A program made the position numbers and the translations under genes. 64,000 bases of DNA from Candidatus Eiseniibacteriota bacterium (GTDB taxonomy: Bacteria > Eisenbacteria > RBG-16-71-46 > CAIMUX01 > VGJL01), in NCBI GenBank assembly GCA_041946735.1, contig JBHGAY010000004.1:150292-214291 (forward strand), given 5' to 3'. Below, in pieces: positions 1-64,000 of the stretch. A model generated the notes under the pieces. It did no database searches, was not told where the DNA came from, and saw nothing but the letters and a program-made list of their open reading frames with translations. Numbering within the stretch: position 1 is the stretch's first letter; every line of letters starts with the position of its first letter.

Positions 1-2690
1 AGCGGCACGGAAAGCATGATCGCGAGCGGCTGCAGGAACGATCCAAACTCGCTCGCGAGCACGAGGTAGATGAAGATGATCGCGAGGATCATACTCTCCA
101 CGATGTTCCGGACCGTCTCGCCGAACATCTCCGTCTCGCCTCCCATCGAGACGCTGTAGCCGGTCGGCATCGCGAGCTGGGAGACGCCCTTCATGATGTC
201 CCCGCTGACGGCGGTCAGGGTGCGCCCGTAGAAGTTCGCGCGGATGATGACGACCCGCTGCATCTCACGCCGGTCGATCTCCTGGGGGCTCGCGCTCTTC
301 GCGATGGCGGCGATCTGCCCGAGCGGGACGGTCCGCGGAGCGCCGGTGACCGGATCGATCCCGCCGGTCGGGATCGGCAGCTTCGCGAGCTGGTCGACCG
401 ATTCGCGCGCGGAGCCCGGCAGCCGGACGATCACGTCGTGCTGCTCGCCGTTCGGATCCTCCCATCTCGAAACCGCCTCTCCCGCGAACGCCGGCCGGAG
501 GGTCTGCGCGATCGACCCGATCCCGACGCCCATCTCGCTCGCCAGGTCGCGATTCAAGTCGACGCGCACCTCGGGGCGCTCTTCCTCGAGGCTCGACTCC
601 GCTTCGATCGCCCCGGGAGTGTTGCGGACGACCGCGAGCACTTCGTTCGAGACGCGGCGAAGCTCCTCGATGTTCGCCCCGCTGACGAAGATCTCCAGCG
701 GCTTCTGCGATCCGCCGAAGCCCGCCGCCTCCAGCACGGCGATCTCGACCCCGGGGAGGTCTTCCAGCTCACTGCGCAGCACGACCGACAGATCCTGCTG
801 GGAGAGATCGCGATCCCCCTTGGGGGTCAGCTTCACGTAGATCTCCCCCTCGTTCACCTGCGCGTTGAACCCGCCCGCGATCGTTTCGTAGGTGTAGGCG
901 ACTTCGGGCCGCTGGCGGACGAGCGCGGAGACCTCGCGCACCCGGTCGGTCGTGTACGAGAGCGTCGACCCGACCGGGGCTGTGACCACGACGGCCAGTT
1001 CCTCGTTGTCGGAGTTCGGCATGAAGGTGCCGCCGATGAGCGGAAAAAGAGCCATCGCTGCGACGAAGGAGAGCACGGCAATTCCCAGGGTGACGAAGCG
1101 GTGGGTGAGCGCCCATCCGATGACCCCCCTGTAGCGCTTCCCGAGTCGGACGAACGAATGATTGAACCGTTCGAGGAGCTTGCCGATCGGGCCCCGCGCA
1201 GCGTGACCCTCGGCGACCGGGTCGTACCAGACGGAAGACAGCATCGGATCGAGCGTGAAGGAGACGAAGAGCGAGACGGCGACCGCGCAGGCGACGGTGA
1301 CTCCGAACTCGCGGAAGAAGCGCCCGACGATCCCGCCCATGAACGCGACCGGGACGAAGACGCAGAGGGTCGACATCGTCGTCGCGAGGACGGCCAGACC
1401 GATCTCGCTCGTTCCCTTACGGGCGGCCTCCCGGTGGTCCTGCCCCATTCCGACGTGCCGGACGATGTTCTCCCGGACGACGATCGCATCGTCGATGAGG
1501 ATCCCGATCGCCAGGGAGAGCGCCATCAGGGTCATCATGTTCAGGGTGAAGCCGAACGCGTAGATCGCGAGGAAGCTCGCGATCACCGAGACTGGGAGCG
1601 TGAGCCCCGTGATCACGGTGGACCGCCAGGAGTTCAGGAACGTGAAGACGACGAGGACCGTCAGGAGCCCCCCGAGAAGGATCGTGGTCTTGACGTCCTC
1701 GACCGATTGCTCGATCCAGACGGAGTTGTCGCGGACGATCGACAGCTGCATCCCTTCGGGGAGGGCCGCGCGCGTCCGCTCGACCTCCTCCTTGACCCCG
1801 TCGGCGACCTCGACGGTGTTCGCGCCCGAGACCTTCCGGAGATCGATGCCGATGGCCGGCTTGCCGTTGACGAGCGCGGCCGTCCGCGCTTCCTCCGCAG
1901 AGTCGACGACGCGCGCGACGTCGCCGAGGCGCACGGGGACGCCGTCCCGCACCGCGACGACGAGCTGTTCGAAGTCCCCGGGCTTCTTCAGGCGCCCGGC
2001 CACCCGCACCAGCTTCTCCCCGGGGCCCTGCTCCAGCCGGCCCGCCGGAACCTCCATGTTCTCCGACCGCAGCGTCTGCATCACCTGCGGGACGGTGATC
2101 GATCGCGCCGCCAGCCGGTCCGGATCGACCTCGACGAGAATCGCGCGGGCTTCGCCTCCGAGAAGCGTAACCTGGCCGACTCCCTCCACCGCCTCGAGGT
2201 TCTGCCGGAGCGTCTCGTCCGCGAAGTCGCGCATCTCGCGCATCGAGCGAGTTTCGGAGGACAAGGCGAGCGAGACGATCGGGATCTCCTGAGGATCGAA
2301 CCGGAGCACGAGCGGCGTCTCGATGTCCTCCGGAAGCTCTTCCCGGATCTGATCGATCTTCGAGCGCACGTCCTGCTGCGCGTCCATCGCGTTCGTCCCG
2401 AGATCGAACTCGATGAACACGGTCGAGAGCCCCTCGAGGGAACTGGACGTCAGCTCCTTGACTCCCTGGATCGGGTTCACCGTCTCCTCGATCTTGCGCG
2501 TCACGTCGCGCTCGACGGTCTCGGGAGAGGCGCCCGGATACGGGGTCTGGACGACGACGAACGGGAAGGTGATGTCGGGCCACTGATCGATCGCCAGACG
2601 CGAATAGGAGAAGGCGCCGAGCGTCAGCAGCGCCCCCATCAGCATCGTGGCGAAGACCGGCCGTTTGATCGAGACGTCGGAAAGGAACAT
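1..2690 (-). CDS. RND efflux transporter permease (AcrB/MdtC family), 3' end outside window
   Basis: Read manually, absent from the ORF track because there is no stop in the window. ATG at 2690 after GAGGAG; begins MFLSDVSIKRPVFATMLM...LAIDQWPDITFP; TM4 motif GILIDDAIVVRENI; follows the MFP gene. Confidence 0.93.
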   Translation of the reverse strand, partial: MFLSDVSIKRPVFATMLMGALLTLGAFSYSRLAIDQWPDITFPFVVVQTPYPGASPETVERDVTRKIEETVNPIQGVKELTSSSLEGLSTVFIEFDLGTNAMDAQQDVRSKIDQIREELPEDIETPLVLRFDPQEIPIVSLALSSETRSMREMRDFADETLRQNLEAVEGVGQVTLLGGEARAILVEVDPDRLAARSITVPQVMQTLRSENMEVPAGRLEQGPGEKLVRVAGRLKKPGDFEQLVVAVRDGVPVRLGDVARVVDSAEEARTAALVNGKPAIGIDLRKVSGANTVEVADGVKEEVERTRAALPEGMQLSIVRDNSVWIEQSVEDVKTTILLGGLLTVLVVFTFLNSWRSTVITGLTLPVSVIASFLAIYAFGFTLNMMTLMALSLAIGILIDDAIVVRENIVRHVGMGQDHREAARKGTSEIGLAVLATTMSTLCVFVPVAFMGGIVGRFFREFGVTVACAVAVSLFVSFTLDPMLSSVWYDPVAEGHAARGPIGKLLERFNHSFVRLGKRYRGVIGWALTHRFVTLGIAVLSFVAAMALFPLIGGTFMPNSDNEELAVVVTAPVGSTLSYTTDRVREVSALVRQRPEVAYTYETIAGGFNAQVNEGEIYVKLTPKGDRDLSQQDLSVVLRSELEDLPGVEIAVLEAAGFGGSQKPLEIFVSGANIEELRRVSNEVLAVVRNTPGAIEAESSLEEERPEVRVDLNRDLASEMGVGIGSIAQTLRPAFAGEAVSRWEDPNGEQHDVIVRLPGSARESVDQLAKLPIPTGGIDPVTGAPRTVPLGQIAAIAKSASPQEIDRREMQRVVIIRANFYGRTLTAVSGDIMKGVSQLAMPTGYSVSMGGETEMFGETVRNIVESMILAIIFIYLVLASEFGSFLQPLAIMLSVP

Positions 2691-2717
2691 CTCACTCCTC
2701 TCGTTGCGCGAAGCCGA

Positions 2718-3944
2718 TCACCGCGCGCCGCCGGCGTCGCCTGCTCTGCTCCCGCCGCTCGCGCCGCTTTGCGAGGGCGAGGCCGTTCCCGCCGCCTCGG
2801 GTCCCTGCCGGATCACCTCGATCGGTGAGCCGTCCCGGAGTCCGGGAGCGATCCCGGCCAGAAGCGAGTCGCCCGCCTGCAGATTCCCGCGCAGCTCGAT
2901 GAGGGCCGCTTTCTCGTCGACGATTCCCGTTTCGACCGGGATCCTCCGCGCCGTGCCGTTCTCGATCGCATAGACGACTTGTCTCTCCCCCTCCGTGCGC
3001 AAGACGGCGAGCGGAGCCGCGACCGCGCTTTCTCTCACCGTATCGATCACACGGCCCGTCGCGAAGAGGCCACCGACGAGGCGCCCTTCCGGATTCGGAA
3101 TGCGCGTGTAGATGCGCACCTGGCGGGTTCCGGGCTCGGTCGTCGGGCCGATCCGGTCGATCTTCCCTTCGAACTCTTCGTTCGGAAATGCGTCGACCGT
3201 GAACCGGATGGGGGATCCAACGTCGATCCGGCCGAGTGACTCCGACGGGATCGTCGCGGACAGCTCGAGAACGGAGTTGTCGACGATCGTGAAGAGGCGG
3301 TCCCCGGTCGCCGTCCGGTCGCCGCTGTGCACGAACACCTTGCTCACGGTCCCGTTGATCGGGCTGGGGACGTCGAGACGCTCCGCGTTCTCCTTCGCGT
3401 GGTTGCGGGCCGCCTCGGCCGCGCGCACCCGCGCCTCGGCGGCGGCCGTCTGCGCTTGGGCCGCCTCGAGATCGCGCGGAGCCGCCGCTCCGGCATCGAG
3501 GAGCTTCTGCGCCCGGCGCTCCGCGTTCTGCGCGGCGAGGAGCGCTGCGTGCGCGGCGGAAAGCTCCGCCTCGCTCGCGACCAGGGCGTCGTGCACGTCC
3601 GAGGGACGGTAGCTTGCCAGCTCCTCTCCCCGGGAGACCGCCTGGCCTTCCTTCGCTCGCACCGTGGCAAGATCCCCGTCGAAGCGGGCGATCACCTCGA
3701 CCACCTCCACCGGCCCCAGCTCGCCCGTAAACGGAACTCCCGACTCCAGCGTCCGGGAGGAGGCGACGACGACGTCCGTCGCGCTCACCAGGACCTTCGG
3801 GTTCACGGCGGCCTTCGACTCCGGCGCCTTCCGCCCGCATCCCGCCGCAACCAGCGCGGACGCCACGGCGGTGAGCAGCATCGCTCGCGTCGCCATCCGG
3901 TACCTCACGATCGCACCTCCACCCCGGCCTACCGCCGGCATCAC
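2718..3944 (-). CDS. RND efflux periplasmic adaptor (MFP) lipoprotein
   Basis: Lipobox-like LVAAGC, lipoyl-like halves flanking an Ala-rich coiled hairpin, VPSPINGTV motif. True start may be the GTG at 3908 (GGAGGTG upstream). Confidence 0.92.
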   Translation of the reverse strand: MMPAVGRGGGAIVRYRMATRAMLLTAVASALVAAGCGRKAPESKAAVNPKVLVSATDVVVASSRTLESGVPFTGELGPVEVVEVIARFDGDLATVRAKEGQAVSRGEELASYRPSDVHDALVASEAELSAAHAALLAAQNAERRAQKLLDAGAAAPRDLEAAQAQTAAAEARVRAAEAARNHAKENAERLDVPSPINGTVSKVFVHSGDRTATGDRLFTIVDNSVLELSATIPSESLGRIDVGSPIRFTVDAFPNEEFEGKIDRIGPTTEPGTRQVRIYTRIPNPEGRLVGGLFATGRVIDTVRESAVAAPLAVLRTEGERQVVYAIENGTARRIPVETGIVDEKAALIELRGNLQAGDSLLAGIAPGLRDGSPIEVIRQGPEAAGTASPSQSGASGGSRAGDAGGAR

Positions 3945-5542
3945 CGCGTTCCCTCGATCGTGGAGACGAGCGAGGCGAAGAGCGGCCTTCCGCTGTATCG
4001 CTCCAAGCGCGCGAGAGCCACGAAGAAGTCGTGCCTCGCCTGGGCTTCGTTCGTTTGCGCGATCTCCAGGGAGATTCGCGCGTCGTTCAGCTCGATCATG
4101 CTCGACGCCCCCTCCTCGAAGCGCAGCCGGGCCAGCTCGTGCGCCCGTTCCGCGACCCGCACCGTCGCGGTCCGCGCGCGCAGATCGGAGGCCGCCCGGT
4201 CCAGCTCCCCGCGGCTCTGCACGATCGCCTCGCGCACCTGCTCGCGCGCCTGCTGCAGGTTGAGCTGGGCCGCGATCCTTCGGGCCTTCGACTCCTGGAT
4301 CGCCCCTTTCGTGCGGAAGCCATCGAAGAGCGCCCAGTTCACGCGCACGCCCGCGTTGACGTCATTCAGCCACTCGTCACTGGCCGTAGGGAAGACATCG
4401 GAGGGGAACGCCTGTTTCGAGTAGTTCGCGAACAGGTTCAGCTCGGGCCACTTGTCACTCGCCGCAACGGTCACCGCGTGCCGCCGCGCCTCGACCTGCT
4501 CCTGAAGCGCGCGAACCGAAGCGGACCGAAGCGCGTCATCGACGAGGCCGGTCGTGTCGACCGTCGCCGCGGCGTCCAGCACCCGTTCCGAAGCGAGCAC
4601 CGTGCTCGTCAGCACCATCGGTTGCGACGGGGGAATGTTCGCCAGACGGCGCAGCTCGAGGTAGGCGATCACTCGAAACGACTCGGCCCGCTTGATCACC
4701 GGGATCTGGTTCTCGCTCTGCAGCTGCGCTTGCAGCAGGTCGAACTCGGAGGCCTCGCCGGTCCCTTGCCGCAGCTCGACTCTCTGGCGCTCCGTCTCCG
4801 CCTGCTCGTAGGTGAGCCGCGCGATCGTGACGGAGCGATCCGCGAGGAGTGCGCCGAGGTACGCCTGGCGCGTACGCAGGACCACCTCCTGCTCCTGGTC
4901 GGTCCGCATGTCGCGCGCGGCCTCCATCGCGTGCTTCGCCGCCTGGATGGACGACCAGATCGATCCTCCCTGGAACACCTTCTGCGTCAAGCCGGCCGAG
5001 GCGATCCAGCTGTTCTCGCTCCCGAAGGAGGTCGAGCTGAAGAGCGTAGAGAGCCCCGTCAGGCCCGAGTACGGAAGCGCCTTCTCGATGTCGCGCACCC
5101 GCTGCTCCAGAGGAGCGGTCGTGTCGGGATCGAACGCCTCCACTTTGGGACCCTCCGCCATCTGGAAGACGCTCTCGATCTGCCGGGTGTAGGTGCCGGA
5201 CAGATTGAGCTGCGGGAAGGCGGTCGACCGCGCCTGGAGATAGGCGGCGCGCGCCAGCGACATGTCGGTCTCCGCCAGCCGGATCTCCTCCCCGTTCGCC
5301 AGGGCGCGCGAGACCGCGCTGTCGAGATCGAGGCGAAGCGTGTCGGACGCAGCCGGCGCGGCCTGGGCCCACGCGAGTTGCGGCAGAGCGGCGAGCGTCA
5401 ATGCCGCGACCGTCAGCACGGCGAGCGTCAGCGCCGCGATCCGCAAGGCGGCGAGCGTCAGCGCCGCGCCCGCCAGGGCGGCAAGCGACGGCAGCGCGAA
5501 TCGCGGCGCCGGCAAACCCGGGGCCGTGAGAATCGATTTCAT
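3941..5542 (-). CDS. TolC-family outer membrane efflux protein
   Basis: Signal peptide, two OEP repeats (FPQLNLSG; WPELNLFA...WALFDGF; RFEEGASSMIELNDA); overlaps neighbours by 4 nt. Confidence 0.92.
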   Translation of the reverse strand: MKSILTAPGLPAPRFALPSLAALAGAALTLAALRIAALTLAVLTVAALTLAALPQLAWAQAAPAASDTLRLDLDSAVSRALANGEEIRLAETDMSLARAAYLQARSTAFPQLNLSGTYTRQIESVFQMAEGPKVEAFDPDTTAPLEQRVRDIEKALPYSGLTGLSTLFSSTSFGSENSWIASAGLTQKVFQGGSIWSSIQAAKHAMEAARDMRTDQEQEVVLRTRQAYLGALLADRSVTIARLTYEQAETERQRVELRQGTGEASEFDLLQAQLQSENQIPVIKRAESFRVIAYLELRRLANIPPSQPMVLTSTVLASERVLDAAATVDTTGLVDDALRSASVRALQEQVEARRHAVTVAASDKWPELNLFANYSKQAFPSDVFPTASDEWLNDVNAGVRVNWALFDGFRTKGAIQESKARRIAAQLNLQQAREQVREAIVQSRGELDRAASDLRARTATVRVAERAHELARLRFEEGASSMIELNDARISLEIAQTNEAQARHDFFVALARLERYSGRPLFASLVSTIEGTR

Positions 5543-6165
5543 GCCTTGGACACCTCCAGACCGCGCATGAGCAGGTCGTAGAGCGACTCCTCCAGGTCTT
5601 GCGGGATGTCTTCGCGGGCGCCCGACAGGACGTCGGCGACGTAGATCTCGAGGGCCGCGAGGGCGGTGAGAACGAAGAGGTCCGGATCGATCGGACGGAA
5701 CATGCCGGCCGCTTGCCCTTCACGCACGACCGAGCGGAACGGATCGAGCAGCTTCTGGCCTTCGCCGCGGTAGTCGAACCCCAGTGGGAGAAGCCGCGGC
5801 ATCGTGAGGGTCGCGTGAACGAAGCTGTAGATTTCCGGTTCCCGGCGCGCGAGATCGACTTGGGTCGAAAGCAGGTCGCGAAGCCGTTCGCGCGGATCGC
5901 CCGCCTGGCCCGCGGCCCAAAGCCGCGCGTGGCATTCGTCGATCGCGGAAAGGAGGAGGCCGCCGAACAGGGCCTCCTTCGATTCGAAGTGGTAGTAGAC
6001 GAGAGGCTTGGTCACGCCGGCCGCCTCGGCGATCTCGCGCATCGAGGTTCCATCGAACCCCCGGATGGCGTACAGCCGCGCCGCGGACCGTTCGATTCGC
6101 TCCCGCGCCGGCTCATCCGGGAAGGATTCCCCCCACCCGCGTTCTCTGCTCCCCACACCCTTCAT
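5539..6165 (-). CDS. TetR/AcrR-family transcriptional regulator
   Basis: HTH motif GFDGTSMREIAEAAGVTKPLVYYHFESKEAL; first gene of the efflux operon. Confidence 0.95.
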   Translation of the reverse strand: MKGVGSRERGWGESFPDEPARERIERSAARLYAIRGFDGTSMREIAEAAGVTKPLVYYHFESKEALFGGLLLSAIDECHARLWAAGQAGDPRERLRDLLSTQVDLARREPEIYSFVHATLTMPRLLPLGFDYRGEGQKLLDPFRSVVREGQAAGMFRPIDPDLFVLTALAALEIYVADVLSGAREDIPQDLEESLYDLLMRGLEVSKA

Positions 6166-6173
6166 GAATGAAT

Positions 6174-6217
6174 CCTGACCTCTCGGTCAGGGTAGGCGCC
6201 GGCGGCACGATCGTCAA
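6174..6217 (-). promoter_or_regulatory. sigma70-type promoter with overlapping palindromic TetR operator
   Basis: Minus strand TTGACG(6217-6212)-17 nt-TACCCT(6194-6189); perfect inverted repeat CCTGACC-N4-GGTCAGG at 6174-6191 just upstream of tetR. Confidence 0.65.
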
Positions 6218-6374
6218 GCCCCCAGCCATCGACCCGGCCACCCTCGCAACCATCGCCCCATCCATTGCCGCATCGATCCCCCGGCAACCATCGCCCCAGC
6301 CACTGCCGCAACCGTCGTCGCATCCGATGGCGGATTCCCCTACCGGTTTCCGCCCGGCACGCAGCCGGCCAGGG

Positions 6375-7565
6375 TCAGTACGGGAAGTTCTTCTCCTCGC
6401 CGTCGCGCTGGATCGCGGGAGCCGGCCGGATTTTCGACCGGCCGTAGCGATCCTGCAGGCGGTCGATCGCGTCGGCGAGCTTGCGGTGGCGAGCCTCGCG
6501 ATCGGAGTCGCCGAAGAGGTCCACCTCGATGCCCTCGGGCTCGATGCCGCTCACCCCCACGCCGAGCAGGCGGACCGGCCGCCCGTCCCAATTCTCGCGC
6601 AGCAGGCGACGCGCCTCCTCGTAGATGGGAGCGGCGAGGGCGACCGCGTGCGCGAGCCGGTGCTGCCGGGTGATGGTGCGAAAGGCGCCGTCGCGGAGCT
6701 TGATCGACACGATCCGGCCCGCGACCCCCGCCTGCCGGAGCCGGCGCGCCACACGGTCCGCCTGATCGAGCAGGACCGACTCGAGGAACTCGAGGTCGGA
6801 GCGGTCGTGCGGGAACGTTTCCTCGTGGCTGTACGACTTCGCCTCCCAGTCGGGCGTCACCTCGCGCTCGTCCTCTCCCCGGGCGAGCGCGAGAAGCTGC
6901 TCCCCCCAGGCGCCGAAGCGACGACAGATCTCCTCCGACGGCCTCCTCGCCAGATCGCCGATCGTCGCAATCCCGATCGATTGCAGGACGGCGAGCGTCT
7001 TCGGCCCGACGCCCCACAGGCGCGAGATCGGCAACGGAGCAAGAAACGAGGAGACATCCTCAGGCCGGACGACGACGAGTCCGTCGGGCTTGCGAAGATC
7101 GCTCGCGATCTTCGCGAGGAACTTGCGCGGCGCGATCCCCACCGAGGCGGTGAGCGAGGTCGCTTCCCGGATCTCGCGCTTGATGCGGCCGGCTGCGTCC
7201 TCGGGCGGGCCGAAGAGCTTCTCCGTCCCGGTGAGATCGAGGAACGCCTCGTCGAGGGAGAGGGGCTCGACCAAGGGCGAGAAGCGATGCAGGACCTCCA
7301 TGATCCGCTCGGATTCCCCGGCATACTTCGCGATGTTGCCGGCGACGCGGACGAGGTGCGGGCAGAGACCGATCGCCTTCGCCATCGGCATGGCGGAGTG
7401 GATGCCGTAGCGGCGGGCTTCATAGGACGCGGCGGCCACGACGCCACGATGGGTCGCCGAGCCTCCGACGACGACCGGCTTGCCGGCGAGCGAAGGATCA
7501 TCGCGGATCTCGATCGACGCGTAGAACGCGTCCATGTCGACGTGCGCGATCCAGCGGTCCGTCAT
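6375..7565 (-). CDS. dinB: DNA polymerase IV (Y family)
   Basis: HVDMDAFYASIE, AASYEARRYGI, SLDEAFLD, LAKIASDLRKPDG; ATG at 7565 with GAGGAAG. Confidence 0.96.
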   Translation of the reverse strand: MTDRWIAHVDMDAFYASIEIRDDPSLAGKPVVVGGSATHRGVVAAASYEARRYGIHSAMPMAKAIGLCPHLVRVAGNIAKYAGESERIMEVLHRFSPLVEPLSLDEAFLDLTGTEKLFGPPEDAAGRIKREIREATSLTASVGIAPRKFLAKIASDLRKPDGLVVVRPEDVSSFLAPLPISRLWGVGPKTLAVLQSIGIATIGDLARRPSEEICRRFGAWGEQLLALARGEDEREVTPDWEAKSYSHEETFPHDRSDLEFLESVLLDQADRVARRLRQAGVAGRIVSIKLRDGAFRTITRQHRLAHAVALAAPIYEEARRLLRENWDGRPVRLLGVGVSGIEPEGIEVDLFGDSDREARHRKLADAIDRLQDRYGRSKIRPAPAIQRDGEEKNFPY

Positions 7566-7600
7566 CGCTTCCTCGCTGCTCGCGCGACCGGCCGGCCGGG

Positions 7601-8359
7601 TCAGAGGCCTCGCGGACGACCGGACGCAGGCGATTCGCCGGATGCCGGCGATTCGAACGGGGAGATGGCGTAGCGCTTCCAGTAGTACAGCAGCTTCGCC
7701 GTCTCGGTGAAGACCGACATCATCTCCCCTTCCCGATCCCACCACCGCTCCGCCCGTTCCTCGCTCTGCCCGGGCGGGAGCGTCTCCAGGCTGATGGAGA
7801 CCGGAGTGTCCCGGAAGAGGGCCCGGAATGTGGCGCGGGCGCGTCGCGCATGCATCGGAGAGGTCACGATGATCGCGCGGGTGACGCCGCGCGCGAGCAG
7901 CTCCCGCCGGCTCGCGACCGCCTCTTCATACGTGCTCGTCGGCCCGAGAAGGAGCCAGACGTTCTCCGGCTGCATGCCACGGCGTATCGCGATCCGTCGC
8001 TTCACCTCCCCCTGCGAGAGCGAATCCTGGCCGCCCGTGTAGACCGGAAGAAGCGCCTTGTCCGGCCCGGTGATCAGCAGCGCCGGAACGCGGCCCTCCC
8101 GCCAGATGCGCAGGGCGGCGCCGAGACGCTCCCCTTCGCCGCCGCCGAGGACGATGGCGACTTCGGCGTTTCGATGCGGGTCGGACACCATGAGCCATCG
8201 CGCATACGAGGTCAGAAGCCCGGGAAGCGAGAGGACGACCGCCGCGGCGAGGAGGACCAGGACGAGGAGGATCCGCGCCGGCCGGATCCGGACGTTCCAG
8301 ACCGGATCCCAGCGGGGCGCCCGCGAGGGCTCGCCCCTGCCCGCCGGCGCGGCGCTCAT
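7601..8359 (-). CDS. YdcF/DUF218-family envelope protein
   Basis: N-terminal TM, AIVLGGG, LITG, STYEEA, IVTSPMHARRA motifs. Confidence 0.85.
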   Translation of the reverse strand: MSAAPAGRGEPSRAPRWDPVWNVRIRPARILLVLVLLAAAVVLSLPGLLTSYARWLMVSDPHRNAEVAIVLGGGEGERLGAALRIWREGRVPALLITGPDKALLPVYTGGQDSLSQGEVKRRIAIRRGMQPENVWLLLGPTSTYEEAVASRRELLARGVTRAIIVTSPMHARRARATFRALFRDTPVSISLETLPPGQSEERAERWWDREGEMMSVFTETAKLLYYWKRYAISPFESPASGESPASGRPRGL

Positions 8360-8433
8360 CGACCGGCGCCTCCGCGATCGCTCATCGGTCCGGGTCTCCG
8401 CGCTCTCTCATCGACCGGCGCTTCCGCCGGGGA

Positions 8434-9009
8434 TCATCGCTCCCGGCTCGGTCGCAGGGCGCCGTTCTGCTCCACGTACGAGAGGCCGCACGAGCAGGCC
8501 AAGGTCGACCGGTCGAGCCGGCGGCCGCACTTGCAGGCCCATCCGATCGGCCGCGCCGGATTGCCTGCAACCATTGCGAAGTCCGGGACGTCGCGCGTGA
8601 CGACCGCCCCGGCCGCGACGAACGACCAGGTTCCGAGCGTCACCCCGCAGACGATCGTCGCGTTCGCCCCGATCGTCGCCCCATAGCGGACCCGGATCGG
8701 CTCCCATCCGGCGGGGCCGGTCCGGAAATCGGGATGGCTGCGCGGAATCCGGTCGTTGGTGAACACCGCATTGGGTCCGACGAAGACATGGTCCTCGATC
8801 GTCACGCGATCCCAGATCGAGACCCCGTTTTTCACCGTCACGTGATCGCCGAGCACGGCGCCGCTCTCGATGAACGACCCCTCGCCGATGTTGCACCCCT
8901 TGCCGACGCGCGCCCCTCGCATCACGTGCGCGAACGCCCAGATCCTCGTCCCTTCCCCCACCTCGTCCGATTCGTTGATCCCCGAGGGATGCACGAACAC
9001 GTCTGCCAT
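8434..9009 (-). CDS. Hexapeptide-repeat N-acetyltransferase (WbpD/WlbB-like)
   Basis: VGEGTRIWAFAHV, VFVGPNAVFTND, GATIGANATI, VAGNPAR..GWAC.CG; ATG at 9009 with GAAGGAG. Confidence 0.88.
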   Translation of the reverse strand: MADVFVHPSGINESDEVGEGTRIWAFAHVMRGARVGKGCNIGEGSFIESGAVLGDHVTVKNGVSIWDRVTIEDHVFVGPNAVFTNDRIPRSHPDFRTGPAGWEPIRVRYGATIGANATIVCGVTLGTWSFVAAGAVVTRDVPDFAMVAGNPARPIGWACKCGRRLDRSTLACSCGLSYVEQNGALRPSRER

Positions 9010-9100
9010 CCGCTGCGCTCCTTCCGCTATCGTCATCCGCGATGCGCGGCCTCGACCGAGAATCCCACGGGGCCTCGGGGGGGACAAGGGGCGCAGGGCG

Positions 9101-10177
9101 TTGACCGCTTCGCGGGCCCTTCCTTCCTGTGACCTCCTCGTCCTCGCCGACCCGGTCTGGGAGACGACCTGGCGGGTGGAAGCGATTCCGGAGGATCGTG
9201 ATCGCTTCGACCCGGAACGTCAGGCCCTGGACGAGGTCGAGGATGGCGGCGGAAGCGCTCTCAACGTCGCCTGCGCCCTGGCGGCCGCCGGCTGGCGAGT
9301 CGTCACTGCCGGGATGGTGGGGGCCGACGAGGCGGGACGCGCGGCGATCGAAGCCCTCCGGCGCCACGGGGTCGACGCGCGGATCGAGCGGGCCGCGGGC
9401 CGCCGGACGAAGCAGGTCGAGGTCTTCGTCGAGCGGCGGAGCGGGGCGAACGCGTTTCGCGCGGTGATCCCCGATCACGCCGCCCCTCCATGGGACGGCT
9501 CCTGCCCGGAGATCGGCGGAGCGCGTTGGCTCCTGCTCGATCGGCCGGGAGCCCGGGGGATCGAGCGGCTGCGCGGGAGGAGGAGCGACGGCGTCCGAAG
9601 TCCGGGAAGCGGGCGGGAGAACGCTCTTCTCCTGAACGGTCCGATCCACCGCCCCCAGGCGGAGGAGCGGTGGAGGACCGCGTTGCCGCTTCTTTCCTAC
9701 TTGCAGATTCCGGAGACGGACCAGCGAGACGGTCCGCTTTCCGACGAACCGGAGGGAAGCGCAGGCCGCGTCGGCGGCGGTGGCGCGGGGGCCGGAACCG
9801 GCGCCAGCGCCGGCGCCAGCGCCATGCTCGGTCCGGCTACCATCCACCGTCCGTCCGCATGGCCACCCCTCGGCGAGCGGGAGATCGAAGAGATTCTCTC
9901 CTCCGGCCTGGCGATCCTGGCCCGCACGCGAGGCGCGCGCGGGGCGATCGTCCACCAGGCCGGAACGCGCGCGGCGATCGAGGTGCCGTCCCGGCTCGGC
10001 AAGGGCGAGCTGGTCGATCCCACCGGCGCGGGCGACGCGTTCGCCGCCGGATTCCTCGACGTCCGTCTCCGTGGAGGGCCGGTCGAGCAGGCGGCGGCCA
10101 CGGCATCCGACTGGGCGGCGCGCGCGTGCCGGCACCTCGGAGCGCGCGCATGGCTGCAAGGCGAGCCGCCCCGATGA
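9101..10177 (+). CDS. PfkB-family carbohydrate kinase
   Basis: GGSALNVA and DPTGAGDAFAAGF signatures; start uncertain (TTG at 9101 chosen). Confidence 0.85.
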   Translation: MTASRALPSCDLLVLADPVWETTWRVEAIPEDRDRFDPERQALDEVEDGGGSALNVACALAAAGWRVVTAGMVGADEAGRAAIEALRRHGVDARIERAAGRRTKQVEVFVERRSGANAFRAVIPDHAAPPWDGSCPEIGGARWLLLDRPGARGIERLRGRRSDGVRSPGSGRENALLLNGPIHRPQAEERWRTALPLLSYLQIPETDQRDGPLSDEPEGSAGRVGGGGAGAGTGASAGASAMLGPATIHRPSAWPPLGEREIEEILSSGLAILARTRGARGAIVHQAGTRAAIEVPSRLGKGELVDPTGAGDAFAAGFLDVRLRGGPVEQAAATASDWAARACRHLGARAWLQGEPPR

Positions 10178-12999
10178 CACCCAAGCTCCGCGCGCGCATC
10201 CTCGGGCTCGGGCTCGCGCTCACCCTCACTCTCACTCTCACTCTTGCGCTCGCGCTTGCACCCGTCGGGGAGCCCGCTGCCCGCGAGACCGGAGCCGAAT
10301 CCCCCGACTTCCTCGCCTTCCGGCGAGCGGTCGCGCTCGGCCTCGAGCCCGCGCTCGTCCACGTCTTCGCCGACGATTCCGTTCTCGCCCTCGTCGACGG
10401 GGGAGCGCAGCTCCGCATCGACAGCGACGGCGACGGCCGGATCGACATGCTCGCCTGGCGCGAAGGAGAGGCGCGCGTCGTCGCGATCGACGAGGACGGC
10501 GACCTCGCGCCCGGCGCCGCCCGCCCCGACACCGACAGCGACACCTACGTCGCGGACGCCCGCGGCGCGGGCGCGCCGGACCGGATGGTCGCCTACACGG
10601 ACCTCGACGGCGACGGCGACGCGGACCGGCAGGAGATCTACGAGATCTCCGGAGGAACGCTCTCTTCGAAGGGAATCGGCGTGACGATCGTCTTCGACCT
10701 CGACGACGACGATCGCTTCTTTCAGCTGAGCGGCTATGGCTATCACGCGAACCGCGACCAGTGGGGCAGCGACTTCGACGGGGACGGAATGTTCGTCGCT
10801 GGATGGCGCGACGACGCGACCGGAGTCTGGACCTCCGCCTGGGAGAATCCGTTCTGCTTCTACGACGCCGACGGCGACGGCGCGACCGACGAAGCGCTGC
10901 GCTTCGAGGGAGAGAATCTCGACATCGCCTCGATCCGCTGGAGCGTCGACGCCGATGGAGACGCCTCGCCCTCCTCCCCGCGCGACTACGACTTCTCGGT
11001 GACCGCGCTCGGCCCCGTCCTCCTTCCGGCGGCGTTCGCCGACAGCGTGCGCCTACGCGACGGTGGGACGATCCGGTTCGTCTCCTGGGCCCGCGCCCGC
11101 GAAGCGATGCGGTGGGGCCTCTGGCGCTCCGCGCTCCTCGTCTGGGACGAGGACGACGCGAACGTCGCGCCGTACTCCGAGGATCCGGCGCGCGAGCGCT
11201 GGGAGGGAGTGATCGCCGAAGCCTTCCGCGGCTTTCCCGCCGTTGGGGGACCGGGGACAGGGCACATCCACAAGCGCTACGAGATCGACCGCGACGGTTC
11301 CGGGCGGCTCGGCCTGTACTGGAGCGGGATCGACGACCGCATCCATCTGCTCGGAGCGGAGGAAGGCGAGACCAGCGTCGCGATTCCTTCCACGCCGCCC
11401 ATCGAGAGGACGATCCGCGCCTACGACGACGACGGCAACGGCTTCTTCGATCACTGGGCGTTCGCGCTCGGCGGCCGTTCCGATGCTCCGGCGCGCGACG
11501 TCCGGCCGCCCGGCGAGGCGGCGCGGCCGCTTCCGCCCGGACTGCGGGAGGTCCAGCGGTTCTACGGCCCGGCGCTGCGCGCGGCGCGCGATCGCGCTGT
11601 CGCCGAGACACGGCAGCTCGCCGGCTCGCTCGCCCAGCGCCGGCCCGATCCGGTGCGACGGTGGTGGCTCGAGGCGAGGGATCGCAACGACCCGCTCGCC
11701 GTCCGCGCGGAGAGGAGCCTCGAGACGGAACGCTACCTGGACGACCTCGTCCTGCTGGAGATGGGCGGCGGGTTCCTCGCGAGCGAGGCGCGGCCGGCGC
11801 GACCGGCGTCGGCGTTCGACGTCGAGATCGCAGCGCCGGCCGCCGCGGAGGACAGCCCGGAGACCGCCATGACGATCGCGATCGCGGACGTCCCCGGCGC
11901 GGCTCGCGCGATCCTCGATCCGTGGAGCCGCATCGAGGCGATCCCGGTTGCGGACCGCGGCGATCGGATCGTCGGCCACGATCGAACCCACCGCCGAGAC
12001 GATCGAACCCACCGCCGCGACGACCCGATCCCCGGCGATCAGGACCGGATCGCCGGCCAGCCCGAGGACTACGACGGCGATGGCCAGGTCGACCTTCTCT
12101 ACTTCCCTCATGTGGTGCCACCGGACGACGCGGAGCCGCCCGGCCGGCTACGCATCGAGATCGATCCGGCGCGTCCCCTTCCTCTCCCCGAAGGAACGCG
12201 CGTCGATCCGTTCCTCGGCCGGTCGATCGCGATCGAGTCGGCGGCGGCTGCGTTTCGCACCTACGACGGCAAGGTCGACCTCCTCGCGAAGCGCGCCCCG
12301 CGCCTGATCCTCAAGGGGGATCTGGGGAACGTTCACGAAATGCGGAGCTGGGGCATCGACCCCCTCGACATCGGCGACGGCCCGGGCATCGGCGGCCCTT
12401 ACGTCCGGACCTTCCGGGCGCAGGACGCGCATGCGCAGGAATGGATTCCTATGTTCGGAAGCGACGCCGTCCTCGGCGCCCGCGTGCTCGTGGCTGGCCC
12501 GCTGCGCTCGGTCGTCGAGGTCCAGCTGGCTCGCGGGCAGACGCGCGCCCGCCGCCGCCTCGAGATGCGATCCGGGTCGCCCGTCCTACGCGAGGAGTTC
12601 GTCCTCGAGGCGCCCGACTCGATTCTCGTCGCCTTCGCGCTGCCGCCCCTCGAAGTCCACGGGACGATGGAAGCGTCCGGCGATGGCCAGCCCGGCGCCA
12701 TCTGGAGCTTCGGCGTCTCCGCGCCGGGCGCCGGGGCGCTCGGGCTCGCGGGAGCAGGAGGACGCGACCTCTCGCCGGCACGCGCGGAGGAGCCGGACGG
12801 AGCGCGCAGCGCCGGCGCCTCGCCGGAGCCTGCATTGAAGCGCGTCGCGCGTCGCGGAGAACCGATCCGCCTGCTATGGGTCGCGGGCGGCGAGATATCC
12901 GGGGACTCGAGCGCGGCCGCATGGACGACGCGAGCGACCGCGCTCCTGCGGGATCCCGGGCTTGCCGGATCCGAATCCGCAAGTCCCCCTCGGCCCTGA
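10174..12999 (+). CDS. Large secreted protein with many DxDxDG Ca-binding motifs and a DUF4861-like C-terminal domain
   Basis: ATGA overlap with pfkB stop; signal peptide; DSDGDG, DEDGD, DLDGDG, DADGDG, DRDGSG, DDDGNG, DYDGDG; C-terminal IESAAAAFRTY...WGIDPLDIGDGPGIGG recalls DUF4861. Confidence 0.65.
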   Translation: MTPKLRARILGLGLALTLTLTLTLALALAPVGEPAARETGAESPDFLAFRRAVALGLEPALVHVFADDSVLALVDGGAQLRIDSDGDGRIDMLAWREGEARVVAIDEDGDLAPGAARPDTDSDTYVADARGAGAPDRMVAYTDLDGDGDADRQEIYEISGGTLSSKGIGVTIVFDLDDDDRFFQLSGYGYHANRDQWGSDFDGDGMFVAGWRDDATGVWTSAWENPFCFYDADGDGATDEALRFEGENLDIASIRWSVDADGDASPSSPRDYDFSVTALGPVLLPAAFADSVRLRDGGTIRFVSWARAREAMRWGLWRSALLVWDEDDANVAPYSEDPARERWEGVIAEAFRGFPAVGGPGTGHIHKRYEIDRDGSGRLGLYWSGIDDRIHLLGAEEGETSVAIPSTPPIERTIRAYDDDGNGFFDHWAFALGGRSDAPARDVRPPGEAARPLPPGLREVQRFYGPALRAARDRAVAETRQLAGSLAQRRPDPVRRWWLEARDRNDPLAVRAERSLETERYLDDLVLLEMGGGFLASEARPARPASAFDVEIAAPAAAEDSPETAMTIAIADVPGAARAILDPWSRIEAIPVADRGDRIVGHDRTHRRDDRTHRRDDPIPGDQDRIAGQPEDYDGDGQVDLLYFPHVVPPDDAEPPGRLRIEIDPARPLPLPEGTRVDPFLGRSIAIESAAAAFRTYDGKVDLLAKRAPRLILKGDLGNVHEMRSWGIDPLDIGDGPGIGGPYVRTFRAQDAHAQEWIPMFGSDAVLGARVLVAGPLRSVVEVQLARGQTRARRRLEMRSGSPVLREEFVLEAPDSILVAFALPPLEVHGTMEASGDGQPGAIWSFGVSAPGAGALGLAGAGGRDLSPARAEEPDGARSAGASPEPALKRVARRGEPIRLLWVAGGEISGDSSAAAWTTRATALLRDPGLAGSESASPPRP

Positions 13000-13083
13000 C
13001 GATCAGGCCACCCTTCAAAGGGAATGCGGTAGCATCAGCGGACCGCCGGGCAACCGAGACGCCCCGGAGGGGCGTCAAACCCG

Positions 13084-13113
13084 TTGACACCGAAGCGTGC
13101 CCGTCCCTAGGCT
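13084..13113 (+). promoter_or_regulatory. Putative sigma70 promoter of the alpha-oxoamine synthase gene
   Basis: TTGACA-18 nt-TAGGCT about 70 nt upstream of the start codon. Confidence 0.45.
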
Positions 13114-13184
13114 CGCTTGGAGTTTTTGACCCTGTGCTTCGTGGAGGCAGCAGCCTGCGCGACGACCTGAGGAGAGGAAGCCAA

Positions 13185-14399
13185 ATGGCGGAGGCGATGG
13201 AGCGGCTGGAGTCGGTCGATCTTTTCGAACGGTGTCGAGCCTTCACCCGGGCGAAAGAGGCGCAAGCGGCCGGCCTCTATCCCTACTTCGTTCCCATCGC
13301 GGGGTCCGAAGGGACCGAGGTCACCATCAAGGGCCACCGCCTGATCATGCTCGGCTCCAACAATTATCTGGGACTCACCCACGATCCTCGCGTGCTCGAC
13401 GCGGCGGAGAAGGCGGCCCGGCAGTACGGCAGCGGCTGCACGGGCAGCCGGTTCCTGAACGGCAACCTCGACCTCCACGAGGACCTCGAGCGCGAGCTGG
13501 CTCGCCTGGTCGGCAAGGACGCGGCGCTCGTCTTCTCGACCGGCTTCCACGTCAACCTCGGCGTGATCTCGAGCCTGATCGGACGCGAAGACGTCGTCGT
13601 GATCGACAAGCTCGATCACGCGAGCATCGTCGACGGCGCGCTTCTCGCCCACGGTTCGACTCTCCGCTTCCGTCACAACGACATCGCCGATCTGGAGAAG
13701 GCGCTCCGCAAGGCGAAGGGCCACGGCGGCGGCATCTTGGTCGTGGTCGACGGAGTGTTCAGCATGGAGGGGGATCTCGCCGATCTTCCCGGCATCGTCC
13801 CGATGTGCCAGAAGTACGGGGCCCGGCTGATGGTCGACGAGGCGCATTCCATCGGCGTGATGGGGGCGACCGGCGCGGGGACGCACGAGCATTTCGACGT
13901 GACCGACAAGGTCGACATCCTCATGGGGACCTTCAGCAAGTCGTTCGCGTCGATCGGTGGGTTCGCGGCGGGGGACGAGACGGTCATCCACTACATCAAG
14001 CATCACGCCCGGTCGTTGATCTTCAGCGCCAGCCTTCCTCCGTATGCCGTGGCGACCGTCCACAAGTGCGTCGAGATCATGCAGAAGGAGCCGGAGCGCC
14101 GCGAGCGCCTCTGGGCGAACGCGCACCGCTTGCGCGACGGTCTGGTCGCCTCGGGCTTCGACATCGGAACCTGCTGCACGCCGATCGTTCCGATTCTCGT
14201 CGGCAACACGAACAAGACCTTCCTCTTCTGGAAGCTGCTCTTCGAGGGGGGAGTGTTCACCAATCCGGTGATCGCCCCCGCCGTACCTGAGAAGAGCTCG
14301 CGGATCCGGACGAGCCTGATGGCGACACACACCCCGGAGCAGGTCGACCGCGCCCTGGAGATCATCCGCAAGGCAGGAAAGAAGGCGGGCGTCATCTGA
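13185..14399 (+). CDS. PLP-dependent alpha-oxoamine synthase, probably serine palmitoyltransferase (BioF/Kbl family)
   Basis: MLGSNNYLGL, GCTGSRFLNG, HASIVDG, DEAH, GTFSKS (PLP Lys), RSLIFSAS; RBS GAGGAGAGG. Confidence 0.85.
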   Translation: MAEAMERLESVDLFERCRAFTRAKEAQAAGLYPYFVPIAGSEGTEVTIKGHRLIMLGSNNYLGLTHDPRVLDAAEKAARQYGSGCTGSRFLNGNLDLHEDLERELARLVGKDAALVFSTGFHVNLGVISSLIGREDVVVIDKLDHASIVDGALLAHGSTLRFRHNDIADLEKALRKAKGHGGGILVVVDGVFSMEGDLADLPGIVPMCQKYGARLMVDEAHSIGVMGATGAGTHEHFDVTDKVDILMGTFSKSFASIGGFAAGDETVIHYIKHHARSLIFSASLPPYAVATVHKCVEIMQKEPERRERLWANAHRLRDGLVASGFDIGTCCTPIVPILVGNTNKTFLFWKLLFEGGVFTNPVIAPAVPEKSSRIRTSLMATHTPEQVDRALEIIRKAGKKAGVI

Positions 14400-14451
14400 T
14401 CCTGATCGTGGCCCTCCAACGTCCGCTCCGTCCTTCGGGGGCCCGGCAGGC

Positions 14452-15108
14452 TCAGGGGAAGTAGGGAAGGAGCAGCCGCAGGTCGGCTCCACGCACGACG
14501 ACGTCCGCCTCGGCCACCAGCTCTTCGCACTTCGGGTTCAGCGCGACCGCAAATCCCGCTTCGCGAGCGACCGCGACGTCGTTGAAGGAATCCCCGACGA
14601 ACGCGCATCGCGCGAGCGGGATGTGCTCCCGTTCCGCGATCTCGCGCAAGGCCCGCGCCTTCCCCTCGACGTCGTACGGCGTCGCCTCGCATCCCGTCAG
14701 CCGGCCGCCCTCGTCGAACTGCAATCGGTTCAGGTAGACGTCGTCGAAGGGATGTTCCGGGAGGAGCCGGTCGAGGACGATGTCGAGCGTGCCGGAGATG
14801 ATGGCGAGCTTGTAGCCCCGGCGCTTCAGCTCGGCGAGCGTCTCGTGCGTCCCCTCGATCAGTCGCAGCCCGTCCATCGCGGCAAGGATCTGCTCGCGCG
14901 TCGCGCCGGCGCGCAGCCAATCGCCGACGTCCAGGGCGACCCACTCCGCATAGCGGATCCTTCCCTGCGAGTAGTCGAGGAAGCGCGTCCGGTCGACCGC
15001 GTCGTCTCCACGGAAGCGGCGGTTCAGGATCTCCCAGACGATCTTCTCCTCGTCGTGCACGACGAGGGTGCCGTCGACGTCGAAGCAGATCAGATCGTAG
15101 GGACGCAC
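14452..15108 (-). CDS. HAD-superfamily phosphatase (SerB-like, subfamily IB)
   Basis: FDVDGT, ISG, K, GDSFND motifs; GTG at 15108 with GGAGG. Confidence 0.85.
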   Translation of the reverse strand: MRPYDLICFDVDGTLVVHDEEKIVWEILNRRFRGDDAVDRTRFLDYSQGRIRYAEWVALDVGDWLRAGATREQILAAMDGLRLIEGTHETLAELKRRGYKLAIISGTLDIVLDRLLPEHPFDDVYLNRLQFDEGGRLTGCEATPYDVEGKARALREIAEREHIPLARCAFVGDSFNDVAVAREAGFAVALNPKCEELVAEADVVVRGADLRLLLPYFP

Positions 15109-15280
15109 CGGCGTTCCTCCTTCCCTGGAGAGCATACGCAAAGAAGAGCCTCGGGGAACGCGCCGGGGTACCGAAGCGAAGGAGGCGGCCCCGCGATGGA
15201 GCCGCCTCCCGGAAGGAGATGCCGCGCTCGCCGTGCGCGCGCGCCCACAAAGGGCGAGCGGCGGCTCGCGCCTCAGCGCG

Positions 15281-18200
15281 TCACTTCAGCATCACGAGAC
15301 GGCTCGAGCTCGACCGTCCCGACTGCTCGAGCCGCGCCCAGTAGACACCGCTCGGGAGCGGCCGTCCCCCATCGTCCCGGCCGTCCCAGACGACGGACCG
15401 CTCGCCCGCCTCACACCGCTCCTCGAGCAGCGTGCGGACGATCCGGCCCGAAGCGTCGACGACCTGCAGCCGCGCCGTCCCCGGCTCCGGCAACAGGAAG
15501 GAGAGGAGCGTCCGCGGATTGAACGGGTTCGGCTGCGCGGGAGCGAGATGGAGGGTCTGCAAGCCGACCGCGAACTCGGGAGCCGCCACCGTCGCGTCGA
15601 CCCCGCGAACCTCGATGTCGTCGATCATCCAGCCGGCGCCCGTACCGAGCGAATCGGACCCGAACCGGAAGCGGATCTGCACGAGCCCGGGGAATTCGGA
15701 GAGATCGACCTCCGTGCGCGTCCAGTCGAAATGACCGGAGAAGCATGCCGTCTGCTCCGCGAACGGTCCGCCGCGCTCGTGGATCACGTGCGTGTAGCCG
15801 CTGTCGGGAACGAGCGGAACGAACTCGCCGCCGTTGTGCGAGATCTCCAGCACCCCGCCGTCGTACGCGATCGCCGGATCCACGCTATCAGCCTCCGCAT
15901 CCATGCAATGCCAGAACGCGAGACGCGCCCCGGCGCCGAGGTTCAGAGGCGGAAGCATGAGCCGCGCGTCCTCGAGCGGCGCATAGCCGGTCGAGTCGCC
16001 GCCGCACTTCCACGCATGGGAGCCGCCCGGCGTCACGTTCCCGTCATCCGAGACGTGCCACTCGTCCGCGAAGCCTTCCGGCGCTTCGTGCGAGCAGCGA
16101 GGCGTCCCGTGGTCGACCGTCTCGAGGAAGCCGCCTGCGGGCAGGGAGATGTTGAGAATCTGGACGCGGCCGGTGGAGAGCGCGAGCCGGAGGCTGAAAT
16201 TGAGCTCGGAGCCGGCGAACTCCGGCGCGATCTCGAACCGGTAGGGCGCGGTCAGGTAGGCCGACTGCCCCGGCTCGAGAGTCGCCAGCTGCGCGAATCC
16301 GTTCGTGACGTGGATCATCGGATCGAGGCTCATCAGGCTCGCGTTGATCCCGTTCGCCGTCGCCGAACCGTAGTTGGTCAGGCTCAACGTCGCCGCGATC
16401 GCCTCTCCGGCGTCAGCCCGTCCGTCCCAGTCCCCCGTGCTGTCGTCGATGATCGCGTCACGGTAGGCGAGGTTCGGGGCGGAGATCCGAACGAGGACCG
16501 TGTCCCACCACGTCTGGAACTCGGTCGACGTGATCTTCACCTTGAGCGGAAGGTCGGACCCGTCGGCGGCGTTGCGGTCCGGCTTGAAGCTGAAGCCGTC
16601 GAGGCCCCACACCATCTGGTCCGGCGCGATGTCGCCGAAGGTGGCCGTCGAATCGTAGATGCTCGCGCCTCCCATCGACCGCAGCTTCGCCGTCACCCCA
16701 TGGGCGGGGTCGGTCCCCGTGTTGTGCAGCTGCATCGTCAGATCGTTCAGAACCCCCGCGATGGCGACGCCGCCGGTGAGACCCACTTCCTCGACATGCA
16801 CCATGGCGTTGCTCGGAGAGGTGACATTGACCGTTCCGAGATAGGTCTGCGCGTTGTACGCGGTGACGGTGAGGGTCAGCGAGGTCCCGACGGCGGGAAG
16901 AGGATCGACCGGAATCGTAGCGAGGCCCGAGCCGTCCGTGTAGGCGGAACCGTAGAGGACGTTGTTCGCGTAGAGCGCCACGCGCGCCCCCGCCACGCCC
17001 GTCACCTGCACCGGGAACGTCGCCTGGCCGTAGAGGAGGAGCGGCTCATGAACGACCGCGAGCGCGGCGGGGTTCGTGGTCCGCATCATGACGGTGCAGT
17101 CGCCGAAGAGGTTGTACTGCTCGACCAGCTTGATCCCTTCGTACCCCGGCCAGAGGTCCAGTCCCTTGCATGCGCCGTTGAAGCTCAGGCCTCCGAGGGT
17201 GTTGCGCTCCTCGTCGCAGAGCAGGCGCACCACCTCGGTCTGCATGTCGCACGGAGGCACCCACGAGGCGAGAGTCGACGCCGCGTAGATGCCGATCGCT
17301 CCCTTCGGAGCCGCAGCGGTCCCCGCGCGCAGCCACGCCTCGGCGAAGCACTCACCGTAGGTGAAGTCGCCGTTCGAGCAGGCAACGCTGCAGATGTAAG
17401 GGTTCTTGAAGCCGTTCGTGAGGGCGTAGACGTCGTTCACGTTGAAGCCGGTCGTCGACCAGGCGGTCGTCGATCCGTGGCCGATGTAGTTGACCAGGCT
17501 GCGCCCCTCGTTGATGGCATTGAAGATCTGCTGCTTCGTGGCGGTCGGATCGTAGATCTGGTCGACTTGCGTGTAGTTGTAGCCGAGCAGCACGTCGCGC
17601 AGCCAGTTGGCGCGCTGCCAGTCGTAGGCGCCGCCCCCGTACGCGTTGCTCGCGATGCCTGTCGCCAGGTGGTACCAGTCCCCCGCCGTCCCGATGTCCG
17701 GGGTCTTCTCATAGCGAATCGAACGGGACACCTGGGTCTCGACGTGAGTGGCGTTCTGCGCGGAGATGCGGGAGATCATCGCATCCGGGTAGTGGTCGTT
17801 GCCGCTGAGCATCACGTACATCGGGTCGGAGGGCGCGCCTTCCGCCGTTCCGGTCAGGTAGGGCATGCTCCCCGAATCGCCGACGAGGATGACGTAGGTG
17901 AGCGTCTGCGGCTCGTCGTAGAGGCTCTGGATGTACGCCTTCACCTGGCTGCCGGTCGATCCGACCTCGGAGAGTCTCTTCAGGATCGTCGGGATCCCCT
18001 TCTGCAGCTCCCACTGATAGAGGGGCAGGATCTGGTTGTAGTACGAGTCGGCCGTGAGGATCAGGCAACGCCCGGGCTCCGGGATCGGCGTGTAGCGAAG
18101 CCCGCCGCCTTCCCGCCAGTTCAGGAAGAGGTTGCCGTAGATCGAGGTGAACTCGGGATCGATCGAGGTCAGCTCCCGCGACCGCGCTAGCGGATTCTTC

Positions 18201-18796
18201 GCGGGCCCGGGGATCGGGGCGAGCTCGATCGTCATCCGCCGCGCGACCTCCAGCTTCTGCAGAACCGGGTTGTAGCGCACAGGCCGGATCTCGACGACGA
18301 CTCCGCGGAAGTCGCGGACGACGAACGGGTCGTACATCACCGCTTCCTGCGCCGGGAAGTACGCGTTCTTCGCATACGTCGCGCCGAACTGAAACGGCAC
18401 GGCGGCGGGATTGACGTTCCGCGTGAGGTGTCCCTTCGAGGGGACGATCGGGGCATCCAGAGGAAGCTCCTCGTAGGTGGCATCCAGGACGCGGAGGGCG
18501 ACGTTTGCGCGATCGCCGATCAGGATCGATTGTCGAAGGACCGGAAGCTCGGGCGCTCCGGCTTCCATCAACGCGGGCGCGTCCTCGAGCACGGGAAGGA
18601 GGCATGCCCTTCCGTCCGCGTCGATCGGGATTTGCTGTAGATCGCCCAGCTCCATCTCGATCACCACGTGATCGGGTTCGGAGGAGAGGACGCGGAACTC
18701 CGTCTGCGAAGCTCCGAACGCGGCGCCGCAGGCGAGAACGACGATAAGCAGAGCGACGAAGATGCAAATGCTGCGAGAAGGTCCGAGCTTCGACAT
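15281..18796 (-). CDS. Gingipain-like peptidase C25 with propeptide and C-terminal FlgD-Ig/T9SS-type domain
   Basis: Signal peptide, C25 propeptide (GAPELP...PSKG), catalytic YIGHG and VACSNG, YNLFGD; tail PNPFNP...VWDGRDDGG...SGVYW. Confidence 0.9.
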   Translation of the reverse strand: MSKLGPSRSICIFVALLIVVLACGAAFGASQTEFRVLSSEPDHVVIEMELGDLQQIPIDADGRACLLPVLEDAPALMEAGAPELPVLRQSILIGDRANVALRVLDATYEELPLDAPIVPSKGHLTRNVNPAAVPFQFGATYAKNAYFPAQEAVMYDPFVVRDFRGVVVEIRPVRYNPVLQKLEVARRMTIELAPIPGPAKNPLARSRELTSIDPEFTSIYGNLFLNWREGGGLRYTPIPEPGRCLILTADSYYNQILPLYQWELQKGIPTILKRLSEVGSTGSQVKAYIQSLYDEPQTLTYVILVGDSGSMPYLTGTAEGAPSDPMYVMLSGNDHYPDAMISRISAQNATHVETQVSRSIRYEKTPDIGTAGDWYHLATGIASNAYGGGAYDWQRANWLRDVLLGYNYTQVDQIYDPTATKQQIFNAINEGRSLVNYIGHGSTTAWSTTGFNVNDVYALTNGFKNPYICSVACSNGDFTYGECFAEAWLRAGTAAAPKGAIGIYAASTLASWVPPCDMQTEVVRLLCDEERNTLGGLSFNGACKGLDLWPGYEGIKLVEQYNLFGDCTVMMRTTNPAALAVVHEPLLLYGQATFPVQVTGVAGARVALYANNVLYGSAYTDGSGLATIPVDPLPAVGTSLTLTVTAYNAQTYLGTVNVTSPSNAMVHVEEVGLTGGVAIAGVLNDLTMQLHNTGTDPAHGVTAKLRSMGGASIYDSTATFGDIAPDQMVWGLDGFSFKPDRNAADGSDLPLKVKITSTEFQTWWDTVLVRISAPNLAYRDAIIDDSTGDWDGRADAGEAIAATLSLTNYGSATANGINASLMSLDPMIHVTNGFAQLATLEPGQSAYLTAPYRFEIAPEFAGSELNFSLRLALSTGRVQILNISLPAGGFLETVDHGTPRCSHEAPEGFADEWHVSDDGNVTPGGSHAWKCGGDSTGYAPLEDARLMLPPLNLGAGARLAFWHCMDAEADSVDPAIAYDGGVLEISHNGGEFVPLVPDSGYTHVIHERGGPFAEQTACFSGHFDWTRTEVDLSEFPGLVQIRFRFGSDSLGTGAGWMIDDIEVRGVDATVAAPEFAVGLQTLHLAPAQPNPFNPRTLLSFLLPEPGTARLQVVDASGRIVRTLLEERCEAGERSVVWDGRDDGGRPLPSGVYWARLEQSGRSSSSRLVMLK

Positions 18797-19051
18797 GCAC
18801 TGACTCCTTCGGCGGTGGAACCGCGGGAATGAGGCCCCTCGAGGGCAGGTCGAATCGAATGCGCTAATTGTAGCAGAAAGTCGCTCGTTTCGCTCCCTCG
18901 TCCTGCCGGAAAGTGCGCCGCGGCTCGATCCCTTGATCGATTCGATCCGCTGCTGGAGGACGATCCCGCCGTTTTGATAGACTTATGCCCGTTGCCTTGA
19001 GGCGCGGGGATTTCTCCCGCCGGTCGCTTTCCATCCGGAGGCAAAGCATCC

Positions 19052-21700
19052 ATGGCTTTCCGCTCGATCTGGCTTTTCCCGCTCGTCTTTGCCGTTCTTT
19101 CGATCGTCCAGTCTCCCCTCGGGCCGCAGCCCGCGCAATCTGCCTCCCTCCCGGGGGACCTTCCCCTGTGGTCGGCCGGCGATCCGGACCCCACCTACCC
19201 GTTTTCCGACCGCTTCCCCGTTGCCGTCGTGGTCTCCAGCGAGGAGGAGGCCCGTTCGGTCGTCGCAACCGGGATCGAGGTGGAGTCGGTCCGTCCCTTC
19301 GCGGACGGCTGGATCATCGAGGCGAACGTCAACGAGGAGGGGAGCCGGCAGCTCCGTGGCGCGGGTTATGACGTTCACAAGCTGCGCAATCTCGCCCTCG
19401 AGGAGTTCCGCCTGCATCCGCCGGGAACAGGGGGACTGCGCGACTGGCCGACGTACGACCAGCTGATCAGCGAGCTGCAGGGCGTTGCCTCCGCGAATCC
19501 TTCGATCTGCCGGATGATCCCGATCGGGACGTCCGTGCAGGGACGGACGATCTGGATGATGAAGATCAGCGACAACCCCGACACGGAGGAGAACGAGCCG
19601 GAGTTCAAGTTCACTTCGAGCATCCATGGGGACGAGGTGACCGGGATGGAGCTGTGCCGCCGGCTGATCCACTACCTGGTCGACAACTACGGCACCGATC
19701 CGACTGTCACCTCGTACGTCAACGGGATCGAAATCTGGATCTGCCCGATGCACAACCCGGACGGATTCGTGAACGGAACCCGCTACAACGCGCACGGCGT
19801 CGATCTCAACCGCGAGTTCCCCGACCCGATCACCGATCCGATCGACACTCCGGACGGCCGCGAGCCCGAGAACCAGGCATTCATGTACCTCGGCTACGAC
19901 CACCGCTTCGTCCTCTCGGCGAACTATCACGGAGGCGCGCTGGTCGTGAACTATCCCTGGGACAGCCACGTCGCCTATACGCCGGACGACGAGATGATCG
20001 AGACCTTCTCGCTCGGCTACTCGTACCGGAATCCACCGATGTGGAACTCGTCGCAGTTCTATCACGGCGTCACCATCGGCTGGGACTGGTACATCGTCAA
20101 CGGCGGCATGCAGGACTGGTGCTACGAGTGGCGGTCGGACATCGACGTGACGATCGAGGTGTCGACCACGAAGTGGCCGCCTTACAGCGCCATGGACACG
20201 TTCTGGTCGCAGAACCGGGACGCGATGCTCTACTACATGAGCCGGACGCTCACGGGCGTTGGCGGGATCGTGACCGACGCGAACACCGGCCTGCCGCTCG
20301 ACGCGACAGTCGACGTGGTGGAGATCGGCAAGACGATCCGCACCGATCCGGACGCCGGCGACTACCACCGGCTGCTGCTCCCGGGTACCTACACATTGCA
20401 GGTGGAGGCCGCGGGATACCTGCCGCAGACGATCCCGGGGATCGTGGTCCTCGACGGCCCGGCGACCGTTCGCGACGTGGCTCTGCTGCCGCTTCCGACC
20501 TACGAGGTGAGCGGACACGTGACGGAGCAGGGGACCGGGCTGCCCCTGCCCGCGACCGTGCGCGCGTACCGGCACTCCAATCAGGAGCTGGTCGCGCAGG
20601 CTTCGACGGAGCCCGCCACCGGCGCCTACTCGATCGGACTGCAGGCCGACACCTACGACCTCCGCGTCTCCGCGGCCGGCCACGTGGGAGAGGAACGGCA
20701 GATCGAGGTGACGGGGGACCGGGTGGAGGACTTCGCGCTCCGCAGCATGGCCGAGGTGGTTCTCGTCGTGCAGGACGGAGCGCAAACGAGGATCGCCACC
20801 GATTTGGCGGCGATTGGCCTCCCATATCACGTGGAGACGGCGGCGGCGACCGATCCGGCGGCCTGGTCGGAGTACCGGTGCCTGGTCTGGTCGGCAGGGC
20901 CCAACGGCGATCCGGTCGCCGACGCCTCAAAGCGGGCCGCTCTCGAGGCGTACGCCGGGGCGGGCGGGCGGCTCCTGATCGAGGGGGGGCAGATCGGCTA
21001 CGACACGTTCCAGAATCCCGGATACCCGAGCTTCGGCGCGCACGTGCTCCACGGATCCGGTTGGCACACGAACAACGCCGGAGATCTGATTCTCTCCGAG
21101 GCGGATCACCCGGTGGCCACGACGCCGAACCTGCTCTCCAGCACGATCGACATCCAGTACGTGACGACTGGAGACGAGGACTCGGTCACGCCGCTCGCCG
21201 GCGCGACGTTGATCTACCGCACGACGAGCTACGCCGGGGACGCGGGCATCCTCGCGTTCGACGACGATCCGGATAGTCCCGCGACAGGGCAGATCCTCTA
21301 CTACGCGTTCTCCTACGACCGGCTCGCGGACACCGCGAACGCGCGGAGGCTCCTCGAGAACTCGATCGCCTGGCTGCGTCGCACCGATCCGGCCGCCGTG
21401 CCGGACGTCGAAGGCGGCTCACGCTTCGCGCTCGGCGCAGCGTTCCCGAATCCGGCGAGCGGCACGGTGCGCTTCCGGCTCGAGTCGGGGAGCGGCGCCG
21501 CGGTCTTCGAAGGCGCGATCTTCGACGTGCGCGGTCGCCGCGTCGCAGCCACGACGAGCGGTTCGCTGCGGATCGGCGGCGGATTGCTCGAGTGGGACGG
21601 CCGGCTGCCCTCCGGCGAAGAGGCTCCCGCCGGGGTTTACTGGCTCCGTGCCCGGGTCGACGGACGGGACGAAACGAGGAGCTTCCTCCGCATCCGGTAG
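19052..21700 (+). CDS. M14 zinc carboxypeptidase with carboxypeptidase-regulatory repeats and FlgD-Ig-type C-terminus
   Basis: IHGDE, NPDG, DLNREF, ANYHGG, GGMQDW, TIEVS; tail FPNPA...WDGR...AGVYW. Confidence 0.92.
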   Translation: MAFRSIWLFPLVFAVLSIVQSPLGPQPAQSASLPGDLPLWSAGDPDPTYPFSDRFPVAVVVSSEEEARSVVATGIEVESVRPFADGWIIEANVNEEGSRQLRGAGYDVHKLRNLALEEFRLHPPGTGGLRDWPTYDQLISELQGVASANPSICRMIPIGTSVQGRTIWMMKISDNPDTEENEPEFKFTSSIHGDEVTGMELCRRLIHYLVDNYGTDPTVTSYVNGIEIWICPMHNPDGFVNGTRYNAHGVDLNREFPDPITDPIDTPDGREPENQAFMYLGYDHRFVLSANYHGGALVVNYPWDSHVAYTPDDEMIETFSLGYSYRNPPMWNSSQFYHGVTIGWDWYIVNGGMQDWCYEWRSDIDVTIEVSTTKWPPYSAMDTFWSQNRDAMLYYMSRTLTGVGGIVTDANTGLPLDATVDVVEIGKTIRTDPDAGDYHRLLLPGTYTLQVEAAGYLPQTIPGIVVLDGPATVRDVALLPLPTYEVSGHVTEQGTGLPLPATVRAYRHSNQELVAQASTEPATGAYSIGLQADTYDLRVSAAGHVGEERQIEVTGDRVEDFALRSMAEVVLVVQDGAQTRIATDLAAIGLPYHVETAAATDPAAWSEYRCLVWSAGPNGDPVADASKRAALEAYAGAGGRLLIEGGQIGYDTFQNPGYPSFGAHVLHGSGWHTNNAGDLILSEADHPVATTPNLLSSTIDIQYVTTGDEDSVTPLAGATLIYRTTSYAGDAGILAFDDDPDSPATGQILYYAFSYDRLADTANARRLLENSIAWLRRTDPAAVPDVEGGSRFALGAAFPNPASGTVRFRLESGSGAAVFEGAIFDVRGRRVAATTSGSLRIGGGLLEWDGRLPSGEEAPAGVYWLRARVDGRDETRSFLRIR

Positions 21701-21908
21701 CGAAGCCGAGGGACAAACGCGGGCCAAGCTGGCGCAAAAACGAACCCATATCTGATTTGGCGCCCCTGTCTGCACCGCCAGGGGCGCCTTCTTCGCTTTC
21801 CCGCAAGACCGCATCCTTGTACAATCGGTCATCGCCGGACGAGATCGTTCCGAAGAGCAGAGCGATCCTCGCGCGGCAGGTTCCATCGATATCTCGTGGA
21901 GGTCCTGC

Positions 21909-22487
21909 ATGAAGCACATTGCTCTCGTCTGTCTTCTCTGTCTGATCGCGACCGCCGCGTTCGCCGAGGGGCCTCGCGTTTCCTACGGCCCTCCGGGCGA
22001 CCCCGTCAACCTCCCCGACCGGGAGGACGTCTGTCAGTACGGCTACGTCGACATGCAGCCGGGGCAAGGCTGGAGCCTTTACGCAGGCCAGCAGCTCGGC
22101 ATTCTCTGCTTTGCGCCGGGGAGCATTTCGGCGGTCGGCTTCTACGTGGAGTTCGTCTCTGTTCCCGGCAATCTGGATATCGTGATCTACGACGGTGGAA
22201 CGGAGGTGAGCCGCACCTCCGTGACTCCGACGACCGGGGACAACGAGTTCGACATCGACGACGTCGCCATCGCCGGAGACGCCTGCATCATGCTCTGTCC
22301 GACGAGCTTCGACGGCGTCACCGGAGAGGACATCAACAGCGCTCCGTACGGCAACTGCTTCTGGAGCGCTTCCTGTCAGTGCTCCAATCCCTTCACCGAC
22401 AACAACCTCACGATCTGGGCGGTCACCGGGGCACCGGTCGCGACCGAGCAGCAATCGTGGGGCGCGCTCCGGATGCTCTATCGCTGA
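21909..22487 (+). CDS. Small secreted Cys-containing protein with C-terminal ATEQQSWGALRMLYR motif
   Basis: GGAGG RBS, signal peptide, beta-rich body. Confidence 0.8.
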   Translation: MKHIALVCLLCLIATAAFAEGPRVSYGPPGDPVNLPDREDVCQYGYVDMQPGQGWSLYAGQQLGILCFAPGSISAVGFYVEFVSVPGNLDIVIYDGGTEVSRTSVTPTTGDNEFDIDDVAIAGDACIMLCPTSFDGVTGEDINSAPYGNCFWSASCQCSNPFTDNNLTIWAVTGAPVATEQQSWGALRMLYR

Positions 22488-22588
22488 TCGCTCGGCGGTA
22501 GCGCTCGCGGAGTCCTCATCGGGTCGCCGGGGTCCGTCCCGGCGACCCTCGCTTTTGGGCCCGCCGGTGGATCCTCGACACGGCCCCC

Positions 22589-24013
22589 TCATTCGTGGCG
22601 CGCGCTTCTTGCCGAGACCCGCTCCTCTCGCTCGTTCCTTCTCCAGGACGTGAGCATCCCGAGGATCGCGATCGCCATCGACACGCGGAACGCGATCGCG
22701 GTCGTCCGGTAGAGCGCGCTTCCTTCCGTCGTCTCGTGAGGGCCGAGCACGGTCGTGAAGATCGCGCCGCCCACACCGATGCCGAGGACCATGCCAACAT
22801 TGCGAGCGGTGGCGAGGATCGCAGAGGCGATGCCTTGCCGGTGGCGCGGCGCCGATCCCATGAGGGCGCTGTTGTTCGGCGAGATGAAGAGGCCGGTGCC
22901 AAGACCTACCACCGCGAGGGAGCCGACGATCGAAGAGACACCGGCGTCGGGGCCGAGCCGGGAGAGCAGGTAGAGGCCTGTCGCGAGAACGGCCATCCCG
23001 AAGGTGGCGGGACCGCGAGTGCCGATGCGGTCGGAGAGGGTGCCGGACAGCGGAGCGGCAATCGCCATGACGAGAGGCTGCGCGGTCAGGATCAAGCCCG
23101 CCCGGGCCGGTTGCATCCCCCGGCCTTCGACGAGATAGAACGGCAAGAGGAAGGTGACCGTGAAGAGGCAGACGTAGTTCAAAAGGGCGCTCACCGTGGA
23201 CAAAGTGAAGACCGGAACGCGGAAGAGGCTCAAGTCGAGCATCGGCTCGCTCGTGCGCGTCTCGTGGCGGAAGAAGGCGGCGAGCAACCCGGCCGAGCCG
23301 GCGAGCGCCGCGAGCGAAACTGCCGACGCCCACCCCCACGCGTGCCCCTGGTTGAGCGCCAACAGCAGGAGGACGAGACCGCCGAGGAACAGCGCAGCGC
23401 CGAGCAAGTCGAAACGCTCGCGCCGCGACGCCGGTTGATCGTCGGGAAGGAACCGCAAGCTCATGACGAGCGCCAGCACGCCGACCGGGACGTTGATGGC
23501 GAAGACCGACCGCCATCCGAGGTGCTGCGCGAGCCATCCTCCGAGCGAGGGGCCGATCGTCAATCCCAAGTAAGTCATCGTCGCCAGCGAGCCGAGCGCC
23601 TGACCCCGCTGCCGCGGATCGGAGCTGCCGGTCAGGATCGCGGGCGCATTGGCGAACAGCATCGCGGCGCCGAGAGCCTGGAAGCCGCGGGAACCGATCA
23701 GGAAGCGTTCGCCGGGCGCGAGCGCGCAGAGGATCGAGCCGAGGACGAAGATCGAGAATCCGAATACGTAGACGCGGCGGTGGCCGTGCAGGTCGCCCAG
23801 GCGCCCGAACGTGAGGAGGAGGCCGCTGACGACCAGGAGATAGATCGTCACGACCCATTCGATCGTCTCCACCTGCGTGCCCATCACGCGCCGGAGGATC
23901 GGAAGGATCGTGTTGACGACGCTCCCGTCGAGCGCCGACATGAACGTCCCGATCCCGAGCGTGAAGAGGATGCTCCAGGGGGTGCGGGGCCGGCCGGGAT
24001 CGGTTCTCGCCAT
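22589..24013 (-). CDS. MFS transporter, DHA2 (EmrB/QacA) family
   Basis: About 14 TM; FMSALDGSVVN, GRLGDLHGHRR, GPSLGG, WRSVFAINVP. Confidence 0.93.
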   Translation of the reverse strand: MARTDPGRPRTPWSILFTLGIGTFMSALDGSVVNTILPILRRVMGTQVETIEWVVTIYLLVVSGLLLTFGRLGDLHGHRRVYVFGFSIFVLGSILCALAPGERFLIGSRGFQALGAAMLFANAPAILTGSSDPRQRGQALGSLATMTYLGLTIGPSLGGWLAQHLGWRSVFAINVPVGVLALVMSLRFLPDDQPASRRERFDLLGAALFLGGLVLLLLALNQGHAWGWASAVSLAALAGSAGLLAAFFRHETRTSEPMLDLSLFRVPVFTLSTVSALLNYVCLFTVTFLLPFYLVEGRGMQPARAGLILTAQPLVMAIAAPLSGTLSDRIGTRGPATFGMAVLATGLYLLSRLGPDAGVSSIVGSLAVVGLGTGLFISPNNSALMGSAPRHRQGIASAILATARNVGMVLGIGVGGAIFTTVLGPHETTEGSALYRTTAIAFRVSMAIAILGMLTSWRRNEREERVSARSARHE

Positions 24014-24044
24014 GGGTCGATCCTAACCGCTCCCCGCGCGGCGC

Positions 24045-24102
24045 CGTCACCCGCGGATGCGCACCATCCGCGGCGTCACTCCCGGATGCGCACCATCCGC
24101 GC
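24045..24102. repeat. 29-bp direct duplication at the 3' end of the S8 gene; the intergenic copy forms a 9-bp hairpin
   Basis: cgtcacccgcggatgcgcaccatccgcgg / cgtcactcccggatgcgcaccatccgcgc; CCGCGGATG-cgcac-CATCCGCGG at 24051-24073. Confidence 0.7.
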
Positions 24103-25668
24103 CGTGCTCCGGCCCGCGTCGCTCTCCACACGGACGAAGTAGACGCCGGGGGCGACGCGCGATCCTCGCTCGTCGCGGCCGTCCCATGAGAAGCCGCCAC
24201 GCGCGTCGCGATCGAGATGCGCCCTTACCTTTCGTCCCGCCAGATCGAACACAATCGCGGTGGCATTCGCCGGCTCGCCCGCCAGCCAGTCGATGCGGGC
24301 CGTTTCTCCCGCCCTTGCCGGGTTGGGCTCGACGCGAAGAGCGGCGCCGCCCCACGCGAAGGGCGAGTCGCCGACGCCGGCGGCGAAGGGCGTGTTCTCG
24401 AGCGTCGAGAGCGCGTCGAAGCGTCCCGTGCCGAGCAGTCCGAGGAACGGATCGTTTTCGGGAATGCCGTAGATGTCGACGATCCCTTCTCTCGAGGCGC
24501 GATAGACCGCCTCGACCGGCATGTCCGGGCTCATCCCGCGGATCAGAGCGCACTGCCCGCTGACGAAGGGTGCGGCGAAGGAGGTGCCCGCGCCGATCGC
24601 ATAGCCGCCGTCGTAGTAGGCGGAGAGGATACCGACGCCTGGGGCGGAGACGTCGACCGCCTCATTGAAGTTCGAGAAGGAGGCTTTCACGTCGGAGGAG
24701 TCGAGCGCCGCGACCGACAGGCATTCGGGATTGCTCGCGGGATAGTAGTACGGGCGGTCGACGCCGTCGTTGCCGGCCGCTCCAATCAGCGCAACGCCGA
24801 GACTTTCGGCGCGCTCGACCTCGTGACGCAGGATGGAGCAGTCGACGGGAAGCCCGAGGCTCAGGTTGATGACCCGGGCGCCGTGGTCGACGGCATAGCG
24901 GACCCCCTTCGCGACCGTGAACGTCTGGCCGACTCCCTCGTCGTTCAGCACGCGGATCGGCAGGATCTTCGCGCCCGGCGCCACCAGGTGCAGGATTCCC
25001 GCAACCATGGTGCCGTGCCCCGCCCCTTCGTCCACGGTTCCGTCGCCGTCGTCGTCGATGCCGTTCGCTTCGTCGTACGGCTCGTCGTCCCCGTCGACGA
25101 AGTCGGTCCCGCCGGGCTCGATCGCCCCGTCGAGCGCCTCATGGTCCATTCGGACACCGCCGTCGACGAGGGCCACGATGACGCCGTCGCCCCGCGCGTG
25201 CTCATGGATCTCGTCGAGGTGGAGCCGGACGGCCACGTTCTGATCGAGGTACCCCTCGATCGTCTCGCCTACCGCCGCGACCACCATCTGGTGGCTTCCC
25301 TCGGGCGCCTCCCCCTCCCAGACGTACTCGACCTCTACGATCCGCGGGTCGTTGCGCATGAGCAGGAGGTACTCGTCCTCCGTCCCTCCATCCGGAAGAT
25401 CGAGCCGGTAGAGAGGGGGAAGGGAATCGATCACGGTCGTTTCGTAATCGGCGTTGATGGCGTCGATCGGGACGCCGGAGGCCAGCTCGATCTGGATCTC
25501 CCCCGCAAGCCAGCCTGCCGCGGCGGCGGGTGCGGGGGTGCCGGCGATGGCGGCGATGGCCGCAATGGCGGCGAGAAGCACGATGGCCGGGATCGGGAGG
25601 GTCCGGAAGATCCGCCGTCGATCCCGCGCGGAGCGATCGGCCAGACCGGCACGCGGCTGCTGCGTCAT
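24076..25668 (-). CDS. S8 subtilisin-like serine protease with FlgD-Ig/T9SS-like C-terminus
   Basis: Triad LVDGG, GHGTMVAG, GTSFAAP; AAGND; signal peptide; tail PNP...WDGRD...PGVYF. Confidence 0.93.
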   Translation of the reverse strand: MTQQPRAGLADRSARDRRRIFRTLPIPAIVLLAAIAAIAAIAGTPAPAAAAGWLAGEIQIELASGVPIDAINADYETTVIDSLPPLYRLDLPDGGTEDEYLLLMRNDPRIVEVEYVWEGEAPEGSHQMVVAAVGETIEGYLDQNVAVRLHLDEIHEHARGDGVIVALVDGGVRMDHEALDGAIEPGGTDFVDGDDEPYDEANGIDDDGDGTVDEGAGHGTMVAGILHLVAPGAKILPIRVLNDEGVGQTFTVAKGVRYAVDHGARVINLSLGLPVDCSILRHEVERAESLGVALIGAAGNDGVDRPYYYPASNPECLSVAALDSSDVKASFSNFNEAVDVSAPGVGILSAYYDGGYAIGAGTSFAAPFVSGQCALIRGMSPDMPVEAVYRASREGIVDIYGIPENDPFLGLLGTGRFDALSTLENTPFAAGVGDSPFAWGGAALRVEPNPARAGETARIDWLAGEPANATAIVFDLAGRKVRAHLDRDARGGFSWDGRDERGSRVAPGVYFVRVESDAGRSTARMVRIRE

Positions 25669-25738
25669 GGCTCTATTCCCTCCATACCTTCTTATCTTCG
25701 AAGCGATCGCGGATTATAGATCGAACCGACCGCCCGGG

Positions 25739-28735
25739 TCAAACTCCGCCCAGCGCCGCGAATGACGCCCAGTGCCATGGATGCGGCCTAAGTCTCATCG
25801 TTTCACGCATTGCGAGACCAAGCGCGGCCGGAACCGGGTGGCCGGACCGATGAGCGACATGGAACAGCTCGATAAGCTCAAGCGTCGGTTCATCTTCGAT
25901 CGGCCATAGGCTGGCCACGACCGAGGCCGCGCCCGCCTGGAGAAAGCCCCGGGCGAGGCCGATCCACTCGTCGCCGGCCGGGGCCGCTCCGCGGCCGGAG
26001 GAGCAGGCGGTCAGCACGACGACCGAGGACGGGAAGCGAAAGCCAGCGAGGTCGTGGACGAACAGAGGCCCATCGGCCAGCTCGATGAACGAGTAGGCCG
26101 GGTTGTCGCTGCGCAGCGACCCGTGAGCGGCAAGGTGAACGAGCGCCGATTCCGCGCCGTTCGCGCGCAGCGACTCTCGTGTCGGAGCGAGATCGGCGTG
26201 GACCGTCCATCCGGAGAGAACCGATCCTACCCGCTCGACCTCACGCTCCACGCCGGGTAGCTGGGACGAAGGGACGCCAGCGACCCACGCACGCCTCTCC
26301 GCGTCTGCCGCCGGCGTCCGGGCACCCGGCAGGCGCAGCCAGACACGCGCGCTCGGGACGAGGCACAGATCGGTCGACTCGGCGAGGTACCGGCCGTCGG
26401 GCCGCATCGCGTGGATCGGCACGCGGTGGATCGGCCCGTGCGGCGAGACGACCCAGCGGCGCGAGGAGTCGACCCCGATCGCGGCGAGCGGCTGCCAGAG
26501 GAGGCGGCCGATCTCCTCGAGGATCGCATCGGTCGAGGCGTGTAGACGGCCGGCGTCCGGGCGACCCGAGGGGGGCAGGAGCGCAGCACCCCCCGCCAGC
26601 GCCGTGGAGGGCGACTCCCGAGGGCCGGGAGCCGGCCGCGTGGCACCGGCTTGGCGCACATGCGTCATTGCGGCCGCTCCCCACTGGAAGTCCAGGCGAT
26701 CGGCGAGGGCGGCGAGCCGCCTGCGCAGATCGGGACGGAGAAGCGTCCAGCGCACCGTCCGGTCGGTCAGCGCGAGCGCGATCGAGAAGCGCGGTCCGAC
26801 GTGGAAGCTCAGGAAGCCCCATCCTTCCGGGAGCCTCGAGCGAACCTCATCCAAGGACGGGGCAGCCGACGGCCGGATGCCGAGCGCGTCGATCGTGCGG
26901 CGCGACTCCGCCTCCTGTCGCTCCCGCAAGGCCTGGCTCCACGCGCGCTCCGCCGCGGCGAGCCGCTCGCGGATCTCGGGAATGTGCGCCCGCTCTTCGG
27001 GAGAGCCAAGCTCGATGCGCCCGAGACGCGCATGGAGCCAGGCGAGCTGGCGCCGCAGCCCCGGCTCGCGTTCACGCGCTCCCCGCCGATCATCGTCGCG
27101 GGTCGCATGCGTCGCGCCTGCGCCGGCGGCGGACTCAGCTGGATCCGCTGCCGGGACCCGAAGCCGATCCCAAAGGCTTTGCGCGCGAGAGCGCTCCATC
27201 CACTCGAACAGACGCGCCGCCGAGGGCCTGACGGCCTGTAGCTCGAGCGAAAGCAGCCGGTCGTAGAGATGCGCCTTGTCGCTCAGAAACGCGATCTTCG
27301 AGTCCTCGGTCGGCACCCGGGCGCGCAGGCTCTCGAGCTGCTCGACCGCGCGGCGATAGGCGGTCGAGGCGGCGCGCGCGCGTCCCGCCTCCTCTTCGGC
27401 CGGACCGAGCGCCTCGAGCACGCGGTAGGCGGTCGCGGGATACACCGGCGCCGGCACGCGGCGCAGGAGGGCGCGCAGCCGGGCGGCGCGCTCCCCGGGC
27501 GGCCGCCGCTTTCTTTCGAGGCGCTCGAGGAGGACGACCGCGTTCGCCTCCCAGCGCACGAGACCCATTTCGCGGAAGGTGGAGAGCGCGGCGCCGGCAC
27601 GGACGAGCGAAGCCTTTCTGCGTCCCGCCTGCGCGAGCCCCTCCGCCCACAGCAGCTCCATGAAGGCGGCGCGCGGCCGGTTCTTCTCCAGCAGGAAGAG
27701 CCGGCGGGCTTCGCGCCCACGCTCGATCGCGCGCGCCGGCTCCCGGCGGACGAGCGAGGCGAGCGCTCCCTGGGAAAGCGCGAGCGCCGCGAAGTAGCGC
27801 AGCCCGAGCCCGAGGAAGTGACGCGCAGCCTGCTCGCTCAGATCCAGGGCTTCCGCCGCGAGATTCAGCTTGTTGTAGATCTCCGCGCGTGTGAGGAGGC
27901 AGGAGGCGAGGAACGAGAGATGCCCGGTTTCCTCGAAGTAGGGGGCGGCCCGGGCGAGGTCGCGCAACGCGAGATCGTAGTCCCCACGATTCGCGTGGAC
28001 GAAGGCGGCGTTCATCCGCACCTGCGCGAGGAGCAGGTCGTAGCCGCGAGCGGCGCACTCCTGCTCGAGCCGCGAGAAGAGGTCGAGCGCCTCGACGTCC
28101 CGGTCGAGCTGCGAGAGCGCGACGCCCCGGTTGACATCGAGCCCGATGACGGTCTCGTCGCGCAGCCCGAGACGATGGAAGGCCTGGCCGGCCCGCTCGT
28201 ATTCGAGGAGCGCCGGCCCGTAGTGATCGCGATGGAACTGGATGTTGCCGAAGTTCATCGCGAGCTTCGCCAGGTAGGTGTCGTCCCCTTCGGCGGTCAG
28301 ATGCTGCCGGGCCTCCTCGGCCGTCGCCTCGGCGTCGGCGTAGCGGCCCAGCATGGCGAGCACGTGGATCCTTCCGACGAGAAGCTGGCCGAGCAGCGAG
28401 CGCGCGCCCGCGGCGCGCCAGAAGCGCGCGGCCGTCTCGTAGGAGGCTTCGGCTTCTTTCATCCTGCCGGAGAAGAGCCAGGCTTCGGCCATCGACCGGT
28501 GCGCCCATCCGCTGGACAGAGGATCGCCGAGGATTCCGGCGATCTCGATCGCGCGCGATGCGATCGCGCGAGAGGTCGCGACATCGCTCTGGAAGAAGCG
28601 GCCGGCTTCGTCGCGGATCGAGCGGAGGAGCGAGGCGGGATCGTCGAGCGAGGCGGCGGCGATCGCCTCGCGGAGGCGCTCGCGCGGCAGATCGATCCAG
28701 TCTCGGAGGGAAGCGGGCGCGAGAGAGGGGTTCAC
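25739..28735 (-). CDS. TPR-CHAT (caspase-fold) protease
   Basis: TPR-like helical repeats then CHAT domain: SPHGPIHRVP, VHLAAHG (His), VLTACSSG (Cys), GLARGFLQAGA..VVASLWPI; GTGA overlap with upstream stop. Confidence 0.9.
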   Translation of the reverse strand: MNPSLAPASLRDWIDLPRERLREAIAAASLDDPASLLRSIRDEAGRFFQSDVATSRAIASRAIEIAGILGDPLSSGWAHRSMAEAWLFSGRMKEAEASYETAARFWRAAGARSLLGQLLVGRIHVLAMLGRYADAEATAEEARQHLTAEGDDTYLAKLAMNFGNIQFHRDHYGPALLEYERAGQAFHRLGLRDETVIGLDVNRGVALSQLDRDVEALDLFSRLEQECAARGYDLLLAQVRMNAAFVHANRGDYDLALRDLARAAPYFEETGHLSFLASCLLTRAEIYNKLNLAAEALDLSEQAARHFLGLGLRYFAALALSQGALASLVRREPARAIERGREARRLFLLEKNRPRAAFMELLWAEGLAQAGRRKASLVRAGAALSTFREMGLVRWEANAVVLLERLERKRRPPGERAARLRALLRRVPAPVYPATAYRVLEALGPAEEEAGRARAASTAYRRAVEQLESLRARVPTEDSKIAFLSDKAHLYDRLLSLELQAVRPSAARLFEWMERSRAQSLWDRLRVPAADPAESAAGAGATHATRDDDRRGAREREPGLRRQLAWLHARLGRIELGSPEERAHIPEIRERLAAAERAWSQALRERQEAESRRTIDALGIRPSAAPSLDEVRSRLPEGWGFLSFHVGPRFSIALALTDRTVRWTLLRPDLRRRLAALADRLDFQWGAAAMTHVRQAGATRPAPGPRESPSTALAGGAALLPPSGRPDAGRLHASTDAILEEIGRLLWQPLAAIGVDSSRRWVVSPHGPIHRVPIHAMRPDGRYLAESTDLCLVPSARVWLRLPGARTPAADAERRAWVAGVPSSQLPGVEREVERVGSVLSGWTVHADLAPTRESLRANGAESALVHLAAHGSLRSDNPAYSFIELADGPLFVHDLAGFRFPSSVVVLTACSSGRGAAPAGDEWIGLARGFLQAGAASVVASLWPIEDEPTLELIELFHVAHRSGHPVPAALGLAMRETMRLRPHPWHWASFAALGGV

Positions 28736-29508
28736 CGTCCCGGACCGGCCGAGAGATCGAGCGGTCCGAGGCTCAGCACGAGATCGTTCCAGCCGATCTT
28801 GATCCGAACCTCGCTCGGCTTGACCGCGCGGAACTGGAACTCCCCGTGCGGCGTCAGCTTCCGAGTCGTCTCGCGCCCGTCGCTCTCGAGAGTGACCGTG
28901 CCGGAGATCGGCTCGGCGGGTGTGACGTTCGCGGGGAGGAACTGGCCGAAGATCTGGAGCTTCTTCGACGCCTCGGGCTCGATGCGGAGGTGGAGGTTGC
29001 CGGCCTCCGACTCGAACAGGAGCTGGCGGGGCTGCAGCGCGGTCGTGCCTCGAATGCCGGGAAGCGCCGCAGCGAGACGGCTGTCGAGGGCGAGGCCCAT
29101 GCGGATCTCTTCGACGATCCGGCGCACGGCTCCGCCTCTTCGGGAGCGATCGGCGGCCCGTGCAGCCCTGGCGATCCGGCCCGCCCGGGCGTCTCCCGGC
29201 TCGGTCGCCGCCGCCGCAGCAGCCGCAGCAGCCGCCGCGGCCGCCGCAGCAGCAGCGGCCGCCGCATCGGCGGACACGGCCGTGTGGTTCGCCTCCAGCG
29301 CCCGCACGCGCTCGATCGCCTTCTGCATCCAGACGTCCGGAACGGCGGGAAGCGCCGGCGACTTCAGCGAGGCCAGGATCGCCTCGAGCTGTCGCAGCCG
29401 CGTGCGGCACGTCTCGCACCCGCCGTCGATATGGGCGCGGACGGTGGCGAGCTGCTCCGCGTCTCCCTCGATCGCGGCGATTAGGATCGTATCGCTCGGA
29501 TGCTTCAT
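28732..29508 (-). CDS. Putative zinc-finger anti-sigma factor with a 20-Ala tract
   Basis: AHIDGGCETC (zf-HC2-like) near the N-terminus; downstream of an ECF sigma; no TM; poly-Ala at 29206-29265. Confidence 0.7.
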   Translation of the reverse strand: MKHPSDTILIAAIEGDAEQLATVRAHIDGGCETCRTRLRQLEAILASLKSPALPAVPDVWMQKAIERVRALEANHTAVSADAAAAAAAAAAAAAAAAAAAATEPGDARAGRIARAARAADRSRRGGAVRRIVEEIRMGLALDSRLAAALPGIRGTTALQPRQLLFESEAGNLHLRIEPEASKKLQIFGQFLPANVTPAEPISGTVTLESDGRETTRKLTPHGEFQFRAVKPSEVRIKIGWNDLVLSLGPLDLSAGPGR

Positions 29509-29650
29509 CCGCTGCCTCTCCCCGGGGAGGGATCGCCCCCCTTGCTGCGGTCCTCGTCGAGCCCTTCGCTGGAGAGGTCGGAGGAGAAGGCGGGATGATA
29601 CAGGCAGTGGCGCACGCAGCCGCCTCGCGGCTCCGCCACCCCGGCCATGT

Positions 29651-29740
29651 TGGCCTGCCGGCCTGCGATCTGCTCCATCCCGGCCTGCCGGCCTGCGATC
29701 TCCTCCATCCCGGCCTGCCGGACCGCTATCCGCTCCATCC
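29651..29740. repeat. 3 x 30-bp tandem repeat
   Basis: Unit about cggcctgccggcctgcgatctgctccatcc at 29651, 29681 and 29711. Confidence 0.85.
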
Positions 29741-30379
29741 CCGCTCCTCGTACACCTTACGCATCCGCTCGAGACACCGGGCGCGCGTCGGCCCGATGCT
29801 GCCGATCGGCATTCCCTGCCGGCGGGCGATTTCGGCGTAGTCGAGCGGAGGCTCCTCGAAGAAGAGCAGGCGCAAAAGCTCCCGGCAGCGTTCGGAGATC
29901 GCGTCGAGCGCCTCGGCGATCTGCTGGCGATGCTCGAGATCGGCGCGAATCTCGTCGGCGAGGGGGCGAGGATCGTTCGGCTCGGCCGACCGTCCATCAC
30001 CGCGCTCCTCGATCTCGTCGATCGAGGTCTCGCGCGACCGCATCTTTCCCCGGATCCGGTTCACCGCCTGGCGATAGGCGATCCCGATCAACCAGGACGG
30101 CAGCCGTCCCGGGTCGCGAAGCTTCGGCAGATCGGTGTAAAGGACCGTGATGGTGGACTGAAATGCGTCCTCGCGGTCTTCCGGCGTCAGCCCGACTTTG
30201 AGAATCACCGCATGGATCAGGTTCGCGTAGCGGCGGATCATTTCCTCCCACGCTCCCGGCTCGTGGGCGATACACAGGCGAATCAGCTCCTCGGCGGGGA
30301 TTCCGGGAAGCTCCTGCGCATTCGGCGCCGCTCGGACCGTGGCGCGCGGGCGCTCGCGCCAGGTGCCTTCCTCTGGCAT
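29726..30379 (-). CDS. ECF RNA polymerase sigma factor
   Basis: Region 2 AWEEMIRRY...DREDAFQ...WLIGIA; region 4 LDYAEIAR..GMPIGSIGPTRARCLERMR. Confidence 0.92.
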   Translation of the reverse strand: MPEEGTWRERPRATVRAAPNAQELPGIPAEELIRLCIAHEPGAWEEMIRRYANLIHAVILKVGLTPEDREDAFQSTITVLYTDLPKLRDPGRLPSWLIGIAYRQAVNRIRGKMRSRETSIDEIEERGDGRSAEPNDPRPLADEIRADLEHRQQIAEALDAISERCRELLRLLFFEEPPLDYAEIARRQGMPIGSIGPTRARCLERMRKVYEERGWSG

Positions 30380-30788
30380 CGATCGATCCTACATTCGGAG
30401 CAGGAGCCGCGATTCTTCGGGACGGACCATGCCGGCAACACTAGCACAGCTCCAAGCCCGGCCCGCCTGCTCCCGCAAGTATCAGGGCGCGAGCCAGCGC
30501 GACAACCGGAGTTCGCCGTTCCCCTCGCCGCCCGGAATCCTGGCTGGGGTCGAACCAAGCATCGAACTTCCAGTAGGGAAGGGATCATGGATCCGGGCTG
30601 GCCCACGAGCGAAGCAGAACCGCCCGTAGGTAGCCACTCCCGCGGTCTGGGTCACCGTGCGGCCGGCCCGGCGCCCTCCTCCTCCGGTCGGGCCCGTGCG
30701 CCGCTCAGCCGCCTCCGCGGCATGGTGCGCCTCGCATTCCATGCGCCTCGCGTTCCCCTCCGGCCCGCGATCGGCGACAATCCCCGCG

Positions 30789-33062
<2,274 letters not shown>

Positions 33063-33123
33063 CGTGGCGGCCGCGCGCGGCGGGAGCCGCGCGCCGCGTC
33101 GCTCCTCCCCTCGCTCGGCCGGC

Positions 33124-33486
33124 CTACTTCCAGAGCAGATAGCGCAGGGAGACCAGGAACAGGAACCCTCCGAACACCTTCTTCAGCGTGGGCCCGGGAA
33201 GGGAAAGCGCGATCTTCGCGCCGAAGTAGGAGCCGACGACGAAGCCGATGGCGAGGAGCATCGCGATCCGGACGTCGACGTCCCCTCTCTTCCAGTACTG
33301 ATAGGCGGAAACGATCATGAGCGGAGGGATCAGGAACGCGAGGGTGGTTCCTTGCGCCTTGTGCTGCGACATCCCGAAGAGAAGGACCAGCGTCGGGACG
33401 ATCACCACTCCGCCGCCCACGCCGGCCAGTCCCGACAGGGTGCCGGCTACGACACCGAGAATCATCATGCCGATCGTCTGCGTCAT
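33124..33486 (-). CDS. Half-size sulfite exporter TauE/SafE (TSUP) family membrane protein
   Basis: LSGLAGVGGGVVIVP..., QHKAQGTTL; 4 TM; GGAGGTG RBS. Confidence 0.85.
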   Translation of the reverse strand: MTQTIGMMILGVVAGTLSGLAGVGGGVVIVPTLVLLFGMSQHKAQGTTLAFLIPPLMIVSAYQYWKRGDVDVRIAMLLAIGFVVGSYFGAKIALSLPGPTLKKVFGGFLFLVSLRYLLWK

Positions 33487-33713
33487 CCCCACCTCCGCCT
33501 CTGTAGATTCCTGCCGCAGATTCCTGCCTCGCCGCGGCGGCGCGGAACGCGCCGGGGCCATGGTACAGTGTCGGGTTCCCGATTGCTGCGGGGTTCCCGG
33601 CCACGCGCAGTTCCGGATCGCCGCGGAGTTCCGATCACCGCGGAGTTCCGGAAGGCCGCCCGCCCGATCGCGCCGCTTCGGGATCGCAAGGCCGCCGCCG
33701 AGGAGGATTTCGA

Positions 33714-35732
33714 ATGCTCGAATCGCTTCGCGACCGACCGATCGCCCGGCTGCCCGACCGCCTCCGCTTCGACGGCAGGATCCTCCTTCTCGTCGACGAC
33801 GCCGACGCGATGCGACGACAGCTGGCGGGCGAGGATCTTCCCGGCGATCCCGCCCTCTATCCCCTGCGCGACGACATCTCGACCGACGAGATCACCCCCG
33901 GCTGGGTCTGCTTCCACTACGACGAGAAGCTCGGCGACTTTCCCTACGTCGGCCTGCGCGCCGGCGGCGAGTTCCCCATCACCCCGGGATCGGTCCGCGC
34001 CGCCCGCTTCGTCGCGAGCGTTAGCGGCAAGCGCCGCGGAAAAGGATCGAGCCGCGAACAGTCTCCCTTCGCAGAAAAGGCGGCCGGAATCCGTCTCGTC
34101 ATCGCCGAGAACATCGAGAGGATCTACCGGCAGAACTGCCAGAACCTGGGTCTCCTCACTTCGACCGACTTCGGCCTCGTGGAACGGATCCGGCGCGGTG
34201 AAGAGATTCCGCTCGAGGAGTTCCTGCAGGGAGAAGATCCGATCACGCGCGAGATTCTCCGGCACGGCGGTCTCTTCGCCTTCAACGTCGCCCGCCTGCA
34301 GGGCGCGATCCGGGTGCCCGAGATCGAGACGCCCGCGCGTCCGATGAGCCTCGCGGAAAAGATCCTCGCCCGGCACATGAGAAGCGGATCGGGACGGACC
34401 GGAGTAAAGGCGGTGCGCCCCGGCGACGCGGGATTCGTCGAGTGCGACCTCCGCTTCAGCCACGAGTACGTGACTCCCATGGCCTCCTCCTTCTTCGAGG
34501 AGGCGCTCGGCGCGGAGGGGCGGATCGCCGACCCGCAGTCCGTCCTCTTCTTTCGGGACCACCTCACGTTCCTCCATCAGGTGATCTCTCCGGAGAAGAA
34601 GGCGCAAGGCCTGCTCGATCTCGCCGACCGCCTGCGCGCCCGCCAGGAGGAGTTTGCGCGGCGGCAGGGAGTGCGGTTGCACGGGGAGATCCCGGGCGGA
34701 AACGGATCGGAGGGGATCTGCCATTCCCTCGTCCTTCAGAACTACGCGCTCCCGGGGCAGGTGATCGCGGGGACCGACTCTCACACGCCACACTCGGGCG
34801 CGGTGGGCGCCCTCGCCTTCGGCGTCGGCTCGACCGACATCTTCAACGCCTGGATCACGCGCGACGTGCGCGTCCGCGTGCCGCAGGGAGTGCTCGTCCG
34901 CGTGCGCGGGCGCCGTCCGGAGAACGTGACCGCGAAGGACTTCATGCTCGCGCTTCTCGCGCATCCGTTCGTCCGCGAGGGGAAGGCGATCGGCCGGATC
35001 GTCGAGTACACCGGCGAGGCGGTCGAGCAGCTCTCGGTCGACGAGCGCGCGACGATGACGAACATGGCGGCGGAGGTCGGCGCTTTCACCGGGATCGTGG
35101 CACCGGATGCGCGGACGGCGAGGTTTCTCGCGAGCGAGCGCGAGGGCCTCGGTGTGGAGGAAGCGACCCGCCTCTGCGAAGGATGGGCGAGCGATCCGGA
35201 CTGCGAGTGGGAGAAGGTGATCGAGATCGACGCCGAGGCGCTGCGGCCGATGGTCGCGCTCCCGGGAGATCCGGGCAACGGACGGCCGATCGAGGAGGTC
35301 GAGAGCGAGGCGGGCGGGCCGGTCCGGATCGAGATCGCCTACGGTGGCTCCTGCACGGCGGGCAAGCGGGAGGACATGGACATGTATGCCCGGGTCCTCC
35401 GCGATGGCTTGCGGTCGGGCCGGCGCGTCGCTCCCGGCGTCTCCTTCTTCATTCAGTTCGGCTCTCAAGAGGTCAAGGCGTACTGCCGGGATCAGGGGTA
35501 TCTGCGGATCTTCGAGGACGCGGGCGTGCGCTTGATCGAGCCTTCCTGCGGCGCCTGCATCAATGCGGGGCCGGGCGTGTCGCAGACGAAGGAGACCGTG
35601 ACGGTCAGCGCGATCAACCGGAACTTCCCGGGACGGAGCGGGCCCGGGCAAATGTACCTGGCGAGCCCGCTGACCGTCGCCGCCTCGGCCCTGGCGGGCC
35701 GGATCGTCGCCTACGAGCCGCGCAAGGCCTGA
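33714..35732 (+). CDS. Fused aconitase-family [4Fe-4S] dehydratase (LeuD-like swivel N-terminal, LeuC-like C-terminal)
   Basis: DDISTDEITP, GKGSSRE, then EKIL, DH, ICH, TDSHT, GSCT, CGAC, NRNFPGRSG. Confidence 0.88.
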   Translation: MLESLRDRPIARLPDRLRFDGRILLLVDDADAMRRQLAGEDLPGDPALYPLRDDISTDEITPGWVCFHYDEKLGDFPYVGLRAGGEFPITPGSVRAARFVASVSGKRRGKGSSREQSPFAEKAAGIRLVIAENIERIYRQNCQNLGLLTSTDFGLVERIRRGEEIPLEEFLQGEDPITREILRHGGLFAFNVARLQGAIRVPEIETPARPMSLAEKILARHMRSGSGRTGVKAVRPGDAGFVECDLRFSHEYVTPMASSFFEEALGAEGRIADPQSVLFFRDHLTFLHQVISPEKKAQGLLDLADRLRARQEEFARRQGVRLHGEIPGGNGSEGICHSLVLQNYALPGQVIAGTDSHTPHSGAVGALAFGVGSTDIFNAWITRDVRVRVPQGVLVRVRGRRPENVTAKDFMLALLAHPFVREGKAIGRIVEYTGEAVEQLSVDERATMTNMAAEVGAFTGIVAPDARTARFLASEREGLGVEEATRLCEGWASDPDCEWEKVIEIDAEALRPMVALPGDPGNGRPIEEVESEAGGPVRIEIAYGGSCTAGKREDMDMYARVLRDGLRSGRRVAPGVSFFIQFGSQEVKAYCRDQGYLRIFEDAGVRLIEPSCGACINAGPGVSQTKETVTVSAINRNFPGRSGPGQMYLASPLTVAASALAGRIVAYEPRKA

Positions 35733-35789
35733 GGAGGGCGCGAGAAGGGAGAGGGACGGAGCGCGATCAGGGGGAAGAACGGAGCGCGA

Positions 35790-36470
35790 TCAGGGGCGAT
35801 GGTCAGGGTCGGAGGTGAGAGCCGCTTGCGAATCGGGCGGCGCGCCGCCCGCATCGCTCGCGCCATCCGCGCCGCCGGCGCCCCTAGCGTCCCAGCCCCC
35901 CGCACCGACCGGAGGAGCTTCTGGCCTCATCGGGTGGTCGAGCAGGATTCCTTCCCCTCCGAACGCTTCCGGAACCTTGCCGTTGATCATGATCTCGACC
36001 CCCTTCACGTCGGGGAACTGCGTCGCCGTCCGGAGGATCTGCCGCAGCCGGGTCTGCATGCTCAGCGTCCCGCCTCCGGTTTCGACCCGGTCGTTGAAGT
36101 TCAGCCAGGCGATTCCGTCTTCCTCACGCACCCCGAGCAGGCTCGTCGCCGGAGGAATCTCGCTCCGGAGCCCGCTCTGCCACTCCTCCTTCGTCGGTCC
36201 CTCCAGGAGGCCGAGGATGCTCCCCGGAAGAGGACGAGCTCCGAGCGGGAGGCGGCGCGGCACGCCGACCAGCACCGGCTCTCCCGTCTCGTCATCGATC
36301 CGCGCGAAGAAGACCTGGACGAGGGTGCCGGTGACCGCCGTGTCGGGCGAAGCGGTTCGGGGAGGGAGCGCGCCGCGCGGCCCCCGGGGCCTGCTCCAGA
36401 AGTAGCCGACCGCGAGGCCCAGGAGCAGCGCGAGCAGAACGGCCGGGATCAGGTACCGTTTGTGGGACAT
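35790..36470 (-). CDS. GerMN-domain membrane-anchored protein
   Basis: N-terminal TM; LLEGPT..E..G..SEIP, QILRTATQFPDV..V.I.ING. Confidence 0.85.
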   Translation of the reverse strand: MSHKRYLIPAVLLALLLGLAVGYFWSRPRGPRGALPPRTASPDTAVTGTLVQVFFARIDDETGEPVLVGVPRRLPLGARPLPGSILGLLEGPTKEEWQSGLRSEIPPATSLLGVREEDGIAWLNFNDRVETGGGTLSMQTRLRQILRTATQFPDVKGVEIMINGKVPEAFGGEGILLDHPMRPEAPPVGAGGWDARGAGGADGASDAGGAPPDSQAALTSDPDHRP

Positions 36471-39352
36471 CGAGACGACTGTAAGGCGTAAGCGGCGGGC
36501 GCGCACTGGTCCTCGCGGCCGCGCGCCGACGGGCTCTCACGGGGCCCCACCGATGGCAGTTGCTCGCGAAGCACCCGCAGCTTCCCGACCCAGACCCCGG
36601 CCGGCCCCTCGGCCCGAATCAGGTAGGTCCCCTTGAGCAGCCGCCGCCCGCTCGCGTCGACCAGCTCGATCTCGATCGACTGTCTGCCGGCGCTCCTTTC
36701 CGCCTCCAGGATCGTCCGGACCTTGCGACCGCAGATCTCGAACATCTCGATCCGGACCATCCCGCCCTTCGGAAGGTCGAAGATGAGCGAGGTGCGCTCT
36801 TCCGCCGGGTTGGGATAGAAAGTCGGACGAAACGCCGGGACGGACGGATCGACAGCGTTCCCACCGGCGCCCGCGCCGCCGCCTCCGTCGACATCGGCGA
36901 GGCGGGGATCGCCGACCGAGTAGTCCCAGATGCCGCGGCCCGCCGTCGTGAAACGGACGACTCCGATGTCGGGAACGGCTTCGACGCTGCGGAATCCGGC
37001 GAGGGGCCCTTCGGTCCTCAGGATCGAATCCCAGCGGCCTCCCCCGAGCGCAACGGCGCCCGCTCCGCCGGCCCTCGCATCGATACCGCTCGCATCATCC
37101 CCTTCGCCTCCGCTTGCGCTCCCACTCACCCCTCCGCTCGCCCCTCCGCCTGCCCCAAGGACGCTCGTCTCCCCGCAGAGGTCGAGGCGGAAGGCCCCCG
37201 CTTCGGCGGCCGCGAAGAGGGAGCGATCCTCCGGCCCGCAGAAGGCGAGGCCGAGGACGGCCGTGGGAGGCAGCCCATCGCCTCGCGGCGTCCAGGTGAC
37301 TCCGCCGTCCGCCGTGGCGTAGACCGCCGGGCCTCCGTAGCCGCTGCCGCCGAGGAACGCGATCCGCGCGTCTCGCTCGGCGACCGCGATGGCGGCCGGG
37401 CGGAAGGCGCGGGCGCGCGGCCCCTCGGCGCTCGACCGCGTCCACGTTCGTCCCTCGTCGTGCGAATACCAGATCGATCCGTCCTCTTCGGCGGCATAGC
37501 GGAAGGAGGGATCGGCCGCGGCGATCGCAAAGACGGCGAGCCGCCCGGGCGCGCGGATGCGCCGGTCGGGGGTCCACGACCACAGTCCGGCCGCCTCGCG
37601 CCGGCAACTCCATAGGCCGTTCGCGCAGAGATGGACCGTCGACCGGTCGGTCGGATCGATGGCGAGGAACGCTCCCGCGCGTGCATCGGAGCCGGCCGGG
37701 AAGGGGACGGAGCGGCGGGAGGACGGACCCGCGTGCGGATCCTCCAGGACGAGCAGATGCTCGCGCGCCAGCGCCCAGACCGGCGAGCTGTCCGGATCGG
37801 CGGAGACGATCTGCAGGAAACGGCCGGCGACGAGCGGCTCGAAGTCGAGCATCCCCGCGAAGGATGCCGGCCCCATCCCGTCGGTGGTCTCGGTCATCGA
37901 CTTCGATCGGAGCCGCGACTTCGAGCGCTGCATCCCCTGGCCCTCCGAAGCCGCCAGGATCAGGTACGGGTCGCCCGGGCTCGTCAGCGTCGCGTAGTAC
38001 GTGCCCGCGCACAGTCCCTTGCCGGCGAGATCCTGGAAGGTGCTCGCCGCGTCGACCGACGCGAAGCTTCCGCCTTCGGTGTGCAGGAGGATCACCTCGC
38101 GCCCGGCGATCCAGAAGCAATCGATTCCGTGCACCGTCCCTTGCGGAAGGCCGGCTCCGCCGGTTCGATCCGCCGCCTCGGTCTCGAGCGGAAGGAACGT
38201 GCGGCCGCCGTCCACCGAGCGCAAGCACCTTCCTCCACCGAGGAGGAGGAGATCCGGATCGCGGATCGAGGCGCACAGCGTCGCGGAGAACCGAGGCAGC
38301 GCGGCGCGTGGCTCCCAGCTCCGGCCGCCATCGATCGAGCGATGGAGCATCCAGCGGCCTCCGCGCGAGAGCGACGCGTAGAGGGTCGGCGCGCCCGCCT
38401 CCGATCCTGTCAGGGCCACGCCTTCGATCGCCTCCCCTTGGCCGGAGCCTGCCCCCGCGATCCGGCCCACCTCGGTGAAGTCGGCCCCGGCCCGCATCGA
38501 GCGCTTCAGCGACTCTCCGCAGAGGAGGAAGAGCGGCGCTGCGCCCGTGCGCCCCGTCCAGATGTCGCAAGGAGGCCAGTCGGGCTCGGAGTGGACGACG
38601 GCGAAGGTCGTGCCGCCGTCCCGGGAGCAGCAGAGGTGATAACCGGTCGGAAGCTGGTTTCCGGTCCAGATGCGCCCGCGCACGAGAAGCCAGACCACGC
38701 TCGCGTCGGAGGGATCGGGGAGCAAGCGCACGCAGCCGAGAATCTGGTCGGGCAGGCCGCCGGGCATGAACCAGGTGGAGCCGCCATCGGTTGTCGCCTG
38801 GACGCGGCCCTCGCGCGTGATCGACACGATGGAGAGAGGATCGGCGTTCGTTGCGACCAGCGCGTGCGCGCCGTGGCCGAGGCCGCTTCCCACGCAGCGC
38901 CACGTCTCCGACCCGCGCAGGGCACCGAGCCAGATGCCGCCCAGGCCGCAGGCGAGAGCGACGTCCTCCTGGCCCGGAACGATCGAGGCGGCCATCGTCG
39001 GCGACGCGAGGTTCGTGCTGCCGATCGGCCTCCATCTCTCCCCGGCGGCCGATCGGACTCCACGGGACATCCTCTCGAGAACGAGCGCCTCGCGATTCTG
39101 CGTTTCGAGGGCACGGGGGTGCACCCCGGGAGGAGCCGCATCGAGGCAAGCGAGGAAGGAATCGCCGGATTCACCGTCCGGCTCGACAGCCGGCCGCCCG
39201 CCGCTCTCCACCTGTTCGGAACTCCGCGCGCCGTTCTCCGCGTCACTCTCCGCGGCCGATCGCTGCCAGAGACGGTGAAGGGAATACAGGCCCGCGGCGG
39301 TGGATAGGAGCACCCACGCCGCGACGACCAGGACGGCAGGACGCCGGTCCAT
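36449..39352 (-). CDS. BNR/Asp-box beta-propeller protein with FlgD-Ig/T9SS-like C-terminus
   Basis: Repeated SxDGGxTW (TTDGGSTW, SRDGGTTF, SIDGGRSW, SVDGGRTF, SHDEGRTW, TADGGVTW), TAGRGIW, YPNPA tail. Confidence 0.8.
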   Translation of the reverse strand: MDRRPAVLVVAAWVLLSTAAGLYSLHRLWQRSAAESDAENGARSSEQVESGGRPAVEPDGESGDSFLACLDAAPPGVHPRALETQNREALVLERMSRGVRSAAGERWRPIGSTNLASPTMAASIVPGQEDVALACGLGGIWLGALRGSETWRCVGSGLGHGAHALVATNADPLSIVSITREGRVQATTDGGSTWFMPGGLPDQILGCVRLLPDPSDASVVWLLVRGRIWTGNQLPTGYHLCCSRDGGTTFAVVHSEPDWPPCDIWTGRTGAAPLFLLCGESLKRSMRAGADFTEVGRIAGAGSGQGEAIEGVALTGSEAGAPTLYASLSRGGRWMLHRSIDGGRSWEPRAALPRFSATLCASIRDPDLLLLGGGRCLRSVDGGRTFLPLETEAADRTGGAGLPQGTVHGIDCFWIAGREVILLHTEGGSFASVDAASTFQDLAGKGLCAGTYYATLTSPGDPYLILAASEGQGMQRSKSRLRSKSMTETTDGMGPASFAGMLDFEPLVAGRFLQIVSADPDSSPVWALAREHLLVLEDPHAGPSSRRSVPFPAGSDARAGAFLAIDPTDRSTVHLCANGLWSCRREAAGLWSWTPDRRIRAPGRLAVFAIAAADPSFRYAAEEDGSIWYSHDEGRTWTRSSAEGPRARAFRPAAIAVAERDARIAFLGGSGYGGPAVYATADGGVTWTPRGDGLPPTAVLGLAFCGPEDRSLFAAAEAGAFRLDLCGETSVLGAGGGASGGVSGSASGGEGDDASGIDARAGGAGAVALGGGRWDSILRTEGPLAGFRSVEAVPDIGVVRFTTAGRGIWDYSVGDPRLADVDGGGGAGAGGNAVDPSVPAFRPTFYPNPAEERTSLIFDLPKGGMVRIEMFEICGRKVRTILEAERSAGRQSIEIELVDASGRRLLKGTYLIRAEGPAGVWVGKLRVLREQLPSVGPRESPSARGREDQCAPAAYALQSSRCPTNGT

Positions 39353-39422
39353 CGCACCTTCCTCGTGGGGGACGAGTCGGACGAGAACCGCTTCTGATTC
39401 TAACGCGGCGCGCGGGCGGCGG

Positions 39423-40265
39423 CTAGCGTTTCCGGGCTTTCCGCTCGCTTGCCGTCTTCGTCGTTGTCGACGTCGTGGCCTTCGTGGCTTTCGTTGCCGC
39501 GGTCGTCGCAGCCTTCGTGGCCTTCGGGGTCGTCGTCGCCTTCGCCTTCGTCTTCGCTTTCGTCTTCGCTTTCGCATTCGTCGGCGCATTCGTCGGCGCT
39601 TCCGTCGTCCCGGAGGCGGCCTTCGCTCTTGCGCTCGCTCGCTCCGTCGCCTTCGCCGTCGTCCTCGCCGTCGTGGCCTCGATCTCCCGCCTATAGATCG
39701 GCCGTGTGGCGGAGCGCCTCGCCACTTCGCGGAAGCCGGCCGCCGCGAAGGCGGACGCGAGTCCCGTATAGACCCACGCGTCGGCCGTGGTCGCGCGCGG
39801 ATCGACCGGATATCCCTCGACGGCGCTCGCCCCATTCTCGCGCGCATACCGGACGCCCGCCTCGAGCAGTCGGACAGTCAACCCCTGCCGGCGATACGGA
39901 CGCGCCACGAAGAAGCAGACGATCGACCAGACGGGACGATCGTCGATGCGGGCGAGCGTGCGCGAACGCTCGAGCCGCGGGAACTCCTCGCGTGGAGCGA
40001 GCGAGACCCATCCGACCGGCTGCCCGTCTGCATAGGCCAGCAGCCCGGGGACCCGGCCGCCGGCTTCGACGCGCCGTTTCAGCGCGAGGCGGTTGCCGTC
40101 CCCCTTGCTCTTCGAGAACTCGGCGGAGGGAAGGCGCCACCACATGCACCAGCATCCGGCGCAAGCGCCCCGCGGACCGAAGAGCGACTCCAGGTCATCC
40201 CATCGTTCCGCGGATGCCGGATGGATCTCGAGCTTACGGATCTTCACGAGCGGGGCGCGTGCCAT
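39423..40265 (-). CDS. GNAT acetyltransferase with Lys/Ala/Thr-rich C-terminal tail
   Basis: GACAGCWCMWWR, CFFVARPYRRQG, VEGYPVD; GGAGG RBS. Confidence 0.85.
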   Translation of the reverse strand: MARAPLVKIRKLEIHPASAERWDDLESLFGPRGACAGCWCMWWRLPSAEFSKSKGDGNRLALKRRVEAGGRVPGLLAYADGQPVGWVSLAPREEFPRLERSRTLARIDDRPVWSIVCFFVARPYRRQGLTVRLLEAGVRYARENGASAVEGYPVDPRATTADAWVYTGLASAFAAAGFREVARRSATRPIYRREIEATTARTTAKATERASARAKAASGTTEAPTNAPTNAKAKTKAKTKAKATTTPKATKAATTAATKATKATTSTTTKTASERKARKR

Positions 40266-40585
40266 CGTCGTCCTCCGAAAAAGCGAGAGAAGCGGCAGGC
40301 TGGAGACTAGCAAGGGCCCCACCGCAACCTCCGCGTCGTGAGAATCAACGATCGCAGAAGTATGGGCGGGGCCCTCGCGAGGTTCGGGCGCTAATCTACC
40401 AGTGCGCCCGGCGGGCGCAAGAGAAGTTTCAGGAGTGGGGGCGGGCCGGCCGCCTGCCCGCCCGCCTGGCGTGCTCGGCTCGACCACCGGGGAGCGAACG
40501 CCTGGCCGGAATCGGCAGGCGGCCTCGCCGCCGCCGCCTCGCGGCGGCGGCTCGCAACGCGACGGAGAAGGAGGAGGAAGGATCG

Positions 40586-41146
40586 ATGGCCTCTCCGCCC
40601 AGAGAAGACGCCTGGGAGCTCCTGTGCGAGTACACGGAGTCCGAGGGGCTGCGCAAGCACGCGCTTGCCGTGGAGGCGGCGATGCGCGCCTACGCGCGCC
40701 GCACCGGCGAGGACGAGGAATCGTGGGGGATCGTCGGCCTCCTGCATGACTTCGATTACGAGCGCTGGCCGACGGCTCCGGAGCACCCGCTCGAGGGGTC
40801 GAAGATCCTCGCGGAACGAGGCTATCCGGAGTCCTGGCGCCGCGCCATCCTCGGCCACGCCTCCTATACCGGGGTGCCCCGTGACACGGCAATGGCGCGG
40901 ACCCTCTTCGCGGTCGACGAGCTGTGCGGCTTCCTCACGGCGGTCGCCTTGGTCCGTCCCTCCAGGAAGCTGGCCGATGTCGACGTGGCGGCCGTGAAGA
41001 AGAAGCTGAAAGAGAAGGGATTCGCGCGCTCCGTCAATCGGGAGGAGATCCTTCAGGGTCCCGAGGAGATCGGCGTGCCGTTCGACGAGCACGTGCTCTT
41101 CGTGCGCGACGCGATGAGGTCGATCGCCGGCCGCCTCGGGCTCTGA
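40586..41146 (+). CDS. HD-domain phosphohydrolase (HDIG-like)
   Basis: LRKHALAV, GLLHDFDYE, H...H...D pattern, FARSVNRE; strong GGAGG RBS. Confidence 0.88.
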   Translation: MASPPREDAWELLCEYTESEGLRKHALAVEAAMRAYARRTGEDEESWGIVGLLHDFDYERWPTAPEHPLEGSKILAERGYPESWRRAILGHASYTGVPRDTAMARTLFAVDELCGFLTAVALVRPSRKLADVDVAAVKKKLKEKGFARSVNREEILQGPEEIGVPFDEHVLFVRDAMRSIAGRLGL

Positions 41147-41155
41147 CGCGCCGGG

Positions 41156-43261
41156 CTACCGCTTCAGGCGCGCGTCGAAGAACTCGACCATCCTGCGATA
41201 GAAGACGAGCCGGTTCGCCAGCTTCGAGATGCCGTGCCCCTCGTCGGCGAAGATCAGGCTGTCTACGGGCACGCCGCGCGCCGTGAGCGCGCGAAGGACC
41301 TGCCTCGCCTCGCCGACAGGCACGCGCGGATCGTTCTCTCCGTGGACCACGAGAAGCGACCCCTGAATCCGATCGATCCGATGGATCGGAGAAATGGAGC
41401 GAAGGAACTCCGCATCCTCCGCCGGCCCGTACTCGGCCGCGCGCAGGTCGCGCCGGTACTCCGCCGTGTTCGCCAGGAAGGACTCGAAGTTGGCGATCCC
41501 GACCTCGTCGATCCCCGCTGCGAAGAGATCCGGATACCAGGCCATCGCGGCAAGGGTCATGTAGCCGCCGTACGAAGCTCCCTTGATCCCGATCCGGCCT
41601 TTGTCCGCCAACCCCTGGTCGATCAGCCACTGGGCGCCCCAGGCCAGGTCCTTCACCGAGTCCATTCGCTTGCGATAGTTGTCCGCGTCCATGTACTCGC
41701 GCCCATATCCGGAGCTTCCGCGGACGTTGGGGGCGAAGATCCCATAGCCGTGGAGAAGCAGATACTGGAAGTGGCGGTTGAACCAAGGCCGGAACTGGCC
41801 CTCCGGACCTCCATGGACATCGATCACGAACGGAATGGGCCGCGCCGCCCCACTCTTCGCGGCTGCCCCACTCTTCGCGGCTGCCCCTTCGACCCGCGGC
41901 AAGTAGAGGAACGCGGGGATCTCCTTCCCGTCGAAGCTGGTGTAGGAGACGAGCTTCGGCGGCGTGAACCACCGGGGATCGATCCCCGCGTAGGAAGAGA
42001 ACGTGCGCTGGCGCGGCTTCTCGTCCTCGGGCGAACGCCAACCCCAGCGCGACGAGCGCGAGGGAATCCTCCACGTCCAAACGTCGGCGGTCGTCGTCGG
42101 ACTGCTGTAGACGAACGCCATCCGGCCGTCGCTCGCCAACCTCACCGAGGAGATCGTCCCCTCCTCCAGCGGAGGGCCGTCGATCTCTCGGTCCCTGTCG
42201 AGATCCCGGAGATGGAGTACGCGATAGCCGGCCTCGTTCACCGCCCACGCTAGAATCGAGCGATCCGGGGAGAGCGACATCTGCTCGGCCTCCCACGGGC
42301 TCCGGTCCTGCGGAAAGAGAAAGCGGAGGACGGGCGGATCGCCAGCGATCGTTGCGATGCGCAGCAACCCATCGGGATTGGCGTCGCTGATCACGTAGAC
42401 ACGGTCCGGTTCCCGGGCGAAGGCGGCGACGGCGTAGCGCGCCTCGCCGGTGTGCGGCGTCAGGAGCCGCAGCTCTCCGGCCGACAGGTCGAGGACGAAG
42501 AGATCATTGTCGGCGCTCGAGTTCGCCTTGTAGAGAAGGAGCTTCGTCCCGGAATCGTCGATGTCGGTCACGCCGTAGTAGCCCGGCCTCTCGAGCAGCG
42601 CCCGCCGGGCCCCGGTCGACACGTCCTGGGCGTAGATGTGGAAGTCGGCGGGACTGTCAGGGTTGCCGGCGAAGTAGATCGTCCGGCCGTCCGGCGAGAA
42701 GACGGGTAGGCCGAAACGCGCCTCCGGCTGCTGCGTGGCCGGCCTGGCCAGGCCACTCTCCGCATCCAACAGGTAGATCTGGTACCGCTCGCTGCCGCCC
42801 GTCGCCGCCGTCACCGCGATCGTCCGGCCATCCGGCGAGACGGTGTAGTCGCCGATGCCGTTCGGAAAGAAGGTGAGCTGGTAGGGCCACCCCTCGTCGG
42901 TCAGCCGGTAGACCTGCGCCGTCCCGGTCTGCGATGTCACGAAGAAGAGGCGCGAGCCGTCGCGCGTGATCTCCGGATTCGATGCCGCTCCGATCTGCAG
43001 GAACGTCTCGATGTCGGGGAGACTCGCGGGGATCGGGGGCGTGGAAGGCGGATCGACGCTCTTCGCGGGGCGAGCCGCGTCCGCACCGCCGACGGCCGCG
43101 TAGGCAAGGAAGAGCGCGCAGATCAGAGGAGGCACAGCGCGAGGACGGCGGCCCGCGCATCGACGGATGACGCTTCGGCGAAGAACCCACGGCACGAGCA
43201 CCGGCACTGCCCTACCTCCCGATCCCCGACAGAAGGCGTTGCGCTGGCGCGAGAGTATCAT
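41156..43261 (-). CDS. S9 prolyl oligopeptidase / acylaminoacyl peptidase (secreted)
   Basis: Propeller N-terminus; VHGGP, PNVRGSSGYG, GASYGG (Ser), NDPRV (Asp), DEGHG (His); start uncertain. Confidence 0.92.
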   Translation of the reverse strand: MILSRQRNAFCRGSGGRAVPVLVPWVLRRSVIRRCAGRRPRAVPPLICALFLAYAAVGGADAARPAKSVDPPSTPPIPASLPDIETFLQIGAASNPEITRDGSRLFFVTSQTGTAQVYRLTDEGWPYQLTFFPNGIGDYTVSPDGRTIAVTAATGGSERYQIYLLDAESGLARPATQQPEARFGLPVFSPDGRTIYFAGNPDSPADFHIYAQDVSTGARRALLERPGYYGVTDIDDSGTKLLLYKANSSADNDLFVLDLSAGELRLLTPHTGEARYAVAAFAREPDRVYVISDANPDGLLRIATIAGDPPVLRFLFPQDRSPWEAEQMSLSPDRSILAWAVNEAGYRVLHLRDLDRDREIDGPPLEEGTISSVRLASDGRMAFVYSSPTTTADVWTWRIPSRSSRWGWRSPEDEKPRQRTFSSYAGIDPRWFTPPKLVSYTSFDGKEIPAFLYLPRVEGAAAKSGAAAKSGAARPIPFVIDVHGGPEGQFRPWFNRHFQYLLLHGYGIFAPNVRGSSGYGREYMDADNYRKRMDSVKDLAWGAQWLIDQGLADKGRIGIKGASYGGYMTLAAMAWYPDLFAAGIDEVGIANFESFLANTAEYRRDLRAAEYGPAEDAEFLRSISPIHRIDRIQGSLLVVHGENDPRVPVGEARQVLRALTARGVPVDSLIFADEGHGISKLANRLVFYRRMVEFFDARLKR

Positions 43262-43338
43262 GGACCGGTCGGTCGAGCGCCCGGCGCATGCGGCCGGGGC
43301 TCGCGCGGATTGCCACGATCCCGCAAAGGGGGAAGCGC

Positions 43339-43995
43339 ATGAATGGCGCCACCGTCGTCCGTACCGGCGCGCTGCTCACGTTCCTGGCCGGACTGTTCCC
43401 GCTGATCGTCCCCGCCCTGTCTCCTGCGACCGCCGCCGCTCCAGCGACCGGGGCCGGTCCGGCGAACGCCGCCCGTGCGGCGACCGTCTGGCTCGAAGCG
43501 ACGATCGAGGAGCAGGACGGCGACCGAACCACGATCCGGGGTCCGCTGGAATGGCTCGCCACGGCGCGCGAGGGCCGGATGAAGATCGAATTCGAGAGGA
43601 TGCGCATCCGCCCCGCCCGCCTCTTCGAGCGGTACCGGGACCTACCCGCCGGAGAATCGAGGCTCGTCGCGCGCGACGTGAACGAGGAGGGCGAGCCGTA
43701 CCATCTCGACGTCGTGTCCCGCCCTTCGGAGGGAGCGGCCGCGACGGGAAGGATCCACCTTCTCGTGGACGACGGCGGCAAGAGGACCGATGTCCGCTTC
43801 CCGCTCTCCGCGGCGAAGGTCCTCGAGGTCGTCGGTGACATCCTGCCGGATTGGATCCGCCTGGGTCCCGAGGAGCGGTCGAAGGCCTCGTCCTTCGACC
43901 GCCGGTGGGACATCGGGGCGCTGCTGACCTACGGTCCGTTCGAGCTGGTCGATTCCCGGGGACCGCGCGGGAGCGCGATCGTCCGGGTCGAATAG
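43339..43995 (+). CDS. Hypothetical secreted protein
   Basis: Signal peptide, GGGGG RBS, host-like codon usage. Confidence 0.6.
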   Translation: MNGATVVRTGALLTFLAGLFPLIVPALSPATAAAPATGAGPANAARAATVWLEATIEEQDGDRTTIRGPLEWLATAREGRMKIEFERMRIRPARLFERYRDLPAGESRLVARDVNEEGEPYHLDVVSRPSEGAAATGRIHLLVDDGGKRTDVRFPLSAAKVLEVVGDILPDWIRLGPEERSKASSFDRRWDIGALLTYGPFELVDSRGPRGSAIVRVE

Positions 43996-44016
43996 CGCCA
44001 GGCGGGACGGACCCGG

Positions 44017-44739
44017 CTACTCGTTGCCCAAGAAGCCCCCGAGCAGGCCGCCGCCCCGCCCCCCGCTCGATGCTCCCCGCGGCAGGTGCGGGATCAGCCA
44101 CTGCAGGAAGGACTGCGTGGATCGTGTCTGCAGGTAGAGCACCCCGCTCCCCCGGAACTCGCAAACCAGACCTTCGCCGGAGAGGATCGTCGACTTCCAT
44201 CCGCCAACGCGCCGCACGTCGAAGCTCAGATCGCCACCGAACCCGACCACGTGCCCGGTGTCGACGACGTACGGGGCGCCGGAAATCTGCACCGGATGGA
44301 TCGCGCCGTAGCTGGAAAAGACCATCCGCCCTTGCCCGCGCGCCTTGAGCAGGAAGAGACCCTCGCTCCCGAAGAACGTGCGCGCCCCACCCCAGGATGG
44401 GTCGATCTCGATCCCCGGATCGGACGCGAGATACGAACCGGACTGGAGGTAGAACAGATCTCCTTTCAGCTCGATCGCTGTGATGTCGCCGGGCAGGGCG
44501 GGCGCCAGGCTGATCTCGCCCGGGCCTCCCCGGGACACGAAGGTATTGAAGAAGAGCGACTCGCCCCCAAGGACCGACCGCTTCAAGGCTCCGAAGACGC
44601 CGCCTTTCATGCCGGTCTGGATCTCGATGTTGGAGGTCATGCTCACCATCGCCCCGCCCTCGGCCTGGATCGCCTCCTCGGCTTCCAAGGCGACGATCGC
44701 GAGCGAATAGGAGGGCTGGTAGCGGACGTCGACTCTCAT
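44017..44739 (-). CDS. AIM24 / TIGR00266 family protein
   Basis: AEGGAMVSM, GGESLFFN, GSEGLF, YVVDTGHVV, SGEGLV, LYLQTR. Confidence 0.9.
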   Translation of the reverse strand: MRVDVRYQPSYSLAIVALEAEEAIQAEGGAMVSMTSNIEIQTGMKGGVFGALKRSVLGGESLFFNTFVSRGGPGEISLAPALPGDITAIELKGDLFYLQSGSYLASDPGIEIDPSWGGARTFFGSEGLFLLKARGQGRMVFSSYGAIHPVQISGAPYVVDTGHVVGFGGDLSFDVRRVGGWKSTILSGEGLVCEFRGSGVLYLQTRSTQSFLQWLIPHLPRGASSGGRGGGLLGGFLGNE

Positions 44740-45027
44740 CGGCTCGAAGGTCCTCCTTCCGGGTTCGTCTTCCGTCTTGCGTCCTTCGTCTTCCGTTCTG
44801 CCGTCCTGGGTCTTCCGGCTTGTGGCGTCCGGCTTGCGGCTCGCGGCTTCCGGCTCGCGGCTTCCGGCTTGCCCCATCGCCATCGACGAACGGGGAGGGT
44901 AGCAGAGCCCGGTCGGCTGGCAACGAAGCCCGCTTCCCAGGAGCCCGCTTCGGCCGCGTCGACGAGAGGCGCGAACCCGAAGAAAGAGAAGAGAGAAGAA
45001 AAGGGTTGACGAGGGGCGCTGGTGTAC

Positions 45028-45041
45028 CGTACAAACGTACG
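45028..45041. promoter_or_regulatory. Putative LexA (SOS) box upstream of the radical SAM gene
   Basis: Perfect palindrome CGTAC-N4-GTACG, 1 nt before ATG 45043 and downstream of TTGACG (45006-45011). Confidence 0.5.
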
Positions 45042-45042
45042 C

Positions 45043-46152
45043 ATGGAGCAGACGCGAGCGGTCCCCTTGCCCCTCTTCCCCGAGGCGAGGATCCCGGAGG
45101 CACGGAAGCCTCGCGCGCGGAGGAGGCTCTCCTCGATCTCTCCCGTCGAGGAGACTCCCCGGGCTCGGTTCCGGCCGCTCGCCTGCTCCACGATCCTCAA
45201 TCCAAGCCGGCATCCGCAGCTCCCCTTCGACTTCTCCATCAATCCGTATCGGGGATGCGAGATCGGGTGCTCGTACTGCTATGCGCGCGGGACGCACGCC
45301 TACCTGGAGGAGACGGGTGCGGAAGGCCGCACGCCAAGCGATCCCGCGGGCTTCGAGTCGCGCATCTACGTCAAGTTCCAGGCGGCCAGCGCGCTCGCCG
45401 AATCGCTACGACGGCTCTCGATCCGCGGCCAGGGGATCGCGATCGGAACGGCGACCGATCCTTACCAGCCGGGCGAGAAGCGATTCGGTATCACGAGGAA
45501 GCTCCTCGAGACGCTCGCGACACGGTCCGGCTACGAACTGTCCATCACGACGAAGAGCCCCTTGATCCTGCGGGACGTCGATCTGCTGGCGCAGATCGGC
45601 TCGCGCGCGAGGCTGACGGTTCAGATCAGCCTGATCACGTTGCGCCGGAGTCTGTCCCGGATCGTCGAAAAGCACGCCCCGTCCCCCCGCAGGCGGCTCG
45701 AGACGATCCGGGGCCTCCGGAGCGCCGGGATCGACACAGGGCTCTTCGTGATGCCGATCCTTCCGGGAATCACCGACTCCGATGGAGAGTTGGGCCCTCT
45801 CCTCCGAGAGGCGCGTTCGGCGGGAGCCGCGTTCGCCTCGGCCTGCGTCCTTCGAATCCCGAGTCCCGCCGGCCTCGTGCTCGATCCCATGCTCGAGCAC
45901 CACTTCCCCCACCTGCTCCCGCAGTACCGCCGCGTCGCGGCCGGCGCAGGATGGTTCCCGCCGCCCCTCTCGCGCGCGATCCTCGATCGGTTCCATCGGG
46001 CGTGCCTCGCTTGCGGCCTGCCCGAGCGGGACGACCGCTGGCAATCTCGTGCCAACTCGGCGGCAGGTACCCGAATCATGCCCGTGCATGAAACAGGCGA
46101 CCTGTTCGATCCGCAGACTGCGGAGCCGGCGGGCTGCGTACCGAAGAGGTAG
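45043..46152 (+). CDS. Radical SAM protein, SplB-like / Rv2578c family
   Basis: SINPYRGCEIGCSYCYAR, IGTATDPYQP, ITTKSPLILRD, MPILPGITD. Confidence 0.9.
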   Translation: MEQTRAVPLPLFPEARIPEARKPRARRRLSSISPVEETPRARFRPLACSTILNPSRHPQLPFDFSINPYRGCEIGCSYCYARGTHAYLEETGAEGRTPSDPAGFESRIYVKFQAASALAESLRRLSIRGQGIAIGTATDPYQPGEKRFGITRKLLETLATRSGYELSITTKSPLILRDVDLLAQIGSRARLTVQISLITLRRSLSRIVEKHAPSPRRRLETIRGLRSAGIDTGLFVMPILPGITDSDGELGPLLREARSAGAAFASACVLRIPSPAGLVLDPMLEHHFPHLLPQYRRVAAGAGWFPPPLSRAILDRFHRACLACGLPERDDRWQSRANSAAGTRIMPVHETGDLFDPQTAEPAGCVPKR

Positions 46153-46332
46153 AAATTGCAGGAGTTAGGGGATCGATCGGATGAAGATTTTGTCAGGTAG
46201 AAATGTGTCTTGACAGGAATCGAGAATCAGTTATTCTGCGCGAACGACAGCCGGAAGTCACTCACCACTGTTTGACACCCAGCCAGCAGTCACAGATGTG
46301 GGAGACTGTCCGACTCCTCAAGCGGGGCACAT

Positions 46333-49300
46333 CTAGGTTCCCCCCTGGTGTCCTTCTGAGGGTCGGTTGGTCTCACCCTTTGCGAGCGGGCGGAAGCGGA
46401 ATCCCTTCGTTGGACTCCCTGACGCCCGCTCCCTTTTTCCCCCCTCGGCAGCGCTCGCGCCGGCGTCTCGTCCCGCGGTGCTTCCGGCCGGCGTCCTCGG
46501 CATCCGTTGCGTGTCCGACGGCACCCCGCGCCGGTGGATCTCCTGAAGGGCCTCGACCTCGATTCCCGATTCCCGCATCGACGCGATCGCCTCGGCGGCC
46601 GCCCGCGCCCCTTCGAGCGTCGTGATGCAGGGGACTCCACGCTCCAAGGCCGTCGACCGGATCGCCCGCTCGTCATAGAAGGAGGCGCGGCCTAGCGGCG
46701 TGTTGATGACCAGGTCGATCTTCCCGCCGCGGATCCGGTCGACCACGTTCGGGTGGCCCTCGTTGACCTTGTAGACGCGCGTGCAAGGAATCCCGCTTCG
46801 CTGCAGCCAGGCCGCCGTTCCATGCGTGGCCGTCAACACGAAGTCGAGCCGGGCGAGCGCCCTCGCCACGTCGAGCGCGGCCGGCTTGTCGTTGTCGTTG
46901 ACGCTGAGAAAGACGCGCCCGCCGAGCGGCAGCTTCAGCCCTGCAGCCAGGCAGGCCTTCGCGAAGGCGGAGCCGAAGCTGGGAGCGATCCCCAGCACTT
47001 CGCCCGTCGAACGCATCTCGGGCCCCAGGATCGTGTCGTTCTCCGGGAACCGCCGGAACGGGAAGACCGGCATCTTGACGAAGGACCGTGGAGCGACCGG
47101 CAGCGCGGGAAGGCCGAGGTCGGCGATCTTCCCTCCGAGGAGGATGCGCGTCGCCAGTCTCGCCAGCGGCTGGCCGATCGCCTTCGAGACGAACGGAATC
47201 GTCCGGGATGCTCGCGGGTTCGCCTCCAACACGTACGCCTCGCCTCCCTGGATCGCGAACTGGACGTTCAGCAAGCCGACCGCCCCCAGCGCCAGCGCCA
47301 GCGCATTGGTCCTTTCCCGGATCCGCTCGAGCAGCTCGGTCGGGATCCCTTCGGCGGGAAGCAGGGAGGTCGAGTCCCCCGAATGGATCCCCGCCCGCTC
47401 GACGTGCTGCTGAATCCCCGCGATCCAGACCGCCGTGCCATCGCAGAGCGCGTCGACGTCCACCTCCACGGCCCCTTCGAGGAACCGGTCGAGGAAGAGG
47501 GGACGCTCTTCGTCGAAGGGGTGGCGATCCAGGTAGGCGCGGAGCGCAGCCTCGTCGTACACGCACGTCATCGCCTGCCCTCCCAGGACGTAGGAAGGAC
47601 GCAGCATGAGGGGGTACGACAGCTCGCGAGCGCGCTCGAGAGCCTCGTCGATCGTCGCGGCGGTCCGGTGCTCGGGCACAGGGATCCCGAGGCTCGCCGC
47701 CAGCTCGCCGAAGCGGAGCCGGTCCTCGGCGAGATCGATCGCGTCGGCCGAGCTGCCCAGCACCGGCACGCCCGCTTCCTCGAGCCGTCGCGCGAGCGAG
47801 AGCGGGGTCTGCCCGCCGAATTGCAGGATGACCCCCTCCGGCTTCTCGCGCTCCACGACCTCGAGAACGTCCTCGAGCGTGAGAGGCTCGAAGTAGAGGC
47901 GGTCGGAGGTGTCGTAGTCGGTCGAGACCGTCTCCGGATTGCAGTTCATCAGGATCGACTCGATCGACTGCTCGCGTAGTTCCGCGGACGCCTCGCACGC
48001 GCAGGCGTCGAACTCGATCCCTTGGCCGATGCGGATCGGCCCGCCGCCGAGGATCAGGATCTTCCGCCCCTCGTTCGGGTCGGCCTCGCATTGCGTCTCG
48101 TAGGTCGAGAAGAAGTAGGGGGTGTACGACTCGAACTCGCCGGCGCAGGTGTCGATCCTGTGATAGACCGGTCGCAGTCCAAGCAGATGGCGCGTCTCGC
48201 GCAGCTTCCTCTCGTCGCATCCAAGAAGAGCCGCCAAACGCCGGTCCGAGAACCCTTCCCTCTTCGACCGTAGGAGCAGATCGCCCGACAGGCTCTCGAC
48301 CGCGCGTCCTGCGAGATCCTCCTCGGTCCGGACGATCGACTGGATCTGCTGCAGGAACCACGGATCGATCGACGTCTCGCGAGCCACCTCGTCGAGCGGA
48401 ATCCGCGAGCGGAACGCCTCGGCCACGATCAGCAATCTCTCCGGCCCCGCCTCGCGCATCCCGGCGCGAAGCCGGCCCTCGTCGATCATCCCTCCCGCGT
48501 CGATCCAGCGGGGACGGTCCAGGCCGCGAAGACCCGTCTCGAGCGAACGCAGCCCCTTCTGGAAAGCCTCGCGGAAGGTCCGCCCGATCGCCATCACCTC
48601 GCCGACCGACCGCATCTCCGTCGAGAGCCGCCGGGGCGACTCCGGAAACTTCTCGAAGTTCCAGCGAGGGATCTTGACGACCACGTAGTCGAGAGCCGGC
48701 TCGAAGCAGGCCGGCGTCTTGCGCGTAATGTCGTTGGCGATCTCGTCGAGCCTGTAGCCGAGGGCGAGGCGCGCGGCGATCTTCGCGATCGGGAAGCCGG
48801 TCGCCTTGCTCGCGAGCGCTGAAGAGCGCGAGACGCGCGGGTTCATCTCGATCACGACCCGGCGGCGGGTCGCCGGGTGGACGGCGAACTGGATGTTGCT
48901 GCCGCCGGTCTCGACGCCCACGGTCCGAATCACGCGGAAGGCGTCGTCGCGCATCTCCTGCAGCTCGCGGTCGGTCAGCGTCATCGCGGGGGCGACGGTG
49001 ATCGAGTCGCCCGTGTGGATCCCCATCGGGTCGATGTTCTCGATCGAGCAGACGACGATCGCCTGGTCCGCCCGGTCGCGCATCACCTCCAGCTCGAACT
49101 CCTTCCAGCCGAGCAGCGACTCCTCGACGAGGACGTCGCCGACGGGCGAGGCCTTCAGCCCGCGCGCGACCATTCTGCGGAAGCTCTCGATGTCGTGCGC
49201 GACGCCACTCCCCGTCCCGCCGAGCGTGAACGATGGGCGGATCACGGCGGGGAGGCCCGTATCCTGGAGCGCTTCTTCCGCCTCCTGGACGCTCCGCACG

Positions 49301-49743
49301 AGGCGGCCGACCGGCATCTCGAGGCCCACCTCCCGCATCGCGCGCTGGAAGGCGAGCCGGTCCTCCGCCAGCCGCATCGCGCGCAGCGAGGCGCCGAGGA
49401 GGCGCACGCCATGGCGGCTCCACACTCCGCGGTCCGCGAGAGCGACGGAGAGGTTGATGGCTGTCTGCCCACCCACCGTCGGAAGGCAGGCGTCGGGCTT
49501 CTCCCGCTCCACCACCTTCTCGAGAACCTCGGGAATCAGAGGCTCGACGTACGTCGCGTCGGCGAGCGAGGGATCGGTCATGATCGTGGCCGGATTGGAG
49601 TTCACGAGCACGACGCGGCACCCTTCCTCGCGCAGCGCTTTCACCGCCTGCGTTCCGGAATAGTCGAACTCGCATCCCTGGCCGATCACGATCGGCCCCG
49701 ACCCGATGACGAGGACGGTCCTCACCGAGGCGTCACGAGGCAT
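46333..49743 (-). CDS. carB: Carbamoyl-phosphate synthase large subunit
   Basis: [38 protein letters not shown], second ATP-grasp, MGS domain. Confidence 0.98.
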
Positions 49744-50902
49744 GGAGCCGCTCCCTGTCGTCCCGAACCGCGCGGACGAACAGATCGAAAATCGCGCGCG
49801 CCTCCCTCGGGCCCGGCGCCCCTTCGGGATGGAACTGATACGACCAGAGCCGGAGCCCGGAGTGCGCGAACCCCTCGATGGATCCGTCGTTCAGGTTGCG
49901 ATGCGTGACCTCGACTCCCGGCGGCACGTGGTCGGCATCGACCGCGTAGTTGTGGTTCTGCGAGGTGACGTAGACGGCGCCCGTTCGGACGTCCTGCACC
50001 GGATGGTTCGAGCCATGGTGCCCGAACGGCAGCTTCACGATTCGCGCGCCGAGCGCGAGGCCGGCCAGCTGGTGGCCGAGACAGATCGCGAGCGTCGGGT
50101 AGCGATCGATGCAGTGCCGGATCGTGCCGAGGGCGCTCACGACCGCCTCCGGGTCGCCGGGGCCATTGGAGAGGACGATTCCGTCGGGCGCGAGCCGGTC
50201 GATCTCCTCGGCCGCGGCCCGATACGGCAGCACGAACGCCTCGCACTCGCGCTGCTCGATCTGCGTCACGATCGAGCGCTTGATGCCGAAGTCGAGCAGG
50301 ACGATCCGCGGCCGGCTCCTTGCCTGCTCGCCATCGCTCCCCTCGGCGCGGCCGGCGGCGGCGGTCGCGGAGGGCGGTGGCGCGTCGGGCGCGGATCCGG
50401 CGGCGCCGCCCAATCTCTCCTCCACCACTTCGCCTACCAGATCCCGCTCCGATGGCCGCACGACGCGTCGCGCCCGCTCCACGGCGGCGTTCGGATCCTC
50501 GACGCGCGACGTGATGATCCCGCGCAGCGAGCCGTTGCGCCGCAGATGGAGCGTCAGCGCCCGTGTGTCCACCTCGGTCAGCGCGCAGATGCCGTTCCGC
50601 CGCAGATAGTGACGCAGCGACTCGACCGACCGGGGGTGCGAGGACATCTCGGCCAGTTCCCGCACTACGACTCCCGTCAGCCAAGGACGCGTCGATTCGG
50701 AGTCGGAGGGATGGATTCCGTAGTTGCCGATATGCGGAGCGGTGAACACGACGATCTGGCCGCGGTAGGAAGGGTCGGTGAGAACCTCTTGATACCCGGT
50801 CATCGCAGTGCTGAAGACGACCTCGCCACCGGCCTCCGCGGAACTGCCGAACGATCGACCAGGAAAGATACGGCCGTCCTCGAGCGCGAGCAGCGCCTGC
50901 AT
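49733..50902 (-). CDS. carA: Carbamoyl-phosphate synthase small subunit
   Basis: [37 protein letters not shown] at 50902 with GGAGG. Confidence 0.97.
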
Positions 50903-51019
50903 GCCCCTCCGCGGGCGTCGGCGGGTATGCGCAATCGGTCGTGACACCCCGGTGCCGCGACTGCCGAGCCCGGATCATCCTAAGGAGCCGCGTGCCGCAC
51001 CCGCAAGTTCCATCGGCGG

Positions 51020-52423
51020 TCAGTCTCGAGAATCGTCCTTCCGGGAATCGGACTGCGCGGAACGATCACGCACGGCGAATTCGAGGAGGTCGAGCAGACG
51101 CATTCTCTTCAACCACCGGTCGGGGATTGCGGAGGGACCGAGCTGCGCGCCGAGCAGGGCGCCGGCGGCGGCGCCGTGCGTGTCGGCGTCGCCTCCGCGG
51201 TGCACGAGATCCAGCAGGATCTCTTCGAAGCCTTTCGATTCCCGGGTCGCGCAGCGGGACGCCCAGAACGCCGCCTGGAGCGTCTTCAGCGGATGTCCGC
51301 GCTCGTGGCCGTTCCACTCCGCTCCGCCCGGCTCCCATTCCCTCTCTGGCGACTCTGGCGACGCGATCTCTTCGAGCGCAGCGCCCGTTCGCGGCTCGTA
51401 GGCGGCGGCCCGCGCCGCCTCGAGCGGATCCTCGCCGCGTACGGCCGCGGCCGTCCCTTCCGCCAACAGCAGCGAGGCGGCAAGACAGACGGGGGCGGGC
51501 TGCGTCATCCCCGCGGCGGCGAAGACCGAAGCCGCGCGCAGGGAGAAATCGTAGGGGAGCGCGAGACCGAGCGCCGCCGCTCTGCCGAGCACGCTGTTGA
51601 ACTCGGGCAGGCGATGCGCGGCTTCCCATGCTCGACGAGCGGCGGGAATCGGCGGCTGCGTCCGGAACGCCCGCAGAATGGCGCGCGTGAGGTGGCCGAA
51701 GTCGCGCGGCCGCGCCGCCACCCAGTCGGCGAGCGCTCGGGCGATGCGGTCGCGGTCGGCCGGAAGATGGACGGTCCGGCCGTCGGCGACTTCGCGAAAC
51801 CAGAGCAGCGCGAAGGTCGTCTCCCGCGTCGGGTGCCCTGGTCCCCATCCGCGACCGCTCACGTAGTCCCGAAATGCCCCATGGATCCGCGCAATCTTCT
51901 CGGCCGGCCAGTTCTCGACCGGCGCGCCGATCGCGTCGCCGACCGCGAGGCCCAGCATCCCTCCACGGATCCGCTCCGCGACCGCCCGGTCTCCCGGAGT
52001 CCCTGCGCGCCGCATTCCGGGCGGGAGGGCGCACGCCTCCGCGATCGTCGCGTCCGTCGCGTCCGCCGCGTCCGCCGCCACCTCGATCGGGAACGGGGAC
52101 GGTGGAAGGATCCGGATCGCGTCGAGCGTCCCGCCGGCCAGGACGTCGATTTCGAGCGCCGCCTCGCGCGCCTGATCGAGCGCGGCGCCGCTCCCCGGTT
52201 CCATCGCAACGGTGGCGACGAGCGGGCGCAGGCCGGCGAGGCGCCATCGCAGCAGCCGGGCGATCCATGCGGGATCGAGGGCCACCTTCCCGGGAAGGAG
52301 ACGCCCGCCGCACGGCAGCATCCCTTCGGCGATCTCGATCCAGCGAATCGCGGAGGGAAGCTCTTCGCCGGGGGCGAGACGCGAGGCGAGGAGTTCCTCT
52401 CGCAACCACCATTCACGGGTCAT
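51020..52423 (-). CDS. ADP-ribosylglycohydrolase (DraG/ARH family) with N-terminal extension
   Basis: GLAVGDAIGAPVE and GGDADTHGAAAGALLGA..G..AIP..W. Confidence 0.82.
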   Translation of the reverse strand: MTREWWLREELLASRLAPGEELPSAIRWIEIAEGMLPCGGRLLPGKVALDPAWIARLLRWRLAGLRPLVATVAMEPGSGAALDQAREAALEIDVLAGGTLDAIRILPPSPFPIEVAADAADATDATIAEACALPPGMRRAGTPGDRAVAERIRGGMLGLAVGDAIGAPVENWPAEKIARIHGAFRDYVSGRGWGPGHPTRETTFALLWFREVADGRTVHLPADRDRIARALADWVAARPRDFGHLTRAILRAFRTQPPIPAARRAWEAAHRLPEFNSVLGRAAALGLALPYDFSLRAASVFAAAGMTQPAPVCLAASLLLAEGTAAAVRGEDPLEAARAAAYEPRTGAALEEIASPESPEREWEPGGAEWNGHERGHPLKTLQAAFWASRCATRESKGFEEILLDLVHRGGDADTHGAAAGALLGAQLGPSAIPDRWLKRMRLLDLLEFAVRDRSAQSDSRKDDSRD

Positions 52424-52444
52424 GCGCTCACCTCTCCGGCGCAA

Positions 52445-53206
52445 TCAACGGCGGGACGTCCGTTGCGACCCGGGATTTACGAGATGCTCGAGATGCTCGA
52501 GATCCTTGATCAGCTCGATCTCGTCGCGAATCGGAATCCCGTACATCCCGATTTCAGGAATCGAGGGCTTGCGAGCGCGCGATCTCGCGACCGCGCCCGG
52601 GTGAAGGCGGGCGAGGCGCATTCCGCGCCGTTGGTAGAAGCGGATCGCGGGGAGGTTGTCGTTCGTCGTGACCAGCCACAGCTGACGACAACCGCGCGCC
52701 CTCGCTTCTCTCTCAGCGGCGGCGAGCAGGCGCGAGCCGATGCGGTTCCTCTTGCGCAGCGCCTCGATCACGACGACCTCGCAGCGCTCGCCGCGGATCT
52801 CGAGCGCCACGTAGCCGGTGATCCGCCCGCCGGCGCGAACCGCGAGGAACCCCGGGTAGGAATGCGCCGCGTGCAGGCGCCCGCGGCTCACGACTCCGGG
52901 CGGGCCCCAGCGGCGCTCGATCAACCGCCGGAGGCCGGGCCGGTCGGAGTCCCGAATCGGGCGGATACGCGATCCCTCGCCCGCGACCGCGCCCGCTCCC
53001 GCTCTCCGGCTCGGCCGCTTCGTAGAAGCGGCGCGCGAGAAGGAATGAGAACTCGGCCGGGCACGAGAAGAGGAGGAGGAAGAAGAAGCAGCAGCAGCAG
53101 CACCACCAGAAGGAGGAAGAGGAGCAGCGGCAGCAGCAGCAGAAAGAGTGGAAGTGGAATGAGAAGACGGAGGAAGAGAAGGGGGACGGCTGCCGTTCGA
53201 GTGCAT
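52445..53206 (-). CDS. GNAT acetyltransferase with low-complexity Ser/Ala N-terminus
   Basis: IGSRLL, LVTTNDNLPAIRFYQRRG, KPSIPEIG..GIPIRDEIEL; upstream TTGACA-17-TAGCTT (53246-53218). Confidence 0.8.
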   Translation of the reverse strand: MHSNGSRPPSLPPSSHSTSTLSAAAAAAPLPPSGGAAAAASSSSSSSRARPSSHSFSRAASTKRPSRRAGAGAVAGEGSRIRPIRDSDRPGLRRLIERRWGPPGVVSRGRLHAAHSYPGFLAVRAGGRITGYVALEIRGERCEVVVIEALRKRNRIGSRLLAAAEREARARGCRQLWLVTTNDNLPAIRFYQRRGMRLARLHPGAVARSRARKPSIPEIGMYGIPIRDEIELIKDLEHLEHLVNPGSQRTSRR

Positions 53207-53723
53207 CCTGCCGCCGAAAGCTACGTTCGGGCGCGGCGGCTGTCAAGCAGCCCGGCCCGCCCCGTCTGGCCGGACGCCAGCGGGCGCGGCCGGCGACGAG
53301 AACGGGGGTTATCCGAACCCAAAACACCACTGCCTGCGCGTCGCGGCCCTGGCCGCCGACGCTCGCCATCCCACCGATCACAGCCGCCGCGCTCCCTCCG
53401 GGCGGTCCGCCTTCCCGCCAGCCGTCCGACCGACCGTCCGGCGAAATCGCGGAGGCCACGGAAGAGCGGAAGCTTCAGGGCGACATTTCCCGGCCGATCC
53501 TTGTAGGATGTCCGGAGCGGCCGGGCGAGTCAGAGCCGAACGATCCGCACGGTTCGGTCGAAGACCCGGCGACGCACGACGAATCCAGACGATCAGCCAG
53601 CCGAGCGGGGCGCACGCGGAAGGATCCGCAGCGCTGCGCCGCCTTGTCCTTGGGAAGATGCCGGCCGCCATCCCGCCACGCGATGCGGGATGCGGGAAGC
53701 CAACGCACAGATTCCGGAGACCG

Positions 53724-56186
53724 ATGCAAGTCACGATCCACGGCCATTTCTATCAACCACCGCGAGAGGATCCCTGGACGGGACGGATCCCGTCGCAGCC
53801 AGGCGCCTCTCCCTATCACGACTGGAACGCGCGGATCGGGGCGGAATGTTACGGGCCGAACGCACGCAGCCGCATTCTCGACGAGAAGGGACGGATCGAG
53901 GAGATCGTGAACAACTACGACTCGATCCACTTCGATTTCGGTCCCACGCTCCTGCACTGGCTGGAGGAAGAAGAGCCCGACATCTACCGTGACATTCTCG
54001 CTGCCGATCGGCGCTCGGTCGCGGCGCGCGGCGGGCACGGCAATGCGATCGCGCAGGCATACAATCACCTGATCCTGCCGCTCGCGTCCTATCGCGACAA
54101 GCGGACCCAGATCGCCTGGGGTCTCCGCGATTTCGAATACCGCTTCGGACGCAAGAGCGAGGCGATCTGGCTTCCGGAGACGGCGATCGATCTCGAGACT
54201 CTCCGCCTGCTCGTCGAGTTCCGGATGCGCTACGTCATCCTTGCTCCCGGGCAGGCGAAGAGGTTTCGTCCCTTGTCCGGCGGACCGTGGACCGACGTCT
54301 CCGGCGGACGGATCGATCCTCGCCGGGCCTATCGCGCCTACATCCCGGGAAGGATCGAGGCGGACCGCTCGATCGACGTCTTCTTCTACGATGGACCGCT
54401 CTCGGTCGCCGTCTCGTTCGAGCATCTGCTTCGCAACGGTTCCGGTTTCGCGGATCGTATCCACGCCGCGGGCCGCGGACCGGGAGCCACCGGCAAGGCG
54501 AGCCCGGAGACGCTCGTGCATCTCGCGACGGACGGCGAGGTGTACGGGCATCACGAGCCGTTCGGCGACATGTGCCTCGCCTATTTCAGCCAGCGCGAGG
54601 CGCCGTTGCGCGGGATGCAGTTGACGAACTACGGGGAGTACCTCGATCGACATCCCTCGCGCCACGAGGTGGAGATCGACTTCGGCGAGGACGGGGAGGG
54701 CACGTCCTGGTCGTGCGCGCATGGCGTCGGCCGTTGGCGCCGCGATTGTGGCTGCTCGATCGGCGGCCGCGGCTGGAACCAGAGGTGGAGGTCGCCGCTG
54801 CGCAAGGGTCTCGACGACTTGCGCGATCGCCTGCTCGAGGTGTACGCCGCGCACGTTTCGGATCTCGTGCAGGATCCCTGGGAGGCGCGCGACGACTACA
54901 TCTCCATCATCCTGGAAGACGGGGCGCGGGCGCGCTTCCTGGAGAAACACGCGCGCCGTCCCCTTTCCGACGAGGAGAAGGGGACGTTGTGGAAGCTCCT
55001 GGAGTCCCAGCATCAAGGAATGTTGATGTTCACCTCCTGCGCCTGGTTCTTCGACGACATCGGAGGGATCGAAGCGCAGCAGAACCTCATGTACGCGGCA
55101 CGCGCGATCGAGCTGGCGCAGCCGTTCACCCGTGTCGGCCTGGAGGAGCGGCTGCTCGGCTTTCTCGTGGAGGCGCGCAGCAACGTCCCGGAGATCGGAA
55201 CCGGGGCGGACATCTGGAAGCGATGGGTGGCGCCCCGGCGCAAGACGCACGTGTCGATCGCCGTGGAGACGGCCGGCCTCCTTGCGACGAGGATCGAGGA
55301 CGTTCCACTCGGATCGCCCGCCTTCCGCGTGGAGGTGCTCGAGAGCGGAGGAAGCTACTTCGACGGCGGAATCGGCGCATCGCTCAGAATCCAGGATCGC
55401 CGGACCGACGAGACCCGGACCTTCCGCATCCTCGCCGGGCGGGACCCCGACCGCCTGATGGTCGTCCGGGTCGAGGAGCCTGCCGCAAACGAAGGGGAAC
55501 CCCCGAAGGTCTGGGAACGATCGATCGACGGCCTTGCCGAGGAGATGCGGGCGCGAGTGATCGCCACGCTCCTCGGGGATCTGATGAGCCAGGAGGAGGC
55601 GAGGTTCGATGAGATCTTCGAGACTTCCCGTCCTCTGCTCGAGCGCTATCATGGGAGCGGCTTGAACCCTCCTCCGATCTTCCAGGCCCTGGCTTCCGAC
55701 GTCGTGAACCGGCGATTCGAGAGAGCGGCCGCGCAGATGGCTCTCACCGATCCGCGGACGCTCGAAGGAACCGACGTCTCGGAAGCATTGAAGGATCTCC
55801 GCGCGCTCGCCGAGTCGATCGGCGTGACGCCGGCTCTCGATTCGCTGGCGCGGGTGATCGAGAGGGCGATCGACGCGGATCTGGCCGCCGTCTCCGAAGT
55901 CCGCGACGATGACGTTTCTCGTGTCGTGGGCTTGCTTCTTGCAGCGGAGAGAAACGGAATCGCGATCCGGCGCACGAAGCTCGAGGAAAGGGCCTACGCT
56001 CTGATGAGGCATCACCAGGCGATCCTGGGAGCCCATCTTGCCGGCCTACCCGAGCCACGAGCGGGGATCGATCCCCAGCTGCTGATCCGTCTGGCGGAGT
56101 GCACGAACCTGAGCCTGCGCACGTTCGAGATGACGGGCGGGCGTCCGGAGAGAACAGAGAAGGAGTCGGTCGATGAGACCCGATGA
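53724..56186 (+). CDS. GH57-family glycoside hydrolase with DUF3536
   Basis: IHGHFYQPPRE, WLPETA, ATDGE.YGHH, SWSCAHGVGRW, MFTSCAWFFD. Confidence 0.9.
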   Translation: MQVTIHGHFYQPPREDPWTGRIPSQPGASPYHDWNARIGAECYGPNARSRILDEKGRIEEIVNNYDSIHFDFGPTLLHWLEEEEPDIYRDILAADRRSVAARGGHGNAIAQAYNHLILPLASYRDKRTQIAWGLRDFEYRFGRKSEAIWLPETAIDLETLRLLVEFRMRYVILAPGQAKRFRPLSGGPWTDVSGGRIDPRRAYRAYIPGRIEADRSIDVFFYDGPLSVAVSFEHLLRNGSGFADRIHAAGRGPGATGKASPETLVHLATDGEVYGHHEPFGDMCLAYFSQREAPLRGMQLTNYGEYLDRHPSRHEVEIDFGEDGEGTSWSCAHGVGRWRRDCGCSIGGRGWNQRWRSPLRKGLDDLRDRLLEVYAAHVSDLVQDPWEARDDYISIILEDGARARFLEKHARRPLSDEEKGTLWKLLESQHQGMLMFTSCAWFFDDIGGIEAQQNLMYAARAIELAQPFTRVGLEERLLGFLVEARSNVPEIGTGADIWKRWVAPRRKTHVSIAVETAGLLATRIEDVPLGSPAFRVEVLESGGSYFDGGIGASLRIQDRRTDETRTFRILAGRDPDRLMVVRVEEPAANEGEPPKVWERSIDGLAEEMRARVIATLLGDLMSQEEARFDEIFETSRPLLERYHGSGLNPPPIFQALASDVVNRRFERAAAQMALTDPRTLEGTDVSEALKDLRALAESIGVTPALDSLARVIERAIDADLAAVSEVRDDDVSRVVGLLLAAERNGIAIRRTKLEERAYALMRHHQAILGAHLAGLPEPRAGIDPQLLIRLAECTNLSLRTFEMTGGRPERTEKESVDETR

Positions 56187-58443
56187 ACTGAACGAGAGGT
56201 CGAAGAAGGATCTGCTCGAGCTGGCGCGCAAGCTGTCCATCTCGGGCCGAAGCGCCATGGGGAAGGAGGAGCTGGTTCGGGCGATCCTGCGCGCTTCTCC
56301 CTCCACCTCGAAGGGCGGCAAGCGGACGAAGGGGGCTGGTGAAGGAGCGCGCGATTCCGCTTCTCGTTCCCGTGCAGCAGGACGCAAGGAAGCGGAGAAG
56401 CACGCCCCCGATGTTCCTGCCGCGCGGTCGAAGGCGAAGGCGAGCGCCGGACGCGCCGGACGACTCGCGGCCAAGCCTTCCCGGCCGCGAGTCGAGGAGG
56501 CTCCGGTCGCGCCGCAGGCGGTGGTGCCGCCGGCCGCGCCGCCCGCGCCTCCAACCTCGCCACCTTCTTCGCAGCCGACTGCGCCGCCGCCAGGAATGCG
56601 CGCCGCGCCCGAGCCGCACCGTTCGGGAATGGAGCCGCCTTCTCGCGGCGCGCACGCGCGCGAAGCAGGCGGGGCCGTCGGTCCAGCCGGCGAACGGCGC
56701 CCGGCCGAGCAGCGGGACGACCGCCGGCGCGATGGCCGGCCGGCGGATCGCCGCGACGAACGCCGGGAGGACCGCCGGGAGGACCGGCCTCCCCAACGGC
56801 ACGACGACCGTCATGGCAACCGGCCGGTGGATCGCCGTGACGACCGGCCCGCGGGACGCCGTGACGACCGTCCTGCGGACCGGCGCGACGACCGGCGCCC
56901 GCGTCACGAGCGCGAGGATCGCGGACGCTTCCGGGATCGCGACGATCGCGGACGTGGCCCGCGCGAGGAGCGAAGGGATCCGAGCAGGCTGCGCGAGCCC
57001 CATCCGGGCCGCGAGATCGCCGGACCGCGACCACCCCACCGCGTCGATCCGTCGAGGAACCGTCCGCCGCGCGACGCCCGCCCAGGCGACCGCCGCGGCA
57101 TGCCTCCGGAAGATCCGGCGATGAAGCTGTCGCGAGTGGAAGCGATCCGCAAGGACATGCCGGGTAGGCGCCCCGGCGGGCCGCGCTCCGACATGTCTCG
57201 CGGCGGCCGCCCGGATCGGCGCGACTCGGCCCCGGGAAACCGCGGGGCCGCCGGAAGAGGCGGGTATCCGTCGCGCACCGAAGGACGCCGGCCCAACGAC
57301 GTTCGCAATGGCGGCGGCAGCCGCTTCGAGCGCAATGACCGGCCGGAGCACAATCGCGGCTTCGAGAACGACGAGCGCGCGTTGCAGGCGCGCGAGCATC
57401 TCCGCCGCTCTGGAGAGGCGCGAGCGAACAGCGGCTACACGCCCCAGTACGAGCGCCCGCGCGAGAAGACGCCGATCGCGGAGGGGAACCGCCCGCCTTC
57501 GCCGCCGCCACCACCACCTCCGCCTCCGGCACGACGTGAGCAGCCGCCCGAGCGGACGCACGGCCGGCCGGATCCGTCGCTACAAATGGCCGAGGGACCG
57601 TCGCGGCCCGGTCATCCGCTCGAGTTGCCGGAGAGCTACGGCAAGGATCGCCTGACGCTGATGGTCCGCGATCCCTACTGGATCCACGCTTACTGGGAGG
57701 TGACGCCTGAGACGATCGAGCGCGCCAAGCGGGAGCTGGGCGCGTCGTGGGAGGGAAGCCGCTGGATCCTGCGGGTCTCCTCCTACCCGGAAGACACGGG
57801 GAAGGAGCCCGAGTTCTTCGACATCGACCTCCACGCGGACGCCCGCAACTGGTACCTGCGCGTGCCGAATCCCGATCGCTCCTATGAGGGGATGATCGGA
57901 GTCGTCACGCGGGAGGGGACCTTCTACCCCTTCGCGCGCAGCAACCGCGTCCGCACCCCCCGCGACTCGATGAGCCCCGTCTCGGACGTCGAATGGACGA
58001 CGACGCAGGAGCAGTTCGAGAAGATCTACGCCCTCTCGGGCGGTCACGCGATCGGGCGGTCCTCCTTCGAGGCGGGCGAGGAGCTGCGCGCGCCCATGCA
58101 GGAGGCGATGTTCTCCGGGATGCTCGGAAGCATGAACATCGGATCCGGCGCGATGGGCGGGGCGCGGCGTCCACGCTCGTTCTGGTTCCAGCTCGACACG
58201 GAGCTGGTGGTCTACGGAGCGACGGAGCCGGATGCGCAGGTGACGGTCCAGGGACGGCCGGTGGCTTTGCGGCCGGACGGCACGTTCAGCGTCCGCTTCC
58301 AGCTTCCGGATGGTGTGCAGGAGATCCCTTGCGTCGCGCGTTCGGCCGACGGGATCTCGGAGCGAGAAATCACGCCGACGGTCCGCAGGAACACGAACTC
58401 TTCGGAACGTGATGCGGACCACGAGGCGGAGCCCGAGATCTAG
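56173..58443 (+). CDS. DUF4912 protein with N-terminal Rho_N-like helical domain and long disordered linker
   Basis: N-terminal KDLLELARKLSISGRSAMGKEELV; C-terminal LPESYG...LMVRDPYWIHAYWEV...RSNRVRTP; ELVVYGATEPDA. Confidence 0.85.
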   Translation: MRPDELNERSKKDLLELARKLSISGRSAMGKEELVRAILRASPSTSKGGKRTKGAGEGARDSASRSRAAGRKEAEKHAPDVPAARSKAKASAGRAGRLAAKPSRPRVEEAPVAPQAVVPPAAPPAPPTSPPSSQPTAPPPGMRAAPEPHRSGMEPPSRGAHAREAGGAVGPAGERRPAEQRDDRRRDGRPADRRDERREDRREDRPPQRHDDRHGNRPVDRRDDRPAGRRDDRPADRRDDRRPRHEREDRGRFRDRDDRGRGPREERRDPSRLREPHPGREIAGPRPPHRVDPSRNRPPRDARPGDRRGMPPEDPAMKLSRVEAIRKDMPGRRPGGPRSDMSRGGRPDRRDSAPGNRGAAGRGGYPSRTEGRRPNDVRNGGGSRFERNDRPEHNRGFENDERALQAREHLRRSGEARANSGYTPQYERPREKTPIAEGNRPPSPPPPPPPPPARREQPPERTHGRPDPSLQMAEGPSRPGHPLELPESYGKDRLTLMVRDPYWIHAYWEVTPETIERAKRELGASWEGSRWILRVSSYPEDTGKEPEFFDIDLHADARNWYLRVPNPDRSYEGMIGVVTREGTFYPFARSNRVRTPRDSMSPVSDVEWTTTQEQFEKIYALSGGHAIGRSSFEAGEELRAPMQEAMFSGMLGSMNIGSGAMGGARRPRSFWFQLDTELVVYGATEPDAQVTVQGRPVALRPDGTFSVRFQLPDGVQEIPCVARSADGISEREITPTVRRNTNSSERDADHEAEPEI

Positions 58444-58472
58444 GGAAGAGCCCGTAACGCAAGGGAGGCCCG

Positions 58473-60071
58473 ATGGAGAAGGGATACCTGAGCCTGGTTC
58501 TCCACGCTCATCTGCCGTACGTGCGGCATCCCGAGTTCGAGCACTTCCTCGAGGAGAGCTGGCTTTACGAGGCGATCACGGAGACGTACGTCCCGTTGAT
58601 CCGGATGATGGAGCGGCTGACCAATGAGGGGGTCCACTTCCGCTATGCCCTCTCCATCTCCCCCCCTCTGGCGGGGATGCTCTCCGATCCCTTGCTGCAG
58701 GGAAGGTTCCTGCGACACATCGAAGAGCTGGTCGAGCTCTCGGAGAAGGAGATCGAGCGCACCCGCTGGCTGCCGGAGTTCCAGCCGCTGGCGCAGGAGT
58801 ACAACCGCATCTTCCGCGAGACGCGCGAGATCTTCGCCGACCGCTACGGGTCGAATCTCCTGACCGCGTTTCGACGCTTCCAGGATGCCGGCGTCCTCGA
58901 GATCATCACCGTCGGCGCGACGCACGGCTTCTTTCCGCTCATGCTCGGCAACCGCAACTGGTGGCGCGGGCAGGTGCTGCTCGCGAAGCAGGACTACGAG
59001 CGCTGCTTCGGCCGCCCGCCGCGCGGGATCTGGCTCCCCGAGTGCGGCTACGAGCCCGGCGTCGAGGAGGTGCTGAAGGAAGCGGGGATCCGCTACTTCT
59101 TCCTCGACACGCACGGGATCCTGCACGCCACGCCGCGTCCGAAGTTCGGCGTCTTCGCGCCCGTCGTGACCAAGTCGGGGGTCGCCGCCTTCGGGCGCGA
59201 TCTCGAGTCGTCGAAGTCGGTCTGGAGCTCGAAGGAGGGATATCCGGGCGATTCGCTCTATCGCGAGTTCTACCGGGACATCGGCTGGGATCTCGACTAC
59301 GAGTACGTCAAGCCGTACCTCCACGGGGACGGCAAGCGCCGCAATCTGGGGATCAAATACTTCCGGATCACCGGGCCGGGCGACCACAAGGAGCCGTACA
59401 ATTTCGCCTGGGCGAAGGAGAGGGCCGCCGAGCACGCGGGCAACTTCATGTTCAACCGCGAGAGGCAGAGCGAGTATCTCTTCCAGCTGCTCGGGCGCCC
59501 GCCGATCATCGTCTCCCCCTACGACGCAGAGCTGTTCGGGCACTGGTGGTACGAGGGGCCCCTATGGATCGAGTATCTCTTCCGCAAGATCGCGTTCGAC
59601 CAGAAGGTGATCGCGACGATCACACCGAGCGAATACCTCGACCGCTTCCCGATCCAGCAGATCGCCACCCCCTCCGGTTCGTCGTGGGGATACAAGGGAT
59701 ACGCGGAGGTCTGGCTCAACGGATCGAACGACTGGATCTATCCGCACCTCCATGCCGCCGCCGAGCGGATGGTGGAGCTCGCGAATCGCTACCGGGACCG
59801 CTCCTCTCTCGATCCGCTCTACGCGCGGGCGCTCAGCCAGGCGGCCCGGGAGCTGCTGCTCGCGCAGAGCAGCGACTGGGCGTTCATCATGAAGACCGGC
59901 ACCATGGTCAGCTATGCCGTGCAGAGGACGAAAGAGCACATTGCCAATTTCAACAAGATCTACAACGACATCCATTCCGGAAGGATCGACGAATGGTGGC
60001 TCTCTGCGGTCGAGCAGAAGAACAACATCTTCCCTGACCTCGACTACACCGTCTATGCGGATCCCGCTTGA
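58473..60071 (+). CDS. GH57 1,4-alpha-glucan branching enzyme (DUF1957)
   Basis: LHAHLPYV, GIWLPECGY, PYDAELFGHWW.EG, ARELLLAQSSDWAFI. Confidence 0.93.
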   Translation: MEKGYLSLVLHAHLPYVRHPEFEHFLEESWLYEAITETYVPLIRMMERLTNEGVHFRYALSISPPLAGMLSDPLLQGRFLRHIEELVELSEKEIERTRWLPEFQPLAQEYNRIFRETREIFADRYGSNLLTAFRRFQDAGVLEIITVGATHGFFPLMLGNRNWWRGQVLLAKQDYERCFGRPPRGIWLPECGYEPGVEEVLKEAGIRYFFLDTHGILHATPRPKFGVFAPVVTKSGVAAFGRDLESSKSVWSSKEGYPGDSLYREFYRDIGWDLDYEYVKPYLHGDGKRRNLGIKYFRITGPGDHKEPYNFAWAKERAAEHAGNFMFNRERQSEYLFQLLGRPPIIVSPYDAELFGHWWYEGPLWIEYLFRKIAFDQKVIATITPSEYLDRFPIQQIATPSGSSWGYKGYAEVWLNGSNDWIYPHLHAAAERMVELANRYRDRSSLDPLYARALSQAARELLLAQSSDWAFIMKTGTMVSYAVQRTKEHIANFNKIYNDIHSGRIDEWWLSAVEQKNNIFPDLDYTVYADPA

Positions 60072-63000
60072 TACGGCTTGCCGCCGGCGCAGGCAGATCC
60101 CGAGAGCGGAACGGAAGGCGCGCGGCGCACGGGCGGCCCTGTTCGCCGCTCTGCTCTCGGTCGCCCTGACGGGTGCCGCGCTCTGCCAGGGCGACGCTGC
60201 GGCCGACGCTCCGGCCGGCGCGGAGGAGGTGCCGCGCCCCGACTTCAGCCTTCCCGCCGCTCAGGACACGACGATCCTGAACCAGGTCGTCCTCTCCTTC
60301 CGCGAGCATTTCCGCTACGACCAGCATCCCGACTCGACCCTCTACGGCACGGTGGAGCTGCACGCCTACAAGGTCCTGGGCGACGGCACCATCGTCCGCG
60401 ACACCCGCCTGGTGGTCGTGGACGCGCCAAACGACCTGACCGTCGGCGTTGTCACCGACAAGGAGGTTTATCGGCCGGGGGAAACGGCCCAGATCGACCT
60501 GCAGACGAGCGACCACGCGGGAAGCGGGGTCCAGACGGCGCTGGGGTTGGCCATCGTGGACGAATCCGTCTTTGCCCTTCAGCAACAGGACCCGGGCTTT
60601 GCCAAGCTCTACTTTATGCTCGAACAGGAGCTGATGGAGCCGTTCTACCAGATCAAGCAGTTTGAGTTTCCGGCCGAAATCCAAGAGGACGAGGATGTGC
60701 TGCGCCAGACGCAGGACGACGCGGCCAAGGCGGCCTGGTCCGGGATCCCGGCAACGGCCACCGTGTCGCTCAACTCGCGCGAGATCAAGATGGCCTCGAT
60801 CGAGCAGGCCCAGGCGAGCGGATTTCAGCGCCTGGAGCAGTTCGGCACGCTGGCAACGGTGTTTGTGCCGCTCTTGCTCTGGATCGTCGTCGTCGTCATC
60901 CTCGTCGACGCGCACGCCTTTGAAAAGGCCGTGGAGCGAACGTTCGTCGGCGCCGCCATCCTGGTGGGCGTCGCCATACCCCTGTTCTGCGTGGTCCTCG
61001 CTACCCAGAGACAGATGGCCGGGGAGTTTGCGGCCATGTTCTACCCCTTCCTGATCATCTTTGTCGGAGGAGGGCTCTTTCTCGCCGGGTACGGCTGGCA
61101 GAAGCGGAACACGGCCGCGCAGTTTGTCGGCCTGTTGGCGCTGGCCTGGAGCGGCGCCGTCTGGGTGCTCGACCGCGCCCTCGGCCAAAGCGCCTCCCCG
61201 TCGATGGGGCTCATCGCCCTGGCCGTCCTCGGCGGCCTCATGATCCCCGGCGTCTACCTGCTCTTCGGGCAGGGGTTGTGGGTACAGGAGCAGCACGCCG
61301 CCGGGGCCACGGCCACAGGCATGAGCGCCCTGGCCGTGCTGCTGCTGGTCCTGCTGCCGTTCCTCCTGGCTTCGTGCGGCGCCGCTATGGGGCGCATGAT
61401 GCCGGCCCAGGTCACCGCCCCACCGCAGGTTGTGAAGGAGGAAGAGGCGGCGCCGGCCCAGGAAGGCGCCCCGCGGCTGCGGCAGTATTTTCCCGAGACG
61501 CTCTACTGGGCGCCCGAAGTAGTGACCGACCGGCACGGCTACGTCGCGCTGGATATCCCGTTGGCCGACAGCATCACCACCTGGCGGTTGACGGCGCTGG
61601 CTTCCTCGCAGGACGGGCGCCTCGGCTTTACCACCCACGGGGTGCGCGTCTTCCAGGACTTTTTCGTCGACATCGACCTGCCGGTCGCCCTCACCGTGGA
61701 CGACGAAGTCAGTATCCCCGTCGGCGTCTACAACTATCTGCCCGAGGAGCAGCAGGTGCGGCTCGAGGTGCAGCAGGAGCCGTGGTTCGAGCTGCTGGGA
61801 GCGGGCGAACAGGTCATTGCCATCGCCCCCAACGACATCACCGTGGTCTACTTTCCCATCCGCGTGCGTGACTTTGGACAGCAAGGCTTCCAGGTAACCG
61901 CCTGGGGCACGCAGATGAACGACGCCATCCGCCGCGAGGTCCAGGTCGTCCCGAACGGCAAGGAAGTGTGGCAGACCGAGAGCAACTGGCTGCGGACGAG
62001 CCGGGAGGTGCCGATCGACATCCCGGCCGGCGCCGTCGACGGGGCAACGTACGTCGAGGTCAAGATTTACCCCGGGGCGTTGGCGCAGGTAGTGGAAGGA
62101 TTGGAAAATATCCTCCACCTGCCCCATGGCTGATTCGAACAGAGTACGTCGGCGACGTACCCAAACGTGTTGGTCCTGGATTACCTGCAGCGGATGCAAG
62201 TCGCCAGCCCCGAGGCACAGATGATGGCCGAAAAGTACGTGGCCACCGGCTATCAGCGGCTGCTGACCTTTGAGGTTCCGAGCGGCGGATTCTCGCTCTT
62301 TGGGAGCCCGCCCGCCGACCCGTTCCTGACCGCCTACGGCTTGATGCAGCTGGCGGACATGAAGCGGATCTACCCGGTCGACGAGGCAGTGATCGAACGG
62401 ACGGCCGAGTGGCTGTTGGACCGCCAGAATATGGATGGAAGCTGGCAGACGGGCGACGTGCGCGCCGGTAGTGGCGTTCTCGGTTCGACCGCTTATGTCA
62501 CCTGGGCACTCATCCAGGCCGGTTATGGAAAGGACCAAGGGGTCGCCCAAGCGATCGACTACCTCCGCGAATTCGCGCCGCGGGAAAAAGATGCGTACAG
62601 CCTGGCCCTGGCCGCCAACGCCCTGGCCGCTTACGACGCCGGGGACAGCGGCACGCGGGCTATCGTCGACCTGCTGTACAAGATGCGCGTGACCGCGGGC
62701 GACGGGGTCCATTGGCCGATCACCGCCAGCTCTTTCATGGGGGCAACCGGGACCAGCGGCAGCATCGAGACCACGGCCCTGGCCGCCATGGCCCTGATGC
62801 AGGCGGGCGTCCACCCCGACGCGGCGAGCGCCGCCCTGTCTTACCTGGTGCAGTCCAAGGATTCCTGGGGCACCTGGAGCACGACCCAGGCGACGATCCT
62901 TTCGCTCAAGGCGCTGCTCATGGCCGGCGAACAGCGGGCCGAGGTCGGCGAGCCGGCCCAGGTGCGCATCAGCCTGAACGGCGAACAGGCCCAGGAGGTT

Positions 63001-63564
63001 GCGATCGGCGAGGAGAATGCCGATGTGGTGCACCTGGTCACCTTTGCCCAGGGCTTTTCGCCCGAGGGGGCGAACCGGGTGTCGATCGAGCTCCAGGGCG
63101 GTGGCAACCTGATGTACCAGGTGGCCACGCGCTACTACATGCCCTGGGAGCTGGTGCCGGAGGAAGCCGGGGATGAGCAGGCGATCACCATCGACCTGAG
63201 CTACGACCGGACCGCCCTGGCGGTCAACGACACGGTAACGGTGGACGTCGACGTGACACTGAACCGCGCGGGCATGGTCCGGATGGCCCTGGTCGACCTG
63301 GGCGTGCCCCCGGGATTTAGCGTCATGGAGGAAGACTTGCAGCTGCTCGTGGAGAAAGAGATGATCTCGCACTATGAGTTGACCGGGCGGCAGATCATCC
63401 TCTACCTGGAAAACTTTTCCTCGGAGGCGCCGCTGCGTTTCAGCTACCGCCTGCTGGCGCGCTTTCCGCTGCGGGCGCAGACACCGCCGTCGACGGCGTA
63501 CGACTATTACAACCCGAGCCAGGTTACGGTAGAGGCGCCGTTGGAGGTGGTGGTAGAACCGTAG
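60055..63564 (+). CDS. Alpha-2-macroglobulin-family thioester protein read through an in-frame TGA (probable selenocysteine) at 62131-62133; about 1169 aa
   Basis: ORFs 59914-62133 and 62167-63564 share a frame and join as ILHLPHG*FEQSTSATYPNVLVLDYL. A2M hallmarks: DKEVYRPGE, LAIVDESV, RQYFPETLYW, LADSITTW, VFQDFF, GYQRLLTF...GGFS.FG, W.TTQAT, M.LVDLGVPPGF, AYDYYNP. Start codon uncertain. Confidence 0.85.
62134..62171 (+). promoter_or_regulatory. Putative bacterial SECIS element
   Basis: GTACGTC(62144-50)-GGC-GACGTAC(62154-60), a perfect 7-bp stem; G-first loop begins 17 nt after the UGA; possible lower pairing AACA(62138-41)/TGTT(62168-71). Confidence 0.7.
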
Positions 63565-63650
63565 GATGTCGGCGGCAACCTTGCGGAGACTCGAAAAACC
63601 TTTGCAAGGGGCAAAGCACAAGGAAGAGAAGGAAAACAAGGAAAACCGGG

Positions 63651-63688
63651 AAAACCAGGGCGGCGCAGGGAAAGCTGCCCTGGTTTTT
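63651..63688 (+). terminator. Putative intrinsic terminator after the A2M gene
   Basis: AAAACCAGGGCGGC-9 nt loop-GCTGCCCTGGTTTTT. Confidence 0.55.
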
Positions 63689-63897
63689 CGTGCTTGCGCG
63701 GAGGCAGAGGTTCGGACAGCGGATGAAAGCGGAGAAGCGGAGAAAAGCTACAGTCTGCGAAAGATCTTGGAGTGCCGAAGCCTTGCTTCGGCTTACTTTG
63801 GTCAGTTCCCACGCAGCGCCGAAGCCTTGCTTGGTCCTCTAGATATACAGTATCGCCGAGAAGCTGCCAACTTTTCGGCGACACCATCGAGTTTCGG

Positions 63898-64000
63898 CCC
63901 TTCTGCTGACGTGTTTGGAGTCTTCAGCCGGCATATTGAGACTCGTCTGCCGACGTGTTACGGCTCGTCTGCCGACGTGTTACGGCTCGTCTGCCGACGT
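63898..64000. repeat. 22-bp tandem repeat running off the window end
   Basis: ctcgtctgccgacgtgttacgg exact at 63942 and 63964, partial at 63986; degenerate in-phase copies at 63898 and 63920. Confidence 0.85.

Follow-up and report, generated by a model that had tools for sequence, protein, structure and literature searches.

The question raised by this locus is what a single in-frame TGA codon encodes in a gene for an alpha-2-macroglobulin (A2M)-like protein, where it replaces the cysteine of the thioester motif G-C-F-E-Q. The window, meaning the whole stretch of 64,000 nucleotides that was analyzed, contains two open reading frames, 59914..62133 and 62167..63564, that share a single frame. 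Translation with TGA read as U (selenocysteine, Sec) produced one 1216-residue product, ...LPHG-U-FEQSTSATYPN..., in which the TGA at 62131-62133 is the sole internal stop. The codons around the site are CTG CCC CAT GGC TGA TTC GAA CAG AGT ACG TCG GCG ACG TAC CCA AAC. Counted from position 60055, the gene has 19 TGG, one TGA and four TGC codons, and its terminator is TAG. The first-pass annotation had described the two A2M reading frames as one frame broken by a single TGA, and both the sequence and the TGA=U translation bear this out. Its remark that neither half showed other decay stood only in part: the TGA is indeed the only internal stop, but the first 148 codons of the reading frame are not macroglobulin, originating from an unrelated host gene, and about 480 N-terminal residues are missing. 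The TGA, whose presence in data from the source sample was a point left to be checked, was found in Logan contigs of X1, the probable source run (records 6 and 7), which were identical to the window over 61749-63230. An assembly made independently from the probable source sample therefore contains the TGA as well. On the evidence presented below, the UGA is very probably a selenocysteine codon.

Pfam domains extend across both halves of the joined protein: A2M_BRD at residues 149-222, A2M at 529-618 (3.4e-22), TED_complement at 722-1001 (4e-41) and A2M_recep at 1123-1205 (3.2e-14), with the A2M, TED and receptor-binding domains in the canonical A2M/TEP order. The best solved match by sequence was human A2M (PDB 7von, 6tav; 185 bits over residues 521-1204), followed by CD109, A2ML1, TEP1 and C3/C4; the 52 PDB sequences with matches at E <= 1e-5 included no chain of ECAM or of the Salmonella A2M. 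About six hydrophobic helices (about 60832-61404; amino acids 260-450 counted from the Met at 60055) lie between the BRD and A2M domains, and no bait sequence was identified in that stretch. In this family the helices occupy the position of the bait region of classic A2Ms, so that protease trapping is only a putative function of its members. Full-length relatives carry PF01835, PF17791 and PF17789, while the window copy, whose start corresponds to about position 500 in the homologues, is without the N-terminal MG1-MG4 domains, a loss that we attribute to a mis-joined contig. Judged from sequence comparisons, the gene appears to belong to a large and conserved Sec-bearing branch of the A2M/TEP-like family, with proteins of about 1650 residues and the motif G-U-F-E-Q. 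Members of this branch occur commonly in Anaerolineae as well as other Chloroflexota, with further examples in Planctomycetota and in a few more phyla. The features of the locus are collected in Table 1.

Table 1. Features of the macroglobulin locus, in window positions.
Feature	Coordinates	Strand	Evidence
5' end of the reading frame, from unrelated host "gene X", with a signal-peptide-like N-terminus; gene X follows GH57 in related genomes	60055..60358	+	
Probable mis-assembly joint; short stretch encoding L-Y-G-T-V-E, common to both parent genes	60340..60358	.	contig depth
Coding sequence 5' of the UGA: end of an MG domain, A2M_BRD, six hydrophobic helices, A2M, start of TED	60359..62130	+	
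In-frame UGA in the column of the thioester Cys; candidate Sec codon	62131..62133	+	homologue alignment, pattern searches
F-E-Q codons; in Cys forms the Gln at 62140-62142 supplies the acyl side of the thioester	62134..62142	+	
Coding sequence 3' of the motif: remaining TED and receptor-binding (MG8) domain; TAG at 63562-63564	62143..63564	+	Pfam, dN/dS
SECIS-like hairpin: 7-bp stem, 62144-62150 with 62154-62160; loop GGC, 62151-62153; starts 10 nt after the UGA	62144..62160	+	

The homologues fall into two forms at the column of the UGA. Gene callers split the TGA genes, so that databases hold the family at full length only as Cys forms; accordingly, all full-coverage matches of the protein search were Cys forms, and G-C-F-E-Q was present in 120 of 120 full-length protein homologues. 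DNA was searched with the pattern GGN-TGR-TTY-GAR-CAR-N12-ACN-TAY-CCN-AAY, which admits either TGA or TGG at the codon. It matched at least 121 metagenome loci and 92 species-genome loci, and the 213 listed matches were all TGA, with no TGG. One of the species genomes with a TGA form is entered as Candidatus Kuenenia stuttgartiensis. Wherever the pattern loci had enough flank, open frames of about 1100-1500 codons preceded the UGA and about 455-510 codons followed it, and the frames were open on both sides although the TGA-form sequences share only about 50-75% identity. Independently of the pattern, a protein search covering 401 Anaerolineae genomes returned 29 matches with one TGA and 23 without; the TGA was exactly at this column, as U-F-E-Q, in all 32 of the TGA forms from protein searches that were read as DNA. 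Altogether, 245 TGA forms were found among the loci inspected, so that the independent homologues with TGA at this column, which the first-pass annotation had proposed to look for, do exist. Comparison of the window with six relatives gave dN/dS values of 0.22-0.59 before the UGA and 0.15-0.37 after it, indicating purifying selection on both sides. On a tree built from 122 Sec and 130 Cys forms there were only nine state changes, versus at least 69 in 200 shuffles, and the window nested in an all-Sec clade of eight tips with a support of 0.997.

The UGA is followed by a hairpin with the sequence GUACGUC-GGC-GACGUAC, and its spacing falls within the UGA distance of bacterial SECIS elements. The 91-nt stretch of the window around it folds no better than shuffled sequences (z = 0.50), and the weight of the hairpin therefore rests on comparative data. 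In most TGA forms the core ACGUC-GNN-GACGU was constant at fourfold-degenerate sites while the adjacent third positions vary, and the loop was GGC or GGU. The hairpin was missing from all 14 Cys-form DNAs. The median minimum free energy of the 30 nt downstream was -8.3 kcal/mol in 189 distinct TGA contexts versus -1.4 kcal/mol in the 14 Cys contexts (Mann-Whitney p = 5e-9, a value overstated because the sequences are related). The expectation that a selenocysteine hairpin be kept only in the TGA versions thus agrees with what these forms contain. TGA forms of the Planctomycetota type had different hairpins at the same place. Covariation gave a score of 0.022, versus a shuffled mean of 0.036, and 78.6% paired cells versus 78.3% in shuffles; the stem is conserved but not covarying, so that the hairpin draws its support from synonymous-site conservation and from its association with TGA only. 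Comparison of the site region with Rfam produced no family match, only matches at chance level. In three holder genomes (G061, G062 and G064), selD contains a candidate stem of 7 bp, closed by a 3-nt loop that starts with G, 26 nt after its own UGA, and a second hairpin nearer to that UGA; the spacing differs from the 10 nt of the macroglobulin.

The MAG to which the window is assigned contains tRNA-Sec, selA, selB and selD. The search of the source genome for selA, selB, selC and selD, suggested by the first-pass annotation, was thus positive, but the result is irrelevant if the join between the macroglobulin segment and the MAG is false. The segment is most likely mis-joined, as argued below; therefore, the Sec genes of the MAG are not evidence, and those of genomes holding related copies were checked instead. 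A tRNA-Sec (anticodon tca) was found in all five holder genomes tested, as was selD, with an in-frame TGA of its own in four of them; selB was above the cut-off in three of the five and fragmentary in the other two. Among the TGA-holding Anaerolineae genomes, selA was detected in 26 of 29, and none was seen in three. The same gene was present in 10 of 15 Cys-only holders and in 347 of the 401 sampled Anaerolineae overall, a frequency at which its presence in TGA holders discriminates little. The proposal that the protein carries Sec has gained support from the TGA homologues, the hairpin confined to them, the dN/dS values and the Sec genes of the holder genomes.

Other readings of the UGA have to be weighed against selenocysteine. 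Were it a genuine stop, the locus would be a pseudogene, would yield only an N-terminal product of 739 residues, or would encode two polypeptides by means of a downstream restart. The splitting of these genes by gene callers, the restriction of full-coverage protein matches to Cys forms, the 5' truncation of the window copy and an in-frame GTG 12 codons past the TGA are compatible with a stop. Nonetheless, such a reading is highly improbable in view of the exclusive TGA in at least 213 pattern matches, the frames that stay open on both sides at about 50-75% identity with low dN/dS downstream, and the specificity of the hairpin for TGA forms. The first restart candidate was located anywhere from codon 4 to codon 28 after the UGA, and 5 of the 189 contexts had none; the conserved F-E-Q preceded the first candidate in all 189. 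A split gene with restart was rejected because no restart codon is conserved among these contexts. An alternative code, with UGA read as Trp or Gly, was also rejected. Of 172 TGA-form genes, 42 have TGA as the actual terminator, and the window gene has its 19 TGG codons, so that these organisms evidently keep UGA as a stop codon. The first-pass annotation had likewise argued from Trp being TGG in this gene. An error of sequencing or assembly for TGC or TGT in the window would require just one altered base, at a depth no higher than about 9-11, but the X1 Logan contigs carry identical letters, and the window has the hairpin codons specific to TGA forms and nests in the all-Sec clade. On these three grounds the error was rejected, and its probability is negligible. 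Read-through without Sec, by near-cognate insertion of Trp or Cys or through a local recoding signal free of SelB, is unlikely, if somewhat less so than a stop. It fits a case in which the inserted residue is deduced from sequence comparison, in which covariation provides no proof of the hairpin, and in which the hairpin spacing is unlike that of the candidate selD hairpin in the same genomes. Against it, all homologues without the TGA have Cys in this column, a classic Sec/Cys pair; the two states interchange on the tree as they do in known selenoprotein families; tRNA-Sec is present in every holder tested; and the hairpin lies at a distance from the UGA that is usual for bacterial SECIS elements. 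Selenocysteine remains the preferred reading of the codon.

The other matter to be weighed is which organism owns the gene. Residues 101-148 of the reading frame share 54-58% identity with the gene that follows GH57 in three relatives of the same family. Gene X matches its own genome solely at window positions 60205-60360, and the remainder of it was not found elsewhere in the MAG. A contig of X1 (depth 33) tracks the window to 60358 and then continues for 757 letters unlike it; likewise, a contig of an independent run, X2 (depth 9), tracks the window to the same position and then has 317 unlike letters. The depth in X1 was 24-33 before the joint and 8-11 after it, and in X2 it was about 0 after the joint, where the macroglobulin side is essentially absent. 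No joint-spanning piece was among the pieces listed (110 more exist), a gap that is not proof of absence. The macroglobulin segment sits at the end of the contig. In 60 relatives of the MAG there was no orthologue, only classic A2Ms with 22-27% identity. A synteny check of the last 435 bases (63566-64000) gave no match in any fetched locus. The window copy is most likely a fragment, truncated at its 5' end, that mis-assembly joined near 60358 to a MAG gene unrelated to it. The organism from which it really comes is probably Chloroflexota-like and less abundantly covered in that sample. A real fusion would imply that the host strain acquired a 5'-truncated Sec macroglobulin by horizontal transfer, joined it, with the frame intact, to the gene X signal peptide and served it with its own selABCD. 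The frame kept across the joint, the signal-peptide-like N-terminus, the complete Sec genes of the MAG, the missing rest of gene X and a segment composition (GC 0.655, GC3 0.867) not far from that of the neighboring genes would all suit such an event. It is nonetheless improbable, although not to the degree of the rejected readings of the codon, given the divergence of both runs from the window after 60358, the drop in depth, the position at the contig end and the lack of an orthologue. Furthermore, the joint falls inside a motif common to both parents, so that joining in frame would be automatic for an assembler. The first-pass annotation was right to be cautious over which genome truly owns the segment, since depth and two runs point to an exit from the host genome at 60358. 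With a contig end that is probably chimeric, the MAG should not be listed as the owner of the gene.

If the UGA is a Sec codon, the following pathway can be proposed. The ribosome would meet the UGA, and SelB with Sec-tRNA(Sec) would be recruited by the 7-bp hairpin downstream. Sec would then be placed at the position of the thioester cysteine of Cys forms, and translation would run on through the TED and receptor-binding domains. In the folded protein, the selenol of Sec may attack the Gln side chain three positions further along, a reaction carried out by Cys in A2M, C3 and TEP. This would create a selenoester within the protein, which would donate its acyl group more readily when a target is captured covalently. 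We consider the chances that a Sec-Gln selenoester forms to be about even; Sec in the macroglobulin could have a redox or other role instead. We hold in the same balance the broader proposal that a widespread natural family uses Sec as the acyl-bearing atom of an internal Sec-Gln selenoester instead of for redox, that this warhead reacts faster than the thioester of complement and A2M, and that the switch between sulfur and selenium was made or reversed about nine times in the family and occurred also in a second, distant A2M subfamily. If true, Sec at the thioester position of A2M and complement proteins would be a use of selenium different from the redox catalysis for which natural selenoproteins are almost exclusively described, tuning the reactivity of an acyl bond for covalent capture, and a large family would be added to the bacterial selenoproteome, with the TGA form in 29 of 401 sampled Anaerolineae genomes. 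The coexistence of Sec and Cys forms in close relatives means that nature supplies paired variants in which the contribution of selenium to thioester chemistry could be measured.

No publication on a Sec macroglobulin was found in full-text literature searches, in agreement with the first-pass annotation, to which no described selenoprotein of the thioester family was known. The terms macroglobulin, thioester, A2M and MG2 were absent from the main texts of PMC13188914, PMC13326102 and PMC12013277 and from the supplements of PMC13326102 and PMC12013277, the text of the BSepDB supplement being possibly incomplete. RNA datasets were not among the listed holders of the sequence.

The locus can be compared with three known systems. 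The thioester proteins A2M, C3 and TEP have the same domain order from the bait-region domain on, and G-x-x-E-Q at the same place in the TED; here, in contrast, UGA replaces the Cys of the motif, whose Gly, Glu and Gln are kept, six hydrophobic helices take the place of the bait region, and the hosts are bacterial. According to PMC4498604, ECAM/YfhM and the Salmonella A2M are bacterial proteins with multiple MG domains, a TED and a thioester motif, and are presumed protease traps. These type I bacterial A2Ms, from E. coli and Salmonella, are like the present family in being bacterial multi-MG proteins with a TED and a motif at the thioester position. However, classic bacterial A2Ms (1900-2200 residues), in relatives of the MAG and in Chloroflexota, are only 22-30% identical to the window protein. 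One distant A2M of the classic type (L297) also has a TGA, at G-U-T-E-Q. Sec/Cys pairs are familiar from bacterial selenoproteins such as SelD, formate dehydrogenase, glycine reductase and peroxiredoxin-like families. These likewise show an in-frame UGA where homologues have Cys, a hairpin downstream and Sec and Cys scattered on the tree, and the holders of the macroglobulin likewise carry tRNA-Sec, selA, selB and selD. The difference is in chemistry: the catalogued families use Sec mainly in redox reactions, as described in PMC13188914 and PMC12013277, whereas in the macroglobulin the cysteine that is replaced is the residue that bears the acyl group.

The two A2M open reading frames on either side of the TGA share one frame, and the sequence at the stop reads ...CTG CCC CAT GGC TGA TTC GAA CAG AGT ACG TCG GCG ACG TAC.... 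The first-pass annotation had taken them for a single gene broken by one TGA, and reading this codon as selenocysteine (Sec, U) indeed gave one product of 1216 residues that includes LPHG-U-FEQSTSATYPN, with Pfam domains spanning both halves (A2M_BRD, A2M, TED_complement, 4e-41, and A2M_recep). Its remark that Trp is encoded by TGG also held: the gene uses TGG 19 times, TGC four times and TGA once, and its terminator is TAG. A search of protein collections with residues 520-1216 of the product returned matches of about 1650 residues, 50-67% identical, with the source names Anaerolineae and Chloroflexota. G-C-F-E-Q occupied the UGA column in 120 of the 120 matches listed, and the flanks were highly conserved. 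Only forms with Cys at this column (Cys forms) are found in this way because gene callers split those with TGA (TGA or Sec forms) in two. Judged from these alignments, the UGA column corresponds to the thioester cysteine of the A2M family. Overall, the first-pass observation is confirmed, and its selenocysteine reading of the UGA is supported.

DNA collections were then scanned with the pattern GGN-TGR-TTY-GAR-CAR-N12-ACN-TAY-CCN-AAY, which permits TGA or TGG at the codon, TGG being the other single-step third-position change from TGC or TGT. At least 121 loci in the metagenome collection and 92 in the species-genome collection matched, and the codon was TGA in all 213 matches listed (TGG, 0/213). 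Where the flanks were long enough, the frame was open for about 1100-1500 codons upstream and 455-510 downstream of the UGA. The residues around the UGA vary among loci, which are therefore not copies of one sequence; the DNA closest to the window gene was only about 74% identical. Titles of the species-genome records with TGA forms named Anaerolineae, other Chloroflexota, Planctomycetota (including a Candidatus Kuenenia stuttgartiensis MAG and Gemmatales), Abditibacteriales, Vulcanimicrobiota and Marinacidobacterales. In 401 Anaerolineae genomes, a protein search independent of the pattern found one TGA in 29 matches and none in 23; in a second class of 401 genomes, TGA and Cys forms of the window-gene subfamily numbered three each. 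All 32 TGA forms from this search whose DNA was read have the TGA at the thioester column, in the motif U-F-E-Q. The independent homologues anticipated by the first-pass annotation were thus found by both routes, and the comparisons indicate that TGA is common at this column and maintained by selection.

Some contigs carry two TGA-form genes (L074+L096, L098+L099, L072+L116 and L173+L203), in some cases at a distance of only about 4.8 kb; this points to tandem paralogues. At five loci (L109, L194, L203, L235 and L246) only 287-429 codons are open before the Sec codon despite ample flank; a frameshift, an assembly error or a second recoded stop could be responsible.

The region beyond the UGA appears to be translated. 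Between the window gene and six relatives, dN/dS was 0.22-0.59 before the UGA and 0.15-0.37 after it. Because dS is large and in part saturated, only the comparison of the two halves is meaningful. A possible in-frame restart first occurs at a position that ranges from codon 4 to codon 28 after the UGA, 5 of 189 distinct contexts have none, and the conserved F-E-Q precedes every restart candidate. UGA still serves as a stop in these organisms and is not reassigned: it terminates 42 of the 172 complete genes of the TGA form.

A hairpin follows the UGA of the window gene, at a loop-to-UGA distance that we take to fit bacterial SECIS elements. Each of its seven proposed pairs is formed in 91 to 152 of 161 distinct 48-nt post-UGA contexts, 123 of which have GGU or GGC as the loop. 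Among the hairpin codons (ACG, UCG, GYG, ACG), third positions are constant, while those of adjacent codons are variable. Fourteen Cys-form DNAs have different codons at the site and no fold; the median MFE over 30 nt was -8.3 kcal/mol in 189 TGA contexts and -1.4 in the 14 Cys-form DNAs (p = 5e-9, which overstates the significance because the sequences are related). Among the DNAs compared, the hairpin is specific to TGA forms, as the first-pass annotation had expected. Planctomycetota-type TGA forms lack the window-type hairpin, and different, longer hairpins stand in its place. Taken as a whole, the 91-nt stretch at the window site folded no better than shuffles (z = 0.50), and an Rfam search of the hairpin region gave no match. 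A covariation test on 150 of the 161 contexts lent the hairpin no support, with a score of 0.022 vs 0.036 in shuffles and 78.6% vs 78.3% of cells paired. The stem is conserved, not covarying.

For a midpoint-rooted tree, the 225 residues preceding the masked site and the 455 following it were used; removal of identical rows from the initial 285 left 122 Sec and 130 Cys tips. Counted without a set direction, nine Sec/Cys changes occurred on it, compared with a minimum of 69 over 200 label shuffles. One large Cys clade holds 120 tips (support 0.995), individual Cys forms are nested among Sec forms, and the window gene lies within an all-Sec clade of eight tips (support 0.997). The Cys-form row L275 (genome G163) is flagged as unpublished, and no conclusion rests on it. 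A distant A2M of the classic type (L297, G082:C38), with 29% identity, carries TGA in the motif G-U-T-E-Q. The second class of 401 genomes contained five more matches to distant A2Ms that have one TGA.

Features of the window and of the MAG that holds it
Feature	Position	Remarks
Glycogen-related gene row	53508-60071	GH57 with DUF3536, DUF4912 protein, GH57 branching enzyme with BE_C
GH57 branching enzyme	58473-60071	Gene upstream of the macroglobulin segment
A2M ORF before the UGA	59914..62133	
Probable chimeric joint	60340-60358	Common L-Y-G-T-V-E coding stretch
Hydrophobic helices (about six)	60832-61404	aa 260-450 from Met at 60055; between A2M_BRD and A2M
In-frame TGA	62131-62133	
Hairpin	62144-62160	GUACGUC-GGC-GACGUAC; starts 10 nt after the UGA
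A2M ORF after the UGA	62167..63564	
Last 435 bases	63566-64000	GC 56% vs about 66-70% elsewhere
selD of the MAG	G000:C2:108941-109867 (L018)	In-frame TGA

The macroglobulin segment forms the end of its contig, and homologues align to the window gene only from their own residue ~500 on; window residues 115-1216 align with the open frame of L205 over its residues 597-1732, L205 being a homologous locus whose frame start includes upstream read-through. In three same-family relatives the GH57 branching enzyme is 76-79% identical and syntenic, and the next gene is an unrelated one of about 445 residues (gene X). The N-terminus of gene X is 54-58% identical to window residues 101-148 and reads ...DSTLYGTVEHFKSL; the window reads ...DSTLYGTVELHAYKV at the joint and macroglobulin relatives ...LYGTLELHAYKV, so the switch lies in a motif common to both parents. 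Within the MAG, the only match to gene X is window 60205-60360; the remainder of that gene was not found, and none of 60 relatives of the MAG has an orthologue of the macroglobulin gene.

In X1, a public run that is the probable source sample, contigs over 56000-60358 had a depth of 24-33 and those on the macroglobulin side 8-11, and one contig continued past 60358 for 757 letters unlike the window. In X2, an independent run from another study, 56000-60358 was covered at a depth of 9-14, the macroglobulin side was essentially absent, and one contig continued for 317 unlike letters. None of the pieces listed from either run crosses the joint, although a piece missing from such a list is no proof of absence. 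The contig end is very likely chimeric, and a real fusion carried by a minor strain is improbable. The window copy is a truncated fragment, probably attached to the wrong genome, and any finding placed between ~60359 and the contig end may concern another organism. The last 435 bases matched no fetched locus, and the open frame there had no Pfam hit.

The Sec genes sought in the source genome are present in the MAG, namely tRNA-Sec (72 bits, anticodon tca), selB (349 bits), selA (479 bits) and selD (388 bits); they are not counted as evidence because the MAG is probably not the owner of the segment. Instead, five genomes that do carry TGA forms were examined, among them those with the two closest relatives of the window gene. 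All five have tRNA-Sec (tca) and selD, and selB was above the cut-off in three and fragmentary in two. The in-frame TGA in selD of four of them (L345-L348) and of the MAG identifies a Sec-type SelD. Among the sampled Anaerolineae, selA was above the cut-off in 347 of 401 genomes, in 26 of 29 TGA holders vs 10 of 15 Cys-only holders, which is consistent with the Sec reading and barely discriminating. This tally includes G810 and G853, flagged as unpublished, on which no conclusion rests.

We propose that Sec would be inserted in a SelB-dependent manner at this UGA, in the column of the acyl-bearing Cys, and that a Sec-Gln selenoester would form just as the Cys-Gln thioester does. From general selenoester chemistry, its acyl-transfer reactivity may be higher. 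No Sec macroglobulin publication was found in full-text literature searches, in line with the first-pass annotation, which knew of no described selenoprotein in the thioester-protein family. The terms macroglobulin, thioester, A2M and MG2 did not occur in the main texts of a 2026 review of prokaryotic selenoproteomes, BSepDB 2026 and deep-Sep 2025, nor in possibly incomplete copies of the supplements of the latter two.

The solved structures closest in sequence are those of human A2M, CD109, A2ML1, TEP1 and C3/C4, not that of E. coli ECAM. Classic macroglobulins have a bait region where the window gene has its hydrophobic helices. The helical region seems to be a family feature because the homologue alignment spans it, and with an even number of helices both flanks would be on the same side of the membrane.
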